Assembly: GCA_937996585.1 (NCBI GenBank)
Contig: CALKUW010000042.1
Coordinates: forward strand, 1-44,718
Reading direction: 5' to 3'
DNA from: an uncultured Flavobacteriales bacterium
GTDB lineage: Bacteria > Bacteroidota > Bacteroidia > Flavobacteriales_D > Sanyastnellaceae
Length of the DNA: 44,718 nucleotides
The position numbers were made by a program, and so were the translations under genes. Below the pieces are notes generated by a model. It did not search any database. It was not told the origin of the DNA and saw only the letters and a list, made by a program, of their open reading frames with translations. How positions within the stretch are numbered: the first letter of the stretch is position 1; every line of letters begins with the position of its first letter. Shown in pieces: positions 1 to 44,718 of this stretch.

Positions 1-1131
1 CGGACTGGCCTGGTAGAAGAAGTTGGTGTGGGTTTCCACCTTGTTGTCGAAATCCCGATGGAACTGGGGGCTGAGCGAGCCGGACACCGGGGGCGTCAGC
101 CAGCTCCAATCGCCGTTCAACTTGCGGCCGGCCTTGTCTTCAATCGTGCAGAAGCGCTCGAATTGGGCACCCAACTCATGGTGGTCGCCGATGCGGATGC
201 CCGCAAGGTCAAAGCTGTGCAGCACGGCCTGGTTGACGCCAATCAGGGCCTGATCGCGCCACAGGGTGCGCTCCGATGAGGTGTCTAGGCCCATCGCTTC
301 GGCGAAGCTTGCCAGGAGTCCGTAGCGCTCCGGGTCACAAAAGTTCCGAGCGGCGATTTCGGTGCCCATGTACCAGCCGTTGAACGGGGCGCAGGGGTAT
401 GTGATGCCGCCGATGACGAGGGCCATCTCACTGATCACAGGGATGGCATACCACCGGAGTCCCATGGCATCGATGCCTGGATGATCCGGGTGCGTGATGT
501 CCACTTCGGGAAAACGTTCGGGGTGTTCGGCGAAATGGTCCACCGGGGCGCATTCCTCGTCGTCGATCCAGATCGACCAGGGCAAAGGGGTGTGCGCTGA
601 ACGGTTCCGTGGCTCCCAGCCGTTGGCGAGCATGCGCTCGGTGAATTCCGCTGAATGGGGGTCTCCCATGATGGAGCCGCCCTCTTTTGTGAAACCAGCG
701 TAACGCAGCAATTGGTGGTTCGCTAAGCGCACCTTGTCTGGCTGATCGGCCCGACCTGGTTTGCGGGGAGGAAAGACGGTGATGACACTTTGGATGGCGC
801 CTTTCTGCCAAGCCAATTCGAGGTGGTTGTCCAAAGCGGATACCACCCCTTCGTGGTCTGCGACATGCCGGCAATCCTGCACTTTGAGGGACCGCCACAT
901 GTGCCTTCCTATGCAGCGGTTGCTGGCGCGCCACGCCCATTGCACACCGAATTCAAGTTCAGCAGTGGTGTGCGTATATGTGCCGGTGCGCTCCAATTCA
1001 TCCGCAATGGCATCCAGGCGGGACTCGAGTTCTGCAGGGGCCATGGCGTAGCGGTTGTCCGACGTCATTTCCTTGAGGAAAGAGACGGCCTGCGCAAGAA
1101 TTTTCGCGTGGGCAGGAGGTTGGGAAGTCAT
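1..1131 (-). CDS. nos: Nitric oxide synthase, oxygenase domain (bacterial NOS); the 3' end runs off the window
   Basis: Absent from the ORF track because no stop codon lies in the window. My reverse-strand translation from ATG 1131 stays open to base 1 (377 codons). It begins MTSQPPAHAKILAQAV and contains the heme-thiolate motif WAWRASNRCIGRHMW, then NHQLLRYAGF, APFNGWYMGTEIAARNF, GDWSWLTPPVSGS and NFFYQASP. It is collinear with Bacillus subtilis NOS as I remember that sequence. Confidence 0.9.
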   Translation of the reverse strand, partial: MTSQPPAHAKILAQAVSFLKEMTSDNRYAMAPAELESRLDAIADELERTGTYTHTTAELEFGVQWAWRASNRCIGRHMWRSLKVQDCRHVADHEGVVSALDNHLELAWQKGAIQSVITVFPPRKPGRADQPDKVRLANHQLLRYAGFTKEGGSIMGDPHSAEFTERMLANGWEPRNRSAHTPLPWSIWIDDEECAPVDHFAEHPERFPEVDITHPDHPGIDAMGLRWYAIPVISEMALVIGGITYPCAPFNGWYMGTEIAARNFCDPERYGLLASFAEAMGLDTSSERTLWRDQALIGVNQAVLHSFDLAGIRIGDHHELGAQFERFCTIEDKAGRKLNGDWSWLTPPVSGSLSPQFHRDFDNKVETHTNFFYQASP

Positions 1132-1330
1132 GGCACGGGCAATTTAGAAGGGTGAGCAAGTCGGCGTTTGACAAGGTGGACCAACCCTTCGCTAGCGGGC
1201 GTGACTTTCATCAATCGCGGGGATGACACTCGTCAGCTTCGTAGGCGTTCGTGGTCACCGATGGAATTCTTTGGGAAAAACCCATGCCCTTTCATCCCTC
1301 TAAATCCACACTGATAAAGAGCTTTGCACC

Positions 1331-1972
1331 ATGATCGACCGTTATCTCTCCCTCGATGGCGCCATGGGCGCAGAGCTCCAACAGTCCCTCACACCCGCTG
1401 ACGCCGTGGCCCTCCTCAAGGACGGTGTCCGCCGCAGCACTTCCGGCGATGCCAGTCAACGCAGTCGGGCGGCCCTGCTAGAGGATGCCGCCGGTGGCCA
1501 GTACCCTTATGCTGCCGTGCTCTCCTGCATCGACAGCCGGGCACCGGTGGAGCACATCTTCGACGCTGCCTCGGGTGACCTCTTCGTCGCACGCGTCGCA
1601 GGCAATGTGGCTTCTCCCGACCTGATCGCCAGCCTTGAATATGCCACCAAGTATGCTGGAAGCAAAGCCATTCTCGTGCTTGGTCACACCCGGTGTGGCG
1701 CAGTGAAGGGCGCATGGGCCGGCCTCGAAGACGGCCACCTGACCGGTTTGCTCGGGCGCATCCAACCCGCCGTTACCGCCACCAAGGCGGAAGTTGGAGA
1801 GGAGGACAGCCTGCCCAACCTCGACCGCTGCTCCACGGTGAACGTCAAGGAAACGATGGCGGCATTGCGCAAGGAGAGCGCGATCCTGGCCGGTTTGGAG
1901 GCGGAAGGCAAAATTGCCATCGTCGGCGGCGTCTATGACGTCGCTACGGGCGAGGTGGCCTGGGTCGACTGA
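1331..1972 (+). CDS. Beta-class carbonic anhydrase
   Basis: 213 aa ORF. The zinc-ligand motifs SCIDSR and LGHTRCGAV are in the typical beta-CA spacing, with FVARVAGN between them. Confidence 0.88.
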   Translation: MIDRYLSLDGAMGAELQQSLTPADAVALLKDGVRRSTSGDASQRSRAALLEDAAGGQYPYAAVLSCIDSRAPVEHIFDAASGDLFVARVAGNVASPDLIASLEYATKYAGSKAILVLGHTRCGAVKGAWAGLEDGHLTGLLGRIQPAVTATKAEVGEEDSLPNLDRCSTVNVKETMAALRKESAILAGLEAEGKIAIVGGVYDVATGEVAWVD

Positions 1973-1993
1973 GCAGATTGCCCCTCGACAACC

Positions 1994-3424
1994 TCAGCGC
2001 ACCAGCTTGAAGGTCTTTTGGCCTTCGGGGGTGCGCACTTGAAGGATCAACGCGCCCGTTCGCTGGGACCGGATCATCCCATCCTGGGACGTTCCGGCAT
2101 CCACCAGTCTTCCCGTCATGTCGGACAGGCGCCACTCAACGGGCGCTGATGTGCCTGTGATTTGCCAGCCACCGACACAGGGCTTGCAGCTCCAGTCAGG
2201 CTTTGCAAGTGAAGCTGTGCTGGAGGTTGTGATGGTGCCTTGCTTGTAAAGGATGGCGTTGTCGGACGGCCGTTGGAAGACGAGGTGCACGGTGTTGCCT
2301 TCGATGCGGATGACGGGGCGCCGGCTGTGTCCGGACAGTTCCTCGGTGGCAGAAAAGGCCTGCGAGGACCACTGTGCCATGCCGGCCGCGTCATTCGACC
2401 CCACGGCCGTCATGACCTGATATCCTCCATCGCTGCGTTCCCAGGCGACCACACTGAAGTCGCCATCTGCGTCGATGGAGGGGTTGTTTTCCGTGACATC
2501 AACGTCTGGTGCGATGCGGTCCGTCCCTGTCAGTTCCCATGCATCCGCATCCACGGTGCTCCAGTAGGTGCGGGCGCCACCCTGTGCAGCGGACATGTAT
2601 ACCATGGCCACGCTTCCGTCACCCAGAAGGGCGACCTCCGCTTCCGAGGCCGGACAGGAATTGATGTTCCAATCCGTTTCATCCACGTCGAGTGACTCGG
2701 ACCAGTTGCCCGCGCCATCCGTTCGGGCGAGGTGGAAATCCCGGATATTCGCGTTGTTGTTGCGCACGAGGTTGTAGCGCTGGCCCTCCCGCATGAAGGG
2801 CATGGAGGCGCAGCATTCGCAGACGGCATTTCCGGGGAATACAGCGCCTGCATCGACGGCAGGGGAGAAGCTCTCGGTGGTCGGATTCCAATACAGTACG
2901 CCTTCGAGGGCCGGTGCGTCGCCCCATTTCACCGCCACCCAAGGATGGCCTTCCGCGTCGAAGGCGGGCACCGGCATGAAGTGGTCCTCCGTGGCTTCCG
3001 GCGCGATGGATATGGGGTCGCCCCAGGTGGTACCGCCATCCTCGGAGATGACGACCCTTCCTCCGGTCGCCCACTGCCCTGAAATCTGGTAGCCCACAGC
3101 CACCTTGTTGCCCTGCATGGCCATACGCGGCCCCTCAGGATCGTTGATGAAGAGGCCCGTTTCATCCGTGACCGCCACAGGATTCGAGAAGCTGCTGCCC
3201 GTCCAACGGGTGCAGTAGAGCCCGCCGCTGCTGCCGGATTTGCCATGAAGGATGACAGGGTGGCCATCCGCGTCGAGCTCCATGCGTAGGTTGAGGTACC
3301 CATGTTCCGCAGCCGAGATGGAGGCTTCTGTTTCCCATTGGATGATGGGGACCTGTCCGTGTAGCGTTGGCAGGTTCAGTACCAGTGCAACCAACAAGGG
3401 AGGAAAGGCGGGAAGTGACTTCAT
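1994..3424 (-). CDS. Secreted BNR/sialidase-like beta-propeller protein with a T9SS C-terminal sorting domain
   Basis: ORF 1994..3463. The preferred start is ATG 3424, which gives the signal peptide MKSLPAFPPLLVALVLNLPTLHGQ. There is one Asp-box (SEDGGTTW). The C-terminal ~70 aa, ending LILQVRTPEGQKTFKLVR, resemble a T9SS sorting domain. Confidence 0.7.
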   Translation of the reverse strand: MKSLPAFPPLLVALVLNLPTLHGQVPIIQWETEASISAAEHGYLNLRMELDADGHPVILHGKSGSSGGLYCTRWTGSSFSNPVAVTDETGLFINDPEGPRMAMQGNKVAVGYQISGQWATGGRVVISEDGGTTWGDPISIAPEATEDHFMPVPAFDAEGHPWVAVKWGDAPALEGVLYWNPTTESFSPAVDAGAVFPGNAVCECCASMPFMREGQRYNLVRNNNANIRDFHLARTDGAGNWSESLDVDETDWNINSCPASEAEVALLGDGSVAMVYMSAAQGGARTYWSTVDADAWELTGTDRIAPDVDVTENNPSIDADGDFSVVAWERSDGGYQVMTAVGSNDAAGMAQWSSQAFSATEELSGHSRRPVIRIEGNTVHLVFQRPSDNAILYKQGTITTSSTASLAKPDWSCKPCVGGWQITGTSAPVEWRLSDMTGRLVDAGTSQDGMIRSQRTGALILQVRTPEGQKTFKLVR

Positions 3425-3468
3425 GGACGCAATGTAGAAAGCCGGTTGGAGAGGTAAATTCAAGGCTG

Positions 3469-6357
3469 ATGCGTGCCACAGGTTTGCCCCCTTTGTTTTG
3501 CGTGGCTGTGCTGGCCATGCTGTCCTCAGCGATGCAAATTGTTTGCGGTCAAGTCACACCGTCCTCTTGGCAGGCAGAGTCTACTTTCTACGAGATTTTC
3601 GTTCGGTCCTTCAAGGACAGCGATGGAGACGGCATAGGGGACTTTCAGGGCATCCTGTCCCAACTGGACTACCTCAACGATGGCGATTCCACCACCACGG
3701 ATGACCTCGGTGTGACCGGCATCTGGCTCATGCCCATCAATCCCTCTCCGTCCTACCATGGTTACGATGTGACGGACTATTTCGCGGTCAACCCCGAATA
3801 CGGCACCCTGTCCGACTTCCAGGACCTGCTCGATGCTTGCCACACCCGCGGGATTCGGGTCATCGTCGATTTCGTCGGCAACCACAGCTCCAACCAGCAT
3901 CCGCGTTTCGTCGCCTCTGCATCCTCACCGTCCGACCCCTACCGCGACTGGTACGTCTGGTCGGACACCAATCCCGGCGGTGACTGGCATTGGGGCGGCA
4001 ATGGCTGGTATTACGGCCTCTTCTGGAGCGGTATGCCCGACTGGAATGTGCAGAATGCCGCGGTGGTGGATTACCACTATGACATCGTCGACCATTGGCT
4101 CGCCATGGGGGTGGATGGTTTCCGGTTCGATGCGGTGAAGCACCTGGTCAACGAGGGCGGTACCTATGAGAACCACCCGGGCACCTTTGAGTACCTCGAG
4201 GCTTTCCGAAACCACTACCTCGCCGTGAACCCTGAGGCCATCTGTGTCGGCGAGGCCTGGACCGGCTCGGACGTCATTGCCCAATACGGTCCGCCCCATC
4301 AGGATATGTGCTTTGAATTCGGCCTGTCCGGAGGCATCATCTCCTCGGTGAATGGGGGTGACGGGGTGGCCTTCCGAGGTGCCCTTGACTATGTGCTCGA
4401 CGTCCACCAGGCCGGGGCCTATGCTCCGTTCCTCTCCAACCATGACCAAGACCGTGTGATGAGCCAGCTCGGTGGAGATGCAGACAAAGCCAAGTTGGCT
4501 GCTGCCGTGCTGCTCACGTTGCCGGGAACCCCTTTTCTGTACTATGGTGAGGAAATCGGCATGACAGGAGCGGGATCCCATCCTGTCGTGCGCACGCCCA
4601 TGCAGTGGGAAGCGGGTTTCCAGGGGGGCTTCACCACAGGAACGCCCTGGTCGGGGGTGCAACCGGACGTCGATGCGGTCAATGTGACCGACCAGGACAG
4701 CGACGCGTCGTCCTTGTTGTCCACCTACCGCGAGTTCATTCACCTGCGGAATGCGGAGCCCGCCCTGCAACGGGGCGAAACCATCACGTGGGATACCGGC
4801 TCGGGAGAGGTGGTGGCCTGTTTGCGGACCCTCGGCGATCAGCGGGTTCTGGTGGTCCACAACTTCAGCGTCTCATCCCAGGGCAGTGTTGTGCTTGTGC
4901 CATCTGCCCTTTGCGACGGCACCTACAGCATCAGCGACCTGCGGTCGGGGGCGGACCTCGGGCAGGCCACGCTCACGGTCGGCAGCCCCTGGAGTCTGCC
5001 CCTGTCGATGGGGCCACGTTCTACCGCAGTCCTTCGGCTCACCGGTGGGACTGCGGGGTCGTGCACGGTGCCGCTCACGGTTTCCGTGGACCAGTATCCC
5101 GCGGCGCCATTGGGGCTTGGGCATCTGCGTTACCGGGTGGACGGTGGCGACGAGCAGGTGGTCCAGATGGATGCCGATGGGGCGCCCGGCTGGTTCAGTA
5201 AGACCCTGCAGGTGCCGGAGGGCAGCACGGTCCAATGGCGCTTTCAATCCAGCCAGGTGCCGGCTGACGTGGAGGAAGTACCGGAGGGCTGCGGAAGCGA
5301 CCAGGGTCTGGGCCTGCTCGAACGCACGACACAGGTCGGGTCGACCCCGGTGGAAGTGGAGCGCGTGTGTTTCGGGGGATGCGCCCCATGCAGTTATCCT
5401 GCCCAGCAGGTCACGCTGATGGTTGACCTCGGAGACCTCACACCCCACCCCGATGGGGTGCACGTCGCCGGCAGTTTCCAGGGCTGGGACCCTGCCGGAA
5501 CGCCAATGATGGATGAGGGTGGAGGCGTTTATTCCCAAACCCTGACATTGGACGTGGGAGAGACCATTCTCTACAAGTTCATCAATGGGGCCGCCTGGGG
5601 CGGTTTGGAGGAAATCGACCTGGAAGATTGCGGTGTTCCCAATGGGATCGGAGGGTGGAACCGCAGCCTGACCGTCATGCCCTACACCGGCGTGCTTCCC
5701 GCCGTGTGCTTCGAGGAATGTGCCCCCTGCACGACTCCGCCCGGCCAGGTGTTGACCACCTTCAGCGTGGACATGTCGTTGTCAGCGGAGGCGAATGGCG
5801 GCCTCCAACTCGAGTGGAACCATCCCGACAGCACCTTGGTCCCGATGGAATACAACCTCAATGGCATCTGGACGGCGGTCACCCATCCGCTCGAGGGGCA
5901 ATTCGTGGAGTACCGTTTCGTGAATGGGACCGAGGTTGAGTGGCTGCCGGATGGCTGTGCCGGAGGAGCGCCGGGGTGGCGCGGCCACATCGTAGGCACG
6001 GAATTCGGCGAGGTCTTCTTTCCGTGCTTCGGGGCTTGCCTCCCCTGTTCTTTACTGGGCGGTTGCACTTACACTGCAGCGTTGAATTACAGCACGGATG
6101 CCCTATTCGACGATGGCTCCTGTACGTATGCCGGATGCACGGATCCTGCGGCATTGAATTTCCACCCGGCCATCACGGTGAACGATGGTACCTGCATTTA
6201 CCCCGGTGTACAATGCGGTTCGGGAACGGTCCTCGATGCGTTCGGGCAATGCATCCCGGATCCCGATTGTGTGGAGGACATCAATGGAGATGGTCAGGTG
6301 GGGGTGGCCGACATCCTGTTGCTGTTGGGATCCTTCGGGGCCATCTGCAGCCCATAA
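3469..6357 (+). CDS. GH13 alpha-amylase family enzyme with three beta-sandwich (CBM-like) modules, Cys-knot motifs and a dockerin/EF-hand-like tail
   Basis: ORF 3367..6357. The preferred start is ATG 3469 (signal peptide MRATGLPPLFCVAVLAMLSSA). The GH13 conserved regions are present: GIRVIVDFVGNHSS, GVDGFRFDAVKHL, CVGEAW and FLSNHDQDR. The C-terminal ~430 aa are non-catalytic modules. Confidence 0.9.
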   Translation: MRATGLPPLFCVAVLAMLSSAMQIVCGQVTPSSWQAESTFYEIFVRSFKDSDGDGIGDFQGILSQLDYLNDGDSTTTDDLGVTGIWLMPINPSPSYHGYDVTDYFAVNPEYGTLSDFQDLLDACHTRGIRVIVDFVGNHSSNQHPRFVASASSPSDPYRDWYVWSDTNPGGDWHWGGNGWYYGLFWSGMPDWNVQNAAVVDYHYDIVDHWLAMGVDGFRFDAVKHLVNEGGTYENHPGTFEYLEAFRNHYLAVNPEAICVGEAWTGSDVIAQYGPPHQDMCFEFGLSGGIISSVNGGDGVAFRGALDYVLDVHQAGAYAPFLSNHDQDRVMSQLGGDADKAKLAAAVLLTLPGTPFLYYGEEIGMTGAGSHPVVRTPMQWEAGFQGGFTTGTPWSGVQPDVDAVNVTDQDSDASSLLSTYREFIHLRNAEPALQRGETITWDTGSGEVVACLRTLGDQRVLVVHNFSVSSQGSVVLVPSALCDGTYSISDLRSGADLGQATLTVGSPWSLPLSMGPRSTAVLRLTGGTAGSCTVPLTVSVDQYPAAPLGLGHLRYRVDGGDEQVVQMDADGAPGWFSKTLQVPEGSTVQWRFQSSQVPADVEEVPEGCGSDQGLGLLERTTQVGSTPVEVERVCFGGCAPCSYPAQQVTLMVDLGDLTPHPDGVHVAGSFQGWDPAGTPMMDEGGGVYSQTLTLDVGETILYKFINGAAWGGLEEIDLEDCGVPNGIGGWNRSLTVMPYTGVLPAVCFEECAPCTTPPGQVLTTFSVDMSLSAEANGGLQLEWNHPDSTLVPMEYNLNGIWTAVTHPLEGQFVEYRFVNGTEVEWLPDGCAGGAPGWRGHIVGTEFGEVFFPCFGACLPCSLLGGCTYTAALNYSTDALFDDGSCTYAGCTDPAALNFHPAITVNDGTCIYPGVQCGSGTVLDAFGQCIPDPDCVEDINGDGQVGVADILLLLGSFGAICSP

Positions 6358-6381
6358 GCCTCCTTTTCGTTATTTGGAGAC

Positions 6382-7311
6382 ATGAACAAGCACGTGGTTC
6401 CCGGCCTGCTGCTGCTGGGCTTTTTCCTTCTTCCATTCTCTTTGTCCTCCCAAACGCTGACCTGCGCCGAAGTGCAGGGCGAGGCGGACGTCAGCCCTTA
6501 CGAGGGGCAGGAAGTGACCGTCTCAGGCAAGGTCACCGTCTATCAAGGGGATACATGGTACATCCAAGACGACTACGGCGCCTGGAATGGACTGTATTGT
6601 GTGGGGCCTGACGTACTCATCGAGCCCAATCCGCCATGGTGGAGTGAGCCGCGCCAGCCGGAAGTCGGCGATGTGCTGGAGTTGACCGGTACCATCATCG
6701 AGCAGGACGGCAACACCCAACTCGTTGACATCACGTCCTTCGTCTTTTTCGATTTCTGGAACGCTACCGCAGCGGGTGTCGGGGTGACGGTGGAGGAGAT
6801 GATGGACGAAAGCCTCGAAGGGACGCGCGTGCGGCTCGACCCCGTCACCGTGATGACCGCTCCTGACGCTTCGGGCATGTGGACGGTCTCCGATGCCACC
6901 GGCTCCGCAATCATCCTGGGGGTGGATGAGGATGACCCTTCAGAAAATGAGGACGCCGACGGCCCCACGCCCGGCGATGTGTACCGCGTCTACGGAGCTC
7001 TGAGACAGATCGGCGAGGACTACATCATCGACCTCAGTGACATCGACACGCTGTCCCTCGTGGTCGGGGTGGCCGATGAGGTGCAGCTGGAATGGAGCCT
7101 TTCGCCGAATCCCGCGGTGGGGTGGACGCGTGTCAATGGCATTGAAGGTCCGTGCGATTGGGTCCTGTTTGACACCATGGGGCGCCCGGTTCGAGCAGGA
7201 CGGGCGACGGGCAGCTTCACACTGCCCCTCGATGGCCTGGCAACGGGTCGGTATGCCTTGACCGTGGATGGCGGCAAAGGACCACAGCGGAAGTCGCTGG
7301 TGGTCCGCTGA
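6382..7311 (+). CDS. Secreted OB-fold-like protein (resembles the N-terminal module of ExeM/NucH extracellular nucleases) with a T9SS sorting domain
   Basis: It has a signal peptide (MNKHVVPGLLLLGFFLLPFSLSSQ). CAEVQGEADVSPYEGQEVTVSGKVTVY resembles the IQG..SP..G..V.v.G.VT motif of ExeM/NucH N-termini. No nuclease catalytic domain is visible. The C-terminus LSPNPAVGW...GRYALTVDGGKGPQRKSLVVR looks like a T9SS CTD. Confidence 0.6.
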   Translation: MNKHVVPGLLLLGFFLLPFSLSSQTLTCAEVQGEADVSPYEGQEVTVSGKVTVYQGDTWYIQDDYGAWNGLYCVGPDVLIEPNPPWWSEPRQPEVGDVLELTGTIIEQDGNTQLVDITSFVFFDFWNATAAGVGVTVEEMMDESLEGTRVRLDPVTVMTAPDASGMWTVSDATGSAIILGVDEDDPSENEDADGPTPGDVYRVYGALRQIGEDYIIDLSDIDTLSLVVGVADEVQLEWSLSPNPAVGWTRVNGIEGPCDWVLFDTMGRPVRAGRATGSFTLPLDGLATGRYALTVDGGKGPQRKSLVVR

Positions 7312-7350
7312 CCATGTGGGCGGCCCGGATCGACCACCAACCTGGGGTCT

Positions 7351-9714
7351 TCAGTCGTCGAGGGACTCGATGTAGTCCTGGTTGTCCCGGTCGCGCTGCA
7401 TGGGGTTCCGCGATTGGCGGTTGTATCCGCGGGTAGCATTGTTGTAGAGGTCGATGCGCGTCGGACGCACGTTGCGCGGCCACGCATTGTTCGTCAGGTC
7501 GGTATCGGCGAGCTCCAGGAACGGATCGAGCACGATGCGCGTGGCCTCCTTCGGGGTCACGAAGACCTTGGTGACCTCCTTGCTGCCCTTGCGCCAGATT
7601 TCGGCCGGCACGCGACGCACGTCGGTGGTACCGTCGGTGTAGGTGAATTCGACGACCAACGGCATCACCAGTCCCCCGATGTTCTCGAAGGTGAGCTGGT
7701 AGAAGTGCTTGCCGGAGGACAGCATGGCGAGCTCGTCCTCGTCGAGGGCCGCCACGTAGTCCTGGTATTCGCTGCGCTCGATCTCCATCACGGCGTAAGG
7801 GTCGACCGTGGTGTAGTGGTCGTTCAGTTCCGGGCGGGCCTCGAGGCGGCTCTCGGGGATGTACTCCTCGTCGCGGACGAGGGCGATGTCTACGGGCTCG
7901 GCGTCCTTCTCGGCCTTGGCCAGCGGCTTCTCGACGTCGGGGTCACCGGTCGAGATCTGGTACCACTGGATGTCGGACAGGGCGAGGTCCACGTGATCGT
8001 TGGTGTAGAACCACCCGCGCCAGAACCAGTCAAGGTCCACACTGGAGGCGTCCTCCATCGTCCGGAAGAGGTCAGCCGGAGTCGGCCGCTTGAAGGCCCA
8101 ACGGCGTCCGTACTCCTTGAAGGCGAAGTCGAAGAGCTCCCGGCCCATGACGGTCTCCCGGAGGATGTTGAGGGCGGTGGCCGGCTTGCCATAGGCATTG
8201 GGGCCGAACTGGAAGATGCTCTCCGAGTTGGTCATGATGGGGGAGATTCGCTTGGGGTCTCCGCCCATGTAGCCTGTGATTTTTCGGGCCGGTCCGCGGC
8301 GGGTGGGGTAGTTCCGATCGAACTCCTTTTCGGCGAGGTACTGTACGAAGGTGTTCAGGCCCTCGTCCATCCACGTCCACTGGCGCTCATCGGAATTGAT
8401 GATCATCGGGTAGAAGTTGTGACCGACCTCGTGGATGATCACGGAAATCATGCCGTGCTTGGTGCGGGCGCTGTAGGTGCCGTCGGGCTCCGGCCGCCCG
8501 CCATTGAAGCAGATCATCGGGTATTCCATACCGATCCACTTGGTGTGGACGCTGATGGCGACGGGGTAGGGGTACTCACAGGCGAATTCGCTGTAGGTCA
8601 GTAGCGTCTGGGCCACGGCTTCCGTGCTGTACTGCTCCCAGAGCGGATTGCCCTCCTTCGGATAGTAGCTCATGGCCAGCGGCGTGCTGTTCTCCAGCTC
8701 GACGGCCATGGCGTCCCAGATGAACTTCCGGCTGGAGGCCCATGCGAAGTCGCGCACATTCTCGGCCTTGAACCGCCAGGTGGCCAATCCCTTCTCCTTG
8801 GTCTTCTCATTCTCCCGGGCTTCCTCCTCGGTGACGATGAGTACCGGCTTGTCCGAGGCCTTGGCCTGCTCGAGGCGGCTGCGCTGCTCCGCGGTCAGCA
8901 CTTCCTTGGGGTTCTGCAGCACACCTGTGGAGGCCACCACGTGGTCACTCGGCACCGTGATGCTCACATCGTAATCACCGAACTCGAGCGTGAACTCGCC
9001 GCTGCCCAGGAACTGCTTGTTCTGCCAGCCCATGCGGTCGTAGTAGGCACAGAGGCGAGGGAAGAATTGGGCGATGGTGTAGAGGTAATTGTCCTCGTCC
9101 TCGAAATACTCGTAGCCGCTGCGGCCGCCGTCCTTCATGCGGTCGTTGATGTTGTACCACCAATCGACCTGGAAGGTGAATTTCCCGCCGGGCGCAAGGG
9201 GTTTGGGGAGGTCCACCCGCATCATCGTCTGGTTGATGGTGTGGGCCAGGGCCTTGCCACCGGCATCCTTGACCGCCTCGATCTTGAATCCGCCATCGAA
9301 GTCCGGTTCCAGATCCGCTACGCGGTCGAAGGTCATGCGGTCCTCCATGAAGCCCTCGCGGATCATGTGGCTGTCGCTGTCCAGGTCACGCACGTTCTGG
9401 TCGAGCTGGAGCCAGAGGTAGCGCAATTCGTCCGGGCTGTTGTTGATGTAGGTGATGGTCTCCTTGCCATCGATGCGCTGGGTCCCGTCGTCGAGCCGGA
9501 TATCCATGACATAGTCGACCTGCTGCTGCCAGTAGGCATGTCCGGGGGCACCGCTGGCCGTGCGCACACTGTTGGGCGTGGGCAGGACGTCATACAGTTG
9601 ACGGAAAGGGTTGTCGTTGGTGTTGCCCTCCAATTGGGCCTGGCTGACAAAAGGAACCATGGTCAGCACGGCAAGGGCGAGGCTGACGCGGTTGCGGATG
9701 AGGGATGCGGTCAT
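7351..9714 (-). CDS. M1-family zinc metallopeptidase (aminopeptidase N-like), secreted
   Basis: 787 aa with a signal peptide. It carries the gluzincin motif HEVGHNFYPMIINSDERQWTWMDEGLNTF (HExxH plus a distal E). Confidence 0.88.
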   Translation of the reverse strand: MTASLIRNRVSLALAVLTMVPFVSQAQLEGNTNDNPFRQLYDVLPTPNSVRTASGAPGHAYWQQQVDYVMDIRLDDGTQRIDGKETITYINNSPDELRYLWLQLDQNVRDLDSDSHMIREGFMEDRMTFDRVADLEPDFDGGFKIEAVKDAGGKALAHTINQTMMRVDLPKPLAPGGKFTFQVDWWYNINDRMKDGGRSGYEYFEDEDNYLYTIAQFFPRLCAYYDRMGWQNKQFLGSGEFTLEFGDYDVSITVPSDHVVASTGVLQNPKEVLTAEQRSRLEQAKASDKPVLIVTEEEARENEKTKEKGLATWRFKAENVRDFAWASSRKFIWDAMAVELENSTPLAMSYYPKEGNPLWEQYSTEAVAQTLLTYSEFACEYPYPVAISVHTKWIGMEYPMICFNGGRPEPDGTYSARTKHGMISVIIHEVGHNFYPMIINSDERQWTWMDEGLNTFVQYLAEKEFDRNYPTRRGPARKITGYMGGDPKRISPIMTNSESIFQFGPNAYGKPATALNILRETVMGRELFDFAFKEYGRRWAFKRPTPADLFRTMEDASSVDLDWFWRGWFYTNDHVDLALSDIQWYQISTGDPDVEKPLAKAEKDAEPVDIALVRDEEYIPESRLEARPELNDHYTTVDPYAVMEIERSEYQDYVAALDEDELAMLSSGKHFYQLTFENIGGLVMPLVVEFTYTDGTTDVRRVPAEIWRKGSKEVTKVFVTPKEATRIVLDPFLELADTDLTNNAWPRNVRPTRIDLYNNATRGYNRQSRNPMQRDRDNQDYIESLDD

Positions 9715-9790
9715 CGGGTCTCTCGGTTTCCGGCCTTCTCAGGCCTGCAGAGCAGCAATTTACAACCCGCGCCTGACGTAGCTTCGCACC

Positions 9791-10321
9791 ATGAGCATGC
9801 AGACGTTCTCCCTGTGCCTGGCTGTCGTAGCGTTCACCATGTCGCCCCTCGCATTTGATGCAGCGGGTCCTTCAAAGGAGCACCTTTCCGCTGGCGTCTT
9901 TGCACATCCGGACCACGGGGTCTCTTTCCTCGAGCAGCTGACCGGTCAATGGGTAATAGACGTTGAAGGCGAAGGGGAAAAGCGGCTCCGTTTCTACGAG
10001 GACGGTCGGTTCGGATGCAAGGTGGACGGGCATTGGACCGCAGGGAGCTACGTCATCCTGCGAACCGACGAGCGCAGCAAGGGGATCTTGCGGCTGGAGT
10101 ATTACGTGGATGGAAACCTTCACCTTCAGGAAGTGCGGTGCGAGGTCTATTTCACAGATGCTGGTGAGCATGGAGGTGAAGGGGAGCATGACCATGACCA
10201 CGGTTCCGAATCGGAAGAGGAGCACGATCACGGGCATCACCATGAGTACCTCAAGGTGGAGGTGCTGCCCGCTGCCGAGCAGGCACTCGGATTGGCAGGA
10301 GATTACCTGCACCAACACTGA
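9791..10321 (+). CDS. Secreted hypothetical protein with a His/Asp/Glu-rich C-terminal tail
   Basis: 176 aa with signal peptide MSMQTFSLCLAVVAFTMSPLAFDAAGP. The tail is GEHGGEGEHDHDHGSESEEEHDHGHHHEY. Confidence 0.6.
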   Translation: MSMQTFSLCLAVVAFTMSPLAFDAAGPSKEHLSAGVFAHPDHGVSFLEQLTGQWVIDVEGEGEKRLRFYEDGRFGCKVDGHWTAGSYVILRTDERSKGILRLEYYVDGNLHLQEVRCEVYFTDAGEHGGEGEHDHDHGSESEEEHDHGHHHEYLKVEVLPAAEQALGLAGDYLHQH

Positions 10322-10365
10322 GCGGCCTCAGTCACGGGCCACTTCCAGGCTTGAATTGGAAGGGC

Positions 10366-12249
10366 TTATTGCCCGATGGCGACGCGGGCATTCAACCCGC
10401 TGGGCGTGAAGCTGACCACATAGACCCCCTGGTTGAGGTCAATGCCATTCCATTCGGCAACGGTGCCCCCGTCCACCAAGCGGCCGGTGGCATCGTAGAC
10501 GGCATAGGTCGATCCCAAGCACTGCGCACATTGCACGCTGAAACCACCTTCGGTGAAGACCACGTGCAGCCCATCTGATTGCAGGTTTCCAATCGACAGG
10601 GCGGACTCGGCCTCATAGGGCGATGTGCCGTTCAGAATTTCGAACATGTCGCAGAGCCCATCGCCATCGGTGTCCTGGGCATACGGCGAGCAGGGGTCCT
10701 CAGCATCGGACCCCATGACCATTTCCTCCATGTCACAGAGCCCGTCTCCATCCGTGTCAGTGCCGATGGGAGAGCAGGGGTCGAGGTCGGACCAACCCGA
10801 AGCAGTTTCCATTCCGCTGCACCAGCCATCGCCGTCGACATCGAGGTCATCGGGGTTGCAGGCATCCTGGGCATTCCATCCTTCAATGTCCTCGAGAATA
10901 TCGCAGAAGCCGTCCCCGTCAGTATCCGTGCCATACGGTGCGCAGGGGTCCGTGGCGGAAGAACCGATGACCAGCTCAATCTGGTCGCAGAGTCCGTCTC
11001 CATCGGTGTCCTCTCCATAGGGGTCACACGTATTGTTGGGATCTGAGCCATTGGCGACTTCCGCACTGTTGCAGATGCCGTCCATGTCGGAGTCCGAGAA
11101 GTCGGGGCTGCAGGGGTCGTTCAGGTCGGATCCAATTGCCACCTCCTCCGTGTCACAGTAACCGTCACCATCGGAGTCCGTGGAAGCTGGGGAACAGGCG
11201 TTGTTGGGATTCGACCCCATCAGTTCCTCTTCAATGTCGCAATATCCATCCCCATCCGTATCGGCGTTGTATGGATCACAGGGATTGGTTGGGTCCGTCT
11301 CAAGATAGATTTCCAACGCATCGCATGCGCCGTCTGCATCCGAATCTTCCAGGCCCTCCGAGCCCAGATCGCATGGGTTGAACGGGTCTGTTCCGAGCTC
11401 CAACTCAGCTGCATCGCAGGTGCCATCGCCATCCGAGTCAGGGGCATCTTCGGAGCAAGGTGCCTCGGAATTTGCCACCAGCAAACACTGGGCTTCCGAG
11501 TTTGTAGGTGCTACCAACAGATCCTCGAGGAAGGTCCGGTTGTCCTCGTCCGACAGGTGGATACCGAGCCAATCCCCCCTGTCGACAACAATGCCATCGC
11601 AATCGATCACCACCATGCCGGCAGGACGCAGGAAGAAGTGCGAATAAATGAGGTTGTCCGGGGAATCAATCAGCATGTCCGACCAAGGGAATTGCCATTG
11701 GTTGCCGGAACCCGGTCCCATTTCATCAATGACCATCTGGGCGGCATCGATGCGGTCCTGGACGATGCGGTGCTGATTGAGGTATTCGCCATTGGGACCT
11801 GCAATGGGGAAGGCGGGGCAATTGGAGGGGCAATTCTCCAAGTCCAACGCATGGGCTTCGGCCACGTAAACCGGGACCCAATTGAAATCTTCTAGGTGAC
11901 TGGCAACCCATTCCACCACGACCGGCGACAAAGCGGGATCCCAATCATTCTGGAAGCGGACGCATGTCGCCGAACCGTTGAGGATGATGGTGGGCTTTTC
12001 CGGATCCACCTCGTTGGAGAGAAGGAACTCTTCTCCTTCGAGGGACCACAGGTGAAAGTCACCCACGGTGTCTCCGACGGCATAGCCCCCGTCGAATTCA
12101 TTCAGCTCTCCGCTGTATGGAACAGCATCGATGCTGTCCGTTGACAAAGGCTCGGCATCAACCCCCAGCCAAACGAAGTGCTCATTTTGCCCGAAAGCAC
12201 TGAGCCACGGGCCTGACAAAAGCGTCAGAAAAAGAACGGTCCTGTTCAT
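10366..12249 (-). CDS. Secreted protein: iodothyronine-deiodinase-like thioredoxin-fold domain, ten thrombospondin type-3-like Ca-binding repeats, and a T9SS sorting domain
   Basis: The track ORF starts at TTG 12261. I prefer ATG 12249 (signal peptide MNRTVLFLTLLSGPWLSAFGQ). The deiodinase-family signatures are TIILNGSATCVRF and VPVYVAEAHALD. Ten D-x-D-x-D-G-x-C-D repeats follow. The C-terminal ~80 aa (LHVVFTEGG...YVVSFTPSGLNARVAIGQ) are CTD-like. Confidence 0.75.
   Translation of the reverse strand: MNRTVLFLTLLSGPWLSAFGQNEHFVWLGVDAEPLSTDSIDAVPYSGELNEFDGGYAVGDTVGDFHLWSLEGEEFLLSNEVDPEKPTIILNGSATCVRFQNDWDPALSPVVVEWVASHLEDFNWVPVYVAEAHALDLENCPSNCPAFPIAGPNGEYLNQHRIVQDRIDAAQMVIDEMGPGSGNQWQFPWSDMLIDSPDNLIYSHFFLRPAGMVVIDCDGIVVDRGDWLGIHLSDEDNRTFLEDLLVAPTNSEAQCLLVANSEAPCSEDAPDSDGDGTCDAAELELGTDPFNPCDLGSEGLEDSDADGACDALEIYLETDPTNPCDPYNADTDGDGYCDIEEELMGSNPNNACSPASTDSDGDGYCDTEEVAIGSDLNDPCSPDFSDSDMDGICNSAEVANGSDPNNTCDPYGEDTDGDGLCDQIELVIGSSATDPCAPYGTDTDGDGFCDILEDIEGWNAQDACNPDDLDVDGDGWCSGMETASGWSDLDPCSPIGTDTDGDGLCDMEEMVMGSDAEDPCSPYAQDTDGDGLCDMFEILNGTSPYEAESALSIGNLQSDGLHVVFTEGGFSVQCAQCLGSTYAVYDATGRLVDGGTVAEWNGIDLNQGVYVVSFTPSGLNARVAIGQ
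10612..11445 (-). repeat. Coding tandem repeat: ten ~27-aa TSP3-like units
   Basis: The units are DSDGDGTCD, DSDADGACD, DTDGDGYCD, DSDGDGYCD, DSDMDGICN, DTDGDGLCD, DTDGDGFCD, DVDGDGWCS, DTDGDGLCD and DTDGDGLCD. They are separated by short linkers that contain conserved N/D-P-C motifs, for example NPCD and DPCSP. Confidence 0.85.
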
Positions 12250-12260
12250 TTCAGTGTGCA

Positions 12261-12288
12261 AAGAAAACCACGCATTCAGCCTGTGGTT
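12261..12288 (-). terminator. Possible intrinsic terminator of the Bat operon
   Basis: The minus strand reads AACCAC-aggctgaatgc-GTGGTT followed by TTCTTTG. The stem is only 6 bp, so this is weak. Confidence 0.35.
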
Positions 12289-12332
12289 GCTTAAAGTCGA
12301 AACCTTTTGTGACCGTCAATGTTCAAAGGCGG

Positions 12333-14864
12333 TCATATAGCCGACAAATCAGGGGCTTGAACCCACCCCGTGTTGCCATTGGCCAGTCTGATCTGCAGCC
12401 AATTGCCCTGCTCGCCGAGCACCTCGACAACGGTGCCTTCATGCAGGATGAACAGATCGGAGGCATCGGGCCCTTCGGATGGGCTGCTCTTTACTTCGAT
12501 TCGCGGCGCCATGATGACGGCCCCATCGTCGGCCTTGCTCCGCATGTGGGTTTCCCGACTCATGAACCCGAGCACGATGGCCACCGCACCAATGGTGGGC
12601 GAAAGGATGACGAGCAGCCTGCGTATTGAGACATCCCGGATGCCCATCCTGAGCAGGAGGAGCATGCATGCCAGCGCCCATGCAATGAGTGAACCGCAGG
12701 TCCAAGCACCTAGACGATGCTGTGCCGTGAGTTCCCGCCACAACGGGGCAAGGGCGATTTCCGGCATTTCCTCGATGCGGTCCACTACGGCGGATCGGGC
12801 CAAGAGCAGGTTGGCCTGGAGGTCGTCGTCGCTGGGGCGGATGCGCCGTGCTCGTTCGAAGTGCAGGATGCTCGGCCCAATCCGCCCCGACTTGTATTCG
12901 GCCACGCCCATGTTGTATTCGAGCTCGAAGGAAGTCCAGCTCAAGGCCACCTGTTCGTAGTACTGGATGGCCGTTTCCAAGTCGCCTTCGAGGTAGGCGG
13001 TATTGCCCTCCTGGAAGGTGGTCAGCGCTCCGGAGGCATCCGGGGCTGCCATCACGGCATGGACGCTTCCGCTGGCGAGGAGAAGGATGGCCATGCCCTT
13101 GCCCACCGGTCCCGCGCCTGGGCGGCGGGTGGATTTCCCCAAATGGCTTGCCAGTCGTTCCAATTGTGCGGCACATTCCGTCGCATCGGGCGCCCCGGGC
13201 GCGAATCGCCCCCTGTCCAATGTGGCCAACAGGTCAATCCATTCCGCGGCGGTCTCTTCGCCCAAGGGAACCAACGCCGCACGGTACCGTTCCGTTCCGG
13301 CATCACTGAGTGGAATGTCCAAACAGCCTTGAAGGAAGGCGTGTGCGGCATGGCCCAAAGCGTCCAGCGACCCTGAACCGGACCGTGCCTCGGCCAAGGC
13401 GCGCTTCAGGTCGGTCTTGGCTTTCTTTCGTCTCGCCACACCAGGGTCCAAGGCCTCCTTCTCGCGCCTCCGCTGCCAGGCGCCGCCAGCCAGAAGGAGC
13501 AAAGGTGGAAGGGCCCAGAGTGACATGTGAAAAGGGCTGCCGTAGAACGGCACCGTTTTCGGTTTCAATTCCGTCTCCGTTCGAATGAAACGCATGTCCC
13601 GGGTCAGGATGGTCACATCGGTCTTGCTGTTGAACCCGAACGCCGGGCCCTCGGCAGTGGCATTGCCCATCACGTCGAGCACGATCGGGCGGCTGTTCAA
13701 CGTGACGAACCGGTCCAGGGCGTGGTCGAAATAGGACAGTTCAGGCAGTTGGATTTCGAACCGTCCCTCTGACCGCGGAATCACGAGGTAGGTCTGTGTT
13801 CGCCGTCCCCTTTGTCCCTGCACATCCGTGGTGATCCTGTCTTTGATTTCGGGATCGAATACTTCCAGGTCCTTGGGCCAATCCATCTCAGGTGCCCCGA
13901 TCAAGGGCAGGTTGCCCTTGCCCCGAAACTCCAGGACGAGGTTGACCGCTTCATTGACCTTCGGTTGTTCGTCGCCCTCCTTGCGCCAGCTGATCGTCAA
14001 ATCCTGGAACGTGCCGAGTGATGTGGCCGGAATGGGGGTGGGCAACGGAGCCACTTCAATGTTGACTGCCCGCGCATCCGCGGAGACGGGCCTCGAATTG
14101 AAGAAGTTGATCCGTTGCTGGGCATCCACGTTGAAGCCGGCGATTTCCAGCGTCCCGGTGCGGGTGGGGTAGAGGATGTCCGTTCGCACCGTGGCGACCT
14201 GTACCCTGCGGCCGTCCACGATGGTGTTCTCCCAACGCGGATCCTCTCCCTCGACGGTTTCCTTCCACACTCCCGACAATTCTGGGAAGCTGTAATTCCG
14301 GACATCCACCGCCTCCATTCGGTTGTAAATCTTGAATTGCACCCGCACCGGTTCTCCAATGTGCACAGAGCGCTTGTCTACTTCAATGACGGCTTCGAAG
14401 GGGGAGTTGGCGCGGCTCGCCTGACTGCCGGCCTTCACCACTTGCAGATTGATCGCCTCCGTCCGAAGCAGGCCCTGGCGGGATTTGAATTCCAAGGAGG
14501 GAATCCTGAGCAATCCGACATTGGAAGCCACGGCGGAATAGGTGTACCCCCGTTTCGAGGACATGGCGCCGTTGACAATCTGGGTGCTCGAGGAAGTAGA
14601 AGGCCCGCTGAGGAAACGGATGCCCGATATGGAGGGCGGTGTTTTGAATTGAACGCTCGCATCCTGGAATTCGAACGTCAACCGGAATGGCTGTCCCGCC
14701 ACCACGGGATTCCTGTCCACCACCAGCGAGGCGCTGCCCTGGCTCCATCCCGCCATGGGGATGCTCAGGAGCATGGCGAGGAGCCATCCCCCCGAGTGCA
14801 GCAGGATGCGGCGCCGTGCGCATGCGCCCGCATGGAATACCTGTGGATTCGTTTCCATCGACAT
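12333..14864 (-). CDS. batD: BatD-like (oxygen tolerance) protein fused to a BatE-like TPR + SH3 module
   Basis: About 843 aa. The start is ATG 14864 or GTG 14867, and both overlap the upstream stop codon. The N-terminal signal/TM and BatD-like extracytoplasmic region are followed by a TPR-like stretch (FQEGNTAYLEGDLETAIQYYEQ, YNMGVAEYKSGRIGPSILHFERARRIRP). TM segments and a C-terminal SH3b-like segment (HEGTVVEVLGEQGNWLQIRLANGNTGWVQAPDL) complete the protein. Confidence 0.8.
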   Translation of the reverse strand: MSMETNPQVFHAGACARRRILLHSGGWLLAMLLSIPMAGWSQGSASLVVDRNPVVAGQPFRLTFEFQDASVQFKTPPSISGIRFLSGPSTSSSTQIVNGAMSSKRGYTYSAVASNVGLLRIPSLEFKSRQGLLRTEAINLQVVKAGSQASRANSPFEAVIEVDKRSVHIGEPVRVQFKIYNRMEAVDVRNYSFPELSGVWKETVEGEDPRWENTIVDGRRVQVATVRTDILYPTRTGTLEIAGFNVDAQQRINFFNSRPVSADARAVNIEVAPLPTPIPATSLGTFQDLTISWRKEGDEQPKVNEAVNLVLEFRGKGNLPLIGAPEMDWPKDLEVFDPEIKDRITTDVQGQRGRRTQTYLVIPRSEGRFEIQLPELSYFDHALDRFVTLNSRPIVLDVMGNATAEGPAFGFNSKTDVTILTRDMRFIRTETELKPKTVPFYGSPFHMSLWALPPLLLLAGGAWQRRREKEALDPGVARRKKAKTDLKRALAEARSGSGSLDALGHAAHAFLQGCLDIPLSDAGTERYRAALVPLGEETAAEWIDLLATLDRGRFAPGAPDATECAAQLERLASHLGKSTRRPGAGPVGKGMAILLLASGSVHAVMAAPDASGALTTFQEGNTAYLEGDLETAIQYYEQVALSWTSFELEYNMGVAEYKSGRIGPSILHFERARRIRPSDDDLQANLLLARSAVVDRIEEMPEIALAPLWRELTAQHRLGAWTCGSLIAWALACMLLLLRMGIRDVSIRRLLVILSPTIGAVAIVLGFMSRETHMRSKADDGAVIMAPRIEVKSSPSEGPDASDLFILHEGTVVEVLGEQGNWLQIRLANGNTGWVQAPDLSAI

Positions 14865-16846
14865 CACCAGTCCTTCTCGATTTTCGACTTCTTGCCCTTG
14901 TTGCGCTTGGCGTTTTCCTGAGCCTGCAATTTGGCACGAAGGGCGGCTTCGTTGCGCTCAAGCAAGTCAAGGATGCGCTCGGCATCTGCGGGGTGTATGC
15001 GTCCTTCCTGCTGTTCACCTTGATCAGGGCTGTCCTGTTGACCCTGGCCTTGATCTTGTTGTTGGTCCTGCTGCTGGTCGTTCTGCTGCTGGTCGCCTTC
15101 CCCTTGCTGGTCGTTCTGCTGCTGCTGGTCCTGTTGCTGGTCCTGTTGTTCGTCCTCTTGCTGGTCGTTCTGCTGTTGCTGGTCCTTCTGCTCGTCCTGT
15201 TGCTCGTCTCCCTGCTGTTGCTGTTCCTTCTGCTCGTCCTGTTGGTCGTCTCCCTGCTTTTGCTGTTCCTGCTGTTGCTGTTCCTGCCGCATCGACAACG
15301 CCAAACTGAGGTTGTGGCGGGTGTCAGCATCCATCGGGTCTAGCCGCAGCGCTTCCTTGTATGCACCTATGGCACCTTCCACGTCCTGACCGCCGAGCAG
15401 TACGTCGCCCACATTGCTCCACGCATCCGATTTCAATCGCGGGTCTTCGGCCTGGGATGCGGCGCGCTGAAAAGCCCTCATGGCGGCTTCGCCCTCACCT
15501 TTGCCGGCCAGCGCCAATCCTCTGTTCAGGGACAATTGACCGGGATCCGCACCCGACCATCCTTCAGCCGATTGGAACAGGCTGTCCGCCTTGGCGAAGT
15601 CGCGGTCCACCATGGCCTCGGTGCCGGCCACGGCCTGCGCCTTCGTGCCGCCAACCTTGTACGATTGGGCACGGGCGGTTCCGTTGCAAAGGATGAGAAC
15701 CAGCATGATGCCCAAGGCTGCGGTTGAACGCCGTTGGGCAAGTGGCCACAACGATTCCGCCAGAAGCAATGCCCATGCCACCAGGAAGAACCAGGGGAAG
15801 TGATGGACATAATCGGTGTAGGCCACCTTGTTGGTTTCACCCGTTTCGAGGTCGGCAATGCTGTCCAGGAAAGGGTCGAGGTCCACGAAGCCCTGATTGG
15901 CCCGCGCATAGGTGCCGCCCCCGGCTTCGACCATGGAAACGAGCATCCGCTCATCGAGCGTCGAGACCACTGGCTGGCCGCTGGCGTCCTCCTTATAGCC
16001 GGTTTGCCGCCCGTAACGGTCAAAAACCGGAATGGGGCCGCCTCCTTCGCTGGCCATACCAATGGCATGGACCTGGATGCCGCCTGCAGCCGCCTCATCG
16101 GCCCGGGCGAGGGCATCGTCCTCGTGGTTCTCCCCATCCGTCAGGACGAGGATGATCCTGCTCGCTTGACTTTCATCATCAAATGAGGATGTGCAGAGCT
16201 CGATGGCCGATCCCACGGCCGTTCCCTGCACCGGGATGGCTTCTGGACCGATGGCGTCGAGGAAGAGCTTGACTGCGGCCAGGTCGAGGGTGAGGGGCGC
16301 CTGAACGTAGGCGTCTCCCGCAAAGACCACCAGACCGGCGCGGTCTCCATCGAGGCGGCCAACCATCCGTTCAATGGTTCGCTTGGCCAGGTCCAGTCGG
16401 GCCATTCCGACGTCTTCGGCCATCATGGAGCGGCTGACATCCAAGGCCACCATGATGTCGACGCCTTTGGCTTCGACTTCCTTCAGGCGTGTACCGAGCT
16501 TGGGGGCGAGCATGCCGAGGGCGAGAATGGCCACCCCGGTTCGCCAGAGAAGGAATTTCCAGACCGATCGGCGCGGGCGGGCCTGGGGCCATAAGGTCTC
16601 GATCAGTGCAACATCCAATGCCTTGGACATGCGCCGCTGCTTCCAGAGGTAATGACGCGCGAAGAGCAGCAGACCCATGGGGGCCACCAACAGGGCTGGC
16701 CAGGCACCGGGCATGTGCAATTCGAATTGCGGTGCGGCCGAGCGCACCAGGAAATACAGTGCGACGATGAAGGCCCAGAAGACCAATTCGAACAGCACGA
16801 GCCCCGTGACGTGGCTGAACACCTTGTATTTGCGGGGTTCATTCAT
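14864..16846 (-). CDS. batB: BatB-like VWA-domain membrane protein fused to a BatC-like TPR protein with a Q/D/E-rich tail
   Basis: The preferred start is ATG 16846 (MNEPRKYKVF), which forms an ATGA overlap with the batA stop. It has N-terminal TM helices and a VWA domain with MIDAS motif DVSRSM. Two TM segments and a TPR region (DAWSNVGDVLLGGQDVEGAIGAYKEALRLDP) follow. A ~96-aa Q/D/E-rich stretch and a basic tail ending KSKIEKDW complete the protein. Confidence 0.82.
   Translation of the reverse strand: MNEPRKYKVFSHVTGLVLFELVFWAFIVALYFLVRSAAPQFELHMPGAWPALLVAPMGLLLFARHYLWKQRRMSKALDVALIETLWPQARPRRSVWKFLLWRTGVAILALGMLAPKLGTRLKEVEAKGVDIMVALDVSRSMMAEDVGMARLDLAKRTIERMVGRLDGDRAGLVVFAGDAYVQAPLTLDLAAVKLFLDAIGPEAIPVQGTAVGSAIELCTSSFDDESQASRIILVLTDGENHEDDALARADEAAAGGIQVHAIGMASEGGGPIPVFDRYGRQTGYKEDASGQPVVSTLDERMLVSMVEAGGGTYARANQGFVDLDPFLDSIADLETGETNKVAYTDYVHHFPWFFLVAWALLLAESLWPLAQRRSTAALGIMLVLILCNGTARAQSYKVGGTKAQAVAGTEAMVDRDFAKADSLFQSAEGWSGADPGQLSLNRGLALAGKGEGEAAMRAFQRAASQAEDPRLKSDAWSNVGDVLLGGQDVEGAIGAYKEALRLDPMDADTRHNLSLALSMRQEQQQQEQQKQGDDQQDEQKEQQQQGDEQQDEQKDQQQQNDQQEDEQQDQQQDQQQQNDQQGEGDQQQNDQQQDQQQDQGQGQQDSPDQGEQQEGRIHPADAERILDLLERNEAALRAKLQAQENAKRNKGKKSKIEKDW
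15002..15289 (-). repeat. Low-complexity imperfect tandem repeat encoding a Q/D/E-rich linker
   Basis: The protein stretch is RQEQQQQEQQKQGDDQQDEQKEQQQQGDEQQDEQKDQQQQNDQQEDEQQDQQQDQQQQNDQQGEGDQQQNDQQQDQQQDQGQGQQ. At DNA level it consists of reiterated ctgctggtc/ctgttgctg units. Confidence 0.9.
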
Positions 16847-17841
16847 GGCAGACTCCGGAAAATGACATGTCTGAACAGGGCTTCGGCTCCAAGCAGGAAC
16901 AGGGAAAGCCATCCGAAAATGGGGAACTCCTCTGTGCGCTTGTTGTAGCGGAAGACGTTGAATCGGGTCTTCTCGAGCGTATCGATTTCCTCGTAGACCT
17001 CCTTCAACTTGGCCCCGCTGGTGGCCCTGAAGTAGCGCCCGCCCGTTTCGTCCGCAATGCGCTTCAGGGTGCCCTCGTCAATGTTGACTTCCACCCAGTC
17101 GTAGATGAAGCTGCCATCCGGTCGCTTGCGCACCGGGCTCTTTGCCTTGCCTACCGTCCCGACCCCGACCGTATAGACCCTGATGCCCTCGAGGGCGGCC
17201 AATTGAGCGGCGTCCAGGGGTTCAATCTGGCCGCGGTTGTTCTCGCCGTCGGTGATGAGGATGACGATTTTGCTCTTGGCCTCGCTCTTGCGCAGCCGAT
17301 TCACGGCAGTGGCTAATCCCATCCCGATGGCCGTTCCTCCTTCCACCATCCCCGTCTCGAGGCCTGCCAATCCATCAAGGACCACCCGATGGTCTGTTGT
17401 CAAGGGGACGCGGGTAAAGCTTTCGCCCTCATAGACCACCACCCCGACGCGGTCGAATGGGCGGTCTGAAACGAATTCCCTGGCCACCTCCTTGGCGGCT
17501 TCGAGTCGATTGGGCCGAAAGTCCTTGCTCAGCATGCTGGCCGAGACATCCATGGCCATCACGATGTCAATCCCCTCTCGGGTCATGTTCTCGACACTGG
17601 ATGCGCTCTGTGGTTGGGCGATGACCAGCACCATCATCCCCAGCCCTGCAGTGCGCAAGGTGTCCGGTAGCAGCGGGAGCCATTGGTCGCGACGGGGCGG
17701 TTTCAGATCGAGGTGCTGGAGGTTGATGCGGAAAACGGGCCATGCAATGGGGCGCCAGATGCGCCAAAGGCTCCAGGCGGCCACCACGGTCCACAACCAG
17801 AGGGCCAGGGGGCGGCCCCATTCAAACCGGAGTTGGGCCAT
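16843..17841 (-). CDS. batA: BatA-like VWA-domain membrane protein
   Basis: The track ORF runs to 18249, but that stretch overlaps the upstream gene. I prefer ATG 17841 (MAQLRFEWGRPLALWLWTVV), which gives 332 aa, a typical BatA size. Alternative ATGs lie at 17931 and 17940. The MIDAS motif is DVSASM, followed by ILITDGENN and a C-terminal TM segment. Confidence 0.85.
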   Translation of the reverse strand: MAQLRFEWGRPLALWLWTVVAAWSLWRIWRPIAWPVFRINLQHLDLKPPRRDQWLPLLPDTLRTAGLGMMVLVIAQPQSASSVENMTREGIDIVMAMDVSASMLSKDFRPNRLEAAKEVAREFVSDRPFDRVGVVVYEGESFTRVPLTTDHRVVLDGLAGLETGMVEGGTAIGMGLATAVNRLRKSEAKSKIVILITDGENNRGQIEPLDAAQLAALEGIRVYTVGVGTVGKAKSPVRKRPDGSFIYDWVEVNIDEGTLKRIADETGGRYFRATSGAKLKEVYEEIDTLEKTRFNVFRYNKRTEEFPIFGWLSLFLLGAEALFRHVIFRSLP

Positions 17842-17923
17842 TTGCAGCACAGTGAACAACAGCACCCAGGCTCCTGCTTGCGCAAACCCCTGGCGCAGCC
17901 GTGCACCTTGTTGTCCGAAGGCG

Positions 17924-18922
17924 TCACCCATGGTTTTCATTTTCGGGTGAAGGGGTGTTGCGCGGACCATGGCTCGTGGGAATGGAACCTTCGATCCATG
18001 CGATGCTCTCTTTGACAACCCGGAGGTGGGCATCGCCATCCATGCCCTGCTTTGCGAATTTGACCAGGTCGGACCGCTGGAGCAGGGCGACCATCCAGTC
18101 CACCTGTTCTGCATCCAACCCGCGCACAGGGGCTTGGCGCAGGGAACGCGCCAGTTCGTCCGTTGTGCGCTCGAGCGCCTTGACATGGAAAGTGCCCTGC
18201 AGGTGCAGCCGAACCGCTTCGGACACGATGGACTGGGTTTCCTTTCCATCCCCCTGTTGCCAAGGCGCCTCGGCTTCGAGTTTCCGGAGCATGGCGAGTG
18301 CCGTCACATGGGCCGGCACTTCAGGGGCTTCCACGGTGGGCGCGATGCCTTCTTCCACCTGCCGGCCGGACAGCTTGCGATACAGCCAAAGGGCCATCAG
18401 CAGCAGGCCGACCCCACCCATAATCCAAGGCAGCACACTGCGGAGGCGTTCCCACCAGCTCCATTGGTAGGCCTTGAACCCCTGCATGGGCTTGGGGACG
18501 GCATTCTCGCCCAGGGGAATGAGGCCGACTTCCACCAGCATGGCACGGGTGGGCGTGGGGGCGTTGGCGGAATCGGTCAGGACGAGGGGCTCAATGACCT
18601 TGACGCCCGTATCCCAAGCCATGACTGTGATGCGCTGAACGCGTCGGAGTCCTGCTTCGAGAACAGGCGAGGCGCTGCTGTCCAGCGGCGCTGCGCCGAC
18701 AATCTCCCACCCTTGCGGCAGGGAGTCGCCGATGGCGAGCTCGGGCCAATTCCAACGCCGACCGCCTTCCAAAGGTTCGTCGGAAACCAGTTCCAGAACG
18801 AGGGGTTCGCCTACGCCTATGCTGTCGCTGGACACGACGAGGTCGAACCGTGCTTCGGTTTGTGCCAGAACGGGTGAAACCGCCAGGGCAAAAGCAATGG
18901 CTATGGCACGGGCATCAACCAC
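17924..18922 (-). CDS. Bat-operon membrane protein: N-terminal BatD-like periplasmic domain, TM segment, and DUF4381-like cytoplasmic domain
   Basis: The GTG start at 18922 overlaps the DUF58 stop by 8 nt. It has a signal peptide (AIAIAFALAVSPVLAQ). A single TM segment (LPWIMGGVGLLLMALWLY) follows. The C-terminal region (TTDELARSL...LLQRSDLVKFAK) is typical of DUF4381 as I recall that family. Confidence 0.65.
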   Translation of the reverse strand: MVDARAIAIAFALAVSPVLAQTEARFDLVVSSDSIGVGEPLVLELVSDEPLEGGRRWNWPELAIGDSLPQGWEIVGAAPLDSSASPVLEAGLRRVQRITVMAWDTGVKVIEPLVLTDSANAPTPTRAMLVEVGLIPLGENAVPKPMQGFKAYQWSWWERLRSVLPWIMGGVGLLLMALWLYRKLSGRQVEEGIAPTVEAPEVPAHVTALAMLRKLEAEAPWQQGDGKETQSIVSEAVRLHLQGTFHVKALERTTDELARSLRQAPVRGLDAEQVDWMVALLQRSDLVKFAKQGMDGDAHLRVVKESIAWIEGSIPTSHGPRNTPSPENENHG

Positions 18923-19781
18923 GGCGGTCGAACAACTGCATGAGGGGTTGGACGTAGGGTTGGCCGGTGTTCAGAACGGTGTGGTCCACGCCCGAACGCT
19001 TCATCAGGTCCTCCAGCTCGGATTGGTAACGGCTTGAGGCCGCTTCGAACCGCTTGCGCCATCGCGTACTCGAAGAGTCGACAAAGGCTGCAGCGCCGGA
19101 TTCGGGGTCTGAAGTGGCAATCCAGCCCAGACGAGCGGCCTTGCGCTCGATGTCATCCACGAGTTGCAGTGCCACGAGGTCGTGCTTTCGGGCGGTGCGC
19201 TTGAGCGTTTCGGAGAAGCCCGCATCCTGGAGGTCGCTGATCAGGAAAGCGATGGTCCGCTTCTTCATGACGCGGCCGAAATGCTCCAGGGCCAAATTGA
19301 TGTTGGTGCCCTGGCCCTGGGGCTCGAGGTCGATGACCTCACGGACGATGCGCAAAATGTGACTTCGGCCCTTCTTGGGCGGAATGAAGCGTTCCACCCG
19401 GTCGCTGAAGAGCAGCGCGCCGATCTTGTCGTTGTTCTGACCGGCGGAAAAGGCCAGGACGGCAGCGAGTTCGGCCGCCAGCTCCCGCTTGGAGCGCATG
19501 CGGCTTCCGAGCACACCCGATGCGCTGACGTCGATGAGCAGCATGGCGGTGAGCTCCCGTTCTTCCTCGAACACCTTGACGTAGGGCGTGCGCATGCGCG
19601 CCGTCACGTTCCAGTCGATGGTCCGGATTTCGTCACCGTGCTGGTAGGCACGGTTCTCGCTGAAGGCCATACCGCGCCCTTTGAAGGCACTGTGGTATTC
19701 TCCCGAGAATATCTGGTTGCTCAATCCGCGGGCGCGCAATTCCACCCGCCTCACGCGTCGGATCAGTTCCGAGGCTTCCAT
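18915..19781 (-). CDS. DUF58 domain protein (VWA-like, MoxR-associated)
   Basis: 288 aa. The motifs GEYHSAFKGRGMAFSENRAYQHGDEIRTIDWNVTAR and LLIDVSAS are typical of DUF58 proteins encoded directly downstream of moxR. Confidence 0.88.
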   Translation of the reverse strand: MEASELIRRVRRVELRARGLSNQIFSGEYHSAFKGRGMAFSENRAYQHGDEIRTIDWNVTARMRTPYVKVFEEERELTAMLLIDVSASGVLGSRMRSKRELAAELAAVLAFSAGQNNDKIGALLFSDRVERFIPPKKGRSHILRIVREVIDLEPQGQGTNINLALEHFGRVMKKRTIAFLISDLQDAGFSETLKRTARKHDLVALQLVDDIERKAARLGWIATSDPESGAAAFVDSSSTRWRKRFEAASSRYQSELEDLMKRSGVDHTVLNTGQPYVQPLMQLFDRRG

Positions 19782-19783
19782 GT

Positions 19784-20830
19784 TCAGGGGACCTGGACCT
19801 GGTCGAGGATCTCGGTGACGATCTGCTCCTGGCGGATTTCTTCCGCCTCGGCCTCGAAGGTGAGACCGATGCGGTGCCGCAGCACATCCATGGCGACCGC
19901 CCTGACGTCCTCCGGAATGACATAGCCGCGGTGCGCCATGAAGGCACGCGCCTTGGCGGCGATGGCCAGACCGATGGTCGCGCGGGGTGAGGCGCCGAAA
20001 CCGATGAGTGGCCCAAGGTGGCCCATCCCATGATTTTCAGGCTTGCGCGTGGCCTGCACGAGGTTCACGATGTAGCGTTCGATCTTCTCGTCCATGTAGA
20101 CCTCACGCACGAGCTTCCTTGCTTCGAGGATGTCCTTGGGCTGGACGACGGGCTGAACCTGGGCCTTGTCACCTGCGGAAACCTGGTTCCGGAGGATCAG
20201 CTGCTCCTCGTCCGAGGTCGGGTAATCGATGACGGCCTTGAGCAGGAAGCGGTCCACCTGGGCTTCGGGAAGGGGGTAGGTGCCCTCTTGCTCGACCGGA
20301 TTCTGGGTGGCGAGTACCAGGAAGGGCTGCGGGAGTTGGAACGTCTCCGAACCGATGGTCACCTGGCGCTCCTGCATGGCCTCGAGCAGGGCGCTCTGCA
20401 CCTTGGCCGGGGCCCGGTTGATCTCATCAGCGAGGACGAAGTGGGCAAAGATCGGACCCTTGCTGACCGTGAACTGTTCCTGCTTCTGGTTGTAGATCAT
20501 CGTTCCGACCACGTCGGCGGGAAGCAGGTCCGGTGTGAACTGGATGCGGCTGAAGTCTACGGCCACCGCCCGGCTCAAGGTCTGGATGGCGAGCGTCTTG
20601 GCCAGGCCCGGGACACCCTCGAGGAGCACATGGCCATCGGCGAGGAGGCCGGTCAGCAGCGTATCCACCATGTTGCGCTGTCCGATGAGGGCCTTGCCGA
20701 CCTCGTGCCGGAGTTGATCGACAAAGCCGCTGGCGAGTCGGATGCGCTCCGTGAGCGCCTGGATGTCGGGACTGCCCGGGGTGCCGTTGCCGTTCACGGC
20801 CACTTCGGAAGGAATGGATGTGTTTTCCAT
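19784..20830 (-). CDS. moxR: MoxR-family AAA+ ATPase
   Basis: It has Walker A LLEGVPGLAKT and Walker B FVLADEINRA, plus LATQNPVEQEGTYPLPEAQVDRF. The track start, TTG 20890, coincides with a promoter-like motif, so I prefer ATG 20830 (MENTSIPSEV). Confidence 0.92.
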   Translation of the reverse strand: MENTSIPSEVAVNGNGTPGSPDIQALTERIRLASGFVDQLRHEVGKALIGQRNMVDTLLTGLLADGHVLLEGVPGLAKTLAIQTLSRAVAVDFSRIQFTPDLLPADVVGTMIYNQKQEQFTVSKGPIFAHFVLADEINRAPAKVQSALLEAMQERQVTIGSETFQLPQPFLVLATQNPVEQEGTYPLPEAQVDRFLLKAVIDYPTSDEEQLILRNQVSAGDKAQVQPVVQPKDILEARKLVREVYMDEKIERYIVNLVQATRKPENHGMGHLGPLIGFGASPRATIGLAIAAKARAFMAHRGYVIPEDVRAVAMDVLRHRIGLTFEAEAEEIRQEQIVTEILDQVQVP

Positions 20831-20887
20831 GATGTTCACTAGAGACCGAAGACCTGCGCATGTGGGCAAACCATCATTCGGATTGTT

Positions 20888-20895
20888 CAAAAATA
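20888..20895 (-). promoter_or_regulatory. Bacteroidota-type -7 promoter element (TAnnTTTG) for the moxR/bat operon
   Basis: The minus strand reads TATTTTTG, an exact match to the TAnnTTTG consensus, 57 nt upstream of ATG 20830. I found no clear -33 TTTG. Confidence 0.45.
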
Positions 20896-20936
20896 CAAGG
20901 GGGGCTAGGGGGGCATTCCAGGGTGCCGGTTAAAAG

Positions 20937-21380
20937 ATGTTGACCCAACTTGTGGGCATGACCCTCAACGAATGCATTTCATCGGTGGCGTTGTTCCAGG
21001 AAACCTTCGGGTTGCCCATGGAACAGGCTCCGAAAGCCTCCTTGTCGCCCGACATCATCGCCTTACGCCACCGCCTGATGGCGGAGGAGAACGATGAATA
21101 CCTCGAGGCGGCCAAGGACGGCGACATGGTGGAAATCGCCGACGCCCTGGGTGATATGCTATACATCCTCTGCGGCACCATCATCAGCCACGGCATGCAG
21201 GACGTCATCGCCGATGTCTTCCGCACCATTCAAGAGTCCAACATGTCCAAGCTCGGAGCGGACGGCAAGCCCATCTACCGTGAGGACGGAAAGGTGATGA
21301 AGGGACCGGGGTATTTCCGTCCGGACATCGCCGGCGTCCTGGAGCGGGCAGGGGTGACGTCTGAAACCGCGCAACCATGA
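20937..21380 (+). CDS. MazG-like nucleoside triphosphate pyrophosphohydrolase family protein
   Basis: 147 aa. The motif EENDEYLEAAKDGDMVEIADALGDMLYILCGT is followed by SNMSKL and DGKVMKGPGYFRPD, matching the all-alpha NTP-PPase pattern. Confidence 0.7.
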   Translation: MLTQLVGMTLNECISSVALFQETFGLPMEQAPKASLSPDIIALRHRLMAEENDEYLEAAKDGDMVEIADALGDMLYILCGTIISHGMQDVIADVFRTIQESNMSKLGADGKPIYREDGKVMKGPGYFRPDIAGVLERAGVTSETAQP

Positions 21381-21883
21381 ACGCGGCATTGGCCAAGCGT
21401 GCCGGGCGCGCGCTGGAGCAAGCCCGGAATGGAAATCCGAGGGCCATGGACCGGTTGATGCGCATCGCTTTGCCATTCAATAGACCCCACCGTATCCGCA
21501 TCGCATCCGTGACGCCGGAGCACGTTGAAGTGGCGCTGCCCAGCCGCAGGTCCAACTACAACCACCTCGGCGGGATGCATGCCTGCGCCATCGCCACGGC
21601 ACTTGAATTCGCCTCCGGCGCCTCCATCCTGCTGGAGGTGGGGATGCGGGATTACCGCATCATCATGTCGCGGCTCGAAATCGACTACACCGCGAAGCCC
21701 AAGGGGCATTGTACTGTCCGGGCCCAACGGAACACGCCGGCCATCCAGGGATTGACCGGCGTGTTGGAAAAAGAAGGGGTGGCGCGCATTGTCCAGCCCT
21801 CCTCACTGTACGATGCCTCCGGCGAGCATTGCGCCGAAGCCACCGTACACTGGCACCTCAAGGCGTGGGGTGCGCGCAGTTGA
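21377..21883 (+). CDS. Hotdog-fold thioesterase-like protein (DUF4442/PaaI-like)
   Basis: 168 aa, with an ATGA overlap on the previous gene. The stretch NYNHLGGMHACAIATALEFASGASILL is typical of PaaI/DUF4442 hotdog proteins. Confidence 0.6.
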   Translation: MNAALAKRAGRALEQARNGNPRAMDRLMRIALPFNRPHRIRIASVTPEHVEVALPSRRSNYNHLGGMHACAIATALEFASGASILLEVGMRDYRIIMSRLEIDYTAKPKGHCTVRAQRNTPAIQGLTGVLEKEGVARIVQPSSLYDASGEHCAEATVHWHLKAWGARS

Positions 21884-22547
21884 GTTCCAGGTCTGAACGG
21901 GTGCGCTCATAGCCGGTCAGGGCCCAGCGCTCGCCGTCGAACTGCGCCGTCAACTTCAGGTCGCCATGCCCCTTCACGCTGCGCACGTAGTCGCTTCCGA
22001 CATACCCCTTGACCTTGCCGATGTTGGGGACCTCGATGATGACGGGGGTCCATTCGATGCCGTCGCGTTCCACCTTCCACCGGGCTGGATCCTCGCTTCC
22101 GAGAAAGGTGCCTTCGTCAAGCATGGCGATGACCTCACCCTTGGCGCCGGCCTCGCGGCGCAACTTGATGCGGTTGCCCGTGACCTCGAGCAGGCGCTGT
22201 CGACCGGCGGCGCGCGCGTGGAGGTTGGTCATCGTGCCATCGGGATGGACGAGGACGAACCCATCGGCGAACCGCGCGACATCGCGGCCCAAGACCTTCC
22301 ATCCGAAGCGCTGCGCATCATAGGACAGGGCATCGGAAGCGGAGACGGCCGCGCAACCCGATTCCGCCACGACGAGGGGGGCGAAGCAATCGAAAATGCG
22401 TTCCGCGTCACCGGTTGCGGCTTCCTGCCGGACATGGTGGATGAAGTCATCGAATTGCCGCAGGTCCTGTGGGGCCGACCACATCACTTGGGCTGCAGTG
22501 AAGGTGAACAGGACAAGCAGCAAAGCGCGCAGGAGCAGACGCTGCAT
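21858..22547 (-). CDS. Secreted hypothetical protein with a C-terminal SH3b-like domain
   Basis: Only the 3' part of the 833-aa track ORF is credible. The start is ATG 22547 (signal peptide MQRLLLRALLLVLFTFTAAQV). The C-terminal stretch GEVIAMLDEGTFLGSED...GKVKGYVGSDYV is SH3-like. It overlaps the convergent gene by 26 nt. Confidence 0.6.
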   Translation of the reverse strand: MQRLLLRALLLVLFTFTAAQVMWSAPQDLRQFDDFIHHVRQEAATGDAERIFDCFAPLVVAESGCAAVSASDALSYDAQRFGWKVLGRDVARFADGFVLVHPDGTMTNLHARAAGRQRLLEVTGNRIKLRREAGAKGEVIAMLDEGTFLGSEDPARWKVERDGIEWTPVIIEVPNIGKVKGYVGSDYVRSVKGHGDLKLTAQFDGERWALTGYERTRSDLELNCAHPTP

Positions 22548-22729
22548 GATGATGGTGGGGTTGAGTGTGGCTGAACGGGTCATGCGGTGGGGTGTTGGGC
22601 GTTTTGGAAGGGGACTTTCCCCTGTCTCAATGAAACAATGCCGGCGGGCAGGCTTTTGGTATGCGGATGGGCCATGCCGATCGGGGGTTTGACATTCATT
22701 GCAACTTCCGCCCGCCCGCAGCGGAGGAT

Positions 22730-22737
22730 TATCTTTG
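22730..22737 (+). promoter_or_regulatory. Bacteroidota-type -7 promoter element upstream of thrS
   Basis: TATCTTTG is an exact TAnnTTTG match. It ends 17 nt before the thrS ATG, which implies a very short 5' UTR. Confidence 0.45.
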
Positions 22738-22754
22738 CCGCCAATCTCACAGGC

Positions 22755-24713
22755 ATGATCAACATCACCCTCCCCGATGGCTCCGTCCGACAGGCCGCAG
22801 ATGACGCCACCGCGCTCGACGTTGCCCGCGACATCAGCGAGGGACTGGCCCGCAATGTGCTGGCGGCGGAAGTCGACGGAGAGGTGCGCGATGCCCAACG
22901 TCCGCTGGGTGGGGATGTGAAGCTCAACCTGCTCACTTGGGGCAGTGAGGGCGCACAGAGTACGCTGTGGCACAGTGGAGCCCACTTGATGGCGGAGGCC
23001 CTCGAAGCGCTGTATTCGGGGGTCAAGTTCTGGGTGGGTCCGGCCGTGGAGGGCGGGTTCTACTATGACGTCGACTTCGGCGAACACACCTTCAGCGACA
23101 AGGATTTCCCCACCGTCGAGAAAAAGATGCTCGAGCTCGCACGCGAGAAGAGCGAATACGTGCGCCGGGACGTACCCAAGTCCGAGGCCATCGCCTACTT
23201 CAAGGAAAAGGGCGACGAATACAAACTCGACCTGCTCGAGAACCTCGAGGACGGCACGATCACCTTCTACACGCAAGGGGGCTTCACCGACCTCTGTCGT
23301 GGCCCGCACATCCCGCACACCGGTTTCATCAAGGCTGTCAAACTGCTTGCCGTGGCCGGGGCCTACTGGAAGGGAGACGAGACGCAGAAGCAGCTGACCC
23401 GCATCTACGGCATCGCCTTCCCGAAGAAGGCCCAGCTCGACGAGCACATGGAGCTGCTCGAACAGGCGCGGTTGCGCGACCACAGGAAGCTGGGCAAGGA
23501 GCTCGACCTGTTCACCTTCAGCGAAAAGGTGGGCCAGGGCCTGCCGCTGTGGCTGCCCAAGGGTGCCGATCTTCGGATGCGGTTGGAGTCCTTCCTGAAG
23601 GAGGCGCAGCGGAAGATGGGCTACGAGGCCGTCATCACCCCGCACATCGGCAACAAGGAGCTCTACGTCTGCAGCGGCCACTACGAGAAGTACGGTGAGG
23701 ACAGCTTTCAGCCGATCAAGACACCGGCGGAAGGCGAGGAGTACCTGCTCAAGCCGATGAACTGCCCGCACCACTGCGAGGTATTCAAGTCGCGCCCGCG
23801 CAGCTACCGGGACCTGCCCGTCCGCTTCGCCGAGTTCGGCACGGTCTACCGTTACGAACAGAGCGGCGAGTTGCACGGCTTGACCCGTGTCCGCGGATTC
23901 ACCCAGGACGACGCCCACATCTTCTGCACTGTGGACCAGGTCAAGGAGGAGGTCGGCAAGGTCATCGACCTCGTGCTGTACATCTTCAAGACGCTCGACT
24001 TTCAGGACTTCATTGCCCAGGTCAGTTTGCGCGATCCGGAGAATCCAGGCAAGTACATCGGCAGCGACGAGAACTGGGACAAGGCCGAGAAGGCCATCGC
24101 CGAGGTGGCCGTGGAGAAGGGGCTGAAGACTGTCACCGAATTGGGCGAAGCTGCCTTTTATGGGCCCAAACTCGACTTCATGGTGCGCGACGCCATCGGG
24201 CGCAAATGGCAGCTGGGTACGGTTCAGATTGACTACAACCTGCCAGAGCGGTTCGAGTTGGAATATGTGGGAGCGGACAATGAAAAGCACCGCCCCGTGA
24301 TGATTCACCGTGCGCCTTTCGGCTCGATGGAGCGTTTTGTGGCCATCCTCATCGAGCATTGTGCCGGGAAATTCCCGCTGTGGCTCACGCCGGAACAGGC
24401 GCGGATCCTACCGGTGAGCGACAAGTTCAACGACTATGCAAGGGAGGTTTCAAAATCCCTTGAAAATCGCGATATTCGCGCCCTCGTTGACGACCGCAAT
24501 GAAAAGGTCGGGAAGAAGATCCGCGAAGCGGAGCTCGACAAAATCCCGTACATGCTCATCGTGGGAGGAGACGAAGCCGAGAACGGAACCGTGGCCGTGC
24601 GGAAGCAGGGCGAAGGCGATGTTGGAGGCATGACCACGGCAGCATTTGCCGACCGAATTGAACAGGAGGTCGCGGAAATGCTCGGTGGAGAAGAGAAGAT
24701 TGAACACCCATAA
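22755..24713 (+). CDS. thrS: Threonine--tRNA ligase
   Basis: The ORF opens at 22587, but the conserved TGS-domain start [13 protein letters not shown] is at ATG 22755. The class II motifs are present: [47 protein letters not shown] and [13 protein letters not shown]. Confidence 0.97.
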
Positions 24714-24724
24714 CTGAGCGCACC

Positions 24725-25279
24725 ATCGCTATTCGACGCAGAAGATCCAGGGGCCCTGCCCGCGTGATCAAAAAGAATCCGCACCGCACGAACCGGGAAA
24801 TCCGCGTTCCTAAAGTGCGTTTGGTCGGAGACAACATCGGCGACGCCGACATTGTCGAGTTGGAGGAAGCACTCAGCATGGCCGAGGAGCAGGAGCTGGA
24901 CCTTGTGGAGATTTCCCCGAAAGCGGATCCTCCGGTCTGCAGGATTCTGAACTATCAGAAATTCCTGTACGACCAGAAGAAGAAGCAGAAGGAAATCAAG
25001 GCCAACCAGGCCAAGGTCACCCAGAAGGAAATCAGGTTCGGACCGAATACGGACGACCACGATTTCAACTTCAAGGTGAAGCACGCCCGCAAGTTCCTCG
25101 AGGAGGGAAACAAATTGAAGGCACACGTCTTCTTCCGTGGAAGGAGCATTGTCTTCAAGGAGAGGGGAGAGATCCTGTTGCTGCGTTTCGCGCAGGAGCT
25201 GGAGGACGTCGGCACGGTCGAACTGATGCCGAAGTTGGAGGGGAAGCGGATGTTCATCACGCTCAGACCAAAGAAGTAA
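24725..25279 (+). CDS. infC: Translation initiation factor IF-3
   Basis: The motifs are [41 protein letters not shown] and [17 protein letters not shown]. The track start is GTG 24764. The frame is open back to the stop at 24701 and encodes a basic tail ([13 protein letters not shown]), so a non-AUG start at ATC 24725 or ATT 24731 is likely. Confidence 0.9.
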
Positions 25280-25320
25280 AACCTGGTGAGGGGCCACCCG
25301 AACCGACACATACGGACGAC

Positions 25321-25515
25321 ATGCCGAAGATGAAGACCAAGAGCAGCGCGAAGAAGCGTTTCACCGTGACCGGCACGGGCAAGCTGAAGCGCAAGCACGC
25401 GTTCAAGTCGCACATCCTGACCAAGAAGGGCACGAAGCAGAAGCGCAACCTGACCCAGACCGGTCTGGTGAGCAAGGCTGACACGCCCAACATCAAGACC
25501 CAATTGGGCATCTGA
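25321..25515 (+). CDS. rpmI: 50S ribosomal protein L35
   Basis: 64 aa, beginning [36 protein letters not shown]. Confidence 0.97.
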
Positions 25516-25590
25516 GAAAGAACAACGTTGAACTGGTTGCCAGCTCCTCAAGTTCCCTACCGGGACGCTGTCCGCCGAAACTGAAATACC

Positions 25591-25935
25591 ATGCCTCGTT
25601 CCAACAACGCAGTGGCCAGTCGGGCCCGCCGCAAGAAAATCCTGAAGATGGCCAAAGGGTACTACGGTGCCCGCAAGAACGTCTGGACGGTCGCCAAGAA
25701 CGCCGTCGAGAAAGGTCTCCTCTACGCCTACGTGGGCCGCAAGCTCAAGAAGCGCCAATTCCGCTCACTGTGGATCCAGCGGATCAACGCCGGAGCCCGC
25801 CAGCACGGCATGAGCTACAGCCAATTCATGGGCAAGTGCTCTAAGGCCAACATTGACCTCAACCGCAAGGTCCTCGCCGACCTCGCGCTCAACCATCCGG
25901 CAGCCTTCAAGGCGGTCGTGGACCAGGTGAAGTAA
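25591..25935 (+). CDS. rplT: 50S ribosomal protein L20
   Basis: 114 aa, beginning [30 protein letters not shown]. It contains [10 protein letters not shown]. Confidence 0.97.
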
Positions 25936-25960
25936 CCCTTCGCCAACCTTAATCGAAATG

Positions 25961-25993
25961 ACGCCGGCTCCCTTGGGGCCGGCGTTGTTCGTT
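25961..25993. terminator. Intrinsic terminator hairpin between convergent rplT and the recA-TPR operon
   Basis: ACGCCGGCTCC-ctt-GGGGCCGGCGT forms a stem of 8 Watson-Crick bp, extendable to about 11 bp. On the plus strand it is followed by TGTTCGTTC. The position suggests bidirectional use. Confidence 0.7.
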
Positions 25994-26034
25994 CATGGAG
26001 GTCAGGTTGGCTTGACCGGGATGACGATGTGGAG

Positions 26035-27063
26035 TCAGCGTAGGGCTTCGAGCACCCTCCCTTTGGCGATGGCGGCAGGGGTGTAGGCCGGGTCGAATGA
26101 CAAGGCGGCATTGTAGGCGTCCAGTGCCTCTTGCAATCGCCCCATGCTCTCCAGCGCCAGTCCCTTGTTGAAGTGGGCCTGATGGTAGTAAGGCAGGCGG
26201 GCAATGGCCTCACCGAACCAGTGGGCAGCACTGTCGTACTGTGTCAGGTACTCCAGGTGGACGAATCCCTTGTTGAAAGCCGCTGATGCATTCGCGGTGT
26301 CCAGCTCGAGAATACGGTCATACAGCGAAAGTGCCTCTGCATATCGCACGCCCTCGGCATCGCCATGCTCCTGAAGGAAAATGGCCTGGTCGTAAAGCGC
26401 CTCGATGCTGTTCGGCTTGAGCGACCGCGCCGTTTCGAAATATTCGATGGCCAGATCGTCGTGCGCGGCAGCGTAGAGCAGACCGAGCTGGACGTAGGCA
26501 TCATAGCGTTCCGGCGCCACCTCGACCACCGTCTGGAACGAACTTGCGGCGGTCAGGGTGTCGCCGGTCTCCATGTACAGTCTCCCTTTCAGGAAGTAAG
26601 CTTCGTCGAGGCGGTCGTCCAACCTCAAGGCATCGTTGATCTTCTTCAGTGCCGGATCATAGGAGCGCAGGAGCAGGTCCACGCGCGCAAGGGAGAGCAG
26701 TGATGGAACGTGCTCACCATCCGTGGCAAGAACGCCCGACCACTCGCGAACGGCCCCCTCGAAATCCCGGATGCCGAAGCGCAGCTCACCGAGCGCATGA
26801 CGGTCGTCTACAAGGGTGGAGTCGATGGCCATGGCCCGCTCATAGTCATCAATGGCGGCTCCGTTGTTTCCAGCGCGCAGGTGGTAACGCCCCCGGTCCA
26901 GATAGACCGATGCCGACTGGGGTGTGGCAATGACCGATTCGTTGAACCAGGCCAATGAATCGGTCACGGGAGCCACGACACCCTGACGGTCTGCATCAGG
27001 GGCGCCGCACGACATCGCCAGCACGGCGAGGCCGGTCGGCAAGAACACGCGGGAACGCGTCAT
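26035..27063 (-). CDS. TPR-repeat lipoprotein
   Basis: ATG 27063 overlaps the recA stop (TGATG). The lipobox is LAVLAMSCG. Multiple TPR-like units are present (AYFLKGRLYMETGD, AYVQLGLLYAAAHD, HFNKGLALESMGRLQEALDAYNAAL). Confidence 0.8.
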   Translation of the reverse strand: MTRSRVFLPTGLAVLAMSCGAPDADRQGVVAPVTDSLAWFNESVIATPQSASVYLDRGRYHLRAGNNGAAIDDYERAMAIDSTLVDDRHALGELRFGIRDFEGAVREWSGVLATDGEHVPSLLSLARVDLLLRSYDPALKKINDALRLDDRLDEAYFLKGRLYMETGDTLTAASSFQTVVEVAPERYDAYVQLGLLYAAAHDDLAIEYFETARSLKPNSIEALYDQAIFLQEHGDAEGVRYAEALSLYDRILELDTANASAAFNKGFVHLEYLTQYDSAAHWFGEAIARLPYYHQAHFNKGLALESMGRLQEALDAYNAALSFDPAYTPAAIAKGRVLEALR

Positions 27064-28100
27064 CAAGCCTCTTCGAGCGCGGGCGCCTGGTCGGTTTCGG
27101 TAACGTCCTCGTTCAGAGCAGCCTTGATGCCGGTCTCCAATTCCTCCATCAGCTCGATGTTGTCTTCGAGGAGGTTCTTTACCGCGTCGCGGCCCTGGCC
27201 GAGCCGGGTCTCACCGTAGCTGAACCATGAACCGGACTTCTTGATGATGCCGAGGTCCACGCCGAGGTCGATGACTTCGCCGACGCGGGAAATGCCCTTG
27301 CCGTACATGATGTCGAATTCCGCCCGGCGGAAAGGCGGTGCGACCTTGTTCTTGACGATTTTCACCTTGGTGCGGTTGCCCATCACCACATCCCCATCCT
27401 TGATCTGGCTGCTCCGACGGATGTCGATGCGGACCGAGGAGTAGAACTTGAGGGCGTTACCGCCCGTGGTGGTTTCGGGGTTGCCGAACATCACACCGAT
27501 CTTCTCACGGAGCTGGTTGATGAAGACACAGCAGCAGCCCGTCTTGTTGATGGTGGAGGTCAGCTTGCGCAGCGCCTTGGACATGAGACGTGCCTGCAGG
27601 CCGACAGCGGAATCTCCCATCTCGCCCTCGATTTCGGCACGCGGCGTGAGGGCGGCCACGGAGTCGATGACGATGAGGTCGATGGCCCCGGAGCGGATGA
27701 GGTTATCAGCGATTTCAAGCGCCTGCTCGCCGTTGTCGGGCTGTGAAATGAGCAGGTTCTCCGTGTCCACGCCCAACTTCTCGGCGTAGTACTTGTCGAA
27801 GGCATGCTCCGCATCGATGAAGGCACAGATGCCACCCGCCTTCTGTGCTTCGGCGATGGCATGGGTGGCGAGGGTGGTCTTACCGGAGCTCTCCGGACCA
27901 TAAATCTCCACAACGCGCCCGCGGGGGAAACCGCCTACACCGAGCGCAATGTCGAGTGACAGGGACCCGGATGAGATGGCGTCCACCTTTTCGACGGCCT
28001 CATCGCCGAGTTTCATGACGGTGCCCTTTCCGTAAGTCTTGTCGATCCGGTCGAGGGTGAGTTGGAGTGCCTTCAGCTTGTCCTTGTTGTCTGCAGCCAT
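27063..28100 (-). CDS. recA: Recombinase RecA
   Basis: 345 aa. It has Walker [11 protein letters not shown] plus [16 protein letters not shown] and [28 protein letters not shown]. Confidence 0.98.
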
Positions 28101-28190
28101 GTTGCGCTTGTTTTCCTGTGATTCGATAGCAAAGTAGAGGCACCGGTCCGTAAGGGATTTACGTTGCCTTCCATTTTTGTGAACGGCTGT

Positions 28191-28661
28191 TCAACTTTCG
28201 CCGGCGAAGGCAGCCAGCACCTCTTTGGCGTGGTCCTTGACCTTGGGTTTGCGGATGATGGCAGCAATGGTTCCGGCCTCGTCGATGCAGAAGGTCGTGC
28301 GGTGTGTACCGTCGTATTCGCGGCCCATGAATTTCTTCAGTCCCCACACCCCGAACAGGTCCTGCAGGGCGTGGTCCTCATCCACGAGCAGATCGAAGGG
28401 CAGTTCGAACTTGTCGATGAACTTCCGGTGGGACGCAGCGTGGTTGATGCTCACGCCCAGCACCTTGATGCCGGCCTTTTCGAGGTCGGCCATGCCGTCC
28501 CTGAGGCTGCAGGCTTGGTTGGTGCATCCGGGTGTGTTGTCCTTGGGATAGAAATAGAGGACGAGCTTCTTTCCGCTGTAGTCCTCCAGACGGTGGGTCT
28601 TGTCATTCTGGTCCAGGGCCTCAAAGGCCGGTGCGGCTTCGCCAACGTTCAAATGGTGCAT
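28191..28661 (-). CDS. bcp: Thioredoxin-dependent peroxiredoxin Bcp
   Basis: 156 aa with the peroxidatic motif FYPKDNTPGCTNQAC, followed by LGVSINHAASHRKF. Confidence 0.92.
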   Translation of the reverse strand: MHHLNVGEAAPAFEALDQNDKTHRLEDYSGKKLVLYFYPKDNTPGCTNQACSLRDGMADLEKAGIKVLGVSINHAASHRKFIDKFELPFDLLVDEDHALQDLFGVWGLKKFMGREYDGTHRTTFCIDEAGTIAAIIRKPKVKDHAKEVLAAFAGES

Positions 28662-28750
28662 GTCTTGGAAACCGAAATGTGCAGGTGTGGTTCAACGGTG
28701 TGTGCAAGTTGAGCGGGAAGGGAGCGGTTCGGGTACATTCGCCTTTCGTG

Positions 28751-31198
28751 ATGTACGTCGATGTCATCCTGCCTTTGGCCCTGCCCGGGCTGCTGACCTA
28801 CGGTGTGCCGGAGGAGGATTCCGCATCCGTCAAGCCCGGCTGCCGGGTGGTCGTTCCCCTGCGCGGCAAGCGGCTGCACACGGCGATCGTGCGCAGGGTG
28901 CACGCCGATGCTCCAGGCCACCGGACGGACGATTACCTGACCCTGCTCGATGAAGCCCCTTTGATTTCGGAGCAAACACTCAGGTTCTGGGACTGGATGG
29001 CCGGTCACTATTGCTGCGGTCCAGGAGAAGTTGCCCTCGCCGCATTGCCATCGGGCATGCGGTTGGCATCCGAGACCAAGCTGGAGTTGGCACCGGATGC
29101 GGATGACCTCGACGAGACCACCCTGGATGATCGGGATTTTCAGGTGGTGGATGCCCTGCGCCTGCGTGGAGCGCTGACCTTCAAGGAGGTCGGGCAGCTC
29201 CTCGGGGTGGCCAATCCTGCCGCTGTCTTGCACCGATTGGTCGAGGCCGGTTGGGTATTGTCGACGGAGGAATTGAAATCGGCACCGCGGCGGAAGGCGG
29301 TCTCCATGGTGCGGTTGTCCGAGCGGGCGGTCAAGGATGAGCGCTGGCTGTCCGATGCCCTGGACGAATTGGATGCCCGCGCACCGTCCCAGTCGCGCGC
29401 CATGATGGCCCTGCTCGATCAGCCTTCTCCTCAAAGGGGCGTTCCCATGGCGGAATTGACGCGCAGGGAGGGCATTACCACTGCCCTGTTTCGCCGATTG
29501 ATGGAGAAGGGATTGGTCTTCACCTTCAAGCAGGCCCCTTGGGAAGTCCCCAGCGAGGAGGAGGTGGAGCCCCTGGCGGCGCTGAGCCCTGCCCAGCAGC
29601 AGGCCCTGCGTTCCACGCGGGAAGGGCTGGGTGAAGCGGGCCTGGTATTGCTCGAAGGGGTCACCGGTTCCGGCAAGACGGAGGTCTACACCCACCTCAT
29701 CCACGAGGTTCTGGACGTTGGACGGGACGCCCTTTTCCTCGTTCCGGAAATTGCCCTGACGACCCAGCTCATCGTACGCCTTCGCCGGTTTTTCGGTGAC
29801 CGGCTCGAAGTCTACCACAGCCGGTTCAGTCCCCGGGAGCGCACCTCAACTTATCGGAGGGTGGCGGCCCGAGAGGGTAGGGGGCGTCTGATGGTCGGAG
29901 CGCGCAGTGCCATTTTCCTGCCCTTCACCAACCTCGGTTTGATCGTGGTGGATGAGGAGCACGATGCCAGCTACAAACAGCAGGATCCTGCACCGCGCTA
30001 CCAGGCCAGGGATGCGGCGGCCATGCTGGGCCACCTGCACGGAGCCCGTGTGGTGCTGGGGTCGGCCACCCCGTCATTGGAGGCGCGGTGGGCCGTGCAA
30101 TCTGGACGTGCCGAACATGTTCGCCTGAGCGAGCGCTTCGGGGGTACGTCCCTGCCCGAGGTAGGGTTGATCGACTTGCGCAAGGCCCACAAGCAGCGGG
30201 CCATGGAGGGCCATTTCAGCAAGGCACTACTCGATGCACTGCGGGACACACTGGCTTCGGGCAAGCAGGCCATCCTGTTCCAGAATCGCCGGGGCTTTTC
30301 TCCTGTCTACCAGTGTCGGACCTGTGGATGGGTGCCCGATTGCGAACGTTGTGATGTCACCCTGACCTACCACAAGTTCCTGCGTGATCTGCACTGCCAT
30401 TATTGTGGATACCGTCAGGGCGAGCCCCAGCAGTGCCCACGCTGTGGGAGCGAGGAGGTAGAGGCCAAGGGGCTGGGTACGGAGCGGATCGAGGAGGAGG
30501 TAGCCGCTCTGTTTCCGGACATCGCCGTCCAGCGCATGGACCTCGATACGACCCGGAGTAGGACCGGGCACGAGAAGATCATCCGGGCGTTCGAGCGCGG
30601 GGAGATACAGGTCCTGGTTGGAACACAGATGGTGACCAAGGGGCTTGATTTCGAGCACGTGGGCCTGGTTGGGATTCTGCAGGCCGACCGCATGTTGCAC
30701 TATCCGGACTTCCGCGCGTTGGAACGCACATTCCAGTTGCTTACCCAGGTGGCCGGGCGCGCGGGCAGGAGGGGAGAACAGGGAAAGGTGCTCATCCAGA
30801 CTTTCGACCCGGAGCATTGGGTCTTCGGACACGTGGTCTCGCACGATGCCGAAGCCATGGCCAAAGCCGAAATGCAGGAGCGCCATTCCTTCGGCTATCC
30901 GCCCGTTCAGCGGCTCATCCGCCTGATACTGCGTCACCGGGATCCCCACCTTACCAGGGAGGGGGCTGCGGCACTGGCCGGACGGTTGCGCAGCCGGTTC
31001 GGTGGCAGGGTCATCGGTCCGGAGGAGCCGGGCATTGCCCGCATCAACGATCAGTATCAGCGGCACATCCTGCTCAAGTATGAGCGGAGCGTCGATGCGG
31101 GACAGGTCAAGGCAGCCATGCAGGAAGACATTGCGGCCATGCGGCAGGTGGATCGGTACCGGCCCATTCGGGTCATCGTAGATGTCGACCCATATTAA
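28751..31198 (+). CDS. priA: Primosomal protein N' (replication restart helicase PriA)
   Basis: The ORF opens at 28532. The conserved start MYVDVILPLALPGLLTYGVPEE is at ATG 28751. It has Walker A GVTGSGKTEVY and DEEH. The Cys-rich Zn motifs are CRTCGWVPDCERCDVTLTYHKFLRDLHCHYCGY and CPRCGS. Confidence 0.95.
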   Translation: MYVDVILPLALPGLLTYGVPEEDSASVKPGCRVVVPLRGKRLHTAIVRRVHADAPGHRTDDYLTLLDEAPLISEQTLRFWDWMAGHYCCGPGEVALAALPSGMRLASETKLELAPDADDLDETTLDDRDFQVVDALRLRGALTFKEVGQLLGVANPAAVLHRLVEAGWVLSTEELKSAPRRKAVSMVRLSERAVKDERWLSDALDELDARAPSQSRAMMALLDQPSPQRGVPMAELTRREGITTALFRRLMEKGLVFTFKQAPWEVPSEEEVEPLAALSPAQQQALRSTREGLGEAGLVLLEGVTGSGKTEVYTHLIHEVLDVGRDALFLVPEIALTTQLIVRLRRFFGDRLEVYHSRFSPRERTSTYRRVAAREGRGRLMVGARSAIFLPFTNLGLIVVDEEHDASYKQQDPAPRYQARDAAAMLGHLHGARVVLGSATPSLEARWAVQSGRAEHVRLSERFGGTSLPEVGLIDLRKAHKQRAMEGHFSKALLDALRDTLASGKQAILFQNRRGFSPVYQCRTCGWVPDCERCDVTLTYHKFLRDLHCHYCGYRQGEPQQCPRCGSEEVEAKGLGTERIEEEVAALFPDIAVQRMDLDTTRSRTGHEKIIRAFERGEIQVLVGTQMVTKGLDFEHVGLVGILQADRMLHYPDFRALERTFQLLTQVAGRAGRRGEQGKVLIQTFDPEHWVFGHVVSHDAEAMAKAEMQERHSFGYPPVQRLIRLILRHRDPHLTREGAAALAGRLRSRFGGRVIGPEEPGIARINDQYQRHILLKYERSVDAGQVKAAMQEDIAAMRQVDRYRPIRVIVDVDPY

Positions 31199-31226
31199 TC
31201 CCACTGATTTGGTATAATATAATTTT

Positions 31227-31328
31227 ATGCCTTATCTTCATGTCACCATGCATGACACGTGCTGCATCATCTGTTGTTGTTGTCCGACCTCCTCGGGCAA
31301 GTTGTCGTCATGTCCGGGAATGATCTGA
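31227..31328 (+). CDS. Candidate 33-codon Cys-rich small ORF (leader peptide, small peptide precursor, or non-coding)
   Basis: My own translation gives MPYLHVTMHDTCCIICCCCPTSSGKLSSCPGMI followed by a stop. It is too short for the ORF track. The AT-rich patch GGTATAATATAATTTT sits immediately upstream, and a strong terminator lies 35 nt downstream. There is no homology evidence. The (TGT)4 run could be a simple repeat. Confidence 0.3.
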   Translation: MPYLHVTMHDTCCIICCCCPTSSGKLSSCPGMI

Positions 31329-31362
31329 TACCACGCATTCCCTCCTTTTGACCTCCAACTCC

Positions 31363-31387
31363 GCCCGGCCCTGAAGCCGGGCTTTTT
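31363..31387 (+). terminator. Rho-independent terminator
   Basis: GCCCGGC-cctgaa-GCCGGGC is a perfect 7-bp G/C stem, followed directly by TTTTT. The orientation fits the plus strand only. Confidence 0.8.
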
Positions 31388-31530
31388 CGTGTCCAGAAAT
31401 GTCCTCCCCAGCCACCCCACATCCGCAGAGCGGAACCAACAAAAGTCATTCCATCCCCCAACGACCGTCATCGAAAGCCCAACCGACCCGACGGAAAATG
31501 CAACAACCAACTAACAAAAAAGCTGCCGCC

Positions 31531-32568
31531 ATGAGTACTTCCATCCTCCCCATCCTGCCTCCCCACGCGGGTGGCCAAGCTCCCCTCCGAAGTGGAAACG
31601 GGGATGCCCAACCGACCATTCACATCATTCACGAAAACGACGCCTGGGTTGTTCCGCTGCGTGCTGAACTCGACGCACGGGGACTGCCCTACAAGGAGTG
31701 GTTCATAGATGAACTCGCCATCGACCTCGAGGCCGCACCGCCCGAGGGCGTGTTCTACAACCGGATGAGTGCGAGCTCCCACACAAGGGACCACCGCCAC
31801 GCCTGGGAGGCGACCCGCGGATTGATGGCGTGGCTTGAAGCCCACGGACGGCGGGTCATCAACAACCGCCGCGCGACCGGACTCGAAGTGAGCAAGATCG
31901 AACAGACCATTGCCCTGAAGCAGTATGGACTGCTCGTGCCGCGCAGTATGGCTGCGACCGGTATCGATGCCCTGCGTGATGCCGCTGCGAAGTGGGACGG
32001 CCCCTTCATCCTCAAGCCCAACCGCGGTGGAAAGGGGACAGGGGTCCGGCTCATCAGGAACACCCACGAACTGGAGGCGGTCATTGCCGAATTCGGAGAC
32101 TACACCCTTGACGGAACGGTCATCCTCCAGGAGTACATCCGCCCGGCGGACGGGCGCGTATTGCGGCTCGAGTTCGTCGGGGGCGAACACGTTTACACCG
32201 TCAGCATCGACGCGGGCGGTGGATTCGAGCTCTGTCCGGCGGACGGCTGCCAGATCGGCAATGCCTACTGCCCGGCCGATGGGCGCGCACAGTTCGAGGT
32301 GCTGGAGGACCACAAGCCCGAGCAATTGAAGCAATGCCTCGCTTTCCTGAAGGCTTCCGGCATGGAGGTGGCGGCCATGGAGGCCGCCCCCGATGCAGAG
32401 GGCAATCTGAAGTTCTATGATGTCAACATCAACACGAACTACAACGCCGCCGCCGAGGCGCGTGCGGAGGTGAAGAGAACCGGCATGGGAGCCATTGCGG
32501 ACTTCCTCGGCCGTGAGTTGCAATCCGTTCAGGCCGCAGCGGCCCGGGCACAACGCATCGCATCATGA
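31531..32568 (+). CDS. ATP-grasp domain ligase (RimK/glutathione-synthetase-like)
   Basis: The ORF opens at 31399. Candidate starts are ATG 31531 (A-rich upstream context) and ATG 31498. The motifs are FILKPNRGGKGTGVRLI, VILQEYI, and the C-terminal FYDVNINTNYN. It also carries an unusual duplicated motif, CPADGCQIGNAYCPADG. Confidence 0.75.
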   Translation: MSTSILPILPPHAGGQAPLRSGNGDAQPTIHIIHENDAWVVPLRAELDARGLPYKEWFIDELAIDLEAAPPEGVFYNRMSASSHTRDHRHAWEATRGLMAWLEAHGRRVINNRRATGLEVSKIEQTIALKQYGLLVPRSMAATGIDALRDAAAKWDGPFILKPNRGGKGTGVRLIRNTHELEAVIAEFGDYTLDGTVILQEYIRPADGRVLRLEFVGGEHVYTVSIDAGGGFELCPADGCQIGNAYCPADGRAQFEVLEDHKPEQLKQCLAFLKASGMEVAAMEAAPDAEGNLKFYDVNINTNYNAAAEARAEVKRTGMGAIADFLGRELQSVQAAAARAQRIAS

Positions 32569-33707
32569 CGGGCGTGGTAGGCCAGGCCCACTGGCGGACG
32601 GTGCGCCAGACCCATGTTGCCGTTGTGGGCGGTGGCATCATGGGGGCCATGACGGCAGCCCACCTGATCCAACTCGGTGCCGAGGTCACGGTATACGATC
32701 CGAATCCCATGGGTACGGGGCCGGGAGCCTCGGTGGACACCGGGCGGAGTTTCCGCGTGCACTACGGGACCGACAAGGAGCTCGTGGCCCACGCCGTGCG
32801 ATGCTTCGGCCTCTGGAAGCACTGGGAACTCACCTTGGAACGCCCACTGCTCCAAGCCACCGGCAAGATGTTGCTCGAAGAGCAGGGCGACCGCCATGCC
32901 TTCGAAAGCTGGCAGACGTTGCGCCGCATGGGTTTGCCTTCGGACCGCCTCGCTGCAGGAGCCGTGGCAGCCGAGTGGCCTGGTTTCAAGGCGGGCGCGG
33001 CCACGGTTGATCGCCTCGGGGGCGTGCTCGAGCCGCACATCATCCTCGATGCACTGCACGTCTGGCTGAAGTCCAAAGGGGCGAATTTCAGGGGTGAAGC
33101 GATGGATGTGGCGACGAAGGCCGTTACGGATGCCGAAGGCGCTCGGTCCTACGATTCCGTCGTGTTGACGGCAGGTGCCTGGACGCGGCGTTTCGTGAAC
33201 GCCTCCATGGAGGTGACCCGGCAGGAACTGGTCTATTTCGACGCATCCGCCCTGGGTGCCCGACTGGAGAAGCTCCCCGTATTCAGCCACATGGAAAGCG
33301 GCTTCTATGCCATTCCAACGGCGCGGGATGGCCGCATCAAAGTAGCCAATCACCACCCCGGACCGGTGGGTCACCCTGATGGAGATGACCGCAAGGTTAC
33401 GCCCGCATTCGAGCGCGCTGCACGGAAGTTCCTGGCTGACCACCTTCCGGAACTCGCCGATGCCGAGGTGGTGCGGAGGTATGTCTGCTTCTACAGTGGC
33501 ACGGCGGACCGCGATTTCATCCTCGATCGGACGGACGAGGGCCTCATCGTTGGGGCGGGCTTCAGCGGCCACGGGTTCAAGTTCTCCCCACTTGTGGGCC
33601 GCGTCCTGGCCCAGTTGGCCTTGGGAATCCAGCCGGAAATCGACCTCGCGCGATTCGCGCTGGACCGTCCGGCCCTCCAGGGCAACCTGATGAAGGTGGC
33701 CGTCTGA
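32565..33707 (+). CDS. FAD-dependent amine oxidase of the monomeric sarcosine oxidase / N-methyltryptophan oxidase (SolA) family
   Basis: It has an ATGA overlap with the ATP-grasp gene. The Rossmann motif is VAVVGGGIMGAMTAAHL. YVCFYSGTADRDFILD aligns with the covalent-flavinylation Cys region of MSOX/MTOX, and GAGFSGHGFKFSPLVG is the family C-terminal motif. Confidence 0.82.
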   Translation: MTGVVGQAHWRTVRQTHVAVVGGGIMGAMTAAHLIQLGAEVTVYDPNPMGTGPGASVDTGRSFRVHYGTDKELVAHAVRCFGLWKHWELTLERPLLQATGKMLLEEQGDRHAFESWQTLRRMGLPSDRLAAGAVAAEWPGFKAGAATVDRLGGVLEPHIILDALHVWLKSKGANFRGEAMDVATKAVTDAEGARSYDSVVLTAGAWTRRFVNASMEVTRQELVYFDASALGARLEKLPVFSHMESGFYAIPTARDGRIKVANHHPGPVGHPDGDDRKVTPAFERAARKFLADHLPELADAEVVRRYVCFYSGTADRDFILDRTDEGLIVGAGFSGHGFKFSPLVGRVLAQLALGIQPEIDLARFALDRPALQGNLMKVAV

Positions 33708-33712
33708 TCCGT

Positions 33713-33985
33713 TCAGGTGTCCTCCTTGGTGCGCCTCGCTGCCTGCACCCAGACCCGCGCAATCACGGCCATGAGCAAGGTGAAGGCCAAGGTGCAGGCA
33801 GCGGCGTAGCCCCACGTGCCCTCGGGCTCGGGTACGTCCAGGCTGTCTGCACGCAGTTGGGCGAGCCGCATGCGGGCATTGCGCACGATGAACCAGCTTC
33901 CCCACGCGACCATGGGCGCCAACACAAGCCAGGCCTTGAACCACGGTTCATAAGCGGTGCGGTCGATGTCGGGATTGGCCTTCAT
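33713..33985 (-). CDS. Small membrane protein (two predicted TM helices)
   Basis: The start, ATG 33985, forms an ATGA overlap with the yggS stop. The protein begins MKANPDIDRTAYEPWFKAWLVLAPMVAWGSWFIV and contains a second hydrophobic segment, YAAACTLAFTLLMAVIARVWV. Confidence 0.55.
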   Translation of the reverse strand: MKANPDIDRTAYEPWFKAWLVLAPMVAWGSWFIVRNARMRLAQLRADSLDVPEPEGTWGYAAACTLAFTLLMAVIARVWVQAARRTKEDT

Positions 33986-34668
33986 CGCGAACCGAAAATC
34001 GCGCTGCCGATCCGTACCATGGTGCTGCCCTCTTCCACGGCAATGCCCCAATCTCCGCTCATTCCCATGGACAGCGTATCCCATCCCCGGTCGGAGCCGT
34101 GTTGTTCGAACAGCGATCGCAATCCCGCAAATTCCCGGGCGACCTGACGTTCATCCGACGTGAAGGTGGCCATGCCCATGAGGCCCTTGACCTCCACGTG
34201 GGGCCATTCGCCTTCATCCAATGCGCTCAGTAGCGCTTCAAGTTCAGAAGGGGACAGACCGAATTTGGAGGATTCCTGGGCAATGTGCATTTGCAGCAGT
34301 ACCGGTACCTGGCGCCCGCATTGGGCGGCGCGCTTGTCGATTTCCGCGAGGAGCCCCTGCTGATCGACGGCGTGGATCAGCCCCACGAAGGGCGCGATGT
34401 ACCTGACCTTGTTCTTCTGCAGCGTGCCGATCTGGTGCCAGACCAACCCCTCGAACTCCGAGGAGCGTCCACCCTCAGGGGCGGTCAGGACTTCGTGCTT
34501 GCCCACCAGTTCCTGGACGCGGTTTTCACCGAAGCTGCGCGCTCCGGCGGCATACGCAGCCTCCACGGCATCTACCGGTTTGGTCTTGCTCACGGCAATG
34601 ACCTCCACCGAGGACGGGACCGCTCCGCGAACCTGCTGCCATTGCCGTACAATCTCTGTCGCCTCCAT
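33982..34668 (-). CDS. yggS: YggS-family pyridoxal-phosphate homeostasis protein
   Basis: The preferred start is ATG 34668 (MEATEIVRQW). The motif VEVIAVSKTKPVDAVEAAYAAGARSFGENRVQEL contains the PLP lysine. LSMGMSGDW and VRIGSAIFG are also present. Confidence 0.9.
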   Translation of the reverse strand: MEATEIVRQWQQVRGAVPSSVEVIAVSKTKPVDAVEAAYAAGARSFGENRVQELVGKHEVLTAPEGGRSSEFEGLVWHQIGTLQKNKVRYIAPFVGLIHAVDQQGLLAEIDKRAAQCGRQVPVLLQMHIAQESSKFGLSPSELEALLSALDEGEWPHVEVKGLMGMATFTSDERQVAREFAGLRSLFEQHGSDRGWDTLSMGMSGDWGIAVEEGSTMVRIGSAIFGSR

Positions 34669-34678
34669 GGCGCAAAGG

Positions 34679-35890
34679 TCAGGATGCCGGTCCGAAATCG
34701 AAGAGGGTAAGTCCACTGCGCAACTTGGGTGCGATCCAGGTGCTCTTGGGCGGAAGGTGTCGTCCATCGTCCGCAACGGCCTTGAGCCCTTCAAAGGTCA
34801 TGGGGGGCATGATGAAGGACAGCTGGTCAGCACCTGCCGTGGCCTTGTCAAGATCGGTGATTTCCAGGTCACCCGCGATGTAGTCGAGCCGCCGATCGGT
34901 GCGGGGTTCCTGAACGCCGAAAATGGGCCTGAGCACGGCCTCTTGAAGCCACTCGGCCGCGGTCAGCCCCGTCGCTTCCATGGCCTCCCGGATATCCATC
35001 ACGCCTTCTTCCAGACCGCGAAGGGCAATCTGTCCGGCAGCGGGTGTCAAGATGCCGTCTGCGGTTTCCCATCTGACACCATCCAAGGCGCGCATCCTGG
35101 ACAGTCGTTCAGCCAGGTCGGGTAGGGCCGACAACGCCTTCAGCACACGGTGGTAGCCCCGGAAAATGAGCTGGTCGCCCGGCACGGCGATTGCCATGAA
35201 GGCATGTGAGGCGGTGTGTTCGGGATGGGCTTGTGCCATGCGGATGCTGCTGGCCACCCGGTGGTGTCCATCAGCGATGTACAATGCGTCCATCCCGCCC
35301 AGGACTTCCGCCAAGGCCTCCCGGTTTGTCCCGCGCGCGCGCCACAAGGTGTGGCGCACCCCATCGGCGGTGGTGAAATCGAAATCGAAGGGGCCGTTCA
35401 CTACGGCTGCCACTGCGGCGTCCATCGCGGCATCGGGTACATGGGCCAACAGCGTCGGCTCGGCATTGAGCCCCACATCGCCGAGGTAGGAGGCGAACAG
35501 GGCCTCACGGTCGGAGAGGGTGGATTCATGCACCTTGATCCGGCCTGCCATCGCAGCGGCGGTAGGAACCAGCCCTATGATTCCCGTGCAGGTGCCGAGC
35601 GGCCCCGTCTGTCTGAGCACGTAATATGTCGGCTCGGTATCTGCGAGAAGCCATGCCTTGGCCAAGAAGATCTCGTAGGCCGCCCGGATCGACCGCATGC
35701 CATCGGTGCCACGCGCATCACCCTCCGGGTGGATGACGTGCAGATAGCTGAAGGGGTTCCTGGACAGCTTGTCCTGTAGCTCGTAGTCGCTGTAGGTCAG
35801 GTAGCTCCGTGTGGCGACGAGATGCGCCTTGTCCGGCGGGGGCAACACACCCGCGAAGGGCTGGAGCAAAGGGGCGGGCTTCGTTGTCAT
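34679..35890 (-). CDS. DUF1015 domain protein
   Basis: 403 aa. The N-terminus LLQPFAGVLPPPDKAHLVATRSYLTYS and the motifs NPFSYLHVIHPE and LYIADGHHR match my memory of the DUF1015 family. Confidence 0.75.
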   Translation of the reverse strand: MTTKPAPLLQPFAGVLPPPDKAHLVATRSYLTYSDYELQDKLSRNPFSYLHVIHPEGDARGTDGMRSIRAAYEIFLAKAWLLADTEPTYYVLRQTGPLGTCTGIIGLVPTAAAMAGRIKVHESTLSDREALFASYLGDVGLNAEPTLLAHVPDAAMDAAVAAVVNGPFDFDFTTADGVRHTLWRARGTNREALAEVLGGMDALYIADGHHRVASSIRMAQAHPEHTASHAFMAIAVPGDQLIFRGYHRVLKALSALPDLAERLSRMRALDGVRWETADGILTPAAGQIALRGLEEGVMDIREAMEATGLTAAEWLQEAVLRPIFGVQEPRTDRRLDYIAGDLEITDLDKATAGADQLSFIMPPMTFEGLKAVADDGRHLPPKSTWIAPKLRSGLTLFDFGPAS

Positions 35891-35929
35891 TGAATCGAGC
35901 GCCCCGAAAGGTATCCGAACCGGCGGGAT

Positions 35930-36895
35930 TTACCGCATCTCGAGGATGCGCTCGACGAGTTCGTCGCCGATGCGGTCCTGGGCTTCGAGGGTGGCTGCCC
36001 CGATATGGGGGGTGAGGGCGAGCCCTTCCACCTTCAACAGGGTGGGGTCCGGCTTGGGCTCGCCGACGAAGACGTCCAGAGCGGCCCCGCGCAGGTGACC
36101 CGATTCAACAGCCGCGCGCACGGCTACCTCGTCCACCGTGCCCCCGCGGGCCGTATTGACGATCATGGCGCCCTGCTTCATGGCGGCCACACCTGCGGCA
36201 TCCAATACGGGGGAACCGTCGGCCTGGGCGGGAACATGGAAGGTCACGGCGTCCGCCTGTGCCAGCATCTCACTCATGGAGACCAATGGAATCTCCACGT
36301 CAATGTCATGCGTTCGGCCGCCACCGATGGGCACCTGCACCGAAACCGTCCGCGATGTGCCTTCGCGGTCCACACCGATGACGTTCATGCCACAGCCGAG
36401 GGCATACTGCGCCACAGCGGAGCCGATGCGTCCGAAACCGACGACGCCGAGGGTCTTGCCGCGCAGCTCAATCCCTTTGGCATAGGCCTTCTTCAGCACC
36501 TTGAAGTCCTCTGCGCCCCGCGCAGGCATCTCCTGGTAGCTGCGGTGCAGAGAACGCGCCATGGCAAACAGGTGGGCCATGACGAGCTCTGCCACGCTCT
36601 GGGAACTCGCGGCGGGAGTGTTGAAGACCACCTTGCCATTGTCGCGCGCGTATTGGACATCGATATTGTCCATGCCGACACCACCGCGGCCGATGAAACG
36701 CAGTCCGGGGCAGGCGTCGATGAGGTCCTGACGCACCTTGGTGGCGCTGCGCACGAGCAGGCCTTCATAGCCTTCGGCGTTGAGCACTTCGATGAGGCGA
36801 TCCTGCTCCACGTGGTCCGTGGTGACGATGACGCCTTGGGATTCGAGGGTGGACTTGGCCTTGTCTGAGATGCCGTCGTTGGCGAGCACTTTCAT
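35930..36895 (-). CDS. serA: D-3-phosphoglycerate dehydrogenase (short form, no ACT domain visible)
   Basis: 321 aa. The NAD-binding motif is GKTLGVVGFGRIGSAVAQ. NTARGGTVDE and TPHIGAAT are also present. The gene lies next to serC. Confidence 0.85.
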   Translation of the reverse strand: MKVLANDGISDKAKSTLESQGVIVTTDHVEQDRLIEVLNAEGYEGLLVRSATKVRQDLIDACPGLRFIGRGGVGMDNIDVQYARDNGKVVFNTPAASSQSVAELVMAHLFAMARSLHRSYQEMPARGAEDFKVLKKAYAKGIELRGKTLGVVGFGRIGSAVAQYALGCGMNVIGVDREGTSRTVSVQVPIGGGRTHDIDVEIPLVSMSEMLAQADAVTFHVPAQADGSPVLDAAGVAAMKQGAMIVNTARGGTVDEVAVRAAVESGHLRGAALDVFVGEPKPDPTLLKVEGLALTPHIGAATLEAQDRIGDELVERILEMR

Positions 36896-36934
36896 GGTAG
36901 CGGGGTCAATGGTGTTTTCAGTATGTCGGGAAGT

Positions 36935-38023
36935 TCAGCCGCGGGTGCGCTCGAATTCGCGCATCACTTCGACGAGGACCTCCACACTGGCCAGGGGCAG
37001 TGCATTGTACATGGAGGCGCGGAAACCTCCGACGGAACGGTGGCCCTTGATGCCACTGATGCCGGCTTCATCACATGCGGCAAGGAATGCTGAAGTGTGG
37101 GCATCATCCGCAGCGGTGAAGGTGGCGTTCATGACACTCCGCGATCCCGGGTCGGCAAATCCATTGAACAGGGGGTTCCGGTCAATTTCACCGTAGATGC
37201 AGGCGGCCTTGGCGGCGTTGCGGTCGCGGGCGCCTTCCACACCGCCATTGTCCTTGAGCCAACGCAGTGTGAGCATGCTCGTGTAGACGGCGAATACCGG
37301 AGGGGTGTTGAACATGCTGTCCTTGTCGGCGTGGACAGCGAGGTCCAGGTAGCTGGGAATGTCCCGTCCGGTCTTGCCGATCCGCTCGGTGTCGTAGATG
37401 TACAGCACGGTGCCTGCCGGCCCCATGTTCTTCTGTGCGCCGGCATAGATGCAGGCATACTTCTCGATGTCCACCGGACGGGAGAAAATGTCCGAGCTCA
37501 TATCGGCCACCATCGGTGTATCGATGACGGGGTCGGCGCCGTATTGGGTACCGTAGATGGTATTGTTCGTGGTGATGTGCACGAAGTCGGCTGCAGAAGA
37601 GGAGGGCAATGCCGGAATCCGGTCGAAGCCCGTCTCCTCACTGGAGGACAGGGCTTGGGCACCGCCGATCCGCTTGGCTTCCTTCAGGGCCTTCTTGGCC
37701 CAGGTGCCGGTTACGGCATAGTCCATGCTTCCTCCTTCGGGAATGAAGTTCATGGCTGCCGTCAGGAACCCGAGGCTGGCCCCGCCCTGCAGGAAGAGCA
37801 CCTCGTAGCGGCCCGGCAGGTTGAGTTCGCTGCGCACCAGGCTGCGCGCCTCTTCCATGATGTCGACGAACGCCTTGCTCCGGTGGGAAATCTCAATCAG
37901 GCTCAGTCCCATTCCATCCAGGTCGTGCACCGCCTGGGAAGCTTGCGAGAGAACGGACGGCGGCAGGATGCAGGGGCCTGCCGAGAAGTTGTGGATGGCT
38001 TGGGTCATCGTGGACATCATCAT
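36935..38023 (-). CDS. serC: 3-phosphoserine aminotransferase
   Basis: 362 aa. The motifs are HNFSAGPCILPPSVL, LSLIEISHRSKAF, LFLQGGASLGF and AGAQKNMGPAGT (PLP lysine region). Confidence 0.95.
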   Translation of the reverse strand: MMMSTMTQAIHNFSAGPCILPPSVLSQASQAVHDLDGMGLSLIEISHRSKAFVDIMEEARSLVRSELNLPGRYEVLFLQGGASLGFLTAAMNFIPEGGSMDYAVTGTWAKKALKEAKRIGGAQALSSSEETGFDRIPALPSSSAADFVHITTNNTIYGTQYGADPVIDTPMVADMSSDIFSRPVDIEKYACIYAGAQKNMGPAGTVLYIYDTERIGKTGRDIPSYLDLAVHADKDSMFNTPPVFAVYTSMLTLRWLKDNGGVEGARDRNAAKAACIYGEIDRNPLFNGFADPGSRSVMNATFTAADDAHTSAFLAACDEAGISGIKGHRSVGGFRASMYNALPLASVEVLVEVMREFERTRG

Positions 38024-38030
38024 GCGATTT

Positions 38031-38059
38031 CAAATTCAAAACAACCGGAACACCGGTTG
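38031..38059 (-). terminator. Rho-independent terminator after the DUF4476-like gene
   Basis: The minus strand reads CAACCGG-tgtt-CCGGTTG (7-bp stem) followed by TTTTGAATTTG. Confidence 0.6.
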
Positions 38060-38110
38060 CGTTCATCAGCGGTCAAATTGGAGTTGCCAACAGGATAGAC
38101 ACGGTGCAGG

Positions 38111-38791
38111 TCAAGGTCGATTTACGGCCCATTCCAAAAAATGCGCCCGGTAGCGCTGGGAGGAAAAAACCGATTGCAGGCCCTCAAATCCAGAGGGGTT
38201 GGCGCAGGGTGTGGACTGCACCAGCAACAATTTTCTTTCCTCGTCATCGAAGGCGGATGCACACCGCTCGATCTGCACCGTTGTCAAGCACTGGTTTTCG
38301 AGCCAGGGCATCAAAAAGGCGAAGCGCGATGACTCGAATGGTTCGGACATGGCCCGTTCCAGCTGGCGATCGAGTTGCCATTCCGGAAGGGTCGGGAAGC
38401 ATCCCTTCTCGCCGGTCATCCATTGGGCGGCTGTGGTGTCAACGCCCATGACCATCACCACTCCCACGGTGTCGGAAGACAAAACGAAAGAAACCGAGTC
38501 CTGCCAGTGGGGTAGCGTATGAGAGAATTGGAGCTGTCCCATGTTCCCTAAGGCCCAGATGTTGATGTGCTGCTCACTGCCCACCCACGCTTCCAGGCTG
38601 TCGCCAGCCTGAAGGGCCCGTGCACCCCATTCGAGGTGAACCTCCGGAGCCGAGGTCGATGAATCGGTCCAGGTGGAGACCCAACCCGATACATGGACCG
38701 AGTCCAAAGGGTGGGATTGGCCATGCAGGCTGCCGGTGATCATCAGCGTCACGACAACCATGTATGGGGAAAAGCGCAATCCGAGCGGCAT
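38111..38791 (-). CDS. Secreted hypothetical protein, C-terminal DUF4476-like region
   Basis: 226 aa with a hydrophobic N-terminus (MVVVTLMITGSLHGQ). The C-terminal stretch FESSRFAFLMPWLENQCLTTVQIERCASAFDDEERKLLLV...FSSQRYRAHFLEW resembles DUF4476. This is a low-certainty recollection. Confidence 0.5.
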   Translation of the reverse strand: MPLGLRFSPYMVVVTLMITGSLHGQSHPLDSVHVSGWVSTWTDSSTSAPEVHLEWGARALQAGDSLEAWVGSEQHINIWALGNMGQLQFSHTLPHWQDSVSFVLSSDTVGVVMVMGVDTTAAQWMTGEKGCFPTLPEWQLDRQLERAMSEPFESSRFAFLMPWLENQCLTTVQIERCASAFDDEERKLLLVQSTPCANPSGFEGLQSVFSSQRYRAHFLEWAVNRP

Positions 38792-38815
38792 GGGGCCGCA
38801 AAAATAGGATGGTGC

Positions 38816-40324
38816 TCAGTGTTCGTTGCCGTCGCCGGGCATCCACCGCTCCCGAAGGGCCGCCACAGGGATGCGTCTTGCCAATTGTCCGAGGATGTCA
38901 TTGTTCCCCTCGCGCAGGGAGTTCGGGACGAGCAGGGCCCAACCCAAGGTGCCCGCGGCAGCGGCTCCCATGCCCGCGCCGAGGCGAACCAACCAGTGTG
39001 CCTCCAGCCAGAACGCCACCGGGAAAGCGGCAGCAAAGCAGGCAAAACCCAGGATGAGTCCAGGCCGCATGGCACTGAGAAGGGTGCCGGGGTTCACATG
39101 AAGCCGTGACGCACAGAGGGCGAGCATGGCCACGGCCTGAAGCAGCGTGGACAGCACCACGCCCCAAGCGAGCACCTCGAAACCGTGCAGGTAGCCGAAG
39201 TAGGCCGAAATGCCCAGCCCGCCGCAGAACGCGGCCTTGATGATGGAAGCCGGGGCGATCATGTCCATGGCCCGCACGGTCGCGTCGCACACCTTGATCC
39301 AGCTTCGGAGGAAGACGGCGGTGTAAAGGATGCGGACGATGGGCACCGTTGGCAGCAGTTTCTCGTCGAGCAGGGCGAGGACGATTTCCTCGGTGAACAG
39401 TTCGAGCAGCACCACACCGGGCAACACGAGGCAAGCCGTGAAATACAGCCCGCCGACGAAGATGCCCCTGAGCTTCTCCCGGGCATCCTGGACTTCGCTC
39501 ATGCTGCTGAAGAGCACACTGTCCGACAATTTGCCCAGCAGCGTGATGGGCAGGGTCATCAGGTAATTCGACCTGTCATAGATGCCCTGGTCTGCGTTGC
39601 GATCCGCAGGCAGGAACCGGCCGAGGACGAGCACGTCCAAACGGGAGGCGGCGTAATTGAGGAAGTTGAAGACCGTGCTGGAGGCGCCGTACCGGAACAG
39701 GGCGACGGCGGGCTTCAGGTCGGGGGCTTGCAGGCGCACACCTGCGCGCCACCAGTAATTCAGTCCGAGCAGGGTATTCTGGGCGAGCAGTGCCACGGCA
39801 TAAGCATACACCCCCCAACCGTTGTACGCCGCGACAATGCCGATGACGCCGTTGCCGATGGGCATGGCGATCAGCGAGGACCAGAAAAGGCTCCTGAAAT
39901 CCATCCGGCGGATGAGCAGGGAACGCGGGACGAGTGCCAGCCCGGCCAGGGGAAAGCTCAATGCAATCAGGCGGAGCAGGGAAACGAGGTCCTCCCGGTG
40001 GTAGAAACTAGCGATGGCGGGTGCAGTGGCATAGGTGGCGAGTCCGAAGGCCAGCCCCAGCAACAGGGACACCCAGAAGGCCGATGATATCTGGTCGGCA
40101 CGCAAATCCTGCCGTTGGATCAGGGACGGTCCCACACCGAGTTGCGCGAAGATCTCAATGATGCCGATGACCCCGAGGGCAATGCCCATGATGCCCCATT
40201 CACCCTCGGAAAGGAAGATGGAGAGGGCCTTGATGAAAGCCAATTGGAAGAGCACCTGGAACCCTACGTTGAGGGTCTGCCAGCTCACGGAGCGGGCAAG
40301 GCGGCCTTCCTGGGCTGTGCTCAT
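38816..40324 (-). CDS. MOP-superfamily polysaccharide/oligosaccharide flippase (Wzx-like)
   Basis: 502 aa and polytopic throughout. The N-terminus [39 protein letters not shown] is typical of polysaccharide biosynthesis (Wzx/PST) proteins. It has an ATGA overlap with rny. Confidence 0.75.
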
Positions 40325-41862
40325 TTGGCCACGCTGACGGCGCGGGTCTCACGGATCACGGTCACTTTGACCTGACCGGGATAGGTCATCTCGTTCATGA
40401 TGCGCTGCGAGATGTTGAAGCTGATCTGCTCGGCCATCTCGTCATTGACCTGGTCGCTCTCCACCATGACGCGCAGCTCGCGGCCGGCCTGTATGGCATA
40501 GCTCTGTGTCACACCAGGCTGCTCCAGGGCGATGTTCTCCAAGTCCTTGAGGCGTTGGATGTAGCTCTCGACCACCTCGCGGCGCGCACCGGGACGGGCC
40601 CCTGAAATGGCGTCGCAGACCTGCACGATGGGGGAGATGAGGGAGGTCATCTCAATCTCGTCGTGGTGGGCACCGATGGCGTTCAGCACGTCGGGCCGTT
40701 CCCCTGCCTTCTCGGCGAGCTTCATCCCGAGGATGGCGTGCGGCAACTCGCTCTCCTCATCGCTGACCTTGCCGATGTCATGCAGCAACCCGGCCCGCTT
40801 GGCCGCCTTGGTGTCGAGCCCGAGTTCAGCGGCCATCGTGGCGCACAGGTTGGCGACCTCGCGGCTGTGCTGCAGCAGGTTCTGTCCGTAGCTAGAGCGG
40901 TACTTCATCCGGCCCACCATGCGGACGAGCGCATTCGACATGTTGGGGATGCCCAGGTCGATGACGGTGCGCTTGCCCGTCTGCAGGATTTCCTCCTCGA
41001 TTTTCCGGGTGGTCTTGCCCACGACTTCCTCGATGCGGGCCGGGTGGATGCGCCCGTCGCTCACCAGTTGGTGCAGGCTCAGGCGGGCGATCTCACGGCG
41101 GACCGGGTCGAAGCAGCTGATGATGATGGCTTCCGGGGTGTCGTCGACGATGAACTCCACGCCGGTGGCCGCCTCGAGGGCGCGGATGTTGCGGCCTTCG
41201 CGGCCGATGATGCGCCCTTTGATGTCATCGCTGCCAATGTTGAAGACCGACACGCTGTTCTCGATGGCGTGCTCCGTGGCGACCCGCTGGATGGTCTGGA
41301 TCACCACTTTCTTGGCATCCTGGTTGGCCTTGGCGCGGGCATCGTCCAGGATGTCCTGCACCTGTTGGGCAGCCATGGCCCGGGCGTCGCCCAGGATCTG
41401 CTCCACGAGCTCCTCCTTGGCGGCGTCCACGGACATGCCGGCGGCCTCAGAGAGCAGCTTCGCGGCCTGGGCCTGTGTTTTCTCCAGCTCCTTGCCCTTG
41501 GCTTCGTTGGCCTTCAGGCGGGATTGCAGGGTCTCCTCGTCGCGCTTCAGTCTCTTGCGCTTGTCCTGCAGCTGCTGCTCTTCGCGCTTCAGGTTGCGCT
41601 CCTCGTTCTTCAGTTTGTCTTCGAGGGCCTGGACCTTGCTGTTGCGGGATTTGATCTCTCGGCCGTGCTCTTCCTTGAGCTTGAGGAACTTCTCCTTGGC
41701 CTGGAGGATCTTCTTCTCCTTGATGTTTTCGCCTTTCTGCTCGGCTTCCTTCAAGACTTGCTCAGCCTTGGATTGCAGAACCCGATTGAGGATGGCGTAA
41801 GCGATGCCGCCTCCGACGATAAGGCCGGCGAGGGCACCGATGATGTATGGGGTAGGTTCCAT
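40321..41862 (-). CDS. rny: Ribonuclease Y
   Basis: 513 aa. The domain order is an N-terminal TM segment, a coiled coil, a KH domain ([23 protein letters not shown]) and an HD domain ([14 protein letters not shown]). Confidence 0.96.
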
Positions 41863-41866
41863 GAGG

Positions 41867-42196
41867 TCAGGGGGTTGGTCCCTGTCCTTCCTCCGATTGG
41901 ACGCCCGCTTGGGCCAGCAGGGACCGTACCTCTTCCAGTCCGTCGAACAGTTCCGCAGGAATACCGGCGGGTTCGGGCGTTTCAGAAAGGGAATGTCCTG
42001 CTTGGTCGCTGAGCAACTGAAGTGCCGCCATGGCGATCAGGTCCTGGCGGTCCGATACGCCGTAATCGCGCTGGAACCGTTGCACCAGTTCATCGATCCT
42101 GCCTGCAGCATCACGCACGCTCTTGGCTTCACCTTCCGCTACGGTCAGCGGATAGGTGCGCCCGGCGATGGTGACCTGTATGGAGGATTCGTTCAT
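41867..42196 (-). CDS. zapA: Cell division protein ZapA
   Basis: 109 aa, beginning [37 protein letters not shown] and followed by [10 protein letters not shown]. Confidence 0.85.
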
Positions 42197-42585
42197 GCGG
42201 AGAGGGCTTCGACAGTGGCCCGGTCATGGGTGATGGGCATCAGGGCAATGCAGGCGTCGATTTCCTCGACCAGGGCCCGAATGCGCTCTCCCACGGCGGG
42301 ATTGCTGGAGGGGACAGGGGTGATGGGGGTGGGGATGGAGGCCGCCTCGGCTTTCTCCTGGGCACACTCGGCCAGGGAGGTTTCGAGGTCGCTGATGCGT
42401 TCCACCAGACGGGCATTTTCCGCCAACAGCCGATTGCGCTCTGCAATCAGGCCCGTTGTCCTCTTCTTGATGTCTTCGAGCACTTCGCCCAGCAGGGCGA
42501 CGTCGGAATGCCGGTTCTCTTCCACGAACTCAAATTTAATCAGGGGCTTCGAGGGGAAGACGCCACCGGGGTAATTTGCGAACAT
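42193..42585 (-). CDS. Coiled-coil protein upstream of zapA (possible division-associated partner)
   Basis: The track ORF extends to 42840 and overlaps the M23 gene. The credible starts are ATG 42585 and GTG 42525. The central heptad-like region is LIAERNRLLAENARLVERISDLETSLAECAQEKAEAA. It has an ATGA overlap with zapA. Confidence 0.55.
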   Translation of the reverse strand: MFANYPGGVFPSKPLIKFEFVEENRHSDVALLGEVLEDIKKRTTGLIAERNRLLAENARLVERISDLETSLAECAQEKAEAASIPTPITPVPSSNPAVGERIRALVEEIDACIALMPITHDRATVEALSA

Positions 42586-42595
42586 GGGAACGGGA

Positions 42596-44239
42596 ATGAA
42601 TCGAAAGTGGGCCGGATTTGGAGCTGTGATGGGGCTTGTTTTTGCCGTGGGTGTTGAGGCGGGAGCGCAGGACACATTGCATTCCCCATTGGCGATTCCC
42701 CTGCAGTTCAGCGGAAATTTCGGTGAAATTCGAACGGGGCATTTCCATACCGGGATGGACATCCGAACTGGCGGAGTTGAAGGGGTTCCCGTCCTCGCCG
42801 CACAATCTGGAAGCATCAGCAGGGTCAAGGTATCCGACAAGGGGTATGGTCTTGCGCTTTATCTGGATGGGGAGGGTTTGACCACCGTCTACGCCCACCT
42901 TTCAGCCTTCCATCCGGACATCGAGCAGTGGCTCAAATCCACCCAGTACGCTGAGGAATCATGGGCCTTCGATGGGCCTCCTGGCAAGGCCTTCGCATTC
43001 GAAGCGGGTGACACCATCGGATGGAGCGGCAATTCCGGCCGGAGTTTCGGACCCCACCTGCACTTCGAGGTGCGGGACCAGCGCACCCAATGGCCGATCA
43101 ATCCCCTGCATTGGACCCTGATAGGCGATGGCATGAGCGAGGACAATGTTCCACCCGAATTCCGCGGTGTCTGGTTCCTGCCGGAAGCGCCCGCGATGGT
43201 CGAGGGCGCTCAGGAGCGGTTCCGATGGAGCCCGGCCTATGGCGATCAGGTGCGGGTTTCCGGTCCTTTCCGCCTTGGGGTTGAGGCCTTCGACCGATTG
43301 GACGGGGAGCCCTTCACCCACGGACCCTACGGCATCGATGTCTACCTCGACAGCGTGCTCCTGCACAGCCACCGCATGGATACGCTGGATTTCAGCACGA
43401 ACAAGGATGTATCGGCCCATGTGGACATCGCGGCATGGCAGGACCGCAAATCGCGGGTGCACCGCTTGCATCGCCTGCCGGGCAACCGCCTGGACATCTA
43501 CCGCAAGGCCGGCGGAATGGAACCGCTGGTGCTGGCGCCTGGCGACAGTGCACGGCTCGAGGTCGTGGTCATGGACCTTAGCGGCAACACCTCCCGCGCG
43601 GAAGTCCGATTGATTGGTGACAGCCTCGAGATCGACAGCGCAGGCGCAGTCCCGGCGCTCCTCGACCACCGCAAGGCCCATCGGCTCACCAAAGGCCGGA
43701 TCACGGTGGAGCTGCCGGCCCAATCCCTGTATGGGGATGCGGCCATTGAGTTGGTCGACGATTCTTCAGACGTATTCTCCGTCCTGTCGGAGGCCAGGTT
43801 GACGCGCAGCGCCTTCACGCTGGGCGTACCCGTTCCGGATGCATGGGCGGGGAGCGGCGATCCGCTTGTCCTGTGCGCATTGGATGATGAAGGAGAGGTC
43901 CTGGGAACCTGGGTGGGTGACGAACGACACGGGAGGATGACGGCGAAGATCAAGGAGTTCGGCCGGTTCGAGGTGCGGGCGGATACGGTACCGCCCTTGC
44001 TGGGGGCGCCGCGTCTGGAAGACGGGCGCTTGAAGCTGACCATTTCCGATGAGCTCTCGGGCATCCAACGCTGGGAAGGCCGCTGTGGTGACCGCTGGAT
44101 GCGCTTCGGTTGGGAAAAGGGGCAGCTGGTGCACCCCGTTGAGGACAACATCCTCGTGCCGGGGGGGGAGATCAAGGTCTGGGCGGTGGATGCGGCCGGC
44201 AACATCGGCCACACGACATTCCGTTGGCCCCTGCGCTGA
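42596..44239 (+). CDS. M23/LytM-family metallopeptidase (murein endopeptidase-like), secreted
   Basis: The motifs are HFHTGMDIRT and GNSGRSFGPHLHFEVRD. The signal peptide starts at ATG 42596 (MNRKWAGFGAVMGLVFAVGVEAGAQ), with an alternative ATG at 42584. The near-consensus -7 motif gTAATTTG ends 17 nt upstream of 42596. Confidence 0.88.
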   Translation: MNRKWAGFGAVMGLVFAVGVEAGAQDTLHSPLAIPLQFSGNFGEIRTGHFHTGMDIRTGGVEGVPVLAAQSGSISRVKVSDKGYGLALYLDGEGLTTVYAHLSAFHPDIEQWLKSTQYAEESWAFDGPPGKAFAFEAGDTIGWSGNSGRSFGPHLHFEVRDQRTQWPINPLHWTLIGDGMSEDNVPPEFRGVWFLPEAPAMVEGAQERFRWSPAYGDQVRVSGPFRLGVEAFDRLDGEPFTHGPYGIDVYLDSVLLHSHRMDTLDFSTNKDVSAHVDIAAWQDRKSRVHRLHRLPGNRLDIYRKAGGMEPLVLAPGDSARLEVVVMDLSGNTSRAEVRLIGDSLEIDSAGAVPALLDHRKAHRLTKGRITVELPAQSLYGDAAIELVDDSSDVFSVLSEARLTRSAFTLGVPVPDAWAGSGDPLVLCALDDEGEVLGTWVGDERHGRMTAKIKEFGRFEVRADTVPPLLGAPRLEDGRLKLTISDELSGIQRWEGRCGDRWMRFGWEKGQLVHPVEDNILVPGGEIKVWAVDAAGNIGHTTFRWPLR

Positions 44240-44240
44240 A

Positions 44241-44718
44241 TCAGCGCCGCCCCGTCAGATCCGCGTAATCGAGGAAGTAGATGGCCTTGAAGGAGAAGCT
44301 GTTCCTGTGGGGCGTCCGGAGAACGTCCTCTAGGTTGTCCGCATAGGTGTCCGGCAACAGGTCGCCCTGGCTCTCCAGCAGGTTCTTCCAGACGATGGAC
44401 AGTTCGCTCCCCGGAGCGAAAATCCAGCGGAAGACGCAGTCGATGGACCACGCATTGTAGCTGATGTCGTAGATGGAAGTGCCCTCTTCGGTGAGGGTGA
44501 TCTCCTCCGTGGGGTCGAGCAGGCCGTCATCAGCCAACCAGTAGAACCGGTCATTCTCGACCCGGCTCCAGTAGTGCCGCAGGCGGAAGGTGATGCCCTT
44601 GCGGTTGTCGAGGACGTAGCTCGCATTGAGGACATGGGTCCGGGAGTAGTTGTTGCGCTTGGCCCACAGGCTCCGCACTTCGTCCAGCTGGGTTCCGTCC
44701 GGCAGGCTGTCCAGCAAG
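44241..44718 (-). CDS. C-terminal fragment of a large beta-rich (DUF5916-like, outer-membrane or carbohydrate-binding associated) protein; the 5' end lies outside the window
   Basis: The frame is open to the window edge. Alternating aromatic and hydrophobic strands are visible (ITFRLRHYWSRV, SIDCVFRWIFAPGSELSIVWKN, NSFSFKAIYFLDY). The family assignment comes from memory only. Confidence 0.45.
   Translation of the reverse strand, partial: LLDSLPDGTQLDEVRSLWAKRNNYSRTHVLNASYVLDNRKGITFRLRHYWSRVENDRFYWLADDGLLDPTEEITLTEEGTSIYDISYNAWSIDCVFRWIFAPGSELSIVWKNLLESQGDLLPDTYADNLEDVLRTPHRNSFSFKAIYFLDYADLTGRR

Follow-up and report, generated by a model that had tools for sequence, protein, structure and literature searches.

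The DNA analysed here, a stretch of 44,718 nucleotides which is called the window in the following, belongs to a host with a G+C content of 61%. Re-reading of the sequence placed the stop codon of priA at 31196-98 and the end of this gene at 31198. The next gene encodes an ATP-grasp ligase of the RimK/LysX clade. The gap between both genes comprises 332 nt, provided that the ATP-grasp gene starts at 31531. This start is common to the relative L084. A further ATG at 31399, in frame with the ATP-grasp gene, is present in the window and is not conserved. The ATP-grasp gene is followed by a gene for a FAD amine oxidase, the start of which overlaps the ATP-grasp stop by 4 nt.

An earlier note on this DNA, made from the letters alone, had described four features of the gap, and all of them were found again by the present analysis. 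These are two overlapping TATAAT hexamers (31213-18 and 31218-23), an open reading frame that runs from an ATG at 31227 to a stop codon (31227..31328) and encodes MPYLHVTMHDTCCIICCCCPTSSGKLSSCPGMI, 33 residues including 7 Cys, a perfect 7-bp G/C hairpin with the arms GCCCGGC (31363-69) and GCCGGGC (31376-82) followed by T5 (31383-87), and a segment CCGGG (31314-18) complementary to CCCGG (31364-68). The hairpin 31363-87 was also recovered by a terminator scan. In the proteins of the window Cys accounts for approximately 1% of the residues. Translation of the window in all six frames gave three occurrences of the motif CCCC, compared to 0.05 expected from shuffles. The features of the locus, including those derived below, are the following:

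31208..31211, + strand: putative -33-like promoter element TTTG, assigned from the consensus of Bacteroidota promoters (PMC9723704), with the -7-like box 21 nt downstream
31213..31223, + strand: AT-rich patch with the two overlapping TATAAT hexamers, within the promoter spacer and probably not a -10 box
31233..31240, + strand: -7-like box TATCTTCA, consensus TAnnTTTG, with a predicted transcription start near 31245
31248..31328, + strand: leader sORF of 26 codons, MHDTCCIICCCCPTSSGKLSSCPGMI-stop, with start, Cys run and stop kept in about 20 distinct relatives
31260..31283, + strand: putative regulatory Cys codons, TGC TGC at 31260-65 and four TGT at 31272-83
31281..31287, + strand: region 1, UGUCCGA, made up of the last Cys codon and CCGA, partner of region 2 in the full-length minimum-free-energy fold
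31293..31304, + strand: region 2, predicted 5' strand of the anti-terminator, with UCGGGC(A) at 31293-99 (helix H1) and AGUUG at 31300-04 (helix H2)
31307..31352, + strand: predicted scaffold hairpin with helix H3 (GUCA 31307-10 / UGAC 31349-52) and an apex stem (GGGAAUG 31316-22 / CAUUCCC 31336-42)
31356..31369, + strand: region 3, with CAACU at 31356-60 (3' strand of H2) and the terminator 5' arm GCCCGGC at 31363-69
31376..31387, + strand: region 4, the terminator 3' arm GCCGGGC at 31376-82, then U5
31388..31530, + strand: C/A-rich spacer or 5' UTR in which no promoter was recognised
31531..32568, + strand: ATP-grasp ligase of the RimK/LysX clade, predicted regulated gene 1
32565..33707, + strand: FAD amine oxidase resembling monomeric sarcosine oxidase (MSOX) and SolA, predicted regulated gene 2
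Neighbouring genes: priA on the + strand, recA and bcp on the - strand
Beyond the oxidase gene, - strand: yggS, a DUF1015 gene and a 2-hydroxyacid dehydrogenase gene

A genome scan with priA yielded one close relative only, a marine Flavobacteriales bacterium MAG (L001) with a priA 77% identical to that of the window. The useful relatives were obtained via homologues of the ATP-grasp protein, which led to contigs of identical gene order, and a metagenome scan added further loci. Approximately 20 distinct versions of the gap were compared, and 21 sequences entered the terminator and fold counts. All examined loci (about 30) with an ATP-grasp protein at least 60% identical to that of the window contained the same unit, in the order TTG, approximately 20 nt of spacer, a TAnnTTTG-like box, ATG, the Cys sORF, its stop codon, a terminator and the ATP-grasp gene. 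The length of the sORF ranged from 22 to 27 codons with 26 codons in most relatives. Nearly all leaders contained CCCC or CCCxCC, and L111 contained CCC only. All 21 sequences had an intrinsic terminator with a T-run beginning 44-59 nt past the sORF stop. The spacer 31388..31530 of the window is missing in L001, L087 and L094; in these relatives at most 10 nt separate the T-run from the ATP-grasp ATG. Several relatives have the ATG this close to the T-run, which leaves them no space for a separate promoter of the ATP-grasp gene.

Two more distant loci came from AT-rich marine lineages, L113 (35% G+C) and L124 (41% G+C), the ATP-grasp proteins of which are approximately 50% identical to that of the window. 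Both carry an equivalent unit of poly-Cys sORF, terminator and ATP-grasp gene; the sequences cannot be aligned with the others and the terminator sequences are unrelated. The flanking genes are unrelated as well, the oxidase gene, which lies downstream in the GC-rich clade, is absent, and in L124 the unit follows a gene for an ABC-type ATPase. In almost all of about 60 other distant ATP-grasp homologues the unit was missing; among the distant homologues, P0039, P0061 and L112 are found in other genomic contexts which gave no hint of a function. Since the unit accompanies the close homologues and those of L113 and L124 and is lacking in the distant ones, its association is with the ATP-grasp gene. 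This is the sole gene which follows the Cys leader in all three lineages. The comparison of these loci points to the same Cys leader having been kept, or having arisen again, before the ATP-grasp gene in three lineages with otherwise unrelated neighbours.

The leader peptides are absent from the protein collection, and gene callers miss the leader. Such elements are thus systematically missed in metagenome annotation. A match to a known RNA family, which would be at odds with the proposal of the earlier note, was not found either: a scan of the window against Rfam 15 gave no match at the gathering score, and the best hits of a permissive sub-threshold search covered the terminator hairpin only.

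In Bacteroidota, initiation of translation is not led by Shine-Dalgarno sequences, and classical -10/-35 promoters are not used. Promoters recognised by Bacteroidota sigma-A carry TTG and TAnnTTTG in place of TATAAT, and in flavobacteria the latter box spans -12 to -5 (PMC9723704). Inspection by eye revealed a TAnnTTTG-type box which ends 4-8 nt ahead of the sORF ATG in 21 of 21 sequences. The -7-like box reads TATCTTCA at 31233-40 of the window and takes the perfect form TATATTTG in L087 and L094; in many relatives a TTG lies 20-21 nt ahead of it. The earlier note had regarded the TATAAT hexamers as the promoter. They fall into the spacer between the two Bacteroidota-type elements, and GTATAAT is kept in the main subclade only, being absent from L096, L098 and L105-L111. 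A TATAAT-based promoter is thus disfavoured, as Bacteroidota sigma-A uses TAnnTTTG and the patch is conserved in a single subclade. A sigma-70 promoter with -35 and -10 elements at a spacing of 16-18 nt was not supported: a scan for TTGACA/TATAAT detected no + strand site, the host belongs to the Bacteroidota, and TATAAT is confined to one subclade.

With the box at -12 to -5, transcription is predicted to start approximately 0-3 nt ahead of an ATG at 31248 in the window, and the same offset applies to most of the sequences. Since the box places the start this close to the ATG, the leader mRNA is probably near-leaderless. The ATG at 31227, from which the sORF had originally been read, is not kept in the relatives and precedes the predicted transcription start. 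It was replaced by the conserved start at 31248, which gives a leader of 26 codons.

Substitution patterns were used to separate selection on the peptide from selection on the RNA. In thirteen leaders of 26 codons the entropies at the three codon positions were 1.31, 1.54 and 1.41 bits before the Cys run and 0.98, 0.99 and 1.05 bits after it. The Cys codons alone among the leader codons vary mainly at the third position, no other residue of the leader is conserved, and the N-terminal part is the most variable stretch of the peptide. Several of the peptides lack acidic residues (Asp or Glu), and the C-terminal residue varies. In L106 and L107 a deletion of 1 nt after the Cys run alters the downstream peptide completely; the nucleotide sequence is retained, and a second deletion restores the frame so that the same TGA stop codon is used. 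Consequently, the peptide itself is not under selection, since only the Cys codons show coding-type constraint and the frameshifted leaders keep both the nucleotides and the stop. The earlier note had asked for conservation of the reading frame and of its Cys codons. The Cys codons and the start and stop of the sORF are indeed kept across the relatives, and the remainder of the peptide is free of coding-type constraint. The leader also prefers TGT, the minor Cys codon of the genome: in the GC-rich clade 76% of the leader Cys codons are TGT, compared to 70% TGC in the genes of the window. The flat entropy, the frameshift and the use of TGT fit a regulatory leader rather than a functional peptide or a RiPP precursor.

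The minimum-free-energy fold of the full-length leader RNA (z = -2.6) combines a pairing of region 1 with region 2 (31281-87/31293-99), the scaffold hairpin and the terminator. Its scaffold comprises H2 (31300-04/31356-60), H3 (31307-10/31349-52) and the apex stem (31316-22/31336-42), which has the stop codon (31326-28) inside it. Without the terminator 3' arm, as in a nascent RNA, region 2 paired with the terminator 5' arm (31363-68) and stacked on the scaffold, its partner in these nascent folds being 31356-68. The two conformers of the nascent window RNA were nearly isoenergetic with -32.0 kcal/mol for the 1:2 pairing and -32.8 kcal/mol for the 2:3 pairing. In 19 of 21 independently computed nascent folds the terminator 5' arm bound an sORF segment located 12-24 nt past the last Cys codon. 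The same pairing was obtained in 21 of 21 when a ribosome footprint was masked on the Cys codons in a model simulation. Region 1 would lie under a ribosome whose A site is occupied by a Cys codon of this run. In L113 and L124 the corresponding sORF segment pairs in the folds with their own, unrelated terminator arms.

The anti-terminator segment differs from that proposed earlier. The pentamer CCGGG at 31314-18, which a ribosome at the stop codon had been thought to mask, is not conserved and is replaced by CACGAG in L001, GAGAGA in L087 and AAGAGA in L094. Instead, the terminator 5' arm has its conserved partner in YCGGGY (31293-98) and the helix next to it. The apex stem is predicted in the relatives with differing sequences, for instance GAGAAUG/CAUUCUC in L001 and AUGGA/UCCAU in L109, and their stop codon lies within or beside it.

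Statistical support for these pairings was sought with shuffle, permutation and pair-type tests, none of which is corrected for phylogeny; the shuffle and permutation tests were chosen as alignment-free methods since MAFFT misaligned the variable spacer. For the window, the stabilisation by the anti-terminator amounted to -9.3 kcal/mol compared to -2.6 ± 2.1 kcal/mol for dinucleotide shuffles, and 1.5% of the shuffles reached the observed value. This fraction was at most 1.5% in 16 of 18 sequences. It was marginal in L113 (6%), and the anti-terminator of L124 was no better than dinucleotide shuffles. After exclusion of the invariant helix, cognate strands paired with -7.12 kcal/mol compared to -5.51 ± 0.45 kcal/mol for permuted strands (p approximately 1.5e-4, phylogeny ignored). 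A matrix of cognate and non-cognate duplexes that included the invariant helix was uninformative. Each of the positions 19-25 past the last Cys codon showed two to four types of base pair, and several pair types per position were seen in H2. H1 was retained in 14 of 14 aligned sequences and is invariant save for changes from C-G to U-G. RNAalifold, applied to the MAFFT alignment, recovered only this invariant helix, with no double (compensatory) changes. H1 and the terminator show no strict compensatory changes because both are almost invariant. Strict covariation is therefore confined to the flanking helices, and covariation support comes from H2 and H3 and from the structure-aware comparisons.

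Taken together, the element has the layout of a classical attenuator with mutually exclusive 1:2, 2:3 and 3:4 pairings, a layout to which the shuffle and permutation tests lend support. We consider it likely that it acts as a ribosome-mediated leader-peptide transcription attenuator which reads the availability of cysteine. From the parts, their spacing, the alternative pairings and the missing selection on the peptide we infer where transcription starts, where the ribosome stalls and when read-through occurs. The Bacteroidota-type promoter would launch the transcript, and a ribosome would translate the 26-codon leader with its six Cys codons among the first 12. When charged tRNA-Cys is scarce, the ribosome would stall in the Cys run and cover region 1 (31281-87). 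Region 2 (31293-31304) would then be free to stack on the scaffold (31307-52) and to pair with region 3 (31356-68). As the 2:3 pairing includes the 5' arm of the terminator, the terminator would be blocked and transcription would read through into the ATP-grasp and oxidase genes. With sufficient cysteine the ribosome would reach the stop codon (31326-28) and melt the scaffold, and region 2 could re-pair with region 1 behind it. If the leader is not translated, the 1:2 pairing would form first. Under both the replete and the untranslated condition the 3:4 terminator (31363-87) would form and transcription would end. In most of the GC-rich sequences, placing a ribosome at the stop codon was not enough to open the 2:3 pairing in a simple thermodynamic model; termination under cysteine-replete conditions therefore relies on kinetic or steric arguments. 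The principle of leader-peptide attenuation via Cys codons, as put forward in the earlier note, is thus the reading best supported by the comparative data. Its start codon, promoter and anti-terminator segment had to be exchanged.

Alternatively, the terminated transcript of approximately 140 nt might act mainly in trans or as a dual-function sRNA, the sORF being incidental or secondary. It would have its own promoter, a structured body (z = -2.6) and a strong terminator, and an account of Sinorhizobium describes released attenuator RNAs and leader peptides that act in trans (PMC7298713). Against this explanation stands the conservation of the sORF start, the stop position and the Cys codons, which extends even to the unalignable sequences of L113 and L124. 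Moreover, the unit always lies immediately upstream of a single gene family, and no Rfam family matches it. A role in trans would also supplement attenuation and not supplant it. We regard a mainly trans-acting sRNA as very improbable; a second role of this kind is conceivable.

A functional Cys-rich peptide, which would be either a RiPP precursor for the ATP-grasp enzyme and the flavoenzyme or a metal- or redox-binding peptide, with the leaky terminator setting the ratio of precursor to enzyme, was judged very improbable. The sORF adjoins the ATP-grasp gene in every lineage, its length of approximately 26 codons is conserved, and the closest structural relatives of the ATP-grasp protein (LysX/ArgX, RimK, PsnB, PruB, AMdnB) act on peptides or proteins, all of which would suit a precursor peptide. 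The substitution pattern disfavours both the RiPP and the metal-peptide version. Beyond Cys there is no selection at the amino acid level, and the flat entropy together with the highly variable N-terminal part leaves no recognition leader in the peptide. A conserved carboxylate for an ATP-grasp reaction is missing as well, since several peptides are devoid of Asp and Glu and the C-terminal residue is not conserved. In L106 and L107 the C-terminal part is frameshifted with its nucleotides kept, and the conserved nucleotides coincide with the RNA pairings. In addition, the ATP-grasp family is widespread in other phyla that lack such an sORF. A graspetide-type RiPP precursor in particular was rejected: neither a conserved leader motif nor a core of Thr/Ser/Lys plus Asp/Glu was found, and one lineage is frameshifted C-terminally. 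Finally, that the hairpin is merely the terminator of priA, with the sORF and the AT-rich patch as chance features of an intergenic region, is most improbable: although it is the first intrinsic terminator downstream of priA and would also halt read-through from this gene, it lies 165 nt past the priA stop with a promoter-like element and an sORF, both conserved, ahead of it, the unit of sORF, terminator and ATP-grasp gene recurs in a different genomic context in L113 and L124, and the shuffle statistics oppose chance.

The proposed cysteine attenuator was compared with known systems. It shares with the leaders of the Escherichia coli trpL, hisL, pheL and leuL type a short leader ORF in which codons for the sensed amino acid stand in tandem. 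Further features in common with the trpL type are the four regions with their mutually exclusive 1:2, 2:3 and 3:4 pairings, a terminator directly upstream of the regulated genes, a stop codon inside the scaffold or anti-terminator structure and the use of a minor codon. In contrast to the E. coli leaders, the element of the window would sense cysteine, occurs in a Bacteroidota host without Shine-Dalgarno sequences and is probably near-leaderless. Its putative target genes form no recognised biosynthetic operon, and there is no sequence homology.

The earlier note knew of no described example with Cys codons. Such precedents do exist. A prediction for Actinobacteria placed leader peptides with Cys codons, and no terminators, ahead of the cys and cbs operons (PMC1262725). 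Leaderless polycysteine sORFs of mycobacteria were shown to control the translation of downstream genes, through masking and unmasking of the downstream ribosome-binding site and with no terminator involved (bioRxiv 10.1101/834739). The members of this mycobacterial 'Cys ribulon' resemble the window element in that the polycysteine tract is encoded by a very short sORF lacking annotation, which is the first cistron of its operon and lies at or near the 5' end of the mRNA; ribosomes that stall at the Cys codons are proposed to reshape the RNA structure further downstream. The window element differs by its conserved intrinsic terminator and its predicted anti-terminator. The mycobacterial operons carry annotated genes of cysteine metabolism whereas the operon of the window carries none, and the phyla are unrelated with no homology between the elements. 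Translational control of the mycobacterial type, which works without a terminator, was rejected for the window on account of the conserved terminator and anti-terminator.

A third precedent is the uORFC-8-2 motif, a terminator-type Cys uORF predicted upstream of cysS in Rhodobacterales (PMC8632094). This motif is likewise a predicted ribosome-mediated attenuator with conserved tandem Cys codons in a uORF and a terminator stem followed by a U-run. It has two Cys codons, approximately at positions 14-15 and inside the first stem, and is found only upstream of alpha-proteobacterial cysS. In contrast, the window element has 4-6 consecutive Cys codons, another structure and another target gene. With all of the Cys-codon precedents it shares the logic, and not the sequence, the host phylum or the target gene. 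The window element would thus join a near-leaderless polycysteine sORF of the mycobacterial type with a terminator/anti-terminator mechanism of the enterobacterial type. Within the literature searched, it is apparently the first cysteine-codon transcription attenuator reported for Bacteroidota, and it represents a candidate for a compact cysteine sensor of marine flavobacteria.

The ATP-grasp family is highly conserved across phyla with more than 7,700 matches, and thousands of its members, at approximately 50% identity, occur in other phyla without a Cys sORF. A structure search with the AlphaFold model of the window protein (pLDDT 85) gave LysX/ArgX, RimK and graspetide ligases as the closest matches at 15-20% identity; the graspetide ligases among them were PsnB, PruB and AMdnB. 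This model-based search places the protein in the clade which acts on peptides or proteins, and it indicates no substrate. No sign of sulfur sparing was seen in the Cys and Met content of the putative target proteins. The link of the ATP-grasp and oxidase genes to cysteine metabolism is purely regulatory so far. An analogous case is the L-Asp-L-Met ligase LdmS of Staphylococcus aureus (PMC9486568), likewise an ATP-grasp enzyme, with Cys/Met regulatory elements in its operon. As proposed for the window protein, the control of LdmS is tied to sulfur amino acids. The likeness is one of analogy only: LdmS was not among the sequence or fold matches of the window protein, and its upstream elements are of another kind and contain no leader peptide.

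The family comprises thousands of members and is uncharacterised; the leader offers a regulatory clue to its function. It is conceivable, if rather doubtful, that it marks the RimK/LysX-like ATP-grasp family as part of an unrecognised cysteine-related pathway. If this were true, the pathway, which in this clade would include the MSOX-like oxidase, could salvage or supply cysteine or produce a thiol compound and would be induced by low levels of charged tRNA-Cys. Marine Bacteroidota would then possess a cysteine regulon sensed by the ribosome and similar in kind to the mycobacterial 'Cys ribulon'. The motifs of the ATP-grasp family are IIHENDxW and YNRMSASSHTR.

The ATP-grasp gene (31531-32568, plus strand), a ligase gene of the RimK/LysX clade, encodes the motif LCPxDxC...FCP at approximately residues 234-251. 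Comparison of 31 homologues from several phyla revealed that C235 and C240 are invariant and that C247 is nearly invariant. The segment carrying these cysteines has an AlphaFold pLDDT below 50. The cysteines could form a metal or redox site.

The gene is separated from the terminator of the proposed cysteine-sensing attenuator by the following feature:

31388-31530, C/A-rich spacer from the terminator to the ATP-grasp start, 143 nt, GC skew of about -0.45

The spacer contains an in-frame open reading from the ATG at 31399. It is not conserved and is missing from the related loci L001, L087 and L094.

At L129, a GC-rich locus with a distant ATP-grasp homologue, a possible Cys-rich sORF (MMMCAACTCCCTGG...) was found at 1279-1390 upstream of the ATP-grasp gene, and no obvious terminator was found for it. 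This sORF could be a leader that has degenerated or one of a different form.

Four leader-peptide ORFs (33-41 aa) were looked up in a collection of 15 billion proteins, and none was present. In the attenuator gap of the related loci L081-L083 gene callers place a 49-aa ORF on the minus strand (approximately 3263-3412), which is probably spurious. Elsewhere in the window, a long, repetitive Cys/Ser/Trp-rich reading that includes CCCC occurs in a plus frame at 15054-15389. It lies within the minus-strand ORF 14864-16912 and is probably a repetitive coding region viewed out of frame.

Among the neighbouring genes, yggS is accompanied by a further small ORF:

33713-33985, minus strand, approximately 90 aa, immediately downstream of yggS

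In syntenic relatives with annotated genes this ORF has no recorded Pfam match, and it is also called in most of them.

The longest ORF of priA begins with GTG at 28532, comprises 888 aa and overlaps the minus-strand bcp gene (28532-28661). Since the priA products of relatives are 815-839 aa long, the true start probably lies near 28700.

Follow-up and report, generated by a model that had tools for sequence, protein, structure and literature searches.

The window analysed here is the whole of a 44,718-nucleotide stretch of DNA from an uncultured Flavobacteriales bacterium (GCA_937996585.1, CALKUW010000042.1:1-44718), in which two genes, encoding an ATP-grasp ligase and a flavoprotein amine oxidase, are preceded by a short Cys-rich reading frame and a terminator, as a preliminary description of the sequence had stated. 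The features located between the promoter-like box and the end of the oxidase gene are as follows.

31233-31240, + strand: promoter-like box TATCTTCA, 8 nt before the leader ATG, placed by alignment with the leaders of the genus
31248-31328, + strand: leader sORF of 26 codons, MHDTCCIICCCCPTSSGKLSSCPGMI followed by a stop, with Cys codons at 31260-31265 and 31272-31283
31281-31299, + strand: predicted hairpin 1:2, formed by region 1 (31281-31287, over the last Cys codon) and region 2 (31293-31299)
31294-31367, + strand: predicted antiterminator, formed by region 2 (31294-31310, within the sORF) and 31349-31367, including the terminator 5' arm
31363-31387, + strand: intrinsic terminator, GCCCGGC-loop-GCCGGGC then TTTTT, with a stem invariant in 23/23 aligned leaders
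31531-32568, + strand: ATP-grasp ligase ORF, 345 aa, from translation
32233-32283, + strand: coding region of the ligase Cys loop, C235-P-x-D-x-C240 ... C247-P, invariant or nearly so in 88 sequences
32565-32568, + strand: ATGA stop/start overlap of the ligase and oxidase genes, kept in 24/25 genus loci
32565-33707, + strand: MSOX/MTOX-like flavoprotein amine oxidase ORF, 380 aa, confined to one genus

Both reading frames confirm the ATGA overlap proposed earlier, and all of the peptide motifs quoted at that time are present in the two translations. Since 24 of the 25 genus loci retain the overlap while the proteins themselves have diverged to 50-60% identity, its conservation goes beyond chance. 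Ligase and oxidase form a co-oriented, overlap-coupled unit that is inherited together. Both genes are present, and adjacent every time, in 25 of 27 genomes of one Flavobacteriales genus, and the two genomes without the pair, with completeness of 74% and 78%, also lack the neighbouring priA. None of 33 further genomes from the same family and order has the oxidase. The pair constitutes an insertion of ~2.5 kb adjoining priA; in the sister genus, priA is directly followed by a membrane-protein gene, yggS and a DUF1015 gene. Metatranscriptome contigs span the terminator (X2, 31258-31737; X1, 31340-31681) and the ATGA junction (X2, 32098-33050; X1, 32286-32656; X6, 32464-32845), although these may include DNA and bridging contigs are no proof of one transcript. 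The four metatranscriptome runs had no contig on 30900-31220 or 33789-34100, which we did not count as evidence for the transcript ends.

Outside the genus, 77 of 80 ligase loci had no MSOX-like gene within 5 kb. The two-enzyme module suggested in the preliminary description thus holds as a unit inherited within the genus, but not as a general arrangement. Orthologues that are usually unlinked had been named as the observation that would speak against the module; because of these 77 loci, that is the situation for the ligase, most orthologues of which have no linked oxidase; conversely, no oxidase orthologue was encountered without a linked ligase. The oxidase is a genus-specific addition, and the ligase is the conserved core. 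We found no paper treating an ATP-grasp enzyme and a sarcosine oxidase as a gene cluster.

The RimK-like ATP-grasp identity assigned to the first gene is upheld, though weakly, by a match to Pfam RimK (PF08443) of 24.3 bits, just over the cut-off of 21. Scores against TIGR00768 (RimK family alpha-L-glutamate ligase; 64.5 bits, cut-off 143.4), TIGR02144 (LysX; 43 bits, cut-off 275.6) and TIGR04187 (ATP-grasp ribosomal peptide maturase; 27.1 bits, cut-off 350) were all under the cut-offs, and the match to PsnB (7drm) was weak (E 8e-4). Both proteins of the pair fall under the cut-offs of all characterised NCBIfam equivalogs, in agreement with the earlier view that no described pathway can be assigned. 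The AlphaFold2 model of the ligase (pLDDT 86.6, pTM 0.87) and Foldseek searches predict a three-domain ATP-grasp fold; the top matches in the PDB were all ATP-grasp ligases (E 1e-16 to 1e-13), the best being ArgX/LysX, PsnB and RimK (E about 1e-16). With RimK, LysX and ArgX (5zct, 4iwx, 3vpb, 3vpd, 5k2m), the ligase shares this fold (TM 0.58-0.66, normalised by query), the glycine-rich loop KPNRGGKGTGV and E284/D297/N299. However, identity to these enzymes is 17-21%, the profile match (E 2.7e-7) is restricted to the central ATP-binding part, no LysW-like or S6-like partner is evident, and the family has signatures of its own, namely FYNRMSASSHTRDHRY in the N-domain, the three-Cys loop and YDVNINTNYN.

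In 88 ligase sequences, residues K162, N164, R165, G167, G169, V172, E284, D297 and N299 were invariant; we take their ATP- and Mg-binding roles, including E284/D297/N299 as the Mg set, from other ATP-grasp enzymes. A duplicated four-Cys motif, possibly a metal site, had been reported for this protein, but only three cysteines, C235, C240 and C247, are present in CPADGCQIGNAYCPADG. The family-wide core of this loop is C-P-x-D-x-C ... C-P, with C235 and C240 invariant and C247 kept in at least 90% of the 88 sequences, and the second 'ADG' of the motif is confined to this clade. Residues 235-249 have a pLDDT below 50 in the AlphaFold2 model. A search for residue changes confined to the genus clade that could signal a new function yielded S192T alone. 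The family is large, with 7728 hits out of 8000 candidates scored and relatives encoded in at least 582 species genomes, and retains ~50% identity across phyla; in the protein atlas, its members appear under generic RimK-like names only. Judged by sequence, the ligase belongs to a RimK/LysX-like family that is widespread and uncharacterised.

The second protein conforms to the MSOX/SolA-type flavoprotein proposed for it, including the Cys for FAD attachment. It matches PF01266 (DAO; 158.3 bits, residues 17-351), and its best solved relative is the monomeric sarcosine oxidase 1el5, aligned over the full length (E 3e-33). In the phmmer alignment, C308, R61, R64, K259, H263, Y310 and K339 correspond to 1el5 C315, R49, R52, K265, H269, Y317 and K348, respectively; across 47 sequences, R64, K259, C308, Y310 and K339 never vary, and H263 is retained in 90% or more. 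In MSOX, C315 is presumably the site of flavinylation, K265/H269 the pair on the flavin and R52/K348 the clamp for the substrate carboxylate. The oxidase probably contains covalently bound FAD and, because the Arg/Lys carboxylate-binding pair is kept, should oxidise a secondary-amine amino acid. Its likeness to MSOX (1el5) and SolA/MTOX (2uzz) thus lies in the flavinylation Cys, the Lys/His pair and the Arg/Lys clamp, all aligned and conserved. Unlike MSOX, it has Ser at the position of His45, and unlike both enzymes it occurs in one genus only, is always joined to the ligase gene (by ATGA, with the one exception among the 25 loci given above) and scores under the equivalog cut-offs for N-methyl-L-tryptophan oxidase (NF008425; 179 bits, cut-off 257) and monomeric sarcosine oxidase (TIGR01377; 149.1 bits, cut-off 479.65). 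It is 30-39% identical to its nearest relatives outside the clade.

Upstream of the pair, the promoter-like box aligns with TATCTT/TATATTTG boxes of 23 genus leaders and resembles TAnnTTTG, which we take to be the Bacteroidetes -7 consensus. Of 28 genus genomes, 18 contain the succession of box, ATG and Cys run and none the reversed control pattern. The leader mRNA would be nearly leaderless. The start of the sORF was set by alignment with genus relatives. The window's sORF has six Cys codons within eight; all 24 genus loci having enough upstream DNA possess a Cys-rich frame, and 23 of these 24 leaders contain at least three consecutive Cys codons, the other (L099) having 4 Cys in 5 codons. 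The terminator stem of the window is 7 bp long and all GC (31363-31382), and a regular expression for a terminator ~100 nt after the sORF matched 24 of 25 genus loci, L098 having a variant T-run.

Hairpin 1:2 is the RNAalifold consensus stem of 23 leaders and is also present in the minimum-free-energy fold predicted for the window's leader. For the stalled-ribosome state, the leaders were folded without the terminator 3' arm, taken as not yet transcribed, and with the footprint of a ribosome at the Cys run masked; the four core antiterminator pairs formed in 20 of 23 leaders. The variable parts of the antiterminator covary, with cognate duplexes having a mean of -7.35 kcal/mol versus -5.03 kcal/mol for non-cognate ones, and 0 of 10000 permutations reached the cognate energy. 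Equilibrium folds without a ribosome likewise favour the antiterminator in most leaders, so that termination must depend on folding kinetics. As a peptide, only the run of Cys codons is conserved, whereas the N-terminal part and the length of the leader vary. The bases after the run, CGGGCAnGnTnCCGTCATG, are conserved and yet are read in two frames through a 1-nt indel (..PAPPGRLPSC.. versus ..PAPRARYRHVG and stop), because the antiterminator is formed by them; this pattern does not bear out the earlier suggestion that the sORF product is a peptide substrate. A search of the window's leader against Rfam gave no match at E up to 1, hence no T-box. These sequence patterns make it very likely that the operon is under attenuator control.

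The element would be a classical 1:2 / 2:3 / 3:4 transcription attenuator, in Bacteroidota. In the available text of earlier reports, polycysteine leader sORF attenuators are described in mycobacteria (Canestrari et al., bioRxiv 10.1101/834739), Cys-codon leader peptides are predicted in Actinobacteria (PMC1262725), and a motif designated uORFC-8-2 lies upstream of cysS in Rhodobacterales (PMC8632094). As far as that text goes, the present leader has in common with known Cys leaders a short upstream ORF with a Cys run, at which stalling reports scarce charged tRNA-Cys. Like the mycobacterial leaders as presented there, this sORF begins at or very near the mRNA 5' end, but the mycobacterial elements free a ribosome-binding site and have no terminator. 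Like uORFC-8-2, it has a U-tailed terminator stem downstream, but the Rhodobacterales motif, according to the same text, contains two Cys codons and controls cysS, whereas the leader type found here has 4-7 Cys codons and precedes the gene of an ATP-grasp ligase that is not known to act in cysteine metabolism. The available text of PMC9723704 speaks only generally of leader-peptide attenuation in a flavobacterium, and our literature search did not find this element described in Bacteroidota, although the supplements of that paper may list such leaders.

Two other poly-Cys leaders were found in the same genome. One, MKRFNCCCCCC.., lies ahead of a PALP (CysM/K-type)-JAB (Mec)-ThiS (CysO)-ThiF operon and likewise has the box and a terminator. 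The other, again with the same box, is found upstream of a gene for a 1-Cys peroxiredoxin, an arrangement shared by two relatives. The ligase was also considered as a CysO activator substituting for the E1 enzyme, a role that we rejected because a ThiF-type gene is already part of the cysM-mec-cysO operon and Mec is present in 8/27 genus genomes versus 25/27 for the ligase.

Poly-Cys leaders also precede oxidase-less homologues of the ligase gene in Saprospiraceae, Chitinophagaceae, Sphingobacteriales and Balneola. An automatic rule located a poly-Cys sORF not more than 700 nt upstream in 11 of 80 ligase loci, and one more (L002) was recognised by eye; the match in L027 (Fictibacillus), being inside an upstream 403-aa ORF with no attenuator context, was rejected as due to chance. 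Nine poly-Cys loci from non-genus Bacteroidota or Balneola had no oxidase and a strong terminator in 9/9 cases, with the 5' arm mostly paired upstream in the stalled-ribosome state in eight. In a quick tree, the 12 leader-bearing ligase genes all fell within one Bacteroidota/Balneolota clade of 18 rows (SH-aLRT 98). Their leaders may share a single origin within this clade, in which case the independent regulatory lines would number about two, not many. No poly-Cys leader was seen at the Bacteroidota/Balneolota loci L013, L015 and L017, where upstream DNA is present, and the 62 of 80 loci outside the Bacteroidota clade had heterogeneous neighbours and no recognisable Cys signal save two Clostridium T-boxes.

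These two T-boxes, one in Clostridium bovifaecis and the other in a Clostridium MAG, exceed the gathering score of 93 for RF00230 (114.6 and 102.4 bits), and each lies ahead of an SDF symporter gene that is followed by the ligase gene. In both specifier loop (GAAGUGCC) and UGGA bulge they exactly match the T-box that precedes cysE in the same genome; the position of the specifier codon was checked against 11 aaRS or biosynthesis T-boxes of the same genome, and the gene behind the comparison T-box is cysE (TIGR01172, 256 bits versus a cut-off of 210.65). The two Clostridium homologues, each with an SDF symporter, therefore share the specifier loop of the Clostridia Cys T-box regulon (cysE, cystine symporters). 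The Clostridia T-box is a tRNA-binding, riboswitch-like leader, whereas the element of the window is a leader peptide. Our literature search found nothing relevant on a cysteine T-box with ATP-grasp or RimK. Among five longer ligase homologues, one combines an SDF symporter with the ligase and two chromerid proteins combine a mitochondrial carrier with it; the SDF-ligase record retains the ligase's own Met at the joint, and this 'fusion' may be two adjacent genes read through. When the ORFs of the 80 ligase loci were clustered, no partner family was represented at more than 7 of them, and Pfam searches of 74 upstream and 73 downstream neighbours revealed nothing conserved, the families found including peptidases M15, M20 (x2) and M29, OppC (x2), TctC (x4), SDF (x2) and redox genes.

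On balance, we favour the interpretation that 31233-33707 is a cysteine-starvation operon composed of a ligase core and an added oxidase, and a role in cysteine or thiol metabolism seems, to a similar degree, rather probable. The region would be one transcription unit, turned on when charged tRNA-Cys is low. A ribosome stalled on the Cys codons would cover region 1, region 2 would pair with the terminator 5' arm and the polymerase would enter the genes; with ample cysteine, the ribosome would pass, hairpin 1:2 and the terminator would form and transcription would end at ~31387. We infer that the operon responds to cysteine in this way in vivo. The module may draw on an imported amino acid related to cysteine and thereby increase the cysteine available for use. 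In it, the ligase would conjugate or trap cyst(e)ine or a close analogue, spending ATP, and the oxidase might act on an N-alkylated or ring-closed form, such as N-methyl-cysteine or thiazolidine-4-carboxylate, liberating the primary amine and producing H2O2; the order of the two reactions is presumptive. That these particular reactions, cyst(e)ine conjugation or trapping together with N-methyl-cysteine or thiazolidine-4-carboxylate oxidation, are the correct ones is doubtful, and a cysteine-consuming ligase would be an odd gene to induce under cysteine shortage.

Alternatively, low charged tRNA-Cys might report oxidation of the cysteine pool, in which case the product of the ligase would be a dipeptide or low-molecular-weight thiol that contains cysteine, and the oxidase would participate, with the 1-Cys peroxiredoxin, in redox defence. 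The poly-Cys leader of the peroxiredoxin gene agrees with such a thiol or oxidative-stress module, a few ligase homologues adjoin genes for catalase, pyridine-nucleotide disulfide reductase, thioredoxin or CMD-/GFA-type proteins, and the invariant CPxDxC..CP loop could be redox-active. However, the redox neighbours are not conserved, being present at only a handful of the 80 loci, the T-boxes and poly-Cys leaders sense tRNA charging and, in the same genomes, control the supply genes cysE and cysM-mec-cysO, and an H2O2-making oxidase fits defence poorly. We regard this explanation as unlikely.

RimK modifies ribosomal protein S6, LysX and ArgX modify the carrier protein LysW, and all of these enzymes, as well as the peptide macrocyclase PsnB, act on peptide or protein carboxylates. 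With these as its nearest folds and profiles, and with an identity across phyla that would suit a conserved macromolecular substrate, the ligase might extend a conserved protein by an amino acid at its C-terminus in a cysteine-starvation response, the oxidase being unrelated metabolic cargo. We consider this improbable: no conserved partner gene adjoins the ligase gene in the 80 loci, the ligase is linked or joined to solute carriers, which suggests a small molecule as its substrate, and the conserved ATGA coupling speaks against unrelated cargo.

Slightly more improbable still is ordinary catabolism of N-methyl amino acids such as sarcosine or N-methyl-tryptophan, in which the ligase would be accessory and the cysteine leader a local accident of regulation. 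The best family matches of the oxidase, NF008425 and monomeric sarcosine oxidase, are those expected from this explanation, but both scores are under the curated cut-offs, the inserted unit contains no further sarcosine or creatine pathway gene, and the leader is kept across the whole genus as well as at ligase homologues that have no oxidase. A RiPP-like system, in which the ATP-grasp enzyme and the oxidase would modify a precursor peptide encoded by the Cys-rich sORF, is highly improbable: terminators between precursor gene and enzymes do occur in RiPP clusters and there are the weak matches to TIGR04187 and PsnB, but the former is far from its cut-off of 350 bits, the peptide beyond the Cys run is not conserved and its bases are read in two frames, the N-terminal part and length vary, the leader has no Ser/Thr/Lys plus Asp/Glu core, which we assume graspetides to require, the same leader type precedes cysM-mec-cysO and the peroxiredoxin gene, and most ligase homologues have no sORF.

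If 31233-33707 is a cysteine-starvation operon, its regulation provides a functional handle on a large family annotated merely as 'RimK-like' or 'hypothetical'. The occurrence of two sensors of charged tRNA-Cys, together with co-travelling amino-acid importers, raises the testable question of whether there is an unrecognised ATP-dependent step in cysteine uptake or salvage. We tentatively propose, as one possibility, that the ligase family is a missing, widespread bacterial enzyme of cyst(e)ine assimilation, which would form an acyl-phosphate beside the three-Cys loop, the latter serving as a metal or Fe-S site or as a thiol/persulfide relay, and would act behind SDF-type importers under tRNA-Cys-sensor control in Bacteroidota and Clostridia, with the oxidase of this genus widening the substrates to N-alkylated or thiazolidine cysteine. 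The leaders extend poly-Cys leader-peptide attenuation to Bacteroidota in the form of a classical terminator/antiterminator switch, and the genes behind them, namely cysM-mec-cysO, the 1-Cys peroxiredoxin and the ligase-oxidase pair, outline a small cysteine regulon for this uncultured genus of marine Flavobacteriales. Since the operon is present in marine metatranscriptomes, it may bear on the acquisition of reduced sulfur in seawater by these bacteria.

The preliminary description placed a Cys-rich sORF and a terminator ahead of the ligase gene, and both are present. As first noted there, the ligase and oxidase ORFs share ATGA at 32565-32568 and are co-oriented, and every peptide motif quoted for the two proteins was found in the translations. 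The features of the region are as follows.

8 nt upstream of the leader ORF: TATCTT box
31248 (start, set by alignment with relatives): leader ORF, reading MHDTCCIICCCCPTSSGKLSSCPGMI*
31281-31299: 1:2 hairpin, overlapping the last Cys codon (RNAalifold consensus)
31294-31310 pairing with 31349-31367: antiterminator, the terminator 5' arm included
31363-31387: terminator, a GC hairpin with U tail, invariant in the genus leaders
31531-32568: ligase ORF, 345 aa, co-oriented with the oxidase ORF
32565-33707: oxidase ORF, 380 aa, co-oriented with the ligase ORF

Both genes were found in 25 of the 27 other genomes of the window's Flavobacteriales genus, adjacent and co-oriented in all (one pair being split over two contigs), with the ATGA overlap retained in 24 of the 25 loci and with oxidases down to 50% and ligases down to 60% identity. 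The two genomes without the pair (completeness 74% and 78%) also lack the neighbouring priA, which is normally essential, suggesting that the region is most likely unassembled there. The earlier proposal that ligase and oxidase form a unit holds within this genus but not beyond it: an MSOX-like gene lies within 5 kb of the ligase gene at 3 of the best 80 ligase loci, all from close Flavobacteriales relatives, and no conserved neighbour of the ligase was found across these 80 loci. Among 33 genomes from the family and order but outside the genus, no oxidase was detected at E <=1e-20, and the ligase was detected in one, as a fragment. In a sister genus, a small membrane-protein gene, yggS and DUF1015 directly follow priA, suggesting that the leader, ligase and oxidase represent an insertion of about 2.5 kb. 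In our reading, the ligase forms the core, to which the oxidase was added in this lineage. Downstream of the pair, the window carries a conserved minus-strand block (33713-38023; the small membrane-protein gene, yggS, DUF1015, serA and serC), the first three genes of which are syntenic with priA in the sister genus, where the insertion is absent.

The Cys-rich frame was present in all 24 genus loci with sufficient upstream DNA, with at least three consecutive Cys codons in 23 of them (the longest runs being six) and an invariant GC hairpin with U tail about 100 nt past the Cys run. The N-terminal part of the leader peptide varies freely. The bases past the Cys run are strongly conserved, yet a 1-nt indel places them in two reading frames (..CCPAPPGRLPSC.. 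versus ..CCPAPRARYRHVG*), suggesting that the constraint is on the RNA and not on the peptide. When folds were computed with the Cys run masked by a ribosome and before synthesis of the 3' arm, the antiterminator was the lowest-energy structure in 20 of 23 leaders. Its variable parts covaried, with means of -7.35 kcal/mol for cognate and -5.03 kcal/mol for non-cognate duplexes, the cognate value being reached in 0 of 10000 permutations that did not control for the relatedness of the sequences. No Rfam family was found for the leader element. The sORF of the window is predicted to be a cysteine attenuator. Marine metatranscriptome contigs bridged both the terminator (31258-31737 and 31340-31681) and the gene junction (32098-33050, 32286-32656 and 32464-32845), compatible with read-through and co-transcription. 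At locus L101 (genome G013), the terminator motif CCGGGCTTTTT occurs twice in the stretch ahead of the ligase (positions 247 and 424 of that stretch), and the Cys run precedes the first copy, suggesting that the leader may be duplicated. An extra stretch of about 100-170 nt between terminator and ligase was seen in the subclade of loci L081-L084 only. In the window, an in-frame ATG at 31399 would give the ligase a 44-residue low-complexity extension (31399-31530); homologues begin at MSTSIL.. or later.

The window's genome (G000) holds two further poly-Cys leaders, each with this box and a terminator. One, MKRFNCCCCCCTLLGALGFRRGTR* with its terminator on contig C322 (L113:390-3110, minus strand), is followed by genes for PALP (CysM/K-type), JAB/Mec, ThiS/CysO and a ThiF-type E1, an arrangement resembling a CysO-type cysteine pathway of a Flavobacteriales genome controlled by a Cys attenuator; of the 27 genus genomes, only 8 had a Mec homologue. 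The other, MLNMAFCCCCGCCAPPGV* with its terminator, lies ahead of a 1-Cys peroxiredoxin gene (C113:24-856, locus L114) and occurs again at the end of contig C315, and leaders similar to it were seen in genomes G015 and G014. A search pattern made up of the box, an ATG and four Cys codons matched in 18 of 28 genus genomes, with 0 matches in the reversed control, and the matches comprised three leader classes (ligase, PALP operon and peroxiredoxin) plus Leu-run leaders in another frame, picked up only because CTGTTGTTGTTG fits the Cys pattern out of frame. In these, the same box is followed by an in-frame MPRLIILLLL.. or MVRLMVLLLL.. (G009:C1:2764826-2764867, G010:C108:3723-3764, G016:C151:1936-1977, G003:C105:4302-4343 and G006:C176:2942-2983), and such sORFs are probably leucine leader peptides. 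An open frame of Cys/Trp/Ser-rich repeats (SCCWSCCWSFCCWSPSPCWSFCCCWS...) at 15054-15389 (plus strand) of the window may be an off-frame reading of a repetitive gene.

The ligase is a distant RimK-type ATP-grasp protein, scoring 24.3 bits against Pfam RimK (cut-off 21) and 64.5 bits against TIGR00768, below the cut-off of 143.4. Its AlphaFold2 model (pLDDT 86.6) is confident except over residues 1-22 and the Cys loop (235-249), and among solved structures Foldseek placed it nearest to ArgX/LysX, the peptide macrocyclase PsnB and RimK (E about 1e-16, 17-21% identity); by profile search, RimK was the top PDB match (E 2.7e-7) over the ATP-binding part alone. The family is large, with 7728 matches among 8000 candidates scored and at least 582 of 599 candidate stretches confirmed in species genomes, and holds about 50% identity across Bacteroidota, Bacillota, Pseudomonadota, Nitrospirota, Acidobacteriota and Cyanobacteriota. 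It has its own signatures (FYNRMSASSHTRDHRY, KPNRGGKG, the Cys loop and YDVNINTNYN), and it has no specific name in any source. Across 88 aligned members, C235, P236 and C240 were invariant and D238, C247 and P248 nearly so; the motif previously described as four-Cys contains three cysteines (C235, C240 and C247). The genus ligases retain the conserved core of the family, with S192T as the sole clade-specific change at conserved positions. They sit on a long branch of the tree (1.04 changes per column), the core being unchanged.

A poly-Cys sORF was found upstream of the ligase at 11 of the 80 loci by an automatic rule and, by eye, at a further locus, L002. Nine of these loci, from Saprospiraceae, Chitinophagaceae, Sphingobacteriales and Balneola, have no oxidase and differ in their leader peptides; a strong terminator is present in all nine, and the predicted antiterminator forms in eight. 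All 12 leader-bearing ligase genes fell in one 18-row Bacteroidota/Balneolota clade (SH-aLRT 98, quick tree), two of whose other six rows had no upstream DNA, and the poly-Cys leader may have had a single origin within this clade. The ligase of L018, from a Gammaproteobacteria MAG, groups inside the clade with that of Rhodohalobacter (SH-aLRT 99), a placement suggestive of gene transfer or mis-binning. In two genomes, those of Clostridium bovifaecis and a Clostridium MAG, the ligase gene lies 50 nt behind an SDF-family symporter gene that itself follows a T-box (114.6 and 102.4 bits). The T-box specifier loop GAAGUGCC and UGGA bulge match exactly those of the T-box that precedes cysE in the same genome, where the codon position was checked on the TyrS, PheS, AsnS, ThrS, IleS, GlyS, MetG, ValS, ArgS, SerS and AlaS leaders. 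Among five longer homologues, one has an SDF symporter joined to the ligase, a join that could also reflect two neighbouring genes in frame, and two are chromerid proteins in which the ligase is joined to a mitochondrial carrier. The latter (P0246 and P0247, from Chromera velia and Vitrella brassicaformis) combine a bacterial-type ATP-grasp with a C-terminal mitochondrial-carrier domain, and the Chromera protein has a long insertion in place of the Cys loop.

The oxidase is a full-length DAO/MSOX-type flavoprotein (PF01266, 158 bits), scoring 179 bits against the N-methyltryptophan oxidase model (cut-off 257) and 149 bits against the monomeric sarcosine oxidase (MSOX) model (cut-off 480), and it aligned end to end with MSOX 1el5 (E 3e-33). 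C308 aligned with C315, the flavinylated residue of MSOX, and R61, R64, K259, H263, Y310 and K339 aligned with MSOX R49, R52, K265, H269, Y317 and K348, residues that we take to serve in covalent FAD attachment, oxygen activation and the carboxylate clamp. R64, K259, C308, Y310 and K339 were invariant in 47 oxidase sequences. Conservation of the clamp implies that the substrate would have a carboxylate adjoining a secondary amine. Identity within the oxidase clade is at least 47% inside the genus-level group and at most 39% beyond it. Both enzymes are new members of known superfamilies and score below the cut-offs of every characterised equivalog.

The best reading of the ligase-oxidase unit is a cysteine-starvation operon. 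Anatomy, conservation, covariation and internal calibration on cysM-mec-cysO give good support to the regulatory part of this reading. For the biochemical part, we infer that the ligase substrate would be cyst(e)ine or a cysteine-related amino acid taken up by import, and that the oxidase would turn a secondary-amine (N-alkyl or thiazolidine) form into a primary amine and H2O2. Three points count against this reading: induction of a cysteine-consuming ligase in starvation is counter-intuitive, most ligase homologues have no recognisable cysteine signal, and equilibrium folds are predicted to favour the antiterminator even without a ribosome. Rival explanations are that the pair forms a thiol-stress module, that the ligase modifies proteins, or that the genes serve plain N-methyl-amino-acid catabolism; a RiPP system is nearly excluded by the conservation of the leader bases in two frames.

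Earlier papers describe poly-Cys or Cys-codon leader peptides acting at translation initiation in mycobacteria (10.1101/834739), Cys-codon leader peptides, as predictions, in Actinobacteria (PMC1262725) and one upstream of cysS in Rhodobacterales (PMC8632094), so that this kind of switch is known. Our literature search found neither a poly-Cys leader switch in Bacteroidota nor a link between the ATP-grasp family of the ligase and cysteine. The most useful part of the finding is that it gives a large uncharacterised ligase family a functional lead that can be tested.
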